Shown here piece by piece: positions 1-45,334 of a stretch of DNA of 45,334 nucleotides (positions are counted from its first letter, which is position 1; every line of letters begins with the position of its first letter). The notes under the pieces were generated by a model. It was not told the DNA's origin. It was given only the letters and a program-made list of their open reading frames with translations, and did no database searches. This DNA is from PVC group bacterium (GTDB lineage: Bacteria > Auribacterota > Erginobacteria > Erginobacterales > Erginobacteraceae), in contig JAZDIV010000114.1 in assembly GCA_043804695.1 (NCBI GenBank), positions 1 through 45,334 on the forward strand, given 5' to 3'. The position numbers and the translations under genes are program-made.

Positions 1-168
1 CATTGCGAGGAGCGCAGCGACGAAGCAATCTCATCATTTTGGATAAGAGGTGGTTATGAATGAAAAAATAGATTGCTTCGCCCCTTCGGGGCTCGCAATG
101 ACATTTTAGGGTTTACCGGACAGCCTCTTTAGGCTGCCACACGATGGCGACCTAAAGGTCGCCGCTAC
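1..168. mobile_element. Truncated 167-bp MITE copy (right end at 127) inside a GTAG-type REP doublet
   Basis: Near-identical to copies at 19361, 28723 and 37048. Ends CGGACAGCCTC + TTTA, then REP arms ending in CTAC at 165-168. Confidence 0.85.
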
Positions 169-303
169 GAGCACGAGGTACCGGGTTTACCGAATGTTTA
201 CGCCGGCGGAAATAGATCTTTAGCTGTAATTCATTGCCGGAGAGTTTGATAAAATCAATATCTTTTCGTGAGGCTGTTCATTTAAATTTTGTCATGGTTC
301 AAA

Positions 304-335
304 ACTAACCCGATTTATGAATAAATCGGGTTAGT
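304..335. repeat. Palindrome ACTAACCCGATTTAT-GA-ATAAATCGGGTTAGT
   Basis: Perfect 15-bp stem; second copy at 39554-39581. Confidence 0.8.
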
Positions 336-371
336 GCTTGTTCATTTTTATTTTTTCTACGAAAAAATAAA

Positions 372-1331
372 ATGGCGCAGTTAATCCCCATCCGCGAGTT
401 GAATCCCGACCGCGTTCCGGTCACCATCAAGGCGAGCGTGATCTCGCTCTGGTCGTCGCCCCGCGAATCGGTCGCCCGGGAGGGGCGACTGGAGGATGAG
501 ACCGGGATCATCCCCTTTACCCTCTGGGCCGGCTCCCCCATCAAGGACCTGGAGAAGAGGAAAAAGTACATTTTCCACCGGGCGGGGCTGGGGAAGATGG
601 ATGGAGAACTCAGGGTTCAGCTGGATGAGCTGACCACGGTCTACCCCGTGGATGAAGAAGCCGATGTCTATCGGACACTGCTCAAAATCACCCAGCTGGA
701 GCAGGCGGAGCGAAAACGGTTTGCAAAGGGCTCCCGGATAACCAAAACCGACCGGGCCCGGCCGAGCAGGAATAAGTTCAGCATCGTCATCGCCGCCGGC
801 GTTGTCATCTGGGCGGCGATCATGATCCTGGTCTTCACGGACCTGGTGACGGAGGAGAAGATCCGGAACTTCTTTCTGCAAAAACGCTCGGCCAAACGGA
901 CCGCCGCCGCCCGGAAATCGGCCACTATCTCCCGGGAGGGGACGGTCGAGGAGGTCCCGGAGGGCGGGGTTCTCCTGGTCCGGATCGGCGAGGAGCAGTG
1001 GACGATCTATTACCTGGGGCTGGAAGTTCCCCGGATGCCGGCCGAAAAGGGGGCGTCGATAGACCCGATGGCACTGCAGGCGCTGAACTTCAACAAGTTC
1101 CTGGCCCGGAACAAGACCGTCCGCCTGGAGTTCGAAGAAAGCCTGCCGCCGGAAAGCGGCGAGGGGCAGGCCTACGTTTTTGACGGGGAGAAGATGCTGA
1201 ACGCCGCCCTGCTTGAGCGCGGCCTGGCCCGGCTCACGGAGGCGGGGAAGAAACTGTCCTACGGCGAACAGCTGCTCCGGGCGGAAGAGAGCGCCCGGAA
1301 AGAACGAAAGGGGATCTGGCGGAAGAAATAA
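372..1331 (+). CDS. RPA-like OB-fold / TM helix / thermonuclease (SNase)-like fusion protein
   Basis: N-term VTIKASVISLW...GRLEDETGIIPFTLW (RPA-type OB fold); TM FSIVIAAGVVIWAAIMILVF; C-term AYVFDGEKMLNAALLERGLA...AEESARKERKGIW (SNase C-terminal motif). Confidence 0.8.
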   Translation: MAQLIPIRELNPDRVPVTIKASVISLWSSPRESVAREGRLEDETGIIPFTLWAGSPIKDLEKRKKYIFHRAGLGKMDGELRVQLDELTTVYPVDEEADVYRTLLKITQLEQAERKRFAKGSRITKTDRARPSRNKFSIVIAAGVVIWAAIMILVFTDLVTEEKIRNFFLQKRSAKRTAAARKSATISREGTVEEVPEGGVLLVRIGEEQWTIYYLGLEVPRMPAEKGASIDPMALQALNFNKFLARNKTVRLEFEESLPPESGEGQAYVFDGEKMLNAALLERGLARLTEAGKKLSYGEQLLRAEESARKERKGIWRKK

Positions 1332-1334
1332 ATG

Positions 1335-1793
1335 TTATCGTCTTTTATCCGGATGAAGCAGTTTGTCCAGAAGACGGAGGGCGTGCTCGACGTTGGCGGC
1401 CGGGATCACGCCCGGGATGTCCCAGGTCCCGATGCCGATGACCTTTTTCCCGGAATTCAGAGCGTAGCCGATTTCGGTCAGTGTCCCGTATTTCCCGTCA
1501 ACAGCGATCACCACTTCCCCCGACAGGGCGACGATCGCGTTCCGGGCCAGGCCGATCCCGGTCGCGATCGGGATGCCGACGTAGGGGTTGGCTGACGAGG
1601 GACGGTTCCCGGGGAGGATGCCGACCGTCTCTCCTCCCGCCTCTTTCGCCCCCCGGCAGACCGCCTCCATCACCCCGCCCAGGCCGCCGCAGACAACGGT
1701 CAGGCCGCGCTTCGCCAGCTCGCGGCCGAGTTCCTCGGCCGCGCGGAGTACCGCCGGATCAGCCCGGTTTCCGCCAATAACGCTAATTAGCAT
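1335..1793 (-). CDS. TIGR00725 family LOG-like Rossmann-fold nucleotide-binding protein
   Basis: ISVIGG, VVCGGLGGVMEAVCRGA, GILPG, ARN, GTLTEI motifs. Start moved to ATG at 1793. Confidence 0.9.
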   Translation of the reverse strand: MLISVIGGNRADPAVLRAAEELGRELAKRGLTVVCGGLGGVMEAVCRGAKEAGGETVGILPGNRPSSANPYVGIPIATGIGLARNAIVALSGEVVIAVDGKYGTLTEIGYALNSGKKVIGIGTWDIPGVIPAANVEHALRLLDKLLHPDKRR

Positions 1794-1861
1794 GCAAGGA
1801 TTTCTTATACGATTATAAGTTTGCCGGCGGTAAGGGAATATACAGGGTGCCAGATTGTAAA

Positions 1862-1997
1862 AAATTCTAAATCCTAAACAATATCTAATGACCAAAACAA
1901 TAAATTCAAAACAAAAGCGTCGATGGCCCGATGTTTTGAACATTTAAAATTTAGATTTAGAATTTATTTAGGATTTAGATATTAGGATTTAGGATTT
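1862..1997. repeat. Heptamer-periodic inverted-repeat element (AAATCCT / AGGATTT type)
   Basis: A-rich 7-mer units on the left arm, complementary T-rich units on the right arm. Confidence 0.75.
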
Positions 1998-2067
1998 CCT
2001 CCCATCACGAAGAAACAATCCGTTGTATGACCTGATCACACAATTTTCAACAAAACCAGGGATTGGA

Positions 2068-2871
2068 TCAGTCAGAGTCCGATTCGATCGTCGAGGTGAT
2101 GACTTTCAGCCTCTCGGTCTTGATCTTCTCTTCCCGGGAACCGCTGGTGGTGGGGATATTAATGACAGACGTCCCGTCCTTGTTCACTTTCTTGACAACG
2201 CCAACCCGGGTCTTGTTCCCGGTTGCCCACTGGACCAGATCGCCGATCTTAATCTCACTCATTGCTTCTTTCTCCTTTTTGGGCTCCCTCCGGGGAGGGG
2301 CCTTTTTGGTGGATTTAAACGACTGCCCGATATCCAGAGAGTAGACAATATCGCCCTGGTTCGGCTCTCGCTGTCCGATCTCCAGACGGATCAGCCCGTT
2401 CGGCCGGATAAAGGCCGCCAGAGACTGGCCGGCCGGCTTGAAGACCACCGCCTCTTCTTCGCCGTCGGCATTGAGGACAATGACCGGGGCCAGATCGTTC
2501 TTCCGGATCTCCTCCCGGTTCCCGTCCGTCGGGTCCGCCCCCCGCTCTCCTCCGGGTGAATTCAGCAGGATGACGTTGTAGGGGTTGGAGGTGGACTGGT
2601 AGCCCATGCTCTTCTCCCGCCGCGCGAACTCGAAGTTCCCGTCATCCTTTCCTCCCCGGTCGCGGTTGAACACCGCCACCATCAGCACGCCGCTCTGGCG
2701 GTTCTTGACCTCCCCGAAGGTATAGTACCCGGGCGCGATCAGGTGGTCGTTGTCGGCCAGGTATTCGGCCGCCGCATCCCCCCGGAGCAGCGCGGTGGAG
2801 CGGGCGCAGGAGAGGGAGAAGAGAACCGGGAGAATGAATGCACAGAGTTTCCAAAGATGGTTGTTATTCAT
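2068..2871 (-). CDS. Hypothetical lipoprotein with C-terminal KOW/SH3-like motif
   Basis: Lipobox-like LFSLSC; C-term IKIGDLVQW...GVVKKV. Confidence 0.65.
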   Translation of the reverse strand: MNNNHLWKLCAFILPVLFSLSCARSTALLRGDAAAEYLADNDHLIAPGYYTFGEVKNRQSGVLMVAVFNRDRGGKDDGNFEFARREKSMGYQSTSNPYNVILLNSPGGERGADPTDGNREEIRKNDLAPVIVLNADGEEEAVVFKPAGQSLAAFIRPNGLIRLEIGQREPNQGDIVYSLDIGQSFKSTKKAPPRREPKKEKEAMSEIKIGDLVQWATGNKTRVGVVKKVNKDGTSVINIPTTSGSREEKIKTERLKVITSTIESDSD

Positions 2872-2890
2872 GATAAACCTGACGTAAAAC

Positions 2891-3139
2891 CAAATTCCAA
2901 ATTACAAGCACCTCAGCCAAAGGCTGATCAACCTCCGGCTGAAAATCCCAAATAAATTCCAATTACCAAAATTCCAAACAGATTGTCAAAACCCAGGGAT
3001 TGTTTCTCTATCAGCTTACAAAGACTATGTTGTTTAATGGAGCACTTTGACAAATCCAAGCCCGTTCCGGCGGAGTTTGTGATTTTGAATTTGGGGTTTG
3101 GAATTTGTTTATTATTTATTATTTGGTATTTGTGATTTG
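2891..3139. repeat. Heptamer-periodic inverted-repeat element (CAAATTC / GAATTTG type) with internal insertions
   Basis: caaattccaaattacaa...ttggtatttgtgatttg arms; inner IR gattgtcaaa / tttgacaaatc; small ctcagccaaaggctga insert. Confidence 0.75.
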
Positions 3140-3208
3140 CTCAAGGCATAGTTGAGACATTAATAAAAAACCCTGCAGATGCCGGTAGTTCAGGACTATT
3201 TCTCCAGT

Positions 3209-4198
<990 letters not shown>

Positions 4199-4247
4199 GA
4201 CTTTTCTCCTCCCGAGGATTTGTTAGGTACGTATCCTTAAAGGAGAT

Positions 4248-4276
4248 AAACTACCAGAGGGCCACATTGTAATCAA
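4248..4276 (-). promoter_or_regulatory. Possible sigma70 promoter for ilvC
   Basis: TTGATT-17-TAGTTT with a TG extension on the minus strand. Confidence 0.35.
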
Positions 4277-4426
4277 GGATAACCGGCAATAAAGTGCCGA
4301 GCGTCATCTGGCCATCAGGGGCGGTGTCTGACGTGCATTAAGTGTTTGCGTAAACGATGGCCTCTTTTTCTCCGGCGTGAGCGTAATCACCATTACGGAC
4401 CGGTGCGAGTAAGGGTAGTTCATTTA

Positions 4427-4933
4427 TCAATATTCCACACCCTGGCGGGCCGCGATGCATTTCCGGTAAGGATGGCGGACTTCTCGTATTTCACTGACGT
4501 AATCGGCGCGGGAGAGAATTCCACCGGGGCAGTTCCTCCCGGTCAGGACCAGTTCGATCTCCGGGGGGCAGCCGGCGATCAGGCTGAGCACGCCCGCGGC
4601 GTCCAGCAGTCCGAGGTCGAGGGCGAGATTGATCTCGTCCAGGATCAGGAGATCGGCCGACTTTTCGCGCAGGATCTCTTCCGCCCGGTCCAGGCCCTCT
4701 TGCGCTTCCCGCCGGTCATCTTGACCGGGGGGTCGGGCGAGGATGCATTCCTCGCTCCCGAACCGGAGGACCCGGCAGTTCTCGAACCGGGTCAATGATG
4801 CGATTTCGCCGGAAGGTCTCATTTTCAAAAACTGGATCAGGCAGACCCGCTTTCCCCATCCCAGGGACCGGAGAGCGAGACCGAGGGCGGCGGTGGTCTT
4901 CCCCTTCCCGTCACCGGTGTAAATATGGATCAT
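4427..4933 (-). CDS. cobO: Cob(I)yrinic acid a,c-diamide adenosyltransferase (CobO/BtuR)
   Basis: IHIYTGDGKGKTTAALG, QFLK, LILDEI, ELVLTGR, HPY...GVEY. Confidence 0.95.
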   Translation of the reverse strand: MIHIYTGDGKGKTTAALGLALRSLGWGKRVCLIQFLKMRPSGEIASLTRFENCRVLRFGSEECILARPPGQDDRREAQEGLDRAEEILREKSADLLILDEINLALDLGLLDAAGVLSLIAGCPPEIELVLTGRNCPGGILSRADYVSEIREVRHPYRKCIAARQGVEY

Positions 4934-4997
4934 ATAAATTAGCTCGCTGCGCTTGCTACTTTATAATGGACCCCCCGACTGATTCAGTCGGGGGGTC
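4933..4997. repeat. Two small palindromes: TATAAATTAGCTCGCT element and GACCCCCCGACTGA-T-TCAGTCGGGGGGTC
   Basis: The first has an inverted copy at ~16737-16769. The second is a perfect 14-bp stem at 4969-4997. Confidence 0.7.
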
Positions 4998-5138
4998 TGT
5001 TGGTTAATAAAAATATTTTCACCGAGGCAACACTATAAAAAAGCTTTATAACCTCAGCCAACATTTACCCCAAAGAATATAATTTATCTGTCGGCTTCAA
5101 ATATACCATTCTTTTTTTTCCGCAGAAAAAATCAGAGT

Positions 5139-5236
5139 ATTGTCCCGATTCAGTTATTCAAAAGTATTGTTATCCCGACGGATGTCGGGACGGATGTCGG
5201 GAAAATTCCAAAGCAGGAACTTAGCGCCTTCGGCGC
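5139..5236 (+). repeat. R repeat (~91 bp, ATTGTCCCGATT...TTAGCGCCTTCGGCGC), copy 1
   Basis: Homologous to 5449-5539, 28938-29028 and ~7831-7930. Confidence 0.8.
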
Positions 5237-5258
5237 AACTTCGTAGAGGCGACCTTCA

Positions 5259-5425
5259 GAGGCTGTCCGACAATTGGCATTTTTGCAAATTTCGCGGTCA
5301 TTGCGAGGAGCGAAGCGACGAAGCAATCTTAACCAATTGGGATATAGCTTATTCTGATCACGCTTTTAGATCGCTTCGCCCCTCCGGGGCTCGCTCTGAC
5401 ATTTGTGGGGTTGTCGGACAGCCTC
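5259..5425. mobile_element. 167-bp MITE (divergent copy) in a REP
   Basis: 15-bp perfect TIR GAGGCTGTCCGACAA / TTGTCGGACAGCCTC; flanked by REP halves GTAGAGGCGACC and CCGCCGCTAC. Confidence 0.85.
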
Positions 5426-5448
5426 TAAAGACCGCCGCTACGATATTT

Positions 5449-5539
5449 ATTGTCCCGATTATTTATTCAGAAATATCGTTATCGGGATCCCGATGGATAT
5501 CGGGAAAATTCCGAAGCAGTAAATTAGCGCCTTCGGCGC
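5449..5539 (+). repeat. R repeat, copy 2
   Basis: 88/91 identical to 28938-29028 by manual alignment. Confidence 0.85.
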
Positions 5540-5547
5540 GACTTTTC

Positions 5548-5631
5548 GCCACCAAGACACTAAGGAAAACCAAATAAGGTGAATATGTTACCCTTTTTTC
5601 TCTTTTCTTGGTGCCTTTGTGCCTTGGTGGC
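5548..5631. repeat. GCCACCAAGACAC-type inverted-repeat element
   Basis: gccaccaagacactaagg ... cctttgtgccttggtggc; related arms at 36917 and 37358. Confidence 0.75.
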
Positions 5632-5637
5632 TAATAA

Positions 5638-6171
5638 TTATTTTCCCGATGATTTCTTCCGGGCCGATGATTTCGGTTTGCCGGCGGTCTTTTTCGGCGC
5701 GGCGGACGCGGCGGCGGACGCCGGTTTTCTTTTCTTTGTCCCCTTCGCTCCGACCGGCTTTTTCTTCTCCGGCTTTTTTTTCACTGTCTTTTTCTTCGCC
5801 GCCTTTTTCTCGACCGGCGGGCGTTCCCTGTCACTTTCAACCCGGTCTTCCTGGCCCGGGAGAATGATCTTCTCTATCTCCACCGTGCAGAAGCCCTGGC
5901 GATGGCCCAATTTCCGGTGAGAGTCTTTTCGCCTCTTGTACTTGTAGACGATGATCTTCGGGGTCTTGCCGAACCCGGTAATCCGGCCTTTCACGGCATA
6001 GCCGTCGAGGGTGGGCCGGCCCAGCGCAATGTTTTCCCCGTTCCAGTAAAGAAGGACTTTCGGGAAAGTCACCAGATCGCCTCCGGCCCCCGCCAGCGTG
6101 GGGGTCTCGATGCTCCCCCCCTCCTCAACCAAATATTGCTTGCCGGCTATTTCTACAACCGCGAAGTTCAT
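5638..6171 (-). CDS. rplU: 50S ribosomal protein L21 with Lys/Ala-rich C-terminal extension
   Basis: FAVVEIAGKQYLV, KIIVYKYKRRKDSHRKLGHRQ; SD GGAGG before ATG at 6171. Confidence 0.97.
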   Translation of the reverse strand: MNFAVVEIAGKQYLVEEGGSIETPTLAGAGGDLVTFPKVLLYWNGENIALGRPTLDGYAVKGRITGFGKTPKIIVYKYKRRKDSHRKLGHRQGFCTVEIEKIILPGQEDRVESDRERPPVEKKAAKKKTVKKKPEKKKPVGAKGTKKRKPASAAASAAPKKTAGKPKSSARKKSSGK

Positions 6172-6193
6172 CGTTATCCCTCCAGTTTGATTA

Positions 6194-6222
6194 AATTTAT
6201 GCAAGGCCGGCAACAGTGTCAA
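6194..6222 (-). promoter_or_regulatory. sigma70-type promoter for rplU
   Basis: TTGACA-17-TAAATT on the minus strand. Confidence 0.6.
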
Positions 6223-6228
6223 CTGAAA

Positions 6229-7779
6229 TCAATGCTCGTTCGGCCTGGTCACCCGCTCCTGGCCGGTGCTGGAGAGGGCCCAGATCACATACTCCTGAAA
6301 CCCGAGCTCGGGGTTGTCGATAATGCTGATCCTGATCCCCCGCCGGTGGCCGAACCGGCGCAGCTGATCCCAGCCTTCCTCGAGGAGGAACCGGGCCAGG
6401 GCCGGAGCGGCCACGATCCGGAATCTCTTCGCCTTCGGATACCGGAACATCCCCGAACGGAGCAGGCGCTCGATCTCCAGCCCCATGCTGAACAATGACT
6501 TGACGGCGCCCAGCCCGCGGCAGTATGGGCAGCGCTCGTACACCTTCATCAAAAAGCTCTCTTCCTCCCTCTGCCTGGTCAACTGGACCAGCCCGAACTC
6601 GGAAAACGGGAGCACCCGGGTCTTGGCTTTATCCTTTTTCAGCTCTTTCAGGAGGGCGGTCATGACCCGCTTCTGATACCGCCGGGAGGACATGTCGATG
6701 AAGTCGATCACGATGATGCCTCCGACGTTCCGGAGACGGAGCTGCGTTGCCACCTCTTCGGCGGCTTCCAGGTTGGCCTTCAGGGCGGTCTCCTCCTGGT
6801 CTTTCCCTCCCTTGTGCTTCCCCGAGTTGACGTCGACCGCGACCAGAGCCTCGGTTTGATTGAAGACCAGGAATCCACCGCACTTGAGCCAGATCTTGGG
6901 GTGGAAAAGTTTTTCAATTTCAGCGTCCAGATCGTGCTTCTCGAAAAGAGGCTTCCGGCCCCGGTAAAGAACAAGCCGGGACTGGACCTGGGGAGAGAAG
7001 TTGGCCAGAAACCGGTTGATCTTTTTATATTCTGTTTTGGAATCAACGACGATGTGTTCGACATCGGTCAGCAGGGATTCCCGGATGACCTTCATGACCA
7101 GCCCCAGTTCTTCGTGCAGGAGCGCCGGGGCGGCGGCGTTCTTCTCCTGTTTCAGCACGGTCTTCCAGGTATTAAGCAGATAATGAAGATCTCTTTTCAG
7201 GTTCTGCCTGGTCGCGGTGAGGGCGGCCGTCCGGACGATCACGCCGATATCTTCCGAAGCCTTCAATTCCATGATCAGCTTCCGCAGACGCTGGCGCTGG
7301 TCGGCCGTGGTGATCTTGCGGGAGATTCCGATCCTCTTCTCCCGCGGGGTCAGCACCAGGTAGCGTCCGGGGAGGCTGATCTGGGTGGTTAAACGCGCCC
7401 CCTTGCCGCTGATCGGCTCCTTGACCACCTGGACCACGATCTCCTGGTCTTTCCGGAGAAGCTGCTGAATGGTGCGGACCGGCCGAAGAGATGAGTTTTT
7501 GGCGGGGGCGATGTCTTCGTCGTCGGCATACTCTTCCCAGAGGGATGACGACTGAGCGGTCTCCCTCATCGGCAGGAAGCCTTCTTTTTCCAGACCGACG
7601 GAGACGAAGGCGGCCGCCAGCCCGGGGAGGATGGTGGTCACCGTGCCCTTGTAGATGTTGCCCAGCGGACGCTGCGACTCGCCGCGTTCGAGAAAAAATT
7701 GTTCCAGTTTTCCGTCCGCCAGCACGGCCACCCGGTTTTCGCGCGGGTGACAGTTAATGAGTATCTCTTTGCTCATCAC
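6229..7779 (-). CDS. rng: Ribonuclease G/E (Rne/Rng family)
   Basis: GNIYKG S1 domain, VQVVKEPISGKGARLT, EALVAVDVNSG, GGIIVIDFIDM, CPYC. Confidence 0.95.
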   Translation of the reverse strand: MMSKEILINCHPRENRVAVLADGKLEQFFLERGESQRPLGNIYKGTVTTILPGLAAAFVSVGLEKEGFLPMRETAQSSSLWEEYADDEDIAPAKNSSLRPVRTIQQLLRKDQEIVVQVVKEPISGKGARLTTQISLPGRYLVLTPREKRIGISRKITTADQRQRLRKLIMELKASEDIGVIVRTAALTATRQNLKRDLHYLLNTWKTVLKQEKNAAAPALLHEELGLVMKVIRESLLTDVEHIVVDSKTEYKKINRFLANFSPQVQSRLVLYRGRKPLFEKHDLDAEIEKLFHPKIWLKCGGFLVFNQTEALVAVDVNSGKHKGGKDQEETALKANLEAAEEVATQLRLRNVGGIIVIDFIDMSSRRYQKRVMTALLKELKKDKAKTRVLPFSEFGLVQLTRQREEESFLMKVYERCPYCRGLGAVKSLFSMGLEIERLLRSGMFRYPKAKRFRIVAAPALARFLLEEGWDQLRRFGHRRGIRISIIDNPELGFQEYVIWALSSTGQERVTRPNEH

Positions 7780-7830
7780 AATTTTCCTTCGGAAAATCGC
7801 AGCTGATTTTTGTTCAACGACAATTTCCGT

Positions 7831-7930
7831 TCAACCCGATGTATTCATTCATTTACTCAGAAAAATCATTATCGGGATCCCGACGGATGTCGGGAAAATT
7901 CCGAAGCAGCAAGGACAGCGCCGTCGCGCG
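7831..7930 (+). repeat. R repeat, divergent copy
   Basis: Contains ttatcgggatcccgacggatgtcgggaaaattccgaagcag shared with other R copies. Confidence 0.7.
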
Positions 7931-8029
7931 AGTTCATCAATTTCTTCCACATTGTACGGGGAAGACCGGATATTATCAACACAAATTATGCATAATACTG
8001 CTGTTTTCGCGCAGCAAAAATAATATTCC

Positions 8030-8674
8030 TCAGCCCACCCCCGGATCGAGAAATCTCAGGCGCTGCCAGCGCAGGGCCGGCAGCTGCTCCCCGGCCGCCC
8101 CGGAGAGGGCCGCCAGGACCGCATAGGGGCGGCCGTTCTCCGCCAGGAAGAGAAGCATCCGCAGGCCCCCCTCCCCGTCCAGCTCGAGCTCCTCCACCCC
8201 CCGGCGGGCGTTCGCTGCTTCCGTCTCTCCTCCCCGATCACAGTCTGCCCGAAGATCGCCGGCGAGGAGAAATGATCTGATCATTTCCCCGGTCACCTGA
8301 ACCGGGGCCTTCAGGAACACCCGGTACTCGGCTTGGGCAACCGCTCTCCCCAGGGGGAGCGCCCCGGGGGGAAGCAAGCTCGCTTCCTTGACCCTGATCC
8401 CTTCGGGGAGATGATCATTCAAACTCAGGCGGACCGCATCAGCCTCGACGGGGCGGGAGATGGTTGCCTCCAGCAGTTCATTCAGCCCTTCCATCCCCAC
8501 TTTGAGCGGCGGGCAGAACGACACCCGGGGATGAGGACTGAACCCTTCCGAATACGCGATCGGAAGCCCGGCGCGGGAGAACGCCCGGAAGAAGACCCGG
8601 ATCAGATCGCGGTGTGAAATGAACCGGATCAAGCCGGTTTTGGAGTAAGTAAGACGGAGTTTGATGGGATCCAT
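8030..8674 (-). CDS. TIGR03936 radical SAM-linked protein (DUF2344)
   Basis: YSKTGLIRFISHRDL...RAGLPIAYSEGFSPHPRVSF; adjacent to TIGR03960. Confidence 0.92.
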   Translation of the reverse strand: MDPIKLRLTYSKTGLIRFISHRDLIRVFFRAFSRAGLPIAYSEGFSPHPRVSFCPPLKVGMEGLNELLEATISRPVEADAVRLSLNDHLPEGIRVKEASLLPPGALPLGRAVAQAEYRVFLKAPVQVTGEMIRSFLLAGDLRADCDRGGETEAANARRGVEELELDGEGGLRMLLFLAENGRPYAVLAALSGAAGEQLPALRWQRLRFLDPGVG

Positions 8675-8741
8675 TACTGTGCCCGATATACTATAGTGGT
8701 TCTCTTTCGTTTCGTGGGGATAAATGTTGCTAATCTGGATA

Positions 8742-10508
8742 TCATTCCCCCAGGGCTTTCCTCGCTTCCCGGATCAGCGTCTCTTTCGCCGGACCGGCCT
8801 CGATATGATCCCAGGGTAAAGGGTCTTCATACTCATACGAAGGATTCAGGTAATTCTCCATCCTGACCCCGGTTTTACGGAACGCCGCTTCCCATTTCTT
8901 TGCGCTGAAGCGCTCCGTCCATCCGTCAAAACGGCACCCTTCCACCCATGCCGCCCGGAGCACTTTTCCCAGGCGCCGGTCGCCCCGGGCGAATGTTCCT
9001 TCCAGCCGGCTCAATTCCACCGGGTGGAACTTGAGCTTCACTCTCCGTGAATGCACCAGCCGCCGCAGCACCCCCTTCCTCCGGATCATTTCGGCGGCGT
9101 CGGCCATCCCCGTCCACTGAAAAGGCGTCGCCGCCTTGGGGACAAAATTCGACACCGTCACGTTCAGCCCCCCTCCCCACCCGGCGGTTCGGTTGATGAT
9201 CTCCGCCATGGCGGCGAGGTCCTGATCGGTCTCGGTCGGCAGGCCGATCATGAAATAGAGCTTGAGGAGCCGCCAGCCCAGCTCGTGGAGCTTCCGGACG
9301 ACATCCCGGAAAAGATCGACGTCAAGATGCTTGTTGATCACCCCCTGCAGCCGCCGGCTGCCCGCTTCCGGGGCCAGGGTGATCCCACTTTTTTGCAGCC
9401 GTTTTACTTCTCTCAGGATCGGTTCGTTGACGGAGGCTATGTTCAGGGAGGGGAGCGAGAGGCGCGCCTTCTTTTCGGCCAGGACCGGAGAGAGCTCTTC
9501 CATCAGCCGAACGATCCCCCGGTAGTCGCCGGTGGAGAGGGAGAGCAGGGAAACCTCTTCGAACCCGCTCCCGTCAACCAGTCCGCGGGCCTGCTGGATG
9601 ACGATCCCGGGACTCTTCTCCCGGACCGGCCGTCCGATCCAGCCGGCCTGGCAGAACCGGCAGCCGCGCCGGCAGCCCCTCATGATCTCCACCACCCCCC
9701 GGTCGTGGACGATCTCGGTCACCGGGATCAGAGGACGCTCCACCCGCGAGCGGTTGATGTCCTTCAGTATACTCTTCTCCACCCGCTCCGGCGCCGATCC
9801 GTTGATCGGGGTGATGCTTCTGAAAAGGCCGGATTCGTCATACGCTGCCCGATAGAGAGAGGGGGCGTAGAGGCCGGAGACCCTCCCGACCAGGTCCTTC
9901 AGAACGTCATCTTTATTCCCGGGGCCCGGGCCTCCTCCCCCGCTTGCCCGCGCCTTTTGCTTCCAGGGCCGGTAGGCGGCAAGGATCTTTCCGATCGCCT
10001 CTTCCCCGTCGCCGATCAAAAAGAGGTCGAAGAAGTCGGCCAGCGGTTCCGGGTTGGTCGTGTTCGCTCCTCCCCCCAGGATCAGGGGATACTCCGGCCA
10101 GGGCCGCGCGCGGGCGTCAACCGGGATCCCGGCCAGATCCAGCATGGCGAGAATATTGGTGTAGGTAAGCTCCACCTGGAGAGAGAAACCCCAGATATCA
10201 AACCGGCCGGCCGGCGTGAAGGACTCCAGAGAGTAGAGCGGGATGCCCGCCCGGCGCATCGCCGCTTCCATGTCATTCCAGACAGCGAATGCCCGTTCCG
10301 CGGAGGCCCAGCTCAATCGGTTCACGATGTCGTAGATGATCCGGAGCCCGTGGTGGCTCATCCCGATCTCATAGAGGTCGGGATAACTGAGCAGCAGCCT
10401 GACCTCCGCCTCCGGACGGGAGACGGCGTTGATCTCCCCGCCGATATAGCGGGCCGGCCGCTCGACAAAGGGCAGAACCTCGGCTTCGAGTAAGTTTCTG
10501 ATATGCAT
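8742..10508 (-). CDS. TIGR03960 family B12-binding radical SAM protein
   Basis: VERPARYIGGEIN, YPDLYEIGMS, EIMRGCRRGCRFCQAG, KLYFMIGLPTET, LPWDHI. Confidence 0.93.
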   Translation of the reverse strand: MHIRNLLEAEVLPFVERPARYIGGEINAVSRPEAEVRLLLSYPDLYEIGMSHHGLRIIYDIVNRLSWASAERAFAVWNDMEAAMRRAGIPLYSLESFTPAGRFDIWGFSLQVELTYTNILAMLDLAGIPVDARARPWPEYPLILGGGANTTNPEPLADFFDLFLIGDGEEAIGKILAAYRPWKQKARASGGGGPGPGNKDDVLKDLVGRVSGLYAPSLYRAAYDESGLFRSITPINGSAPERVEKSILKDINRSRVERPLIPVTEIVHDRGVVEIMRGCRRGCRFCQAGWIGRPVREKSPGIVIQQARGLVDGSGFEEVSLLSLSTGDYRGIVRLMEELSPVLAEKKARLSLPSLNIASVNEPILREVKRLQKSGITLAPEAGSRRLQGVINKHLDVDLFRDVVRKLHELGWRLLKLYFMIGLPTETDQDLAAMAEIINRTAGWGGGLNVTVSNFVPKAATPFQWTGMADAAEMIRRKGVLRRLVHSRRVKLKFHPVELSRLEGTFARGDRRLGKVLRAAWVEGCRFDGWTERFSAKKWEAAFRKTGVRMENYLNPSYEYEDPLPWDHIEAGPAKETLIREARKALGE

Positions 10509-10550
10509 TGACAAAGATTGTTCGCTTGCGTTTCGTGAGGGTTGCTTATG

Positions 10551-10854
10551 AATGACTAAATCAGAATGTCGAAGCGCCTCCGCCGAAGCGGCTTCGGCGC
10601 TCTCGCGAAGACGGATGACGAATCAATGACTAAATCCGAATGTTAAGAACCTCTGCCGGAGCATCTTCGGTCTCTCGTCCTTACGCCCAATAGTGCTGCA
10701 ATGCACAGGAGAATGCGCTTACCTGACGGAGGCAGAATCCAAAAAACCGAGGCTCAAAAGCAAACCGCCCGCGAGGAGAAAAAGGTGATGCCGATTACAT
10801 TAGACATTTGGATTTTAATATTATTTCTGGTTTCGTCATTCGGATTTCGTCATT
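10551..10854. repeat. Heptamer-periodic inverted-repeat element (AATGACG / CGTCATT type)
   Basis: aatgactaaatcagaatg...aatgactaaatccgaatg versus ttcgtcattcggatttcgtcatt. Confidence 0.7.
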
Positions 10855-10913
10855 TAGAATAATATCTGGATTATCCACATTGACCCACATAAAATGGAAG
10901 AGAACCATAAAGA

Positions 10914-12011
10914 TTAATAGAAGTACCGGTGCGTGTACACGCTCTGGCACAGTCCCAGCAGGGCCAACACCGCCGTGGTCACCGAGCCCCCGTAGCTGAT
11001 CATCGGCAGCGGCAGCCCGGTGGCCGGGAGGAGGCCGGCCGCCATCCCGATGTTGATCCCGACATGGCTGGCCAGGACCAGGATCGCCCCCCCGACCAGG
11101 AGCTTGCCCGTCATTTCCCGGCACTTCAACGCTATCAGGAGAAGCCGGGAAAAAAGCACCCCGTACAGACCGAGCGTCAGCAGGCAGCCGGCAAATCCCC
11201 ACTCCTCGGCCAGCACCGAGAAGATAAAGTCGGTCTGGCGTTCGGGAAGGAAGCTCAGCATGTTCTGGGTCCCGGAGAGCCATCCTTTCCCCCAGATGCC
11301 GCCGGAGCCGATCGCTATCTTCGACTGCAGGATGGTATACCCGGCCCCGGATGGGTCAAGACCCGGGTTCAGAAAGACCAGGAGACGGGTCTTCTGGTAA
11401 TCCTTGAGGTAAAACCACGTCCCCGGAGCGAGCAGCGCCAGGATCAGGAGGATGATCAGGATATTCCTGACCCGGCCGCCGGCGACGAAGATCAGGCCCA
11501 GGGTCACCGGCAGGAAGATGAGGGCGGTTCCCAGATCCGGCTGCTGGCGGATCAGAAGAGCCGGAACGGCGGCCAGCCCGCAGGGGATAAAGATATAGGA
11601 CCAGCGGCTCCGGCGATCGTATTTAACGGTCAGGTAGCGGGAGAGCATCAGGATCAGGGTCACCTTGGCGTACTCCGACGGCTGGACGGTGAACCCTCCC
11701 AGCTGGATCCAGCGACGGGCTCCGTACCGGGACTCTCCCAGAGCCAGGATGACGACCAGCATCAGGGTCGTGCACCCGGCCAGAAAGTAGCCGCCGGCAA
11801 CGACCTTCCGGTAATCAGCCGCGGCCAGAAAAAAGAAAAGGAGAAGGCCCAGCGCCAGCCAGAAGACCTGCCGTTTAAAATAAAGGGTGCCGGTGGCCGC
11901 GCTCAGCTGGTAGGAAGCGCTGTAGACGGCCGTGGTGCCGAGGGCGGAGAGCGCCAGTATAACTACCAGAAGCGTCCAATCCATATATCTGAGATTTCGC
12001 AACGGATTCAT
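10914..12011 (-). CDS. rodA: Rod shape-determining protein RodA (SEDS family)
   Basis: GARRWI, QPSEYAK, QPDLGTA, LPERQTDFIFS, LPMISYGGS. Confidence 0.97.
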   Translation of the reverse strand: MNPLRNLRYMDWTLLVVILALSALGTTAVYSASYQLSAATGTLYFKRQVFWLALGLLLFFFLAAADYRKVVAGGYFLAGCTTLMLVVILALGESRYGARRWIQLGGFTVQPSEYAKVTLILMLSRYLTVKYDRRSRWSYIFIPCGLAAVPALLIRQQPDLGTALIFLPVTLGLIFVAGGRVRNILIILLILALLAPGTWFYLKDYQKTRLLVFLNPGLDPSGAGYTILQSKIAIGSGGIWGKGWLSGTQNMLSFLPERQTDFIFSVLAEEWGFAGCLLTLGLYGVLFSRLLLIALKCREMTGKLLVGGAILVLASHVGINIGMAAGLLPATGLPLPMISYGGSVTTAVLALLGLCQSVYTHRYFY

Positions 12012-12100
12012 TATTAAAATTTTTACGGAGTAAAAATTTTAATCCATTACTCCACTATTCCAGTACTCCACCACTCCATTTTATCTTCACCCGGATAACA

Positions 12101-13885
12101 CTAACTCTCTGGTTTATCTTTTAAACGCGTCTTGGTGTCGAAGTATCTCCGCATGAATTCCCCCGCCAGCGGCGCCGCCGACTGTCCGCCCGAAGCCGCG
12201 TCTTCCAGAAGAACTGCCAGAACAACCTCCGGCTCATCCGCCGGCGCCAGAGCCAGAAACCAGGCGTCCGTGTCGTATTCGGGGGGAGAGCCTACTTGAA
12301 CCGTACCCGTTTTCCCGGCAATTGTAATCGACGGCTGGGCGGCCAGATGCCCGGTTCCGTCCACCTCGTTGACAACCCGTGTCATCCCCGAGAGCACTTC
12401 CCCCCAGATCTTTTTCGGGATGTCGATCCGCTTTTTGACCGCCGGATCTTCTCTCTTGATGACACGCCCGTCCGGGGCCGTTATCCTGCCGACAATCCTC
12501 GGCCGGTAGAGCGTGCCTTTTTCGGCGATCAGGCAGCCCAGGACCGCCATCTGGAGCGGCGTCACCAGAAGATACCCCTGCCCGATGGAGAGGTTGATCG
12601 TATCCCCGGGATACCATGGTTCGCCCACGATTTCCTGCTTCCAGGAGCGGCCGGGAACGACTCCGGGGCTCTCACCTTTTATCTCCACCCCGGACCGTTC
12701 GCCCATGCCCAGCTCCCGGGCCAGGGCGGCGATCCGGTCCACCCCCAGCTCCAGGCCCAGGTTATAAAAATAGACGTTGCAGGAATGCTTGATCGCCTCC
12801 TGAAGACAGACCGGACCGTGGCCGGCTGGCCGCCAGCAGTGAAAAACCCTCCCTCCCAGGACAAATATCCCCGGACAGGTATACGTCGTCGCCGGGGTGG
12901 CGATCCGGGTACTCAGCGCGCCCAGGGCGATGACGAGCTTGAAGGGTGAGCCCGGCGGATATTCCCCGCTCAGGGCCCGGTTCAGGAAGGGAGCGTCGGG
13001 ATTGGCGAATATGCTGTCGGCGTCTTCCCGGCGGACCGGCCGGATCAGGAGGTTGGGGTTGAATGATGGGTGGCTGACCATGGCCAGGATGTCGCCGTTG
13101 CGGGGATCCATCGCCACCGCCGCCCCTTTCCACCCCTCCATCAGTTCATCCAGGATCTCCTGCGCCCGGATATCCATCGTCAGGTGGATGTCATCGCCGG
13201 GGAGAGGCTCCGTCCGGTTCAATACCCGGTCCCGGTAGAGCCGGGCGTTCACCTGAAGCCGTTCGATGCCGGGTCGTCCCTTCAGGTAACGGTCATAGGC
13301 GTCTTCCACTCCCATCTTGCCGATATCGTCCTGGGCGCGGTAGCCGGAATCTTGCAGCTGATCGAGTTCTCCCGGGCTGATCTGCCCGACATAGCCGAGC
13401 AGGTGAAAGGGGACGGACCCGTATGGGTAATGCCGGACCGGGTTGACCTGCACGTCAACCCCCGCCAGCTCCGGGCTCCGTTCCTTGAGGGCGGTCGCCG
13501 CCACGATGCCGACATCGGCCGCCAGCCGCACCGGCTCGAAGGGCCGCTCGCCGAAGGTGTCCAGACGGGCATTCAAGCGTTCCGCCGGGATGTTCAGAAC
13601 AATGCTCAAAAACGCGATCAGCCTTTCCCGATTTTCTATCTCGGTGGGATTGGCTACCACGTCAAAACTGGGGCGGTTGTCGGCCAGCACCACCCCGTTG
13701 CGGTCGAAGATCTTCCCCCGCGGCGGGGGGATGCGCACCAGGCGGATCCGGTTCCTGACGGCGCGATCCTGATACTCTTCTCCCTTCACCACCTGCATGT
13801 ACCAGAGGGTGATGACGATGACCGCCCCCCAGACGAGCAGGAAGACGGCGAGAACCCGGAGCCGCGCGTCGATTGATTTTTTCAA
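12101..13885 (-). CDS. mrdA: Penicillin-binding protein 2
   Basis: PPRGKIFDRNG, GSPFK (SxxK), SCNVYFY, KTGT motifs. Confidence 0.96.
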   Translation of the reverse strand: MKKSIDARLRVLAVFLLVWGAVIVITLWYMQVVKGEEYQDRAVRNRIRLVRIPPPRGKIFDRNGVVLADNRPSFDVVANPTEIENRERLIAFLSIVLNIPAERLNARLDTFGERPFEPVRLAADVGIVAATALKERSPELAGVDVQVNPVRHYPYGSVPFHLLGYVGQISPGELDQLQDSGYRAQDDIGKMGVEDAYDRYLKGRPGIERLQVNARLYRDRVLNRTEPLPGDDIHLTMDIRAQEILDELMEGWKGAAVAMDPRNGDILAMVSHPSFNPNLLIRPVRREDADSIFANPDAPFLNRALSGEYPPGSPFKLVIALGALSTRIATPATTYTCPGIFVLGGRVFHCWRPAGHGPVCLQEAIKHSCNVYFYNLGLELGVDRIAALARELGMGERSGVEIKGESPGVVPGRSWKQEIVGEPWYPGDTINLSIGQGYLLVTPLQMAVLGCLIAEKGTLYRPRIVGRITAPDGRVIKREDPAVKKRIDIPKKIWGEVLSGMTRVVNEVDGTGHLAAQPSITIAGKTGTVQVGSPPEYDTDAWFLALAPADEPEVVLAVLLEDAASGGQSAAPLAGEFMRRYFDTKTRLKDKPES

Positions 13886-14155
13886 TTAAAAGTTATCTCC
13901 CGCAGTCTACCCCGATTCATCGGGGTTCGCAACTTGGGGGGAAAGGTTGCGGTTGCGCGGCTCGAATCGGTTGCGTGGAACGGTTGCGGAGCCAAGCCGT
14001 CCGCAACCCTTCCCCGTTCAACGTTTCGAGCAACGTCCTTCGATCCCGAAAGATCTCAGGATCTGAGGGACAACCGTTCAACGATAGCCGTTTTATTAAT
14101 TTATTGTCCCGACTCATTCCCGATGCAATCGGGGCCATTCGGGTTTCGTCATTCG

Positions 14156-14746
14156 TCATTCCATTTCCTTTTCTTCGCGGCCTTCGCGGTTCATTGATCC
14201 CGGCGATTTCTCCCTCCCCAGAGCCCGATCCGTCAGCCACAGCCAGAGAGGCGAGACCAGGGTGGTCTGCCAGACGGCGGGCCAGATCACGTCGCGCCAG
14301 GCGGCGGACCAGGCCGGCGGTGAGGAGAAAATCACCAGCAAAAGATAATAGAGCAGCCCGTTGACACCTGACGCGGCCGCCACCATGACAACCCGGGTGG
14401 TCAGATGTCCCCGGTAGAGCGAGCTGCTGAAGAACGCCGCCAGCATTCCCGTCGCCGCCAGGGTGAGTGAGTGCAGCCCCAGAACCCCGGCCGAGAAGAG
14501 GTCGGCCAGAAACCCCCCCGCCATCCCCGAGAACCACCCCGCGGTCAAGCCTTCCTGCAGGGACCAGTAAACCACCACGATCAGGACCAGGTCAGGGCGA
14601 AAATCGAATAGGAGGCCGGATTTCCCCGCGGACCCCTGGATGACGACCGCGGCCAGGAAAAAAAGGAAGAGCACGAACCTGACCCGCCATTTCCTCCCCC
14701 GGGCGGGGATGAAGTGATGGATGGGGCGGCGGACAGTGATATTCAT
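14156..14746 (-). CDS. mreD: Rod shape-determining protein MreD (start uncertain)
   Basis: RPDLVLIVVVY, GFLADL; hydrophobic; lies between mreC and mrdA. Confidence 0.88.
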   Translation of the reverse strand: MNITVRRPIHHFIPARGRKWRVRFVLFLFFLAAVVIQGSAGKSGLLFDFRPDLVLIVVVYWSLQEGLTAGWFSGMAGGFLADLFSAGVLGLHSLTLAATGMLAAFFSSSLYRGHLTTRVVMVAAASGVNGLLYYLLLVIFSSPPAWSAAWRDVIWPAVWQTTLVSPLWLWLTDRALGREKSPGSMNREGREEKEME

Positions 14747-14859
14747 ATCTTGTGAATAAATACAGTGATCTGCTTAATCATAACTCCATCACTCCGTTAT
14801 TCTAACCCGGCTGTTTGAATTAAAATCAAACCGCGGCGAACCGGGGAGAGATATCTGCA

Positions 14860-15639
14860 TCACTGCAGCACCATTACCTGTTCCAGGCGGTCAAAGCGGG
14901 TGGCCGGCTCCAGGTCGGCATACTGGTACAGCCCGAACTCCTGTTCATAAACGCCGGTGATGGTGCCGATGAGAAGGCCGGGAGGGTATATCTGCCCGAG
15001 ACCGGAAGTGATGACGGCCTCCCCGGGCAGGATCGGGGGGCGGCGGGGAAGGTACTTCATCACGCACCCTCCATCAGTCGTTCCCTCCACAATCCCGGTC
15101 TGGCGGGAACTCTGGATCATCCCCCCCACCCCGCTGGTCCGGTCGATGATCAGCAATACCCGGCTCAGGTGGGGAGCGACCTCGACCACCTTTCCCACCA
15201 CCCCCCGGGCCGACACCACCGCCGCTTCCCTGACCACCCCGTCAGCGCCGCCCTTGTCGATCAAGATGCTCTGGTTCCAGTGGTAGATATCCCGGCCGAT
15301 GACCCGGGCCACCACTCCGCTGTAGCGCTGTTTCCGCTTGAAGTCGAGCAGGGATCTCAGCGCCTCATTTTCATTCTCGACCTCTCTCAGGCGGGCGACC
15401 TCGACCGTCAGGAAAGCGTTTTGTTCTTCCAGACGGGGATTGATCCGGGCGGCCTGGATGATCCGGCCGATATTCTCCGCCAGGACGCCCGCCGGCAAGA
15501 AGACAGCGGCGGCGGCGGAATGGATCGGGGCGGCGACCTCGGCCAGACGGATCTTCAGGAAAGCGGAGAAAGAAGGAGAGAGACTGAGAAGGATGATCAG
15601 AAAGAGCGCGACCGCCACCGCGACGACAATCCTCCTCAT
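14860..15639 (-). CDS. mreC: Rod shape-determining protein MreC
   Basis: ENEALRSLL coiled coil, IDKGGADGV, TSGLGQIYPPGLLIG. Confidence 0.95.
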   Translation of the reverse strand: MRRIVVAVAVALFLIILLSLSPSFSAFLKIRLAEVAAPIHSAAAAVFLPAGVLAENIGRIIQAARINPRLEEQNAFLTVEVARLREVENENEALRSLLDFKRKQRYSGVVARVIGRDIYHWNQSILIDKGGADGVVREAAVVSARGVVGKVVEVAPHLSRVLLIIDRTSGVGGMIQSSRQTGIVEGTTDGGCVMKYLPRRPPILPGEAVITSGLGQIYPPGLLIGTITGVYEQEFGLYQYADLEPATRFDRLEQVMVLQ

Positions 15640-15654
15640 GGCATCGGCTCCCGA

Positions 15655-16695
15655 CTACAGGCTCGATTTTTCGGCGACCACGATTTTTTTCAGGAAACGG
15701 AGTTCCTGCAGCACCTTCCCGGTTCCCAGCACGACCGACTCAATCGGCTCATCGGCCACGTGGACCGGGAGCCCGGTCTCCTCGGCGAGCAGCTTATCGA
15801 GCCCCCGGAGCAGGGCGCCCCCGCCGGCCAGAACCATGCCCCGATCGACCAGGTCGGCCGACAGCTCGGGAGGACACCGTTCCAGGCTGATCCGGACCGC
15901 CTCGATGATGGTGGAGATCGGTTCCGCAATCGCCTCCCGCACTTCCTCGGAGTTGACGATCATGGTCTTGGGAAGACCCGCCACCAGGTCCCGGCCCTTG
16001 ACCTCCATGGTCAGCTCTTCCTCCAGGGGATAGGTGGAGCCGATGTTGATCTTGATCATCTCCGCCATCCGGGGGCCGATCAGGAGATTGTAGGTCCGTT
16101 TCAGATACTGGATGATCGCCTCGTCCATCTCATCCCCGCCCACCCGGACCGAGCGGCTGAAGACGATGCCCGCCAGGGAGATGATGGCAACCTCCGAGGT
16201 GCCTCCCCCGATGTCGACGATCATGTTCCCGGCCGCTTCCTGGACCGGGAGACCGACCCCGATGGCGGCGGCCATCGGTTCCTCGATCAGGTAGACCTCG
16301 CGGGCCCCGGCATGCTCGGCGGAGTCCTTCACCGCCCGCTTCTCAACCTCGGTGATCCCGGAAGGGATCGCGACCACGATCCGGGGACGGATCAGCGCCT
16401 TGCGGTTATGGACCTTGCGGATGAAGTACCGGAGCATGCTCTCCGTGATCTCGAAGTCGGCGATCACCCCGTCCTTGAGCGGGCGGATGGCCACGATGCT
16501 GCCCGGGGTTCTTCCCAGCATGTTCTTGGCCTCTTCGCCCACCGCCAGAACATTGTTGGTTCCTTTCTGGATGGCGACCACGGAGGGTTCGTTGAGAACG
16601 ATGCCGCGCCCTTTGACAAAGACCAGGGTTGAGGCGGTGCCGAGATCAATCCCCATGTCCGCGGAAAACATCCCCAGAATGCGATCGAATAGCAT
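15655..16695 (-). CDS. mreB: Actin-like rod shape protein MreB
   Basis: [33 protein letters not shown]. Confidence 0.98.
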
Positions 16696-16831
16696 TGTAT
16701 TCCTCCTTGAAATTTTCCTGCGGAAAATTTTAATATCATAAATTAGCGAGCGTAGCGAGCTAATTTATAATAATAGGGTATTTTACAATTATGGCAAGGA
16801 GAAATCGGCTCCTCTGCCGGAGCGGCCCCCT

Positions 16832-18118
16832 TCATCCCTCGATCAGAAAGGACCTGAAATCCCCCAGGGCCCGGTCCTCGATCAGGACTTCCACGTAGAC
16901 ATCCTTCTGGTGGTAATCGATCTTGACGACCTTCCCGTCCCGGTAAAGCCGGGAGATAAGGTCGGGCCGGCGCTGCGGTATCAGCAGCCGGTGATGCCGC
17001 CGAAGGGTCGCCAGATCAAGCTGTTCGTCGATCGCCGTCAGGAGTTCGGCCAGGCCGGTCTTCCTGAGCGCCGAGATCGGCACCCCTCCCTCCAGCCGGG
17101 CCCGGGCCTCGCTGATCAGAAAAGGATCGGATACCAGGTCGGTCTTGTTCAGCGCCACGATCATCGGCTTTCCTTCCGCTTCCATCTCCCTCAAGACCGC
17201 CTCCACGGCCTTCTTCCGCTCCCAGACCAGCCGGTGCGATATATCCAGCACCTCCAGGAGAAGATCGGCTTCCCTGACTTCCTCGATGGTGGCCCGGAAC
17301 GAATCGAACAGGTCGCGGGGCAGGCTGCGGATGAATCCGACCGTGTCGCTGAAAAGAACCGGCCGCCCTGAGGGGAGCACCTCCTTCCGGGTGATCGGGT
17401 CGAGGGTGGCGAAGAGCTTGTCCTCGGCCAGAACCGACGCCTCGGTCAGGGCGTTGAGAAGGGTGGACTTGCCGGAGTTGGTGTAGCCGATGATCGAGAT
17501 GACGGGCACCCCGGTCTGGGTGCGGTGCTTCCTCTGCGCGTCCCGGTGGAGCCGGACCTTCTCGATCTCCTTCTCCAGGCGGTGAATCCTGGTCCGGGCC
17601 ATCCTCCGGTCGACTTCGACCTGTTTTTCTCCCGCGTCCCGGGTCCCCATCATCCCCCCCTTCTGCCGGGACAGGTGGGTCCAGGCTCCGGCCAGACGGG
17701 GCAGCGCGTACCGGAGCTGGGCCAGCTCGATCTGGAGCCGTGCCTCCCGGGTCCGGGCCCGCCGGGCGAAGATGTTCAGTATCAGCTCGGTGCGGTCGTT
17801 GACCTTCACGCCGGTCAGGTCCTGCAGGTTTTTAAGCTGGACCGGAGAGAGATCCCCGTTGAAGACCAGGACCGCGATGCTCTCCTGCCGGCAGCGGCCG
17901 GCGATCTCCTTCGCCTTACCGGGGCCGACGTAGGTGGCGGGATGCGGCCGGGTCCGCCGGGAGACGTCTTCCCCGATGATCTTCAGCCCGGCCGTCTCGG
18001 CCAGCTGGGAGAGCTCGGCCAGCATGTCTTGGATGTCCCATCGATCCGACCGCGGAGACTCGACCCCGACCAGGAGGGCCCGGCGGTCCGGCTCCATTTC
18101 TTTTTTGATTTCGATCAT
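16832..18118 (-). CDS. hflX: GTPase HflX
   Basis: GYTNSGKSTL, LFATLDP, DTVGFI, NKTD. Confidence 0.97.
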   Translation of the reverse strand: MIEIKKEMEPDRRALLVGVESPRSDRWDIQDMLAELSQLAETAGLKIIGEDVSRRTRPHPATYVGPGKAKEIAGRCRQESIAVLVFNGDLSPVQLKNLQDLTGVKVNDRTELILNIFARRARTREARLQIELAQLRYALPRLAGAWTHLSRQKGGMMGTRDAGEKQVEVDRRMARTRIHRLEKEIEKVRLHRDAQRKHRTQTGVPVISIIGYTNSGKSTLLNALTEASVLAEDKLFATLDPITRKEVLPSGRPVLFSDTVGFIRSLPRDLFDSFRATIEEVREADLLLEVLDISHRLVWERKKAVEAVLREMEAEGKPMIVALNKTDLVSDPFLISEARARLEGGVPISALRKTGLAELLTAIDEQLDLATLRRHHRLLIPQRRPDLISRLYRDGKVVKIDYHQKDVYVEVLIEDRALGDFRSFLIEG

Positions 18119-18153
18119 AAAATTTTCCTCTGGAAAATTTTAACCCGAGCTAA

Positions 18154-19278
18154 TCAAAGCTTATTTTCCGGGTCGGATTCCGACATTCTTTCCGGTTTCG
18201 CCATTGAGTACCGACGCTTCAGCGCAAACTGATTTTTGCCGATGTCCAGGATATCCATCACCCCGGCCAGCGCGTCCTCCGGCTGGTCGGCGGGGGCGAG
18301 GTCAACCCAGCGGATTCTCTGGTCTTTCCGCCACCAGGTCAGCTGGCGCCTGGCGAGATGCCGGGTGTTGGCCGCCAGGCGCCGAACGGCCTCCTCCCGG
18401 GAATACTCGCCGCTCAAGTAACCGATCGCTTCTTTGCAACCCAGCGCCTGCCGGGCGATCCGGTTTTCCCGGATGCCCCGCTCCAGGAGCCGCCCGGTCT
18501 CTTCAACCAGCCCCCGCTCGAACATCTCCTCCGCCCGCCGGTTGATCCGGGCGTATAAATCATCCCGGTCCCGCCGGAGCCCAACCATTATATAGGCAGT
18601 GGACATTGGGCAGTGGGCAGTAGTCGGCTTTTTCCCGGCAAGAAGGGCGCCCGGCTCTTTGCGCTCTGCTCTTTGCCCCGTATCGTTCGACGTTGGACGT
18701 TGGACGTTCGACGTTCGATGTTCGTCTTTCCTCCCCCACTGCGTCTGCCATCGGGAAATGGGAATACCGGTCGCCTCGTACACTTCCAGGGCCCGGATAA
18801 TTCTCTTCCGGTTGTTCGGATGAATACGCCGGGCGGCGGCCGGGTCCACGTCCCCAAGAAGCCGGTGCAGGTACCCCGGCCCTTTCTCGTTTTCTTCCCT
18901 CTCCAGGCGATCCCGGCAGGCACGGTCGGCGGCGGGGCCCGGGAAGAGCCCGTCCACCAGGACCCTGATATACAACCCGGCCCCGCCGACCACGATCGGG
19001 ACTGCCGGCCGTCTCCAGATCTCGGCGATCAGGGGACCGGCCAACTCGCGGAACCGGGCCGCCGTGTACTGCTCGGACAGGTCGAGGATATCGATCAGGT
19101 GGTGGGGGACACGGGCGAGTTCCCGGGGAGAGGGCTTGGCGGAGGCGATATCCAGCCCCCGGTAGACCTGGAATGCATCGGCGCTGATGATCTCTCCGCC
19201 GATCTTCTCTGCCAGAAGGATCGAGACCTCGGTCTTGCCGACCGCGGTCGGCCCCAGGATAATCAACGTCTCATCCAA
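18154..19278 (-). CDS. miaA: tRNA dimethylallyltransferase with repeat-derived in-frame insertion
   Basis: GPTAVGKT, ISADAFQVYRGLDI, VPHHLID, IHPNN..RIIRALEV, RRQLTW. Confidence 0.95.
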   Translation of the reverse strand: MDETLIILGPTAVGKTEVSILLAEKIGGEIISADAFQVYRGLDIASAKPSPRELARVPHHLIDILDLSEQYTAARFRELAGPLIAEIWRRPAVPIVVGGAGLYIRVLVDGLFPGPAADRACRDRLEREENEKGPGYLHRLLGDVDPAAARRIHPNNRKRIIRALEVYEATGIPISRWQTQWGRKDEHRTSNVQRPTSNDTGQRAERKEPGALLAGKKPTTAHCPMSTAYIMVGLRRDRDDLYARINRRAEEMFERGLVEETGRLLERGIRENRIARQALGCKEAIGYLSGEYSREEAVRRLAANTRHLARRQLTWWRKDQRIRWVDLAPADQPEDALAGVMDILDIGKNQFALKRRYSMAKPERMSESDPENKL

Positions 19279-19360
19279 TGTCCAAGCCCTGATTAATAAC
19301 TGGTGGCAATCTGAAGACCGCCACTACGAACGGGCTCAAGCCCCGTAGCGGCGACCTTCA

Positions 19361-19527
19361 GAGGCTGTCCGATAATTCAGATTTTAGGCATTTTAGAGGT
19401 CATTGCGAGGAGCGCAGCGACGAAGCAATCTCATCATTTTGGATAAGAGGTGGTTATGAATGAGAAAATAGCTTGCTTCGCCCCTTCGGAGCTCGCAAGG
19501 ACATTTCAGGGTTTACCGGACAGCCTC
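19361..19527. mobile_element. 167-bp MITE inserted in a REP loop (TTCA duplicated)
   Basis: GTAGCGGCGACC-TTCA-[GAGGCTGTCCG...CGGACAGCCTC]-TTCA-GGCCGCC; an empty REP GTAGCGCCGACCTTCAGGTCGCC sits at 19573. Confidence 0.9.
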
Positions 19528-19730
19528 TTCAGGCCGCCACCAACTCAAACCGTAATCGCCTCCGGCTACTTCGTAGCGCCGACCTTCAGGTCGCCATCGT
19601 CTCTTTTAAAATAAAAAATTTTTACGTTTTTTGTCGAATATCCTGAGTTTATCGAAGGGCGCCTTTTACGGCTAAATAAGGGGCCGAGGCGGGGCATCTT
19701 GCCAGGTTTTGCGCCTTTTGGCGGCTTCAC

Positions 19731-21449
19731 TTATCGTCTCCCGAAGCGTTTTTCCAGGTCTTCCCAGGCATGGATCAGCATGGTCGGGCGCCCGTGCGGG
19801 CAGTGACCCGGCTCCGCGCAGGCGTACAGCTCCTCCACCAGCCTGCTCAGTTCGACCGGCTCCAGCCGCTCCCGGGCCTTGACCGCGGCCAGGCAGGACA
19901 GCCTGATGATGATCTCCTCCCGGGGATCGGCCGGTCCGCCTTTCTGCTCGTCGAGCCGGGAGATCACATCCAGGACCAGCTCCTCCCGGTTCCAGCTGGA
20001 GAGGATCGCCGGGAGAGCGGTGATGATGAATGAATCGCGGCCGAACGGCTCGATCTCGATGCCGAGGTCCTTAAAAAGAGGGATCCGTTCCGCCAGCAGG
20101 GCGGCCCGGGTCGGGGTCAGGTCGACGTTGATCGGCGCCAGCAAGGGCTGAACCTCTATCCGATCCTTCCGGAAAGCCTCCCGGAAACGCTCATAAACGA
20201 CCCGTTCATGGGCGGCGTGCTGGTCGATGATCACCACCCCTTCCGGGGTCTGGGCCAGAACATAGCGGTTCCCGGCCTGGCCCAGGACCCGATAGAGTCC
20301 CGGGCCGGCGGCCGGCTCCGTTTCTCCTCCCGGAAGCGGGCCGCCGGACCATTTTTGACCGAGATTCATCTCCTCCTGCCCCGGCGCATAGGCGGCCGCT
20401 CTCTCCCCCACCCCGCCCACCGGACGGCCGGAACCGGAAGCGGAAGCCGAAGACGCGGGAAAGGAACTTTTCAGGGCGCCGGCCACGGCCCTGACCACCA
20501 GCCGGCGGACCCGGTCGGGGCGGGAGAACCTGACCTCTCGCTTGGCCGGATGAATATTGACATCCACCCCCGTGCCGGCGAGGTCGATCGATATGACCCC
20601 GGACGGGAACCTCCGCCCCGGCAGGCGGACGCCGTACCCTTCCAGCACCGCTTGGGCGATCATCCGGTCCTGGACCGGCCGGCGGTTGATAAAGAGCGAG
20701 AGCCCGTGGCGGACGGCAGCCGCCTGGCCGGGGGAGACGATGAAACCGCTGACCGCGATATCCCCTTCGTTCTCCCGCAGGGGGAGGAGACGCCGGGCCG
20801 AATCGCTTCCCCAGAGATCCCCCAGCCGATCTTGGAGCGTTTCGACCGCCGGCAGGGTGAACACCTTTTCCCCCTCTCTCTCAAAACTGAAAGCGACCCC
20901 CGGGCTGGCCAGGGCGTGAGCGACGACCTCGGCCGTGATGTGGCCCAGCTCGGTTCGGGGGGTCTTCAGAAATTTCAGCCGGGCGGGCGTGTTAAAAAAA
21001 AGCCGGCGCACTTCGATCACCGTCCCGGGGGGCGCGCCCGCCTCGGAGACATCCCGGATCGAACCGGCGATGATATGAATCCGGATCGCGGCGAGCGAAT
21101 CAGCCGGGCGGCTGGTGAGCCTGACTTCGGAGACGCCCGCGATGCTGGGCAGGGCCTCCCCCCGGAATCCGAGGGTGGAGAGCGTCTCCAGATCCGGGAA
21201 GTTCCTGAGCTTGCTGGTGGAATGCCGTTCAAAAGCCAGGATCAGATCATCCCGCTCCATCCCGCAACCGTCGTCTTCCACCCTGATCTCCCGTCTCCCC
21301 GCTCCCCGCACCGCCACCCCGATGTTCTTCGCCCCCGCGTCCAGGGAGTTCTCGATCAGTTCTCTGACCACGGAAGCGGGACGCTCCACGACCTCCCCGG
21401 CGGCGATCTTGTTCACCACCGCTTCCGGCAGCAGTCTTATCCTGCTCAT
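19731..21449 (-). CDS. mutL: DNA mismatch repair protein MutL
   Basis: KIAAGEVVERPASVVREL, GFRGEAL, DQHAAHER, CPHGRP. Confidence 0.98.
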   Translation of the reverse strand: MSRIRLLPEAVVNKIAAGEVVERPASVVRELIENSLDAGAKNIGVAVRGAGRREIRVEDDGCGMERDDLILAFERHSTSKLRNFPDLETLSTLGFRGEALPSIAGVSEVRLTSRPADSLAAIRIHIIAGSIRDVSEAGAPPGTVIEVRRLFFNTPARLKFLKTPRTELGHITAEVVAHALASPGVAFSFEREGEKVFTLPAVETLQDRLGDLWGSDSARRLLPLRENEGDIAVSGFIVSPGQAAAVRHGLSLFINRRPVQDRMIAQAVLEGYGVRLPGRRFPSGVISIDLAGTGVDVNIHPAKREVRFSRPDRVRRLVVRAVAGALKSSFPASSASASGSGRPVGGVGERAAAYAPGQEEMNLGQKWSGGPLPGGETEPAAGPGLYRVLGQAGNRYVLAQTPEGVVIIDQHAAHERVVYERFREAFRKDRIEVQPLLAPINVDLTPTRAALLAERIPLFKDLGIEIEPFGRDSFIITALPAILSSWNREELVLDVISRLDEQKGGPADPREEIIIRLSCLAAVKARERLEPVELSRLVEELYACAEPGHCPHGRPTMLIHAWEDLEKRFGRR

Positions 21450-21530
21450 AATTTCTGCTTCGTACAGATTATCATCTTCTATCCAAAATACGCTTGATCT
21501 CTCCGTATCTGTCGACCTTCAGGTCGACAG

Positions 21531-22106
21531 TCATTGTTCTTTTAAAAGATTTTCTTTTAAAAGAACAGCCCAGATATGGCGGCAGGCGAAGCCGAGTTTC
21601 CTTCCCCGGTAGGTATAATCCGGCCCGCTGCAGGAGGCGCCCAGGAGAGGCCCTTCCCGGACCAGCGTCACCGTGTATTCCCCCACCTCGTAATGATTCT
21701 CGTCGATCTTCTTGATCCTGGCGGCATCGATCCTCCCCTTGTCATACCGGTCCCCTTCCCGGATCATCCCGGGCGCGATCTCGATATAACCGTCCGGGAG
21801 CTTGAAGACCCGCCGCCCGATGGTGTCGGCCTCCTCCCGGCACTGCTCGATCTTGATCCGGATCGTCTCCGGCTGCCAGTCCGGATAGAGCCGGAACAGA
21901 TCTTCATAGATCGCGATCGCCTCCATGAATTTATCGTAGGCCAGGCGATCCTCTTTTTGATAAATGGCCTTCCGGGCCTCCCGGATCAGAAAGTACGCCT
22001 TCTGGTTCAACTCCTCAGGTGCGGCCGGCGCGTCCGCGGCCCGGGCCATCCCCATGAAGATAAAACCAGCTCCCAGAATCGCCGACGAGAGACGAAGCAA
22101 TTTCAT
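21531..22106 (-). CDS. Exported hypothetical protein with degenerate SWIM-like C-terminus
   Basis: Signal peptide MKLLRLSSAILGAGFIFMGMARA; C-term YTVTL...ASCSGPDY...CRHIWAV; SD GGAGG. Confidence 0.7.
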   Translation of the reverse strand: MKLLRLSSAILGAGFIFMGMARAADAPAAPEELNQKAYFLIREARKAIYQKEDRLAYDKFMEAIAIYEDLFRLYPDWQPETIRIKIEQCREEADTIGRRVFKLPDGYIEIAPGMIREGDRYDKGRIDAARIKKIDENHYEVGEYTVTLVREGPLLGASCSGPDYTYRGRKLGFACRHIWAVLLKENLLKEQ

Positions 22107-22206
22107 GTCGCTCCTCCCTGTATATTGGAATCTTTCCTGGAACGTGGTTAAAAAGCTTTTCAATATAAATAATGTCACTTTCCGGCCTGCCGGAAAGCGA
22201 CATTAT

Positions 22207-23739
<1,533 letters not shown>

Positions 23740-23894
23740 CTTAAAATTTTTCTCCCGAGCCAGATGTCTGGTTTCCAGTGGTAGCCGCACTTTTTAAGGT
23801 GCGCGGCCAATTACAACCTTATAAATTCTACAATAATTTCTCATTCGAATTAACGATACCAAATTATAATACATCTACAATATTTTCCGACAAT

Positions 23895-23944
23895 AAAAAA
23901 GCGGCCCCTGAGCCTGTCTATTGACAGGCCGGCAGCCGCTTTTT
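23895..23944. terminator. Probable intrinsic terminator
   Basis: AAAAAAGCGGC...GCCGCTTTTT with inner stem GCCTGTC/GACAGGC, downstream of the peptidase gene. Confidence 0.6.
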
Positions 23945-24197
23945 AACTACAGAACAGGATAACTTTTTAAAAATTCCCCATCAATCCCCTCCCCTACCCC
24001 GGCGCATAGACCACTTGCTAAGTTTCATGAATAAGTCGCCCTTCGGGCTTCCGCTCAGGGTTAACCCTGAGCCCTTCGACTGTGCTCAGGGTGCGAAGCA
24101 TCGCGTCGAAGCCTGCGAGAAAGCAATCTGCTTTCTTGCAGGCGGTTATGAACGAAAACGAAGTTTTCGTGAATAATCAGGGTTAAAAACCCGATTA

Positions 24198-27100
24198 TTA
24201 TCGTACAATAACTTGCGTTAACCGGGCCCCCGAAGATAGTTGTTTTTCGGTCCCACTTGAGGAAGTCGTGTTAGTCTTGATGGAAGTCGTTACTGCCGGT
24301 ACGCTTGCGGCAGTGGTCAGCGTTTTCGGCTGGATCGCTACTTCCTGCTGACGCGTAATGTTCTCCTCGATCCGGCGCGTCAGGTCCGACCCGTTGATAT
24401 CCGGCACACCCAACGGTTGTTTTACCACTCCATCCGGCTTGGTAACGCTCTGGTCCGGACCGTCGACAATACCGTCGACATCCATATCCCGTCCGCTATC
24501 CTCCGAGTCATTTGCATAAATCAACAATTCCACCTGGTGGGGAGCGGAATCCGAGCTGGCGAAGTGTTTTTCGGCCAGAAGCGATCCTTCCACCCGCCCC
24601 TTCAACAGGAGGCCGTGATTGGAGGAGGGAGAATCGATCCAGGCTTTGACCCAGGCGGTGATATCCAGGGTCAAAGTACCGCCGCGGTTCACGGTGGCAT
24701 GGAGCGTGGGCGTAATCATGGGGTTGTTAATGAAACCGGGCTGGTTTTTCCAGGTGACGGTATTCTCCCCCCAGGGACCGCCGCTCAACAGGTGGGCGCT
24801 GATTTCCAGGGGCGTACCGTCCCAAACGTCCCCGGTCTCTTTCAGACACAATATCGCCTGAGACAATCTACTGGAATTGGAAAATCCGGAAAAATCGAAC
24901 TGGATCAGTGTCCGCATGCTCCCGTAAATCCCGGTTTTTATCTTGAGCAAGGAGGGGTCTACCCTCCCAAAGGGGGTGGAGGGAGTATAACTTGATACAT
25001 AAGCGTCCTGCATCGGACTGAGAATCTGGGAAGGATAATGTTCGGAATCGGAAGGGATGCAGCTGTCGGGGTCGTTGGGGTCGGTGCCGTCCGCCACCTC
25101 CTGACCGTCACCCACCCCGTCCTGGTCGGAGTCGGGAGAAAAAGGATCAGTCTCGTGCTGTATTTCCTGATTATCGTTCAGTCCGTCACTGTCGGTATCC
25201 GGATTTACGGGATCGGTGTGAGTGTTGTAGAGCTCCTCCCCGTCGGTGAGACCGTCCCCGTCGCTGTCAGCTCTAAGCGGATTGGTCCCCTTATCGAATT
25301 CGGTTTGGTTGGAAAGCCCGTCACTGTCGGGGTCTTCTCCCCAGATGTGGGAGCCGCCGAAATAGTCTTCCCAGTCGGCCGCGCTGGTCGGCCAGGACAG
25401 CGAATTGTACGGGTCGGAATCATATTTGTACTCCGCTTCATCCGGCCAGCCGTCCCGGTCGCTGTCCAGCTTGGGATTATCAAAAGAAAGGTAGTAGCTG
25501 ACCTTGCCCAGCAGTTCGTTAAGATCAGAAACTCCGTCACCGTTAGAATCCCGCAAAGACGGGTCGAATCCCAATATCTCTTCGCCGATATCCGCCAGCC
25601 CGTCGCCGTCGCCGTCCAGCGGCACATCGGCGCTCTTCCCCACCTGGAGGCTCCCGTCGCCGATGATATTGAAGATAGCCCCCGGATCTCCGTAGGCCAT
25701 GGAAAAATTGAAGCGTCGGATTGTCGATTCGCCGATATAAGCGTAATAGTCGATCAGGCTCCAGAACCGTCCGGCATCGGGGGAACGAATGGTAAAGAGG
25801 TCCCAGCTGTGGATGAGGGGGGAACCCATGGCCGCCGCTGGGCGGCTAGTCTCGGAGTTGATCGTGTTCATCACCAACGAATAATTTCCGCCGTCCGCCC
25901 AGTCACCGCAGCCGCACCCGGCGTAAAGAACCAGCTTGGGCCACTCATTGCCGGACCCATGGAAATACGCTTCGTCGTATCCAAATTCCCCGCAATACGT
26001 AGGGGTGCCATGGGCCGAATAGAGAAAGGCATGGGACCGGCGCTGGTAATAGGAATAGGCGGTCGCCTGCGTGCTCGCCCCTAAAAAGCTTGTGATGGAA
26101 TCGAAGGCGGCGGCGAAATAACGGGAGGTAACGCAGGACCAGTCGGCGTCGGTGGTATCATGGACAAAATATCCATCGGCGGAATCCTGGACGATATAAT
26201 CACTCAACAACCGGTTCCTGCCATAACGGTCGAAAACACTGCCGCTTATAGAATCATTACAGTTATAGGTAGCGTAGCGTGAGACCCAGGCTTCCAGGAA
26301 ATAATATTTGCTCGGTCTTTCGTCGGACATATGATGGATTCCATCCCCGTTCTCGTCATTCCACTTTTCCCCAAACAGGTTTCCATACATATGATCGGTC
26401 GACCCTTCACCCGAATACCCCGGCCAGCACTCGTTGACCTCGAAATGAGGTATTCCCCGCCCCACTAAAATGATCCCTTTTATCTCCTCCTGACCGGCGC
26501 CGGTAATATAGGTTATATACAGGTTTCTGATCCGATCCTGCAGTTGCTGTTTGTTCTCTCCCAGATAGCGGATCGTGTACACTTTTTTGTACTGGCTGAA
26601 TAGCCTGACATGATTCGCCCAGCGGCCGAGGGATGGATTGTCATAAAAGGAATCTTCCGCCACTATCAGAACGGCGGGAACGGTGTGAGGCTTGCTGTTT
26701 TTATCCGCCGGATCCGTCCCCAGGTATAAAGCTTCCAAACCGTCCTGATAGCCGTCGTTGTCAGTGTCGATATCCCAGATATCAAGCTCCAGTTCAACCT
26801 CCTCATAAACAGTAAGACCATCACCATCCGTGTCTTCAGAGCCATCTTCCGGATTCTGCGGGTCTAATTCATGGTCCAACTCCCACCCGTCGAGCAAGCC
26901 ATCCCCGTCCTGATCGGGATTGTGGGGATCCAAACCATAGATAAATTCATCCAGATTGGACAGTCCATCCCCATCGCTATCCAGCTCACCGTCACCGGAA
27001 TATCCCGGGTCGAGTCCGTTCTCTTCTTCCCACCCGTCATCCATGCCGTCATCGTCCAGGTCGGAATCGTATGCCCCGTGAGCCGGAGAAGTCATCTCCC

Positions 27101-27509
27101 GGTTATAGTATGTCGCTCCATCTTCAGCTACAAATAATTCTATTTCCCAACTATCTTCCGGGAACCTAGTCGGCAGATATACCACACTAATCCGCCCGCC
27201 GTCATATTGAAGGGTTAAGGTCCGGCCGGCGTAGAGAACCAGCGGTTCGCCATATAACCAGATAGACACCGGTTCGGGAGAATCAAGAGCCTCACCATCG
27301 TGAAAATTGCCCTGATACCAAGAGCCCAACTCTGTCACACTCGTATATCCGTAAATCTGCATTTCAATGCCCAGATCGGGCGGGATATTGGTTGTTAGAT
27401 TTTCCAGATCCTCGACATACAGAGGATCGGTGGCCGGGGCCGGGGCGGGGAACAGAGCGAGAAGAAGCAGGAACAAAGACCCCAGTAACAATGCTTCAAA
27501 TCTTTTCAT
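24198..27509 (-). CDS. Secreted multidomain protein: DxDxDG Ca-binding (TSP3-like) repeats, peptidase C25 (gingipain)-like domain, DNRLRE/CBM96-like domain
   Basis: Signal peptide at 27509; many DSDGDG repeats; GIILVG..IP, EAWVSR, SAHG, YAGC, NIIGD motifs; QDAYV...RTLIQFD...LDITAWV. Confidence 0.8.
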   Translation of the reverse strand: MKRFEALLLGSLFLLLLALFPAPAPATDPLYVEDLENLTTNIPPDLGIEMQIYGYTSVTELGSWYQGNFHDGEALDSPEPVSIWLYGEPLVLYAGRTLTLQYDGGRISVVYLPTRFPEDSWEIELFVAEDGATYYNREMTSPAHGAYDSDLDDDGMDDGWEEENGLDPGYSGDGELDSDGDGLSNLDEFIYGLDPHNPDQDGDGLLDGWELDHELDPQNPEDGSEDTDGDGLTVYEEVELELDIWDIDTDNDGYQDGLEALYLGTDPADKNSKPHTVPAVLIVAEDSFYDNPSLGRWANHVRLFSQYKKVYTIRYLGENKQQLQDRIRNLYITYITGAGQEEIKGIILVGRGIPHFEVNECWPGYSGEGSTDHMYGNLFGEKWNDENGDGIHHMSDERPSKYYFLEAWVSRYATYNCNDSISGSVFDRYGRNRLLSDYIVQDSADGYFVHDTTDADWSCVTSRYFAAAFDSITSFLGASTQATAYSYYQRRSHAFLYSAHGTPTYCGEFGYDEAYFHGSGNEWPKLVLYAGCGCGDWADGGNYSLVMNTINSETSRPAAAMGSPLIHSWDLFTIRSPDAGRFWSLIDYYAYIGESTIRRFNFSMAYGDPGAIFNIIGDGSLQVGKSADVPLDGDGDGLADIGEEILGFDPSLRDSNGDGVSDLNELLGKVSYYLSFDNPKLDSDRDGWPDEAEYKYDSDPYNSLSWPTSAADWEDYFGGSHIWGEDPDSDGLSNQTEFDKGTNPLRADSDGDGLTDGEELYNTHTDPVNPDTDSDGLNDNQEIQHETDPFSPDSDQDGVGDGQEVADGTDPNDPDSCIPSDSEHYPSQILSPMQDAYVSSYTPSTPFGRVDPSLLKIKTGIYGSMRTLIQFDFSGFSNSSRLSQAILCLKETGDVWDGTPLEISAHLLSGGPWGENTVTWKNQPGFINNPMITPTLHATVNRGGTLTLDITAWVKAWIDSPSSNHGLLLKGRVEGSLLAEKHFASSDSAPHQVELLIYANDSEDSGRDMDVDGIVDGPDQSVTKPDGVVKQPLGVPDINGSDLTRRIEENITRQQEVAIQPKTLTTAASVPAVTTSIKTNTTSSSGTEKQLSSGARLTQVIVR

Positions 27510-28124
27510 TCTTTCTCCTTTTATAGCTTTTAGGCCTCGATCACTCCCGGCCTTCTCTTTGAACCTGTTTTCCCTCTTTTTCTCAGGGAAGATCGAAAAT
27601 TTTCTCGTCACTATTGTTTGTTTATGAAGCAAATACAGTGCCAAGTTTTCATTTTCATCAGGCGTATTTTCACAACCACTTCTCTGTCAAGTAAATAAAA
27701 ATTACAAAGGCGATTCGCAGCTTCAGTTTTAAGACTGTAAAATACTCAATTATTGACAACTATGGTTTACAGGTAGCAATTCTGGTTTACTGAATACGTC
27801 AAGAAAGAGGTGTTTTCCCCGGATGACCGGGGAGAAATTCAGGCGGCGGGATTCTTGCGGCCGGACTATTTTAGCCCGGCTGCTTTTTATGTCTCCCTGC
27901 AGGTGTTTGAGGCCAATCTGAGGTTTCCGGGGCAAACCTTTCCTCTCCGCAAATGGGATTATCTTGCTGATATTGCTATCTGGCCGGACTTTTGAGAATC
28001 CAGTATCCAGGCGCTTATTCTCATCTATTCTCCCTTTTGATCGGGAAGGATAATAGCTATGTCGCCGCGTCAAAAATCTGCTGAGTGCGCCGTGTCAAAA
28101 TCCCTGAAATTAAAATAGGCAAAG

Positions 28125-28157
28125 AAAAAGCCCAGGTTTCTCATTTCAAACCTGGGC
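28125..28157 (-). terminator. Intrinsic terminator after the comM fragment
   Basis: GCCCAGGTTT-8-AAACCTGGGC followed by TTTTTCTTT on the minus strand. Confidence 0.65.
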
Positions 28158-28210
28158 ACAGAGTCAATTTTAATGCAAAACCGAGTTTGTTATTTGTCCC
28201 CTTATTGTAA

Positions 28211-28645
28211 CACCGCCACCTCGATCGCCCGCTTGACATCCTGCTGCCCTTTGACATCCGAAAAATCCAGGCTGTAGCTGCTCGCCGCCCGGAAGATCTC
28301 TTCCAGTTCCAGACGGACCGGGGGGAGTTAGATCTCGCCGGACAGGGATTTGACCGCCTGGGAGAGGTCTTCAACCGCCCGGACCTCCAGCCCCCGCACG
28401 ATCGCCGCTTCCCGGGCGTTGTCCGCCGGCACCAGGAGCGACCGCGCCCCCCATCCCCGGGCCGCCATGGCGATCGAGAGCAGTCCGTTGACTGGCCGGA
28501 TGGCCCCGTTCAATGCCAGCTCTCCGAGTATGATGTGCCCGGAAAGGCCGGCGGCGGGTATCTGCCCGGAGGCTTTCAAAACACCCAGCGCGATCGGATA
28601 GGCGTCTATCCCCAGCAGCCCCACCGAGAAAACCTTGGCCAGCAT
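28211..28645 (-). pseudogene. comM: Decayed 5' fragment of comM
   Basis: [23 protein letters not shown] (internal deletion), in-frame stop after GEI, continues ...[19 protein letters not shown], then homology ends. Confidence 0.9.
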
Positions 28646-28722
28646 TATAAAATTGTCTCCCCGCCCGATACGGATGATTATACATTAGCGCCTTCGGCGC
28701 AAATTCGTAGCGGCGACCTTCA

Positions 28723-28889
28723 GAGGCTGTCCGATAATTCAGATTTTAGGCATTTTAGAGGTCATTGCGAGGAGCGCAGCGACGAAGCAATCTCATCATT
28801 TTGGATAAGAGGTGGTTATGAATGAAAAAATAGATTGCTTCGCCCCTGCGGAGCTCGCAATGACATTTTAGGGTTTACCGGACAGCCTC
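28723..28889. mobile_element. 167-bp MITE in a REP doublet (TTCA duplicated)
   Basis: Same TIRs; host REP doublet spans GTAG at 28707 to CTAC at 28930. Confidence 0.9.
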
Positions 28890-28937
28890 TTCAGGTCGCC
28901 ACAATCTGGCAGCCTAGAGGCTGCCGCTACGACATTT

Positions 28938-29028
28938 ATTGTCCCGATTATTTATTCAGAAATATCGTTATCGGGATCCCGATGGATATCGGGAAAATCC
29001 CGAAGCAGTACATTATCGCCTTCGGCGC
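28938..29028 (+). repeat. R repeat copy
   Basis: Near-identical to 5449-5539. Confidence 0.85.
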
Positions 29029-29199
29029 TAACCTTTTATTTTGGCAAAGAAACCCGGATAAATCATATCAACTCATCCCTTTATTTAGAAAATAAAAAGG
29101 TATAGTATCCTTCAACCTTCTCATATTTATACCCCGGGATTGATCTCTGACGACAAAGGCTCAATACCTAATACCCTGCTCGAAAAGGAGTTCGAGCCG

Positions 29200-29276
29200 A
29201 AAATCCTAAATCCTAATATCGAAATCCTAAATAAATCCAAAATCCTCAGCCAGAGGCTGAAAATATTAGGATTTGA
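29200..29276. repeat. Heptamer-periodic repeat (AAATCCT type)
   Basis: aaaatcctaaatcctaatatcgaaatcctaaataaatccaaaatcc...aatattaggattt. Confidence 0.7.
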
Positions 29277-29312
29277 GAGCGTACGAGCTTTTCGAGTAAG
29301 CTCTACCTGCTT

Positions 29313-30539
29313 ATGAATGCTCCCGTCGAACTGAAGATTGAGGACGTCGTCTATCCCGGCCGAGGCCTGGCGCGGATGGACGGGTATGTCGTTTTCATCC
29401 CGGGGGTGCTGCCGGGAGAGACCGTCCGGGCGAGAATAACCCGGCGGCGCAGGACGTACGCCGAGGCGGAGCTGATTGCTGTCGAGATCCCATCCCCCCG
29501 GCGCGTCGATCCCGCCTGCCCTCTGGCCGGTCTCTGCCCCGGATGCTCTTACCAGCACGCGGAGTACGGGGAAGAACTGCGAATCAAGGAGGCGCAGTTC
29601 ATAAACCTCCTCCGGCGAATCGGCCGGGTCGCTGAACCCCCTTCCGTGCCGCCGGTTCCCTCCCCGGTATCGCTCGGTTACCGGAACCGGCTGACCCTCC
29701 ACGCGGCGAGGGTTGCTACCTCCTCTTTAGACATGGACGGAGGCATCCGGCTTGGCTACGTCGGGTTCGATAACCGGTCGGTGATCGATGTCCCGGCCTG
29801 CCCGCTGGCGATGGAGGAGATCAATCTCCTGCTAAAGCGTACCCGCGCCGACCGCCGGCTGATGGGCGGTCTCGGTGAAGGAGATACCGTGTCATTCCGC
29901 TGCACAAAGACCGACGGCGCGCTCTTCTGGATAAACCGGGCATCTCCGGAAAGGGCCCTCCTGTCCGAAACAACCTGCCTCGGACCCGTGTCGGTCCCCT
30001 GCCGGGCTTTCTTCCAGGTGAACATCCCCATCGCCGACGCCCTGATCCGGCGGGTCCGGGATCTTTTCTCCGCTCTCCGTCCCGCGGCGGCGGTCGATCT
30101 CTATTGCGGCGCCGGGATCTTCGCCCTGGCGGCCGGGAAAGCCGGCGTCCCCGCCGTGCTGGGGATCGATCAGAACCGGGGGGCGATCCGGGCCGCGCGG
30201 AAGAACGCCGGCCGGCACGGGCTTCCCGGCCTCCGGTTCGAGGCGCTGGCGGCCGCCGACGGCCTAAAATTCGGCCTCGCCCCCCTCTCTCCGGCCGGGA
30301 CGGCGCTCATCGTCGATCCTCCCCGGGCGGGGCTGGAGAAAGAGGTGATCGCCGTCATCGCGTCCCATAAACCGGGCACGCTCATCTACATATCCTGCGC
30401 GCCCGACACGCTGGCCCGGGACGCGGCGCGGCTGGCCGACGCCGGCTACCGGCTCGAAAACACGCAGATCTTCGACATGTTCCCCCGCACGCCCTACTTC
30501 GAGTCTTTGACTCTGTTCACGCTCCGGCCCGATGAATGA
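29313..30539 (+). CDS. rlmD: RlmD/TrmA-family RNA m5U methyltransferase with TRAM domain
   Basis: TRAM N-terminus, CPLAGLCPGC Fe-S motif, FFQVN, DLYCGAG, DPPRAGL, YISC, DMFPRT. Confidence 0.9.
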   Translation: MNAPVELKIEDVVYPGRGLARMDGYVVFIPGVLPGETVRARITRRRRTYAEAELIAVEIPSPRRVDPACPLAGLCPGCSYQHAEYGEELRIKEAQFINLLRRIGRVAEPPSVPPVPSPVSLGYRNRLTLHAARVATSSLDMDGGIRLGYVGFDNRSVIDVPACPLAMEEINLLLKRTRADRRLMGGLGEGDTVSFRCTKTDGALFWINRASPERALLSETTCLGPVSVPCRAFFQVNIPIADALIRRVRDLFSALRPAAAVDLYCGAGIFALAAGKAGVPAVLGIDQNRGAIRAARKNAGRHGLPGLRFEALAAADGLKFGLAPLSPAGTALIVDPPRAGLEKEVIAVIASHKPGTLIYISCAPDTLARDAARLADAGYRLENTQIFDMFPRTPYFESLTLFTLRPDE

Positions 30540-30592
30540 CCTGATCGCGCGGGTAATCGCGGCGACCTGCCCTCTCTATGCCATAATCGTAT

Positions 30593-30626
30593 TGGACACA
30601 TTTTTTCGATCGAAAAAATGTGTCCA
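30593..30626. repeat. Perfect 34-bp palindrome
   Basis: TGGACACATTTTTTCGA|TCGAAAAAATGTGTCCA with no spacer. Confidence 0.9.
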
Positions 30627-30767
30627 CTGAACATAGAGCCTTCTAAGCAATCTCCTAGCGCAGGACCTTAACCATCCTTTTCTCCGGCAGGGCTGAAGAC
30701 GCTGCCCGGAATGAAAACCTCCATTTTCCCTTATCCATCCTATTCTTAATCCAGTATAATAATTTTT

Positions 30768-31025
30768 ATGAAATCCATTCCCCGGGACACGGACTTGAAA
30801 TCAGCCCGGCGCCGGTATTCAGTTCTCCGGGACAACAGTCCCGCAGACCGCCTGGATATGGCCTTCGAACTAAGCGATATCCTCCGGGAGACACTGGCTG
30901 CCGGTATCAAGCAACGGCATCCCGATTATTCCAAGGGCATGGTCCACAGGGAGACTCTTCGCCTGACACTCGGGAAGGAACTTTTTAAGAAGTTTGAATC
31001 TCACTCTTCCACGGAGCAGCGATGA
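30768..31025 (+). CDS. Small protein translationally coupled to a nucleotidyltransferase (putative antitoxin/partner)
   Basis: 85 aa, AGIKQRHPDYS motif; ATGA overlap with the next gene. Confidence 0.7.
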   Translation: MKSIPRDTDLKSARRRYSVLRDNSPADRLDMAFELSDILRETLAAGIKQRHPDYSKGMVHRETLRLTLGKELFKKFESHSSTEQR

Positions 31026-31594
31026 CACAAAAAGATTTTTTCCACGATCTGATCGGCAAGATCGAGAGCGCCGAGATTCCTTACATGGTGACCGGTTCTT
31101 TTGCCAGCAGCTTCCATGGAGAGCCGCGGGCCTCAAATGACTCGGATATTATTATTGCTCCTACCCTGCAACAACTCGAGGTTTTTATACAATCGCTGGG
31201 TTCAGATTATTATGTTGACCCCAATACGGCCAGGGATGCGTTTTACAGAAAAACGATGTTCAATATCATTGATATCCGGAGAGGCTGGAAAGCTGACTTA
31301 ATCATTCGGAAAAATCGGGCTTTCAGCCGAGAGGAATTCCGGAGAAGAATTTCTGGCAGGATCGGTGATATCCCGGCGATGATAGTTTCTCCGGAAGATG
31401 TCATCCTCGCTAAACTGGAATGGGCAAAAACCGGACAGTCTGAACTGCAGTTCCGTGACGCTCTCGGCGTTGCCGCCATCCAATGGCAAGAACTCGATAT
31501 TGATTATCTGATGAAGTGGGGGAAAGAATTGGAAATCGATCAGATCCTCACTGCTCTACTGGAGCAGGCGAAGCAGCTTCAGTCTTCGGAATAG
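31022..31594 (+). CDS. Nucleotidyltransferase-fold protein (DUF6036-like)
   Basis: YMVTGSFAS.HGEPR.SNDSDII (GS...DxD), KADL, SPEDVILAKL. Confidence 0.8.
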   Translation: MTQKDFFHDLIGKIESAEIPYMVTGSFASSFHGEPRASNDSDIIIAPTLQQLEVFIQSLGSDYYVDPNTARDAFYRKTMFNIIDIRRGWKADLIIRKNRAFSREEFRRRISGRIGDIPAMIVSPEDVILAKLEWAKTGQSELQFRDALGVAAIQWQELDIDYLMKWGKELEIDQILTALLEQAKQLQSSE

Positions 31595-31744
31595 ACGACC
31601 CAGGCTGATAAACGATCATCTTTTTATGTTTTTTGCGCCTTTTGGCGGCTGAATAAAGGGGTCGAGGCAGGGGGAAAATTAATTTGTGTCAATTAGTGTA
31701 ATTAGTGGACTAAAGCGGGGGCTCGGCGGGGGGATAAATTCGTG

Positions 31745-32716
31745 TCATCCGCGGTTCGTCAGCAACCGGGCCGCGAAAAGGGAGAGGGACGGCTCGCTGG
31801 TCCAGGTTCTCTTCAGCGCGTAGGGATCGGAAGCGGCATCATTGACCCCTTCGATCGTCGAGCAGGCGTATTCGTACCCGGCGTGCCGGACCATCCCCTT
31901 GATCACGTCGTCAAAATCCCCCGCTTCCCCGTTCGGGTAGCAGAAGCCCGTCACCTCCCGCCCGATGATTTTTCCCAGCTGCATCCTGGAATCGATGATC
32001 TCTGTCTGGGCCCGCCGGGGCGGGATTCTGGTCAGGATCGGGTGATGGACCGTGTGGGCCCCGAAGTCGATCCCCGCCCTCGCCATCTCCCGAATCTCTT
32101 TGCCGCTCAGGATCCGGGCCGGGTTCTTCTTCGTAACCGCCAGCTGCTCCTTGATCCGCCTAAAAAGCTCTTCCCGTTCCTCCTCGTAGAGTGTCTTCAG
32201 GATCGCCTTGACCTCGCGGAAGACGTCGATCTTCGACGCCTGGTCAGACCAGCAGAACCGTTTCTCCTTTTCTCCGCGCCTGATCTCCAGCCCGGTTTTC
32301 GCCGTCTCCTTGAAGAGAAACCCCAGTTCATCTGTCCAGGGGATGTGATCCGTATCCACGAAACCGGTGGTGATAAAGATGGTGGCCGGGAGACGGTATG
32401 CCTTGAGGAGGGGGAAGGCGTTCCGGTAAACATCCTCGTATTCGTCATCGAAGGTCAGGGCCAGGGATCGGGCCGGGATCTTTTCTCCGCTCTTGACCAT
32501 CCCGACCAGCCGGTCGAGCTCCCGCACCCGGTAATTTTTCTTCAGGTATGCCATCTGCCGGGCGAAGACCCGTACCGGTACGTGGGGGAGGAACGGCTCC
32601 TCTCCGCCGGTCACGTGGTGATACATCAAAATAGGAAACGCCCCCGGCCGCCGTGACCGGAGCCAGAGCCTGAAAAATCCCGAATAGAACCCTGCTTTTG
32701 CCAAAACTCGTTTCAT
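31745..32716 (-). CDS. Polysaccharide deacetylase family protein (NodB-like)
   Basis: ILMYHHV, LTFDD, PATIFI, FGAHTVHHPIL, FCYPNG. Confidence 0.92.
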   Translation of the reverse strand: MKRVLAKAGFYSGFFRLWLRSRRPGAFPILMYHHVTGGEEPFLPHVPVRVFARQMAYLKKNYRVRELDRLVGMVKSGEKIPARSLALTFDDEYEDVYRNAFPLLKAYRLPATIFITTGFVDTDHIPWTDELGFLFKETAKTGLEIRRGEKEKRFCWSDQASKIDVFREVKAILKTLYEEEREELFRRIKEQLAVTKKNPARILSGKEIREMARAGIDFGAHTVHHPILTRIPPRRAQTEIIDSRMQLGKIIGREVTGFCYPNGEAGDFDDVIKGMVRHAGYEYACSTIEGVNDAASDPYALKRTWTSEPSLSLFAARLLTNRG

Positions 32717-32725
32717 CCATCTCGT

Positions 32726-32770
32726 CCCTTATTTAACATTTAAGGTAAAGCGTTATTTGTTAAATAAGGG
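32726..32770. repeat. Y1-transposase-associated hairpin, copy 1
   Basis: CCCTTATTTAACA-tt-TAAGGTAAAGCGTTA-tt-TGTTAAATAAGGG; contains the transposase stop codon. Confidence 0.9.
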
Positions 32771-33696
32771 TTTTGGTTTTTTTGTTTTGCGAGCACTGCA
32801 TATACGGTCGGGTATGAACTATCGAGGTAGTCCGCAATCTCCCGGGCGGAGAACCCTCTCGACTTCAGTTGCAATACGGCATACTCCCTGGCTCTGATAT
32901 CCCCCGGTTCAGTCAGTCTTCTCTTCCCCTTCAGCCGTTCAACTGCTTCGTCCAGTGCTTTATCACACGTGTAACCCTCAGCTAATATCTTCTCTTCCTG
33001 GATCGCCTGTTTATTCTCAAATACTCCGGGAAAATTTTTATGAAGCCATGTACTGAACTTACCGATAACTTTCGTATCTTCTGTTATCTCTCCGGCTTTA
33101 TAACCTCCGGATTTATCCAAGAGATTGATATATTTATTTTTTGCCCGGGTGATATCTTCATTGAGCATCCGTAAAATAAAATTGTAATCCACGAAACTGT
33201 CCGGTTGTCGGGGTTGGCAATATAATTGCCAGGATGACCACCGGTATGAGGAGTAATGCCTCACTATGCCGGCGCGTACGGGGTTCATATGAATATAGAT
33301 CGAAGCGGCCAGTAAATAATAATCGTCAAAACAAGCCGCCTGACGAAACGGTCCACAGAAAAGATGACCGATTCTATTATACTTATTATTGAAATAAATG
33401 GCGTATCGCGTGAAGAGATTATGCATCGATTCCGATAAATTTTCCTGGAGTTGCTTGATTAAAATATGGACATGATTTTGGAGCAGGCAAAACGCTAAAA
33501 AGGTGAGGTCATAATCTTCTTTCAACTCTTTGAGCAATTTAAGCATATACAAGTAATCCGCGTCTTCGACAAAGAGCAATCCCTTCCCGGCCGCCCGCTG
33601 GGTAATATGAGAAATTAATCCCGGGAAACTAAGCTTCCGTCTGGCTCTGAAGTACCGCTTAATCTTCCCCTGTCGTATTAGTTCTAATACATCCAT
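32740..33696 (-). CDS. Y1/HUH transposase (IS200-like / RAYT) with C-terminal HTH
   Basis: HITQR, AFCLLQNHVHIL (HUH), GHLF, YIHMNPVRAG (catalytic Tyr), YRWSS; C-term GFSAREIADYL. Confidence 0.9.
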   Translation of the reverse strand: MDVLELIRQGKIKRYFRARRKLSFPGLISHITQRAAGKGLLFVEDADYLYMLKLLKELKEDYDLTFLAFCLLQNHVHILIKQLQENLSESMHNLFTRYAIYFNNKYNRIGHLFCGPFRQAACFDDYYLLAASIYIHMNPVRAGIVRHYSSYRWSSWQLYCQPRQPDSFVDYNFILRMLNEDITRAKNKYINLLDKSGGYKAGEITEDTKVIGKFSTWLHKNFPGVFENKQAIQEEKILAEGYTCDKALDEAVERLKGKRRLTEPGDIRAREYAVLQLKSRGFSAREIADYLDSSYPTVYAVLAKQKNQNPYLTNNALP

Positions 33697-33710
33697 GGTC
33701 TAATAATGCT

Positions 33711-33751
33711 CTTATTTAACATATAAGGTAAAGCGTTATTTGTTAAATAAG
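33711..33751. repeat. Hairpin, copy 2
   Basis: CTTATTTAACA-ta-TAAGGTAAAGCGTTA-tt-TGTTAAATAAG. Confidence 0.9.
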
Positions 33752-33755
33752 GAGA

Positions 33756-34880
33756 TTAGTAACGGCGAAAGAGGGATGTGAAGAGGTCCCGCTTGTGACC
33801 GAGAACAAGGGCGGGCATCAGGTCGCACTGGGAATAGCAGGCGCACTTCCCTTCCGCGATGAATCGGCGGATGCGGGTCATGGGTTCGCCATACCAGACT
33901 TCTTCAAAAGACCGGTTCGCCAGGTCGCCGACCGGCTTCAGCAAGGTGGGGCAGTTATAGACTTTGCCGTCGTTATGAATCAGGATGGAGATAAATGACG
34001 AGAAACATCGGCCGGCGGGGAGCGATTTTTTTTCAATAAAGGTCTGTCTCATGTATCCGATCAGCTCCCGATGAAAAATAATCTCTGCCTGGCGGTAGAT
34101 CCGGTGCATAAAGGTATTGTGCTGGAGAGGGCACCGTTTCTGGCGCCGGACTATCTCCTCCAGCTGACTTATGATCTCCCGGGTTTCATCAGGAGTAAAG
34201 ATGTAACTCTTGTCGCCGATATTGTCGGTAAAACCGAACTCACTGGCCGGCTTGGTCGTGAACTCAGCCCCCAGTTCCCGGGAGAGGTGAAACACCGGCA
34301 ATAACTGCCAGTAATTATCCCGCATGATGGTGAATTTAATCGTCGGCTTGAGATTTGAATGCCGGCGGCTCAATGCCATCAGGCCGGTCAGGGTCTCTAG
34401 CGCCCGGTCAAACGTCCCCGTCACGCCCCTGATCCGGTCGTGTTCGTCTTTCAAACCATCGAGGGAAATGTCCATTACCAGGGCAAATGTGTATTTCCTG
34501 ATCAGGTGATTGACCGTCCGCAGTGTTCTGTCCGGCAGCGTGCCGTTGGACGAGAAGAGAACCGTTTTATAACGCCCTCCCCCTGCCAACTCGATCAGGC
34601 GTTCAACATCGGTTAAAAAAGGCTCTCCTCCGGTGATATCGAGAACCTGGAGCCCGCGAGCGAGGGGAGACCGATTGAGGTTGATCAGTGCCTGTTCGGG
34701 AAGGTCAATTTTCGGCTCCTGTTTCCAGAGGTTGCACATCTGGCATTTCAGGTTGCACCGGTTGGTGGTGGTTAGGTGAAGAATAACCGGCCGCAGGAGA
34801 CGGTCGTTCTTCAACCGCATCCCCAGATCGGTCATTAAAATGTTTTTAAGCAATTGAATCATTACTTCCAAATCGCACAA
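33756..34880 (-). CDS. Radical SAM / SPASM-like domain protein
   Basis: CNLKCQMC, ITGGEP, ISLDG...HDRIRG, C-terminal Cys cluster. Confidence 0.9.
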   Translation of the reverse strand: MCDLEVMIQLLKNILMTDLGMRLKNDRLLRPVILHLTTTNRCNLKCQMCNLWKQEPKIDLPEQALINLNRSPLARGLQVLDITGGEPFLTDVERLIELAGGGRYKTVLFSSNGTLPDRTLRTVNHLIRKYTFALVMDISLDGLKDEHDRIRGVTGTFDRALETLTGLMALSRRHSNLKPTIKFTIMRDNYWQLLPVFHLSRELGAEFTTKPASEFGFTDNIGDKSYIFTPDETREIISQLEEIVRRQKRCPLQHNTFMHRIYRQAEIIFHRELIGYMRQTFIEKKSLPAGRCFSSFISILIHNDGKVYNCPTLLKPVGDLANRSFEEVWYGEPMTRIRRFIAEGKCACYSQCDLMPALVLGHKRDLFTSLFRRY

Positions 34881-34886
34881 ACCAAT

Positions 34887-34929
34887 CCTTATTTAACAAA
34901 TAAGGTAAAGCGTTATATGTTAAATAAGG
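34887..34929. repeat. Hairpin, copy 3
   Basis: CCTTATTTAACA-aa-TAAGGTAAAGCGTTA-ta-TGTTAAATAAGG. Confidence 0.9.
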
Positions 34930-34931
34930 GC

Positions 34932-36158
34932 TTAATTGTATCCGTTTTGACGGAGAAAGGCACCTATTCTTACAGCGGCGATCTTATTCGCCTCTTCGTT
35001 CCAGTGATTGTCGTGAATAAAATACAGGTTTGTTCCCCGGGCGGATCTGTCGATAAATTCCCCGGTGAGATCGATGACCGGAATATTGTTGCTCTTTAAC
35101 AGGCTGCTCAGGCTCCGGACGGCTTCTTCCCGTCGAATAATCTCCTCGTCTTTAATCTTGAGAAGGAATTTCTTTCCGGCGCCGCCGGGGAGATGGTAAT
35201 TGATCACCTCCTTCGAGGGGACAATCAATACCAGGATTCCCTCAGCCCCGGCTGCCCGGGCGGTTTTTCCCAGACGATCGACGATCGCCCCGGTCAGACG
35301 GACGTCCTCCTCCACCGTTCTCCCCGGCTCAACCAATCGTAGTTTCTCCAGGATATTCCTGGCCGGTCCGAGCATTTTCAAGCGGCTGCTCAGCAATGCA
35401 TACAACCGGGAATGGGAGAGGATGTCTTTCTTGAGAAAATGAAAAAAACCGGCGGCGGCGGGCCGGGGAGTGGAAATCTCCCTTCCCCCGGCCGCGCCGG
35501 ATACGGAATCCTGTGCCCGGGGGACAGGGATGCCGTGCCGTTCCAGTTTATCCCCCCGTAAAGTAAAATACGGTTTTGCTTTCCCGTAATTAGCCCTCAG
35601 GCCGTTATGAAAGATGTCGGTGTCGTGAACCAGGAGGATAACCAGATCCGGGCCATACTTGATCCCCTCGCGCTCGAACAGGGTACACTCCTGGTCGGTG
35701 CCGTACCCCATCACGCCCATGTTGATCACCTGGGTGGCGGGGAAATCCCGATCCAGGATATCCGAGAACCGTTCCTCGGGCTTCAATCCATAGCCCCAGG
35801 CAAAGGAGTCCCCCAGGACCGCGATCCTCTTCGCCCCGGCCGGTTTTTGATAGCCGATATCTCGCTCCCGCAGGCCGCGGGAATTGATTTCCAGACGGGA
35901 GACCCGGCTGTCCGGTCCATAGCTGGTCCCGGAAACCCCCGGCTTATTCACCCAGCCCAGATGCGGATCATACTGCTCGGTGTTCACCGGCCGGCCCGGA
36001 TCGGGAGTGAAGGAGGCGGGGGGAATATCTGCCGGCCGGGGAGCGCTCAGGCCACCTCGACCGGAGACAAAAAAACGAATGCCCAGTTCCAGGATAACCG
36101 CGGCAATGACCAGGCTGACAAGCAGCAGCAGGAGATTTTTAAGCGCCCTCGCCGGCAA
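34932..36158 (-). CDS. Membrane-anchored SGNH/GDSL hydrolase-like protein
   Basis: N-terminal TM, INSRGLR, LGDSFAWG, NMGVMGYGT, DNHWN; likely TTG start at 36158. Confidence 0.85.
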   Translation of the reverse strand: MPARALKNLLLLLVSLVIAAVILELGIRFFVSGRGGLSAPRPADIPPASFTPDPGRPVNTEQYDPHLGWVNKPGVSGTSYGPDSRVSRLEINSRGLRERDIGYQKPAGAKRIAVLGDSFAWGYGLKPEERFSDILDRDFPATQVINMGVMGYGTDQECTLFEREGIKYGPDLVILLVHDTDIFHNGLRANYGKAKPYFTLRGDKLERHGIPVPRAQDSVSGAAGGREISTPRPAAAGFFHFLKKDILSHSRLYALLSSRLKMLGPARNILEKLRLVEPGRTVEEDVRLTGAIVDRLGKTARAAGAEGILVLIVPSKEVINYHLPGGAGKKFLLKIKDEEIIRREEAVRSLSSLLKSNNIPVIDLTGEFIDRSARGTNLYFIHDNHWNEEANKIAAVRIGAFLRQNGYN

Positions 36159-36855
36159 CGTCTTTCCTCTTCCACTTCTTGATGCCTTTAAACCGGAGCT
36201 GGAACAGGAAGAACCAGTTGGTAAACCCATCCTTCCAGAGATTGAGGGCGCTCTCTCCCACCCGGTCGAAATAGAGGATGGGGACTTCGGCGGCCCTGAT
36301 GTCATCCCGGATAAAAGCCCGGAGCTTTATCTCCTCGGAGAACCCCATCCCGTCGCTGATCGGCTCGATTTCCGGGAAGATCTTCTTATAGAAAACCCAC
36401 ATACCCGACTGGGAGTCGAGGATATTCTTGAAGAAAAGAATCTTGGTCGTGGCCGTGAGAACAATATTCCCGATCAGACGCAGCAACCCGTTGAGATCCC
36501 GCCAGCGGTCAGGCATGCGGCGGCAGCTGATGAAATCGAGATTTCGGCTGATCAGGTTGTCCACCACCCGCTTGATGCTCTCGCAGGGGTAGGTGACATC
36601 GCCGTCCATCGTCACGATGATATCCCCTGCCGCCGCCTTGATCCCCGCCCGATGGGCGGCTCCGTACCCCGGGATAGTCTCGGCGACAACCCGGGCGCCG
36701 CCGGCCTTCGCGGCCCGGGCCGTGTTGTCGGTGCAATTATTGTCCACCACGACAACCTCATCCACGATTTCAGGGATCATTTTCAAGAGCTGTTTAATCC
36801 CCTCCTCCTCGTTATGGCACGGGATCACCATGGATATCTTCTTCTCTCTATACAT
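36139..36855 (-). CDS. GT2 glycosyltransferase (DPM1 / polyprenol-phosphate type)
   Basis: VIPCHNEE, VDNNCTD, GYGAA, MDGD, DSQSG, RVGES. Confidence 0.92.
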   Translation of the reverse strand: MYREKKISMVIPCHNEEEGIKQLLKMIPEIVDEVVVVDNNCTDNTARAAKAGGARVVAETIPGYGAAHRAGIKAAAGDIIVTMDGDVTYPCESIKRVVDNLISRNLDFISCRRMPDRWRDLNGLLRLIGNIVLTATTKILFFKNILDSQSGMWVFYKKIFPEIEPISDGMGFSEEIKLRAFIRDDIRAAEVPILYFDRVGESALNLWKDGFTNWFFLFQLRFKGIKKWKRKDVAGEGA

Positions 36856-36979
36856 CTTGAACTCCTGTTTCGTTAGTGCTTCAGAATAATAAAGAGATTA
36901 GCACCTTCGGCGCAACTTTGCACTACCAAGACACCAAGACACAAAGGAAAGATTTAAAGATGTAACAATTATGCTTTTC

Positions 36980-37303
36980 CGTAACACTTTAGCTCTTTGA
37001 AATTATAAGGTTACACTGAACGTATCTCCTCGTAGCGGCAGCCTTTAGAGGCTGTCCGATAATTCGGATTTTAGGCACTTTAAAGGTCATTGCGAGGAGC
37101 GCAGCGACGAAGCAATCCCATTATTTTAGATAAGAGGCGGTTATGAATGAAAAAATAGTTTGCTTCGCCCCTTCGGGGCTCGCAATGACATTTCAGGGTT
37201 TACCGGACAGCCTCTTTAGGCTGCCACCTAATGGCGACCTGAAGGTCGCCGCTACGAGCAGGGCGAGATCATGGTTATAATTTCAAAGAGCTAACGTGTT
37301 ACG
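36980..37303. mobile_element. MITE with 29-bp TIRs and target duplication, carrying a REP doublet
   Basis: CGTAACACTTTAGCTCTTTGAAATTATAA / TTATAATTTCAAAGAGCTAACGTGTTACG (1 mismatch); CTTTTC on both flanks. Confidence 0.85.
37048..37214. mobile_element. 167-bp MITE in a REP loop (TTTA duplicated)
   Basis: GTAGCGGCAGCC-TTTA-[element]-TTTA-GGCTGCC. Confidence 0.9.
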
Positions 37304-37498
37304 CTTTTCCTTGTTTTCTAATTATTTCTTTGTGTCTTAGTAGTGTCTTTGTGGCAAATTTATTGTCCCGATTCATTGCGAGAGTAGTATGGAATCAGCC
37401 TGTTGGCAAGCAGGAAAGGCAGAGGGGAAGCATGCTGCGGGAAGAACGGGCCAAAACTCCATTCAATCAACCTGATGAGAAACGCGCCGCCGGCGAAC

Positions 37499-38030
37499 TC
37501 ACCGGGTAACCGGAATGTTTCCGCCGGTACCGAAATAGACCCGGCCGACCCCCCGGATAGACCAGAGCGCGGTGCCCGGGCGGCAGACGGCAAGATCGGC
37601 GATTCTATCGCCGTCGTAATCACCGGAGACAATGTTCGTCCGGAAGATACGCTCTCACCTCGGCATCCGCCAGAGGGCTGGACGTTCCTCTGACAGTCAC
37701 CTTCCCCGAAACAGTAAAACACCGGATGATGGTGACAGTCGGGCCGGGAGTCGGCGTGGCGGCGGCGGACTCGGGGTCGCGGTGGGGGTCGGAGAGGGAG
37801 TGCAGGTCGGTGTCGGCGTGGGGGTACAGGTGGGGGTCGGAGAGAGAGTACAGGTCGGTGTCGGAGTCGCGGTTGGCGGAGGGGGCGGAGACGGGGCAGG
37901 GGTAGCGGTAACCTGAGTAAATTTGAGCACAAAGAGATCACCACGAATTCCGGCGAGGGTTGACTGGAATGATTGCTTGGTAGAAAAATCAGATGCGGTA
38001 GTGAAACCCGTCAGGTACGCGGCGTTTAAA
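37499..38030 (-). pseudogene. Frameshifted remnant of a surface protein (SBBP-like repeat, Pro/Thr linker, FG-GAP-like C-terminal repeat)
   Basis: Pieces in different frames: YLTGFTTASDF..DLFVLKF; PTPTCTP; VSGKVT..LADAEV; GDYDGDRIADLAVCRPGTALWSIRGVGRVYFGTGGNIPVTR-stop. Confidence 0.8.
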
Positions 38031-38105
38031 AGATAATTCAACCCACGCAAAATGGAATAAAACCTAAAATATAAATGTCAGTGAACGACTGAATCTCGAC
38101 CGGCC

Positions 38106-39524
38106 TTAAAACCGTCGGAAGACATCGAGAGCCGTCTTCATGTATTTTAAGAGATCGCCCGGAGAGCGGATCTGGCGGAGCAGCTTGAAGATGTATTTCG
38201 GCCGGTAATAAAACCTCCGGTACGCTTCTCTAATATACTTCTCCAGGCTCTTCTCATCAAAACCAGTCTGGTATGAGGCGTGCTTGGCATCGAAATGAGT
38301 CCAATCGCCGCCCAGCTTTTTCTTCATCTGCTCAAAAAGTTCGCACCCGGGATACGGGGTATTGATATTGAAGGAAGCGAAGCCGGCGGGCAATTCCAGG
38401 GCCAGCTCTATGGTCTCCTCCACGTTCTTGTCAGTCTCGCCCGGGTTGCCGAGCATAAAGAAAGCCGCCGGATCAATACCCGTCTCCTTGCTCCACCGGA
38501 AGGCGTCCTTGATCTGCCGGACGGTCGTGTTCTTCCCCAGAGCGCGGAGCACTTCTTCCGATCCCGATTCCACCCCGAACTGGATCTGGTAGCAGCCGGC
38601 CTTCTTCATCCACCCCAGGACCTCGGGGTCAACGGTATCCACCCGGGAAAGGCAGATCCACTCAATATTCAGCCCTTCCTTGATGATCCTCCGGCAGATG
38701 GCGATCACCCGCGCGCGATCGATGGTAAAGGTGTCGTCCCAGAAACCGATATCGCGGATCCGGTAGCGATTGACCATCTCTTTCAATTCGGAAATAACAC
38801 TCTCCACCGACCGGGCGCGCCAGGTTTTCCCATAATATCCCCGGGTGGCGCAGTACACGCACTGGAAGGGGCACCCCCGGGCGGTCACGATCAAGCCGAA
38901 CGGTACCTGCCGGGCAAAAGGAGCGGCATATTTCTCATTGGGGAGCAGATCGCGGGCCGGAAACGGGAATACATCTACATCTTCCAGCAATGGCTGGTCG
39001 GGATTGCTCCGGCATTCATCCCCCGCACGATAGGAAATGCCTTTTATCCCGTTAATCCCCCGCCCCTCTTCCAGGGCTTTAATAAGGTGGCTGGCCGCTT
39101 GCTCCGGTTCACCCCGGATTACATAATCAAGCGGGACCGCCCGGAGGCTTTTCTCCGGCAAAGCGGTAACGTGAGGGCCGACCGCAACTACCCGGAGGAC
39201 CGGAAGACTCTCTTTCAACATGCGGATCCATCGCCGGGAAAACTCCAGCGTCGGGGTTCCCAGGACGAAAAAGATAACGTCGGGAGATATTTCTTTAATC
39301 CGACAAAGAGCCGGTTCAAGATCCAGATCCTCCGCCAGGCAATCCAGAATATCCACGTCAGCCCGGGTCCATTCCCGGAGAGCGGAAGCCAGGTAAGCCA
39401 GGCCGATGGGGGTCAAAATATAATGCGACTTCAAGACAATCCCCGCGCAGCGGGAGAGAACCGCGTCGGTCTGAATGGAGGAATTCTTATCTTCCGCCGG
39501 AGGAATCAGGCAAAGTACTTTCAT
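38106..39524 (-). CDS. Cobalamin-dependent (class B type) radical SAM protein
   Basis: PIGLAYLAS, GPHVT, RGEPE, TARGCPFQCVYC, DDTF, GVESGS. Confidence 0.92.
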   Translation of the reverse strand: MKVLCLIPPAEDKNSSIQTDAVLSRCAGIVLKSHYILTPIGLAYLASALREWTRADVDILDCLAEDLDLEPALCRIKEISPDVIFFVLGTPTLEFSRRWIRMLKESLPVLRVVAVGPHVTALPEKSLRAVPLDYVIRGEPEQAASHLIKALEEGRGINGIKGISYRAGDECRSNPDQPLLEDVDVFPFPARDLLPNEKYAAPFARQVPFGLIVTARGCPFQCVYCATRGYYGKTWRARSVESVISELKEMVNRYRIRDIGFWDDTFTIDRARVIAICRRIIKEGLNIEWICLSRVDTVDPEVLGWMKKAGCYQIQFGVESGSEEVLRALGKNTTVRQIKDAFRWSKETGIDPAAFFMLGNPGETDKNVEETIELALELPAGFASFNINTPYPGCELFEQMKKKLGGDWTHFDAKHASYQTGFDEKSLEKYIREAYRRFYYRPKYIFKLLRQIRSPGDLLKYMKTALDVFRRF

Positions 39525-39578
39525 TTATATTTTTCCTTCGGAAAAATATTAGTTAACCCGATTTATACATAAATCGGG

Positions 39579-39869
39579 TTAGACTCGATGTTTCCAGTAG
39601 CCGGGGTGCCGATGGAGATTAGCGACGGCGATGATCCGAAGTATGCCGGATTTTACCTGATAGATAATACCGTAGGGGAATCGGTTAATAATGCATCGTC
39701 TGGTACTTTTCGACATCTTTGACCATGCGTTCGGGTATTCAGAAATGCGGGCGATTGTGGCATAAACTTCTTCCGCGAATTCGAGACCAAGGCCGATCAG
39801 GCACTTTTCATAATACTCCACGGCTTTGTCGAATTCGTCGTCAGCCTCAGGATGGAAATAGAACTTCAT
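39579..39869 (-). CDS. RelE/ParE family toxin
   Basis: FHPEADDE, GLGLEF, RRCIINRFPYGIIY, IIAVANLHR.PGYW. Confidence 0.92.
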   Translation of the reverse strand: MKFYFHPEADDEFDKAVEYYEKCLIGLGLEFAEEVYATIARISEYPNAWSKMSKSTRRCIINRFPYGIIYQVKSGILRIIAVANLHRHPGYWKHRV

Positions 39870-40099
39870 CTCTGATATTTGTTTCGTATCTTCTCAAACA
39901 CCACATCTCCAGGGATAAGTTCTACTTCACCTCGATCGATCTGGGTCACCCGACGCTCAGCTTCTTCTGCCCATAAGCGGTCAATTTCCGACTGAGTCGG
40001 AAGATTTAAGCTGGCGAGGAGCCTTTCAATGAGACTCACCCGGGCATCGGCCGGGAGTGACAGGGCTTCGTCAAATATCTTATTCGAAACCGTTGGCAT
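39866..40099 (-). CDS. Addiction module antitoxin (TIGR02574-like)
   Basis: EALSLP..R..L...LLASL, WAEEAERR; SD AGGAGG; overlaps the toxin start. Confidence 0.9.
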   Translation of the reverse strand: MPTVSNKIFDEALSLPADARVSLIERLLASLNLPTQSEIDRLWAEEAERRVTQIDRGEVELIPGDVVFEKIRNKYQR

Positions 40100-40182
40100 A
40101 TTATACCTCCTTTCAGACTTATTTAAGCACATCTAGAATCTCTATGCACTGATTGATTAGTAAAGATTCGCGAGATTCGCGA

Positions 40183-41889
40183 TTAAATGCTTGGCTCAAA
40201 TGGCGTCAATTTATAGATAAAAATAGTCGGACCGGGTTGGTTTTCAGGTGCAAACACCTGAATCGGCGTATATTCAGAAAAGAGTGTATCATAAAAAGCC
40301 GCGTGGACCGGGTATTTTCTCCGCCCCTTCTCGCCCTGGAACCAGGAATAGACCTCGCTGGAGATGACAAGATATTGCGCCCCCCTCCCACGCAGTTCGG
40401 CGAGGTCGTACCCCTCCGGCAGAAGGGACAAACCTTCCACTGCTCCGATTCTGACGATATTGTAGGCCTTGCCTCTCCCCGCCGCCAGTCGCATCTGATG
40501 TACCGCCGCCATCTGCTCTGCCGGGTGGTGGATGGTCGCAGCCCGGCCCTCCTGATAGGCCCGGATCTTGTCTTGAATCCCGGCGGCGGTTTCTTGCAAC
40601 TGAACGGTGGCGTTATTGTCCCACTCCAGGGCGATCTTCTCGCCGGGAGAAATATTCTCTTCGATCCAGCGCCTGGCCTCCTCCCTGGTATCGGTCCGGG
40701 ACAGCATGCTGTCATTAAGGCTGATGTTGAGGACCGGGGAGATGGCGAGAAGCAGGCATCCCAGGGGGCAAGCAATCCGGAAAAGGGGGCGGGAAGACGC
40801 CCGTCTCCAGAGAGCGACCAGCGCCCCGCCGGAAAGGACAGCGAGGGCGGGGAAAACCGGTATCAGATAACGCGGGTTGCATTTGCCCCAACTCCCGATC
40901 ATAAGGAAATACAGCGCGGGGTAAACAAGCAACAGCCACTCTTTCTTCCTTCCCGTAATCAGCCCCCACGCCGTCCCTCCCAGGTAAAACAGGCCCAGCG
41001 TATTCCAGCGCGCCGGGGCGGAATTCATCGGATCGCGAAAGAAGAGGAACAGATAATCGAGCCAATGACGTCCGCCTCCGGTATCGTAAACGCCTCTTTT
41101 CATATGCTCGGAAATAAAGCGGAAGTCCTCCCAGAACTTGGGGAAATCCAGAAAGCAATAGGGCGAACCGATAAAAAAAGCGAGGAGCATGCAGCTGGCG
41201 GCCAGCCACAAACGACCATCCCGAATCCGCCGCCACCGGTTCCCGGGAGCGCGCGGGTTCCACCAATGGGCGAGGAAGATCGGCAGGGCGAGGGTGGCCG
41301 CGTTGTACTTGGAGGCGGCGCCCAGTCCGGCGAGAAAACCCGCCCAGATATAGGCCTTTCTCTCTCCGCCGCGCAGTATCTCCAGGATGGGTAAAAACGC
41401 GGCGGCGATGAAAAAAGTGAGCCAGATATCCGTGGCGATGTAATGGGCGTTCTCCGCGTGCAGAAAAGTGACGGCGAGGATGGACCCGGCGGCGTGGCCG
41501 GCGGGCCGCCCGTAAGCTTTCTTCCCGAGAAGATACGCGAGCAGCACGGTCAGCGTCCCCAGGATCGCGCCGGTCGCCCTCCCGATCAGGTAAAATGCCG
41601 TCGGGTCGGTGAAAAACAGGGCCTGGAGATCCGCGACCCCGGCGAAAACTCCGACGAGACGACCGAAGGCGTAGAACGCTCCGTATTCGAAGAAGAGCAG
41701 GTACATCGGCAACGAGGGGTAATTGAAGTAGTGGGGGTTGAGATCCCCCAGACCGAAGGCCAGCGCATGGTGAACGATCCGCTCCTCGTCCGGGTGATAG
41801 ACTCCGGGTAGGCCGAATCCGATCCCCCAGAGGCGGAGGACAAGGGCAAAAGCTAAAATCGCGGAAAGAATCGTTGAGTTTTTAGTCAT
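40183..41889 (-). CDS. GT-C (ArnT / PMT_2-like) polytopic glycosyltransferase
   Basis: LRLWGI..GLP..HPDE, NPHYFNYP, multiple TMs, SKYN, RYLIP. Confidence 0.88.
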   Translation of the reverse strand: MTKNSTILSAILAFALVLRLWGIGFGLPGVYHPDEERIVHHALAFGLGDLNPHYFNYPSLPMYLLFFEYGAFYAFGRLVGVFAGVADLQALFFTDPTAFYLIGRATGAILGTLTVLLAYLLGKKAYGRPAGHAAGSILAVTFLHAENAHYIATDIWLTFFIAAAFLPILEILRGGERKAYIWAGFLAGLGAASKYNAATLALPIFLAHWWNPRAPGNRWRRIRDGRLWLAASCMLLAFFIGSPYCFLDFPKFWEDFRFISEHMKRGVYDTGGGRHWLDYLFLFFRDPMNSAPARWNTLGLFYLGGTAWGLITGRKKEWLLLVYPALYFLMIGSWGKCNPRYLIPVFPALAVLSGGALVALWRRASSRPLFRIACPLGCLLLAISPVLNISLNDSMLSRTDTREEARRWIEENISPGEKIALEWDNNATVQLQETAAGIQDKIRAYQEGRAATIHHPAEQMAAVHQMRLAAGRGKAYNIVRIGAVEGLSLLPEGYDLAELRGRGAQYLVISSEVYSWFQGEKGRRKYPVHAAFYDTLFSEYTPIQVFAPENQPGPTIFIYKLTPFEPSI

Positions 41890-41900
41890 GGTAAGTAAAC

Positions 41901-42025
41901 AGCATGGCGCATGGCGCATGGCGCATAGCGCCCCGGCCGGCCTTTGCGCTCTGCGCTTTGCGCCCTGCGCTTTGCGCCCTGCGCTTTGCGCCCTGCGCTT
42001 TGCGCTCTGCGCTCTGCGCTATGCG
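41901..42025. repeat. Heptamer-periodic inverted repeat (GCGCATG / TGCGCTT type)
   Basis: Several tandem ggcgcat units, then ~12 tandem tgcgc(t/c)(t/c) units. Confidence 0.85.
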
Positions 42026-42029
42026 TTTT

Positions 42030-42896
42030 TTAAGGCTTTTTCGCCCAGGCTCTCAGCGTTGACCCCCCTCCGAATGGTTCCGTCAGAAGAAAGACCAGGC
42101 GGCGGGCCGCGGCCGAGGAAAGCGCCCTGGAAACGGGGGCTTTGAGGTTCCCTTTGAAAAGGGCTTCTCCAGTGATCCCTGATTTAAGGCTCACCAGCGA
42201 GAAGCCGCACCGCGACAACAGTTTCTTCAACGTGGCGGCGGTGAAGAGACACGGATGACCGGTAGGATCGATCGGATCGGCCTGGCGACGCAGCCCGACC
42301 TTCTGGATAAACCGCGTCAGGCGGTTATTGTAGTTCGGCGTCATGGCGTAGAAATAGCCTTCCGGTTTCAGCACCCGCGCCGCTTCGCGCATGAACGGCA
42401 ACGGCTGATGGATGTGCTCCAGGGTGTTGATGGTCATAACCGCGTCGAAGAAATCACCCGGAAACGCGGCTTCCTGCAGAGTACCGGGAAAGATTCGCAG
42501 TCCGTGTTTCTCGGCCGCGTATCGCCCGACGCTCCGGTTGATCTCCACTCCCTCCCCTTCCCAGCCGGCCTCCCGGGCCAGTCTTAAAAAACCCCCGGTC
42601 CCGCAACCGACATCCAGAAGCCGTCCCGGCGGGCAATGCCTTTCCAGTTCCCCGAGGACCTGCCGGTAGGTTCCGGTCTCGCCGGCGGCGGCCCGCTCAA
42701 AGCCGGGGATATCTTCCCACTCTTTCAGGCGAGCCTCCTTTTCGGTCCAATCCTCCCAGGGATTAATATACAGCATCCCGCAGGCGCGGCATTTGACTAC
42801 CGTGAATAGATCGTCGGAATAGAGAGACTTCACCTGCCTGACCGGATGGGGCTGATCCGCGTCGCACAGGGGGCATCGAACATATTGTGTTTTCAT
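42030..42896 (-). CDS. Class I SAM-dependent methyltransferase with N-terminal Zn ribbon
   Basis: CPLC...CRACG, LLDVGCGTG, LEHI, LKPEG. Confidence 0.9.
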   Translation of the reverse strand: MKTQYVRCPLCDADQPHPVRQVKSLYSDDLFTVVKCRACGMLYINPWEDWTEKEARLKEWEDIPGFERAAAGETGTYRQVLGELERHCPPGRLLDVGCGTGGFLRLAREAGWEGEGVEINRSVGRYAAEKHGLRIFPGTLQEAAFPGDFFDAVMTINTLEHIHQPLPFMREAARVLKPEGYFYAMTPNYNNRLTRFIQKVGLRRQADPIDPTGHPCLFTAATLKKLLSRCGFSLVSLKSGITGEALFKGNLKAPVSRALSSAAARRLVFLLTEPFGGGSTLRAWAKKP

Positions 42897-42998
42897 AACA
42901 GGTGCCCGGCCCAGAGTATAATACGATCAATAAATGATTACACCACTATCCACGCCATCTCCGGCATTGTTCATAATCCGATTTATAATTGAACCTAG

Positions 42999-43261
42999 TG
43001 TTACGTCTCACAAATTTCGTTATATAATCCGGTCATTGCGAGGACCCTGAGCGTAGCGAAGGGGACGAAGCAATCTGACCCGAAGGGTCATTCCTTCGCA
43101 AGCTCCCTTCGACTTCGCTCAGGGTCTTCGACAGGACAAACTCTGAACGAAGTGAAGGATCTCTCTAGATCCCTCGTTTTACTCGGGACGATGCTACGCA
43201 TCGGATTGCTTCGCTGTCGCTCGCAATGACACTGGCGTCAAGAAGCTTCTTAGACGCAACA
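42999..43261. mobile_element. MITE-like composite carrying the GTCATTGCGAG palindrome
   Basis: CTAG-TGTTACGTCT...AGACGCAACA-TTAG; internal gtcattgcgag...ctcgcaatgac. Confidence 0.65.
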
Positions 43262-44119
43262 TTAGTTAAGCTCGGCCAGCCGGTTTAGTTGATGAAGGAA
43301 CAGGTCCGGTCCCCACAGGGCCAGGCTCTCTTGTTCCCGGGCGACGACAAAGCGCATGACATCAGTCCTCGCCTTATCCCAGTCGATCGTCTCAATACGG
43401 TTTTTCATCGTCGCCTGGTACCACTCCGGAGTCACCCTGACGCCCTGCCCGACCCAGTGCCCCTGTTGATCCAGCGCATTGCCGAGAAGCGCCAGATCAG
43501 GAACAACCTTCCTGGAAACGTACCAGAGAAAATCGTACCAGTCTCTTCCCTTGGTGTACTCCCGGCAGAGCAGGGCGTGGGACTTGGTCGCAAACCCGGA
43601 TTTGAGGGTCTGGGTCGTAATCGCCGCGGTCAACGGGAAGTCAATGTATCTGGTCTCAAAGAGCGACCCGGCGGGAGGATTGGTGTCGATCTCAAGCTTG
43701 ATCCTGACCTTCCTCGTTGCGTGGCGCGAAAAGGGAAGTTTCAACGTCAGGATCTGACCTATCGAGTCGGTCTTGATAAAAGCCTTCTTGACCGCCGTCT
43801 CCTCGCTGGACCTGTCCCGGACCTCGAAATGGATGCCTTCATCCCGGCAATCCGACAGGATTCGGTCGAGATAGGGCCTCCACTTAAAGTCAGGATTCGG
43901 CTCTTTCAGCAGAAAATCCAGGTCTTCGGAGAATCTGTTCATGCCGTAGAGAATCCGCAGGCACGTTCCGCCGTGGAAACCGGCCTGCGAATAAAACCGG
44001 GCCCGTGAGAGACTGGCGATAACAAAGTGCTGCAGCAACTCGGCCAGAACGTTCTCCTGCTCCAGCGCATTGGCCGGGGAATAGTCCCGGATTCTTTCGC
44101 TGAGGATGTCTCCGATCAT
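43262..44119 (-). CDS. abiEii: AbiEii-family nucleotidyltransferase toxin (type IV TA)
   Basis: FHGGTCLRILYG..RFSEDLDF, IKLEID, KGRDWYDF. Confidence 0.93.
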   Translation of the reverse strand: MIGDILSERIRDYSPANALEQENVLAELLQHFVIASLSRARFYSQAGFHGGTCLRILYGMNRFSEDLDFLLKEPNPDFKWRPYLDRILSDCRDEGIHFEVRDRSSEETAVKKAFIKTDSIGQILTLKLPFSRHATRKVRIKLEIDTNPPAGSLFETRYIDFPLTAAITTQTLKSGFATKSHALLCREYTKGRDWYDFLWYVSRKVVPDLALLGNALDQQGHWVGQGVRVTPEWYQATMKNRIETIDWDKARTDVMRFVVAREQESLALWGPDLFLHQLNRLAELN

Positions 44120-44769
44120 CGTCCGATCTCCGCTCTCAGTCCATCGAGAAATACCCTGGTCCGTTTGTTTCTTATACTATTATAGACTTCATCGAACTCT
44201 TCCAGTGGGATATCACGAAGGTCCTCTTCTTCAATCCGCATCGAAGATTTCAGAAACCTTAATCCATCCTTCTCCCAGGTTATATCCTTCCGGAGATAGA
44301 TCAGGTCAGCAATGGCTCGCCAGGGGCCGGCGACAAACGCCCATCCATGTTCATCGACTTTAACTGACCGGACACCGGCTCGGGGATCGTTCGTGGGAAC
44401 TCGCTGAAAAATAAAATCTCCCAGCGGTGTGTGGAATGATCGACTGCGTTGTGCTGTTACGCTGGTCACCTGGTAGACGGCTTCGGGGATCAATCCATGA
44501 TATGAGAGTGCAGACTCAAGGCTGATATGAGAAGGTGAATGAAGCAATGGAGCCACGACAAATGGGTGCGGATGGGTTCTTCGATACGCCTCGGCCAGGC
44601 AATAAAGTCCAGGCTTGAGCCTGAGTACTTCCATTTTATTCACGGCGCGGTGAACGAGTAATTTTCGTGCGTCAGCCGAAGTTCCCAGGAAGAGATTCCG
44701 CACCCCGGCGTCATCGAAGATCCCGCCCGGAGGGTTAAGCTGGTAAACTTTCTCGGTCAGCGTCTGCAT
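44116..44769 (-). CDS. abiEi: AbiEi-family antitoxin / transcription regulator
   Basis: RLKPGLY, PSHISLESALSYHGLIPE, A...RAIAD; overlaps the toxin start. Confidence 0.9.
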   Translation of the reverse strand: MQTLTEKVYQLNPPGGIFDDAGVRNLFLGTSADARKLLVHRAVNKMEVLRLKPGLYCLAEAYRRTHPHPFVVAPLLHSPSHISLESALSYHGLIPEAVYQVTSVTAQRSRSFHTPLGDFIFQRVPTNDPRAGVRSVKVDEHGWAFVAGPWRAIADLIYLRKDITWEKDGLRFLKSSMRIEEEDLRDIPLEEFDEVYNSIRNKRTRVFLDGLRAEIGR

Positions 44770-44784
44770 GGCAATCTAATTTAT

Positions 44785-44823
44785 CTTGCTAAAAGGTTAC
44801 GATATTAGTAACCTCAGTGCAAG
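44785..44823. promoter_or_regulatory. Inverted repeat upstream of abiEi (probable autoregulatory operator)
   Basis: CTTGC-n4-AGGTTAC-n7-GTAACCT-n4-GCAAG. Confidence 0.6.
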
Positions 44824-44985
44824 TATTATCGTCGAGGCACCCGGAGGAGATGTTTTATACCACCGGGGAAGGCGGGTGTCACGCTTCCCCTTAACCCGAT
44901 TTAGCTTGAATAGATGCTTATCTTATTAGTATATTCGAATAAATAGTTCAAATCAAGGATACCAAAATCAAGGATACAATTAATC

Positions 44986-45334
44986 ATGGAACATTTGCAT
45001 GGCTTTTCGGTGATTGTTCCTTGCCATAACGCCGCCAGAACCCTCGACAAATGCCTCCGCGCACTCCTGAACTCCAATTACCCATCAGAATTGTTTGAAG
45101 TCATCGTTTCAGACGATATAAGCACCGACAACAGCCTGGAAATCGCCCGGGCCCAAAATGTGCGCGTAGTTGAAACCGACCAAAAGACCGGGCCGGCTGG
45201 GGCTCGAAACCGGGGAGCGGAGGCCGCCGCGAATGAGTATCTCATCTTTATCGACAGCGATGTCATCGCGTCTCCGGATACTCTCCGGCAGTTTAACGAG
45301 GCAATCAATCGCTACCCGGATTACTGCGTTATTC
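44986..45334 (+). CDS. GT2 glycosyltransferase, 5' part (runs off the window; not in the ORF track)
   Basis: MEHLHGFSVIVPCHNAARTL...VSDDISTD...GPAGARNRG...LIFIDSD. Confidence 0.9.
   Translation, partial: MEHLHGFSVIVPCHNAARTLDKCLRALLNSNYPSELFEVIVSDDISTDNSLEIARAQNVRVVETDQKTGPAGARNRGAEAAANEYLIFIDSDVIASPDTLRQFNEAINRYPDYCVI

Follow-up and report, generated by a model that had tools for sequence, protein, structure and literature searches.

Residues D21, R35, E43 and R87 are required for catalysis by staphylococcal nuclease (SNase), and the SN domains of Tudor-SN (SND1) are non-catalytic modules that bind proteins. Proteins of the ToxR/CadC layout carry a cytoplasmic N-terminal nucleic-acid-binding domain, one transmembrane (TM) helix and a periplasmic C-terminal sensor. 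Nuc2 of S. aureus is a type II anchored SNase whose outward orientation was demonstrated by PhoA fusion (PMC3994088). In H. volcanii RPA3, a single OB of the RPA group binds ssDNA alone, and HvRPA3 Y144 and Sulfolobus SSB F79 are named as central to DNA binding (PMC3438722).

In this work, we analyzed a DNA stretch of 45,334 nt from a PVC group bacterium of the phylum Auribacterota (contig JAZDIV010000114.1, GCA_043804695.1), hereafter the window. It encodes a protein whose database label is "thermonuclease family protein" and nothing more, with a predicted order of segments, from the N- to the C-terminus, of RPA-type OB, helix, basic linker, one TM helix and SNase fold (Table 1). The AlphaFold2 model of the whole protein (mean pLDDT 80) comprises an OB barrel (residues 17-93), a helix (96-122), a disordered stretch (123-135), a TM helix (136-155), a second helix (161-183) and the SNase fold (186-317). 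A homodimer prediction using two full-length copies, run without controls, scored 0.00 and speaks neither for nor against a dimer.

Table 1. Coordinates of the features of the fusion gene and its upstream region, as positions of the window.
Feature	Residues	Position	Strand	Basis or remark
Hairpin with 14-bp stem		304..335	+	37 nt before start codon; conserved in closest relative (L002)
Whole CDS, OB-TM-pseudoSNase protein	319 aa plus stop	372..1331	+	ATG start; full-length homologs 40-82% identity
Archaeal RPA-type OB fold, predicted cytoplasmic	3-95	378..656	+	NF005553, 2kbn, OB-only model
Long helix C-terminal to OB	96-122	657..737	+	AlphaFold2 model; E110 and R114 conserved
Disordered K/R-rich juxtamembrane linker	123-135	738..776	+	pLDDT <50
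Single TM helix	136-158	777..845	+	Hydropathy, model helix 136-155, conservation
Basic helix, predicted on outer side of membrane	161-183	852..920	+	Model, low confidence
SNase-fold domain without catalytic residues, predicted extracytoplasmic	186-317	927..1322	+	PF00565, Foldseek, residue table
EGGV, at SNase D19-G20-D21-T22	197-200	960..971	+	D21 site: Gly 21/23, Asp 0/23
YYLGLEVPR, at SNase R35...D40-T41-P42-E43	213-221	1008..1034	+	Residue table, 23 members
SGEG, at SNase Y85-G86-R87-G88	262-265	1155..1166	+	R87 kept 0/23, Glu 16

The first 95 residues form an archaeal RPA-type OB fold, which elsewhere occurs in the replication factor A proteins of archaea. A phmmer search against the PDB matched residues 17-98 to the OB domain of M. 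mazei MM0293 (2kbn_A/2ken, E 4.1e-11; E 1.4e-13 using the family profile), and NCBIfam NF005553 "replication factor A" aligned with residues 3-102 (E 2.4e-15). The latter match comprises only positions 71-170 of the 311 in the profile and scores 56.7 bits against a cut-off of 353, so that the threshold for a full-length archaeal replication factor A (NF005553/PRK07217, OB plus zinc-finger C-terminal domain) is not reached. Structural comparison points the same way: the full-length model superimposes on 2ken with an rmsd of 1.4 A over 79 columns, and an OB-only model (pLDDT 85) has 2ken as its best match (TM 0.79), followed by RPA70, Sulfolobus SSB, POT1 and Teb1. Both the fold and the core motif therefore place the domain among RPA-type OBs. 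The bacterial SSB model PF00436 gave no match in this protein at E<=10, and the normal SSB of the genome is encoded elsewhere, on another contig. NF005553 matches this gene only in the genome that holds the window and, among 14 named control genomes, the 4 archaeal ones only. The closest OB-only relatives, whose nature was inferred from NCBIfam scans and the control genomes, are multi-OB replication factor A proteins, and 12 of the 15 scanned exceed the curated cut-off. A homology search restricted to residues 1-125 returned 16 matches, all belonging to the family itself and none a named OB-only relative, and residues 1-185 gave, in the protein atlas, sub-0.9 leads to OB/SSB-like clusters and no further membrane-anchored RPA-like OB family.

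The OB retains the signature G-x-L-x-D-E-T-G-x-I-x-F-T-x-W together with aromatics W27, F49, W52 (retained in 95% of the OB family) and Y66, and the columns common to 22 family members and 63 archaeal RPA OB segments are G38, D42, G45, F49, W52, L60, Y66 and G78. A loop aromatic at position 76 is present in 98% of the 63 archaeal segments versus 5% of the 22 family members. Furthermore, E37, R70 and G74 are family-specific invariants that stand in place of archaeal residues, and R70 and K75 add positive charge. Judging from the alignment, the domain is thus one that retains three of four conserved aromatics and gained an invariant Arg. With an offset of +68 to the 311-position RPA model, position 76 would correspond to HvRPA3 Y144 and Sulfolobus SSB F79, and by the same offset W52 and position 76 would fall on the HvRPA3 base-stacking aromatics F120 and Y144. 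As the position-76 aromatic is missing, affinity for ssDNA may be weak or lost; the retained RPA signature and aromatics and the gained R70 and K75 would, at the same time, be difficult to account for if the domain bound no nucleic acid. Taken together, DNA binding by the OB is plausible.

A single hydrophobic segment follows, with a Kyte-Doolittle mean of 2.79 at residues 138-156, a next best window of 0.64 and no second segment; its conserved residues are S137, I138, I140, G143, W147, M151 and L153. No N-terminal signal peptide was detected ahead of the folded 95-aa domain. The net charge of the N-terminal flank of the helix exceeds that of the C-terminal flank in 21 of 23 members, with one tie and one reversed case; both juxtamembrane segments are basic, with a median net charge of +7 inside (helix 96-122 plus linker 123-135) and +4.5 outside, and the positive-inside argument is therefore good, not overwhelming. 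On the basis of these flank charges and the Nuc2 precedent, the OB is predicted to be cytoplasmic and the dead nuclease to lie outside, that is, a predicted single-pass type II protein of the cytoplasmic membrane with N-in/C-out orientation.

The C-terminal domain belongs to the SNase superfamily by both sequence score and fold. Pfam SNase PF00565 matches residues 215-317 with 41.9 bits against a cut-off of 21 (E 1.5e-10), and Foldseek aligns the domain to staphylococcal nuclease with TM 0.80-0.84 and an rmsd of 2.7-3.1 A over about 136 columns; the thermonuclease NucI equivalog (NF047694) aligned with residues 168-316, starting shortly behind the TM helix, at 44.3 bits, below its cut-off of 250. 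Catalytic positions were compared in 23 family members, 3 lipoprotein SNase paralogs from the same order and 10 ordinary SNases. At the YYLGLEVPR site, R35 is kept in 2 of the 23 members and E43 likewise in 2, P42 in all 23, and D40 as D/E in 22; residues 261-265 read ESGEG versus K-Y-G-R87-G in SNase. Acidic residues occupy the D19 site in 16/23 members and position 87 in 18/23 (E/D). Hence, in the aligned residues, essentially every family member has lost D21 as Ca2+ ligand, E43 as general base and the two arginines that bind phosphate, and the fusion family lacks the full residue set of an active Ca2+-dependent SNase (ligands D21 and D40; R35, E43 and R87). The same positions are mostly intact in the 10 ordinary SNases, and the separate lipoprotein paralogs, fetched from three genomes of the order, have all catalytic residues intact (3/3); the loss is therefore specific to the fusion. 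Given these substitutions, it is almost certain that the protein does not act as a nuclease, and its database label is thus misleading. Moreover, the disappearance of the phosphate-binding arginines, with R87 mostly replaced by Glu, speaks against the former active site still binding nucleic acids, and DNA binding by the outer domain appears doubtful. The net charge of the domain was rejected as an indicator of DNA binding, the active paralogs being as acidic as the pseudo-nuclease domain.

The initial annotation, made from the letters of the sequence, had anticipated much of this organization, and the ORF lies exactly at the coordinates it gave. Its RPA-like OB is borne out by the 2kbn and NF005553 matches, and the motifs it named are visible in the 2kbn alignment (KA.VI.LW; G.L.DETGII.FT.W); hydropathy and the AlphaFold2 model agree with its one TM helix between OB and SNase-fold domain; and the swaps it read as replacing the catalytic motifs (EGGV, YYLGLEVP, ESGEG) are real, the canonical catalytic residues being missing here and throughout the 23 family members compared. 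Foldseek on each domain, which it had proposed, returned 2ken for the OB and SNase for the C-terminal domain. Its overall proposal of a membrane-spanning nucleic-acid binder stands in part: the folds and the membrane layout are upheld and binding by the OB is plausible, but a DNA-binding role for the outer module is not supported, as this domain has neither of the arginines that bind phosphate and carries Glu at the R87 site in 16/23 members.

The full-length fusion was found in 14/14 genomes of the order to which the window belongs versus 0/65 elsewhere in the phylum, and the gene is a single-copy core gene of this one order of Ca. Auribacterota, its homologs keeping the start "MAQL/I". The architecture search that the initial annotation also suggested revealed a rare arrangement: 23 cluster representatives among 5.8 billion proteins have the full-length architecture, and 8 representatives among 1.84 billion proteins were recovered at E<=1e-30. 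Five two-stretch matches from an exhaustive search were discarded as fusions, being tandem active SNases or multi-OB RPAs. Among PADLOC anti-phage models only a weak generic SNase match was obtained (SNc+LTD, E 6.8e-5, 20 bits), and no PHROGs phage family matched the protein. The terms nuclease, competence, OB-fold and DNA uptake do not occur in the main Auribacterota paper (PMC9324843), and the literature on inactive or membrane-anchored SNase and OB-fold proteins, judged by titles and abstract openings, gave no description of the OB-TM-pseudoSNase architecture. The protein represents a new domain architecture assembled from known folds, for which no curated family exists.

The fusion gene is oriented divergently to the gene upstream of it and convergently to the one downstream. 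A tRNA-Met lies upstream in 7/7 loci scanned, directly so in 6, and in these six loci the tRNA is followed by a terminator hairpin and then a -10-like element, which carries a TG extension in 5/6, as read by eye in the upstream alignment. No conserved operator-like motif was seen in this alignment besides the tRNA, terminator and -10 element, and an Rfam scan of window positions 1-2100 gave nothing above the gathering score. The hairpin listed in Table 1 may be the terminator of the upstream unit or a 5' leader structure. Read from these arrangements, the gene is monocistronic, a transcription unit of its own with a putative promoter. Neighbouring genes are of envelope or housekeeping type, among them a 267-aa ORF resembling a lipoprotein and, in 5 loci, a gene for a TPR/PMT_2 membrane protein, and no functional partner or competence gene was found beside the family loci (8 loci listed, selected neighbours scanned). 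Regarding the surroundings of the ORF, it begins 371 nt after the contig start, which is a dispersed repeat. For window positions 250-1450, public sequencing runs comprised one DNA run with a small share (0.06), and no RNA run was listed.

As a whole, we give roughly an even chance to the protein being a non-catalytic bitopic membrane tether or coupler, with the OB inside and the pseudo-nuclease outside. The helix and basic linker would position the OB at the inner face of the membrane, where it would bind single-stranded nucleic acid, either DNA or RNA. The outer pseudo-nuclease, no longer cutting, would serve as a periplasmic ligand-binding or docking module; since the former active-site loops are conserved but with Gly, Pro and acidic residues, a DNA backbone would be a less likely ligand than a cation, a metal or some partner without phosphate. 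In this way the protein would link single-stranded nucleic acid inside to something bound outside, a role that follows from presumed OB binding on one side and presumed docking on the other.

A different and unlikely interpretation is that neither domain binds nucleic acid and both are re-purposed as protein- or envelope-binding modules, for example in envelope biogenesis. Both canonical ligand sites, the SNase active site and the OB loop aromatic, are remodelled throughout the family, and the invariants E37, R70 and G74 replaced archaeal residues. Conservation of the TM helix is unusually high (S137, I140, G143, W147, M151), as would be expected of a helix packed against a partner, the genes nearby belong to the envelope or housekeeping classes, and the inactive SNase domains of Tudor-SN/SND1, the top Foldseek match by E-value, bind proteins. 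However, synteny that is kept within a single order argues only weakly for a functional link, and the OB keeps its RPA signature with W27, F49, W52 and Y66 and adds R70 and K75.

Somewhat less probable still is a function as a DNA-uptake accessory, in which the outer domain would hold DNA near ComEC and the inner OB would receive the entering single strand. Both folds derive from nucleic-acid-handling families, and ComEC is encoded in the genome along with several HHH_3 proteins of the ComEA type. In addition, 13/14 genomes of the order carry a second, large ComEC-like gene (about 1270-1310 aa), as against 5/65 outside the order (1096-1172 aa forms), a distribution that partly mirrors that of the fusion; in the genome of the window this gene shares a cluster with a pair of HHH_3 genes and a metallo-beta-lactamase encoded separately. 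Nevertheless, this co-distribution is confounded by shared ancestry and the large gene also occurs in 5 genomes without the fusion, whereas standard ComEC is present in 76/79 genomes, with or without the fusion, and is therefore uninformative. The genome already has ComEA-type receptors and a normal SSB, the outer domain lacks R35 and R87 (the latter mostly Glu), and no competence gene adjoins the loci examined. The link to comM drawn in the initial annotation does not hold, as the comM/YifB-type gene (22207-23790) lies 21 kb off on the opposite strand, inside a mutL-miaA-hflX-mreBC-PBP2-rodA housekeeping block. A more elaborate version, a two-sided nucleic-acid relay across the cytoplasmic membrane confined to this order, in which DNA or the order-enriched large ComEC-like machine would be the docking site of the pseudo-nuclease and the archaeal-derived OB would take the incoming strand at the inner face, we rate as slightly more improbable again; if true, it would provide a membrane-resident strand acceptor of a kind not known from transformation systems.

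It is highly improbable that the protein is still a nuclease acting through non-canonical residues: the SNase fold is intact and an acidic cluster persists (D40, D19 and R87-to-Glu sites) that would bind metal, but D21 and R87 are found in none of the 23 members and E43, the general base, and R35 in two each, and the paralogs of three genomes of the order keep the full set. A chance ORF or contig-end assembly artefact, suggested by the closeness of the gene to the contig start and its repeat, can be dismissed with near certainty, since full-length homologs sharing 40-82% identity are located away from the ends of long contigs (up to 551,948 bases), the gene occurs in every genome of the order, and both domains were modelled confidently.

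The protein represents an archaeal RPA-type OB captured by a bacterium for a non-replicative, membrane-bound use and paired with a pseudo-enzyme, an active paralog of which persists in the three genomes of the order from which it was fetched. Should nucleic acid be bound by the OB at the membrane, the protein would constitute a new type of bitopic nucleic-acid-binding protein, be it tether, sensor or uptake accessory; if neither domain does, two classic nucleic-acid folds would have been re-purposed together. The lineage is uncultured, and the impact is therefore limited to what heterologous biochemistry can show.

Among known systems, the fusion resembles ToxR/CadC in layout only, not by homology, and a ToxR-like sensor with an OB output domain that binds ssDNA or RNA is a reading about as improbable as the two-sided relay; the fusion differs from ToxR/CadC in lacking a winged-helix domain (no Pfam match). 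With ComEA, a periplasmic DNA receptor anchored in the membrane, it shares a single-pass anchor and an outward domain from a DNA-handling fold, but ComEA uses helix-hairpin-helix, without a cytoplasmic domain; HHH_3 (PF12836) has no match in our protein and five elsewhere in the genome. Tudor-SN (SND1) is similar in using SNase folds as binding modules and supplies the top Foldseek matches by E-value, whereas it is eukaryotic, soluble and tandem, carries a Tudor domain, and at 12-14% identity shows no specific sequence kinship. The archaeal RPAs (H. volcanii RPA3, M. acetivorans RPA3, M. mazei MM0293, PDB 2KEN/2KBN) share the OB at 30-33% identity and an rmsd of 1.4-2.1 A, including the core motif and aromatics F49, W52 and Y66, and an OB followed by a C-terminal helix is also the arrangement of the RPA trimerisation core; the fusion differs in being membrane-anchored and bacterial, and in lacking the zinc-finger C-terminal domain, the N-terminal dimerisation region and the position-76 loop aromatic. 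Finally, Nuc2/NucI present the same succession of an N-terminal signal-anchor and an outward-facing C-terminal SNase fold, but Nuc2 is active and has a short N-terminus, whereas the fusion lacks the catalytic residues and places 135 residues of predicted cytoplasmic OB-plus-helix before its anchor.

The open reading frame lies where the initial annotation had placed it, begins with ATG and encodes 319 aa. A single-sequence search related its N-terminal 100 residues to the solved OB domain of Methanosarcina mazei MM0293 (2kbn/2ken; E 4.1e-11, and E 1.4e-13 with a profile of ten family members), to which the RPA-like motifs quoted in that annotation are visibly aligned. NCBIfam model NF005553 ('replication factor A') matches the same end (E 2.4e-15, profile positions 71-170 of 311), and the C-terminal part matches Pfam SNase at 41.9 bits (curated cut-off 21) as well as many staphylococcal nuclease chains (E about 3e-9). 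An AlphaFold2 model was built from a 19-sequence family alignment (mean pLDDT 80), and in Foldseek its C-terminal domain reached TM 0.80-0.84 with staphylococcal nuclease and its N-terminal domain an rmsd of 1.4 A over 79 columns with 2ken. Modelled alone, the OB domain reached pLDDT 85 and gave 36 PDB matches at E<=0.001; among the matches listed all are nucleic-acid-binding OB folds, including MM0293, Ta0387, RPA70, Sulfolobus SSB, POT1, Teb1, hSSB1, P. abyssi RPA and HIN domains.

Coordinates of the features discussed (residues refer to the AlphaFold2 model of the fusion protein)
Feature	Sequence	Position	Strand
30-nt dispersed repeat	window	1-30, 5299-5328, 19401-19430, 28763-28792, 37088-37117	
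Hairpin, 14-bp stem	window	304-335	+
Fusion gene	window	372-1331	+
OB barrel	fusion protein	residues 17-93	
Long helix	fusion protein	residues 96-122	
Disordered basic linker	fusion protein	residues 123-135	
TM helix	fusion protein	residues 136-155	
Second helix	fusion protein	residues 161-183	
SNase fold	fusion protein	residues 186-317	
SLOG cluster4 protein	window	1335-1943	-
Ribosomal protein L21	window	5638-6222	-
comM-type gene	window	22207-23790	opposite to fusion gene
TSP3/CBM96 protein	window	24198-27644	-
Y1 transposase	window	32740-33696	-
AbiEii-type toxin and preceding ORF	window	43262-44769	-
tRNA-Met (CAT)	related locus L003; equivalents in L002, L004, L007-L010	9756-9830 (L003)	same as fusion gene
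DNA-uptake-type cluster	own genome (G000), contig C117, locus L025	4732-12011	
SNase lipoprotein paralog	locus L019	706-1398	-
SNase lipoprotein paralog	locus L020	about 930-1628	+
SNase lipoprotein paralog	locus L022	630-1346	+
Secreted 280-aa protein	locus L020	1615-2457	-

A word-indexed search of 5.8 billion proteins returned 23 cluster representatives of the family, 19 of them near full-length (315-339 aa, covering at least 98% of the query) and four partial (coverage 49-78%). A source is named for three, Ca. Euphemobacter frigidus, Ca. Erginobacter occultus and a Ca. Auribacterota bacterium, and all of these are labelled 'thermonuclease family protein'. In an exhaustive search of 1.84 billion representatives, the eight matches at E<=1e-30 all had the fusion architecture (two truncated), and below them no other arrangement of RPA OB and SNase was found, only RPAs or SNases. 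Among 79 genomes of the phylum, the full-length fusion is present in all 14 that belong to the same order as the window (families f1-f4) and in none of the 65 outside that order, 21 of which have SNase-only matches. No description of the architecture was found in the literature searched; it is a new domain architecture assembled from known folds. An archaeal RPA OB fold anchored in a bacterial membrane beside a pseudo-nuclease is unusual, and the lineage is uncultured; the protein makes no long-standing question testable.

In each of the 23 members just one segment is strongly hydrophobic (19-residue Kyte-Doolittle mean 1.8-3.0), no signal peptide precedes the folded OB domain of the fusion protein, and the NucI thermonuclease model aligns from just past the TM helix. 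The net positive charge of the 15-residue flanks is higher on the N-terminal side in 21/23 members (one tie, one reversed), and we consider an N-in/C-out orientation likely, with the caveat that the helix after the TM segment is likewise basic. A comparable placement was experimentally shown for S. aureus Nuc2, an SNase with a type II anchor whose domain faces outward (PMC3994088).

At related loci the gene is flanked on one side by a TPR (partly PMT_2) membrane protein in divergent orientation and on the other by housekeeping genes that converge on it, namely a SLOG-cluster4 protein, a lipoprotein-like ORF, ilvC and corrinoid adenosyltransferase. A same-strand tRNA-Met lies upstream in 7/7 related loci scanned, directly so in six, where it is followed by a GC hairpin plus T-run and by a -10-like element, TG-extended in five of the six (alignment read by eye). 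Neighbour orientation, terminator hairpin and -10-like element together make the fusion gene its own transcription unit, and its neighbours offer no clue to function. In the window, a hairpin 37 nt before the start codon, with a T-rich tract about 10 nt past it, is kept in the closest relative (L002) and not in more distant loci. The convergent SLOG cluster4 (LDcluster4/DprA-like Rossmann) protein, also present in L002, has weak PADLOC matches to PsyrA and ShosA through the common SLOG domain.

The window is an entire contig, whose first 30 bases are a dispersed repeat (CATTGCGAGGAGCGNAGCGACGAAGCAATC) with five exact copies in the window (0 expected by chance) and 104 copies, with up to 2 mismatches, in the 2.97-Mb genome (reversed-pattern control, 0). 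A large number of these copies are less than 100 nt from a contig end; the repeat therefore breaks the assembly, and because it stands at the contig start the upstream context of the fusion gene, including the tRNA-Met region, is missing. An IS200-like Y1 transposase domain is present in a 318-aa protein of the window, which might be the REP-associated transposase belonging to this repeat. Elsewhere in the window, ribosomal protein L21 (194 aa) has a Lys-, Ala- and Pro-rich C-terminal extension of ~75 residues; a lower-GC stretch (0.49-0.56) encodes a 1148-aa protein that combines bacterial TSP3 repeats with a CBM96 carbohydrate-binding module; and a 285-aa AbiEii-type nucleotidyltransferase toxin, preceded by a 217-aa ORF without Pfam match, probably forms with it an AbiE-type toxin-antitoxin pair.

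The OB domain is of archaeal type and in part remodelled. Among 14 named control genomes, NF005553 matches all four archaea and none of the ten bacteria; in the own genome, which carries a separate bacterial SSB elsewhere, it matches the fusion gene only. The best OB-only matches of the exhaustive search are multi-OB proteins, 12 of the 15 scanned exceeding the curated 'replication factor A' cut-off. The fusion protein itself scores 56.7 bits against 353 for the full-length RPA model, has no zinc-finger domain and falls outside full-length membership. When 22 family OBs were compared with 63 archaeal OB segments, G38, D42, G45, F49, W52, L60, Y66 and G78 were common to both sets, as was an aromatic at position 27; an aromatic stands at position 76 in 98% of archaeal segments versus 5% of the family, and E37, R70 and G74 are present in at least 95% of family OBs and rare among archaeal segments. 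By a +68 offset to the 311-position profile, W52 would correspond to HvRPA3 F120 and position 76 to HvRPA3 Y144, aromatics whose equivalents are named as central to ssDNA binding in PMC3438722, which also shows that one OB of this RPA group can bind ssDNA unaided. With the RPA-like positions kept and the aromatic at 76 lost, single-strand nucleic-acid binding would remain the likeliest activity, though not a secure one.

The nuclease domain was assessed in SNase numbering, mapped through the HMMER alignments to staphylococcal nuclease chains, and the residues were tabulated for the 23 family members, three same-order paralogs and ten ordinary SNases. The suspicion that the catalytic motifs are absent was borne out across the whole family: the Ca2+ ligand D21 is found in no member (Gly in 21), R35 and the general base E43 in two each, and Y85 and R87 in none (Glu in 16 and Asp in 2 at the latter), while the D40 position is acidic in 22/23 and P42 is kept in all. 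SNase-only matches were sampled from four same-order genomes, and the ORF was read in three (G018, G021, G016), each encoding a separate SNase with signal peptide, lipobox cysteine and intact IDGDT, RFLG(V/I)(N/D)(S/A)PE and YGR(R/T)LAY motifs; the catalytic residues were therefore lost in the fused protein specifically, and long ago. These paralogs also bear a C-terminal extension of ~60 aa, and one is convergent with a secreted protein having, by eye, a metallo-beta-lactamase-like HxHxDH motif; none was found in the own genome (88% complete). The domain belongs structurally to the SNase superfamily and lacks the defining features of an active thermonuclease. Its former active-site loops are still conserved as Gly, Pro and acidic residues (G198, G199, G216, P220, P260, G263), a sequence pattern suggesting that a pocket was kept while its chemistry changed, as opposed to decay. 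The main rival reading, in which both domains have taken on roles unrelated to nucleic acids, would accommodate this pocket and the lost aromatic at position 76; set beside the RPA-like positions kept in the OB domain, we regard it as unlikely.

The initial annotation had suggested DNA uptake or sensing as possible functions and pointed to comM in the same window. The comM argument did not hold, the comM-type gene lying within a mutL-miaA-hflX-mreBC-PBP2-rodA block. The own genome encodes ComEC and gives five HHH_3 (ComEA-type) matches, and ComEC occurs in 76/79 genomes of the phylum, fusion present or absent. One lead towards uptake persists: a second, much larger ComEC-like gene is enriched in the fusion-bearing order (13/14 genomes versus 5/65 others), in addition to the ordinary ComEC of ~800 aa. 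Its copy in the own genome stands at the head of a cluster and encodes 1280 aa, with a DUF4131 OB and a Competence domain, no fused lactamase and a C-terminal surplus of ~700 residues; behind it come two ComEA-like HHH_3 proteins of 104 and 105 aa, a metallo-beta-lactamase encoded separately (305 aa) and a weak DHH-family protein. This co-distribution is, however, confounded by ancestry and not exclusive, given the five genomes outside the order, and an uptake role seems rather improbable. That the protein is a non-canonical active nuclease is, given the residues lost, highly improbable.

We favour a protein that would sit N-in/C-out in the membrane, its OB domain binding single-strand nucleic acid at the inner face and its outer domain binding or docking without cutting, to a ligand probably other than a phosphate backbone. 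It would best be described as a membrane tether or transmembrane coupler, a role to which we give about an even chance, in a layout resembling that of the ToxR-type bitopic regulators.
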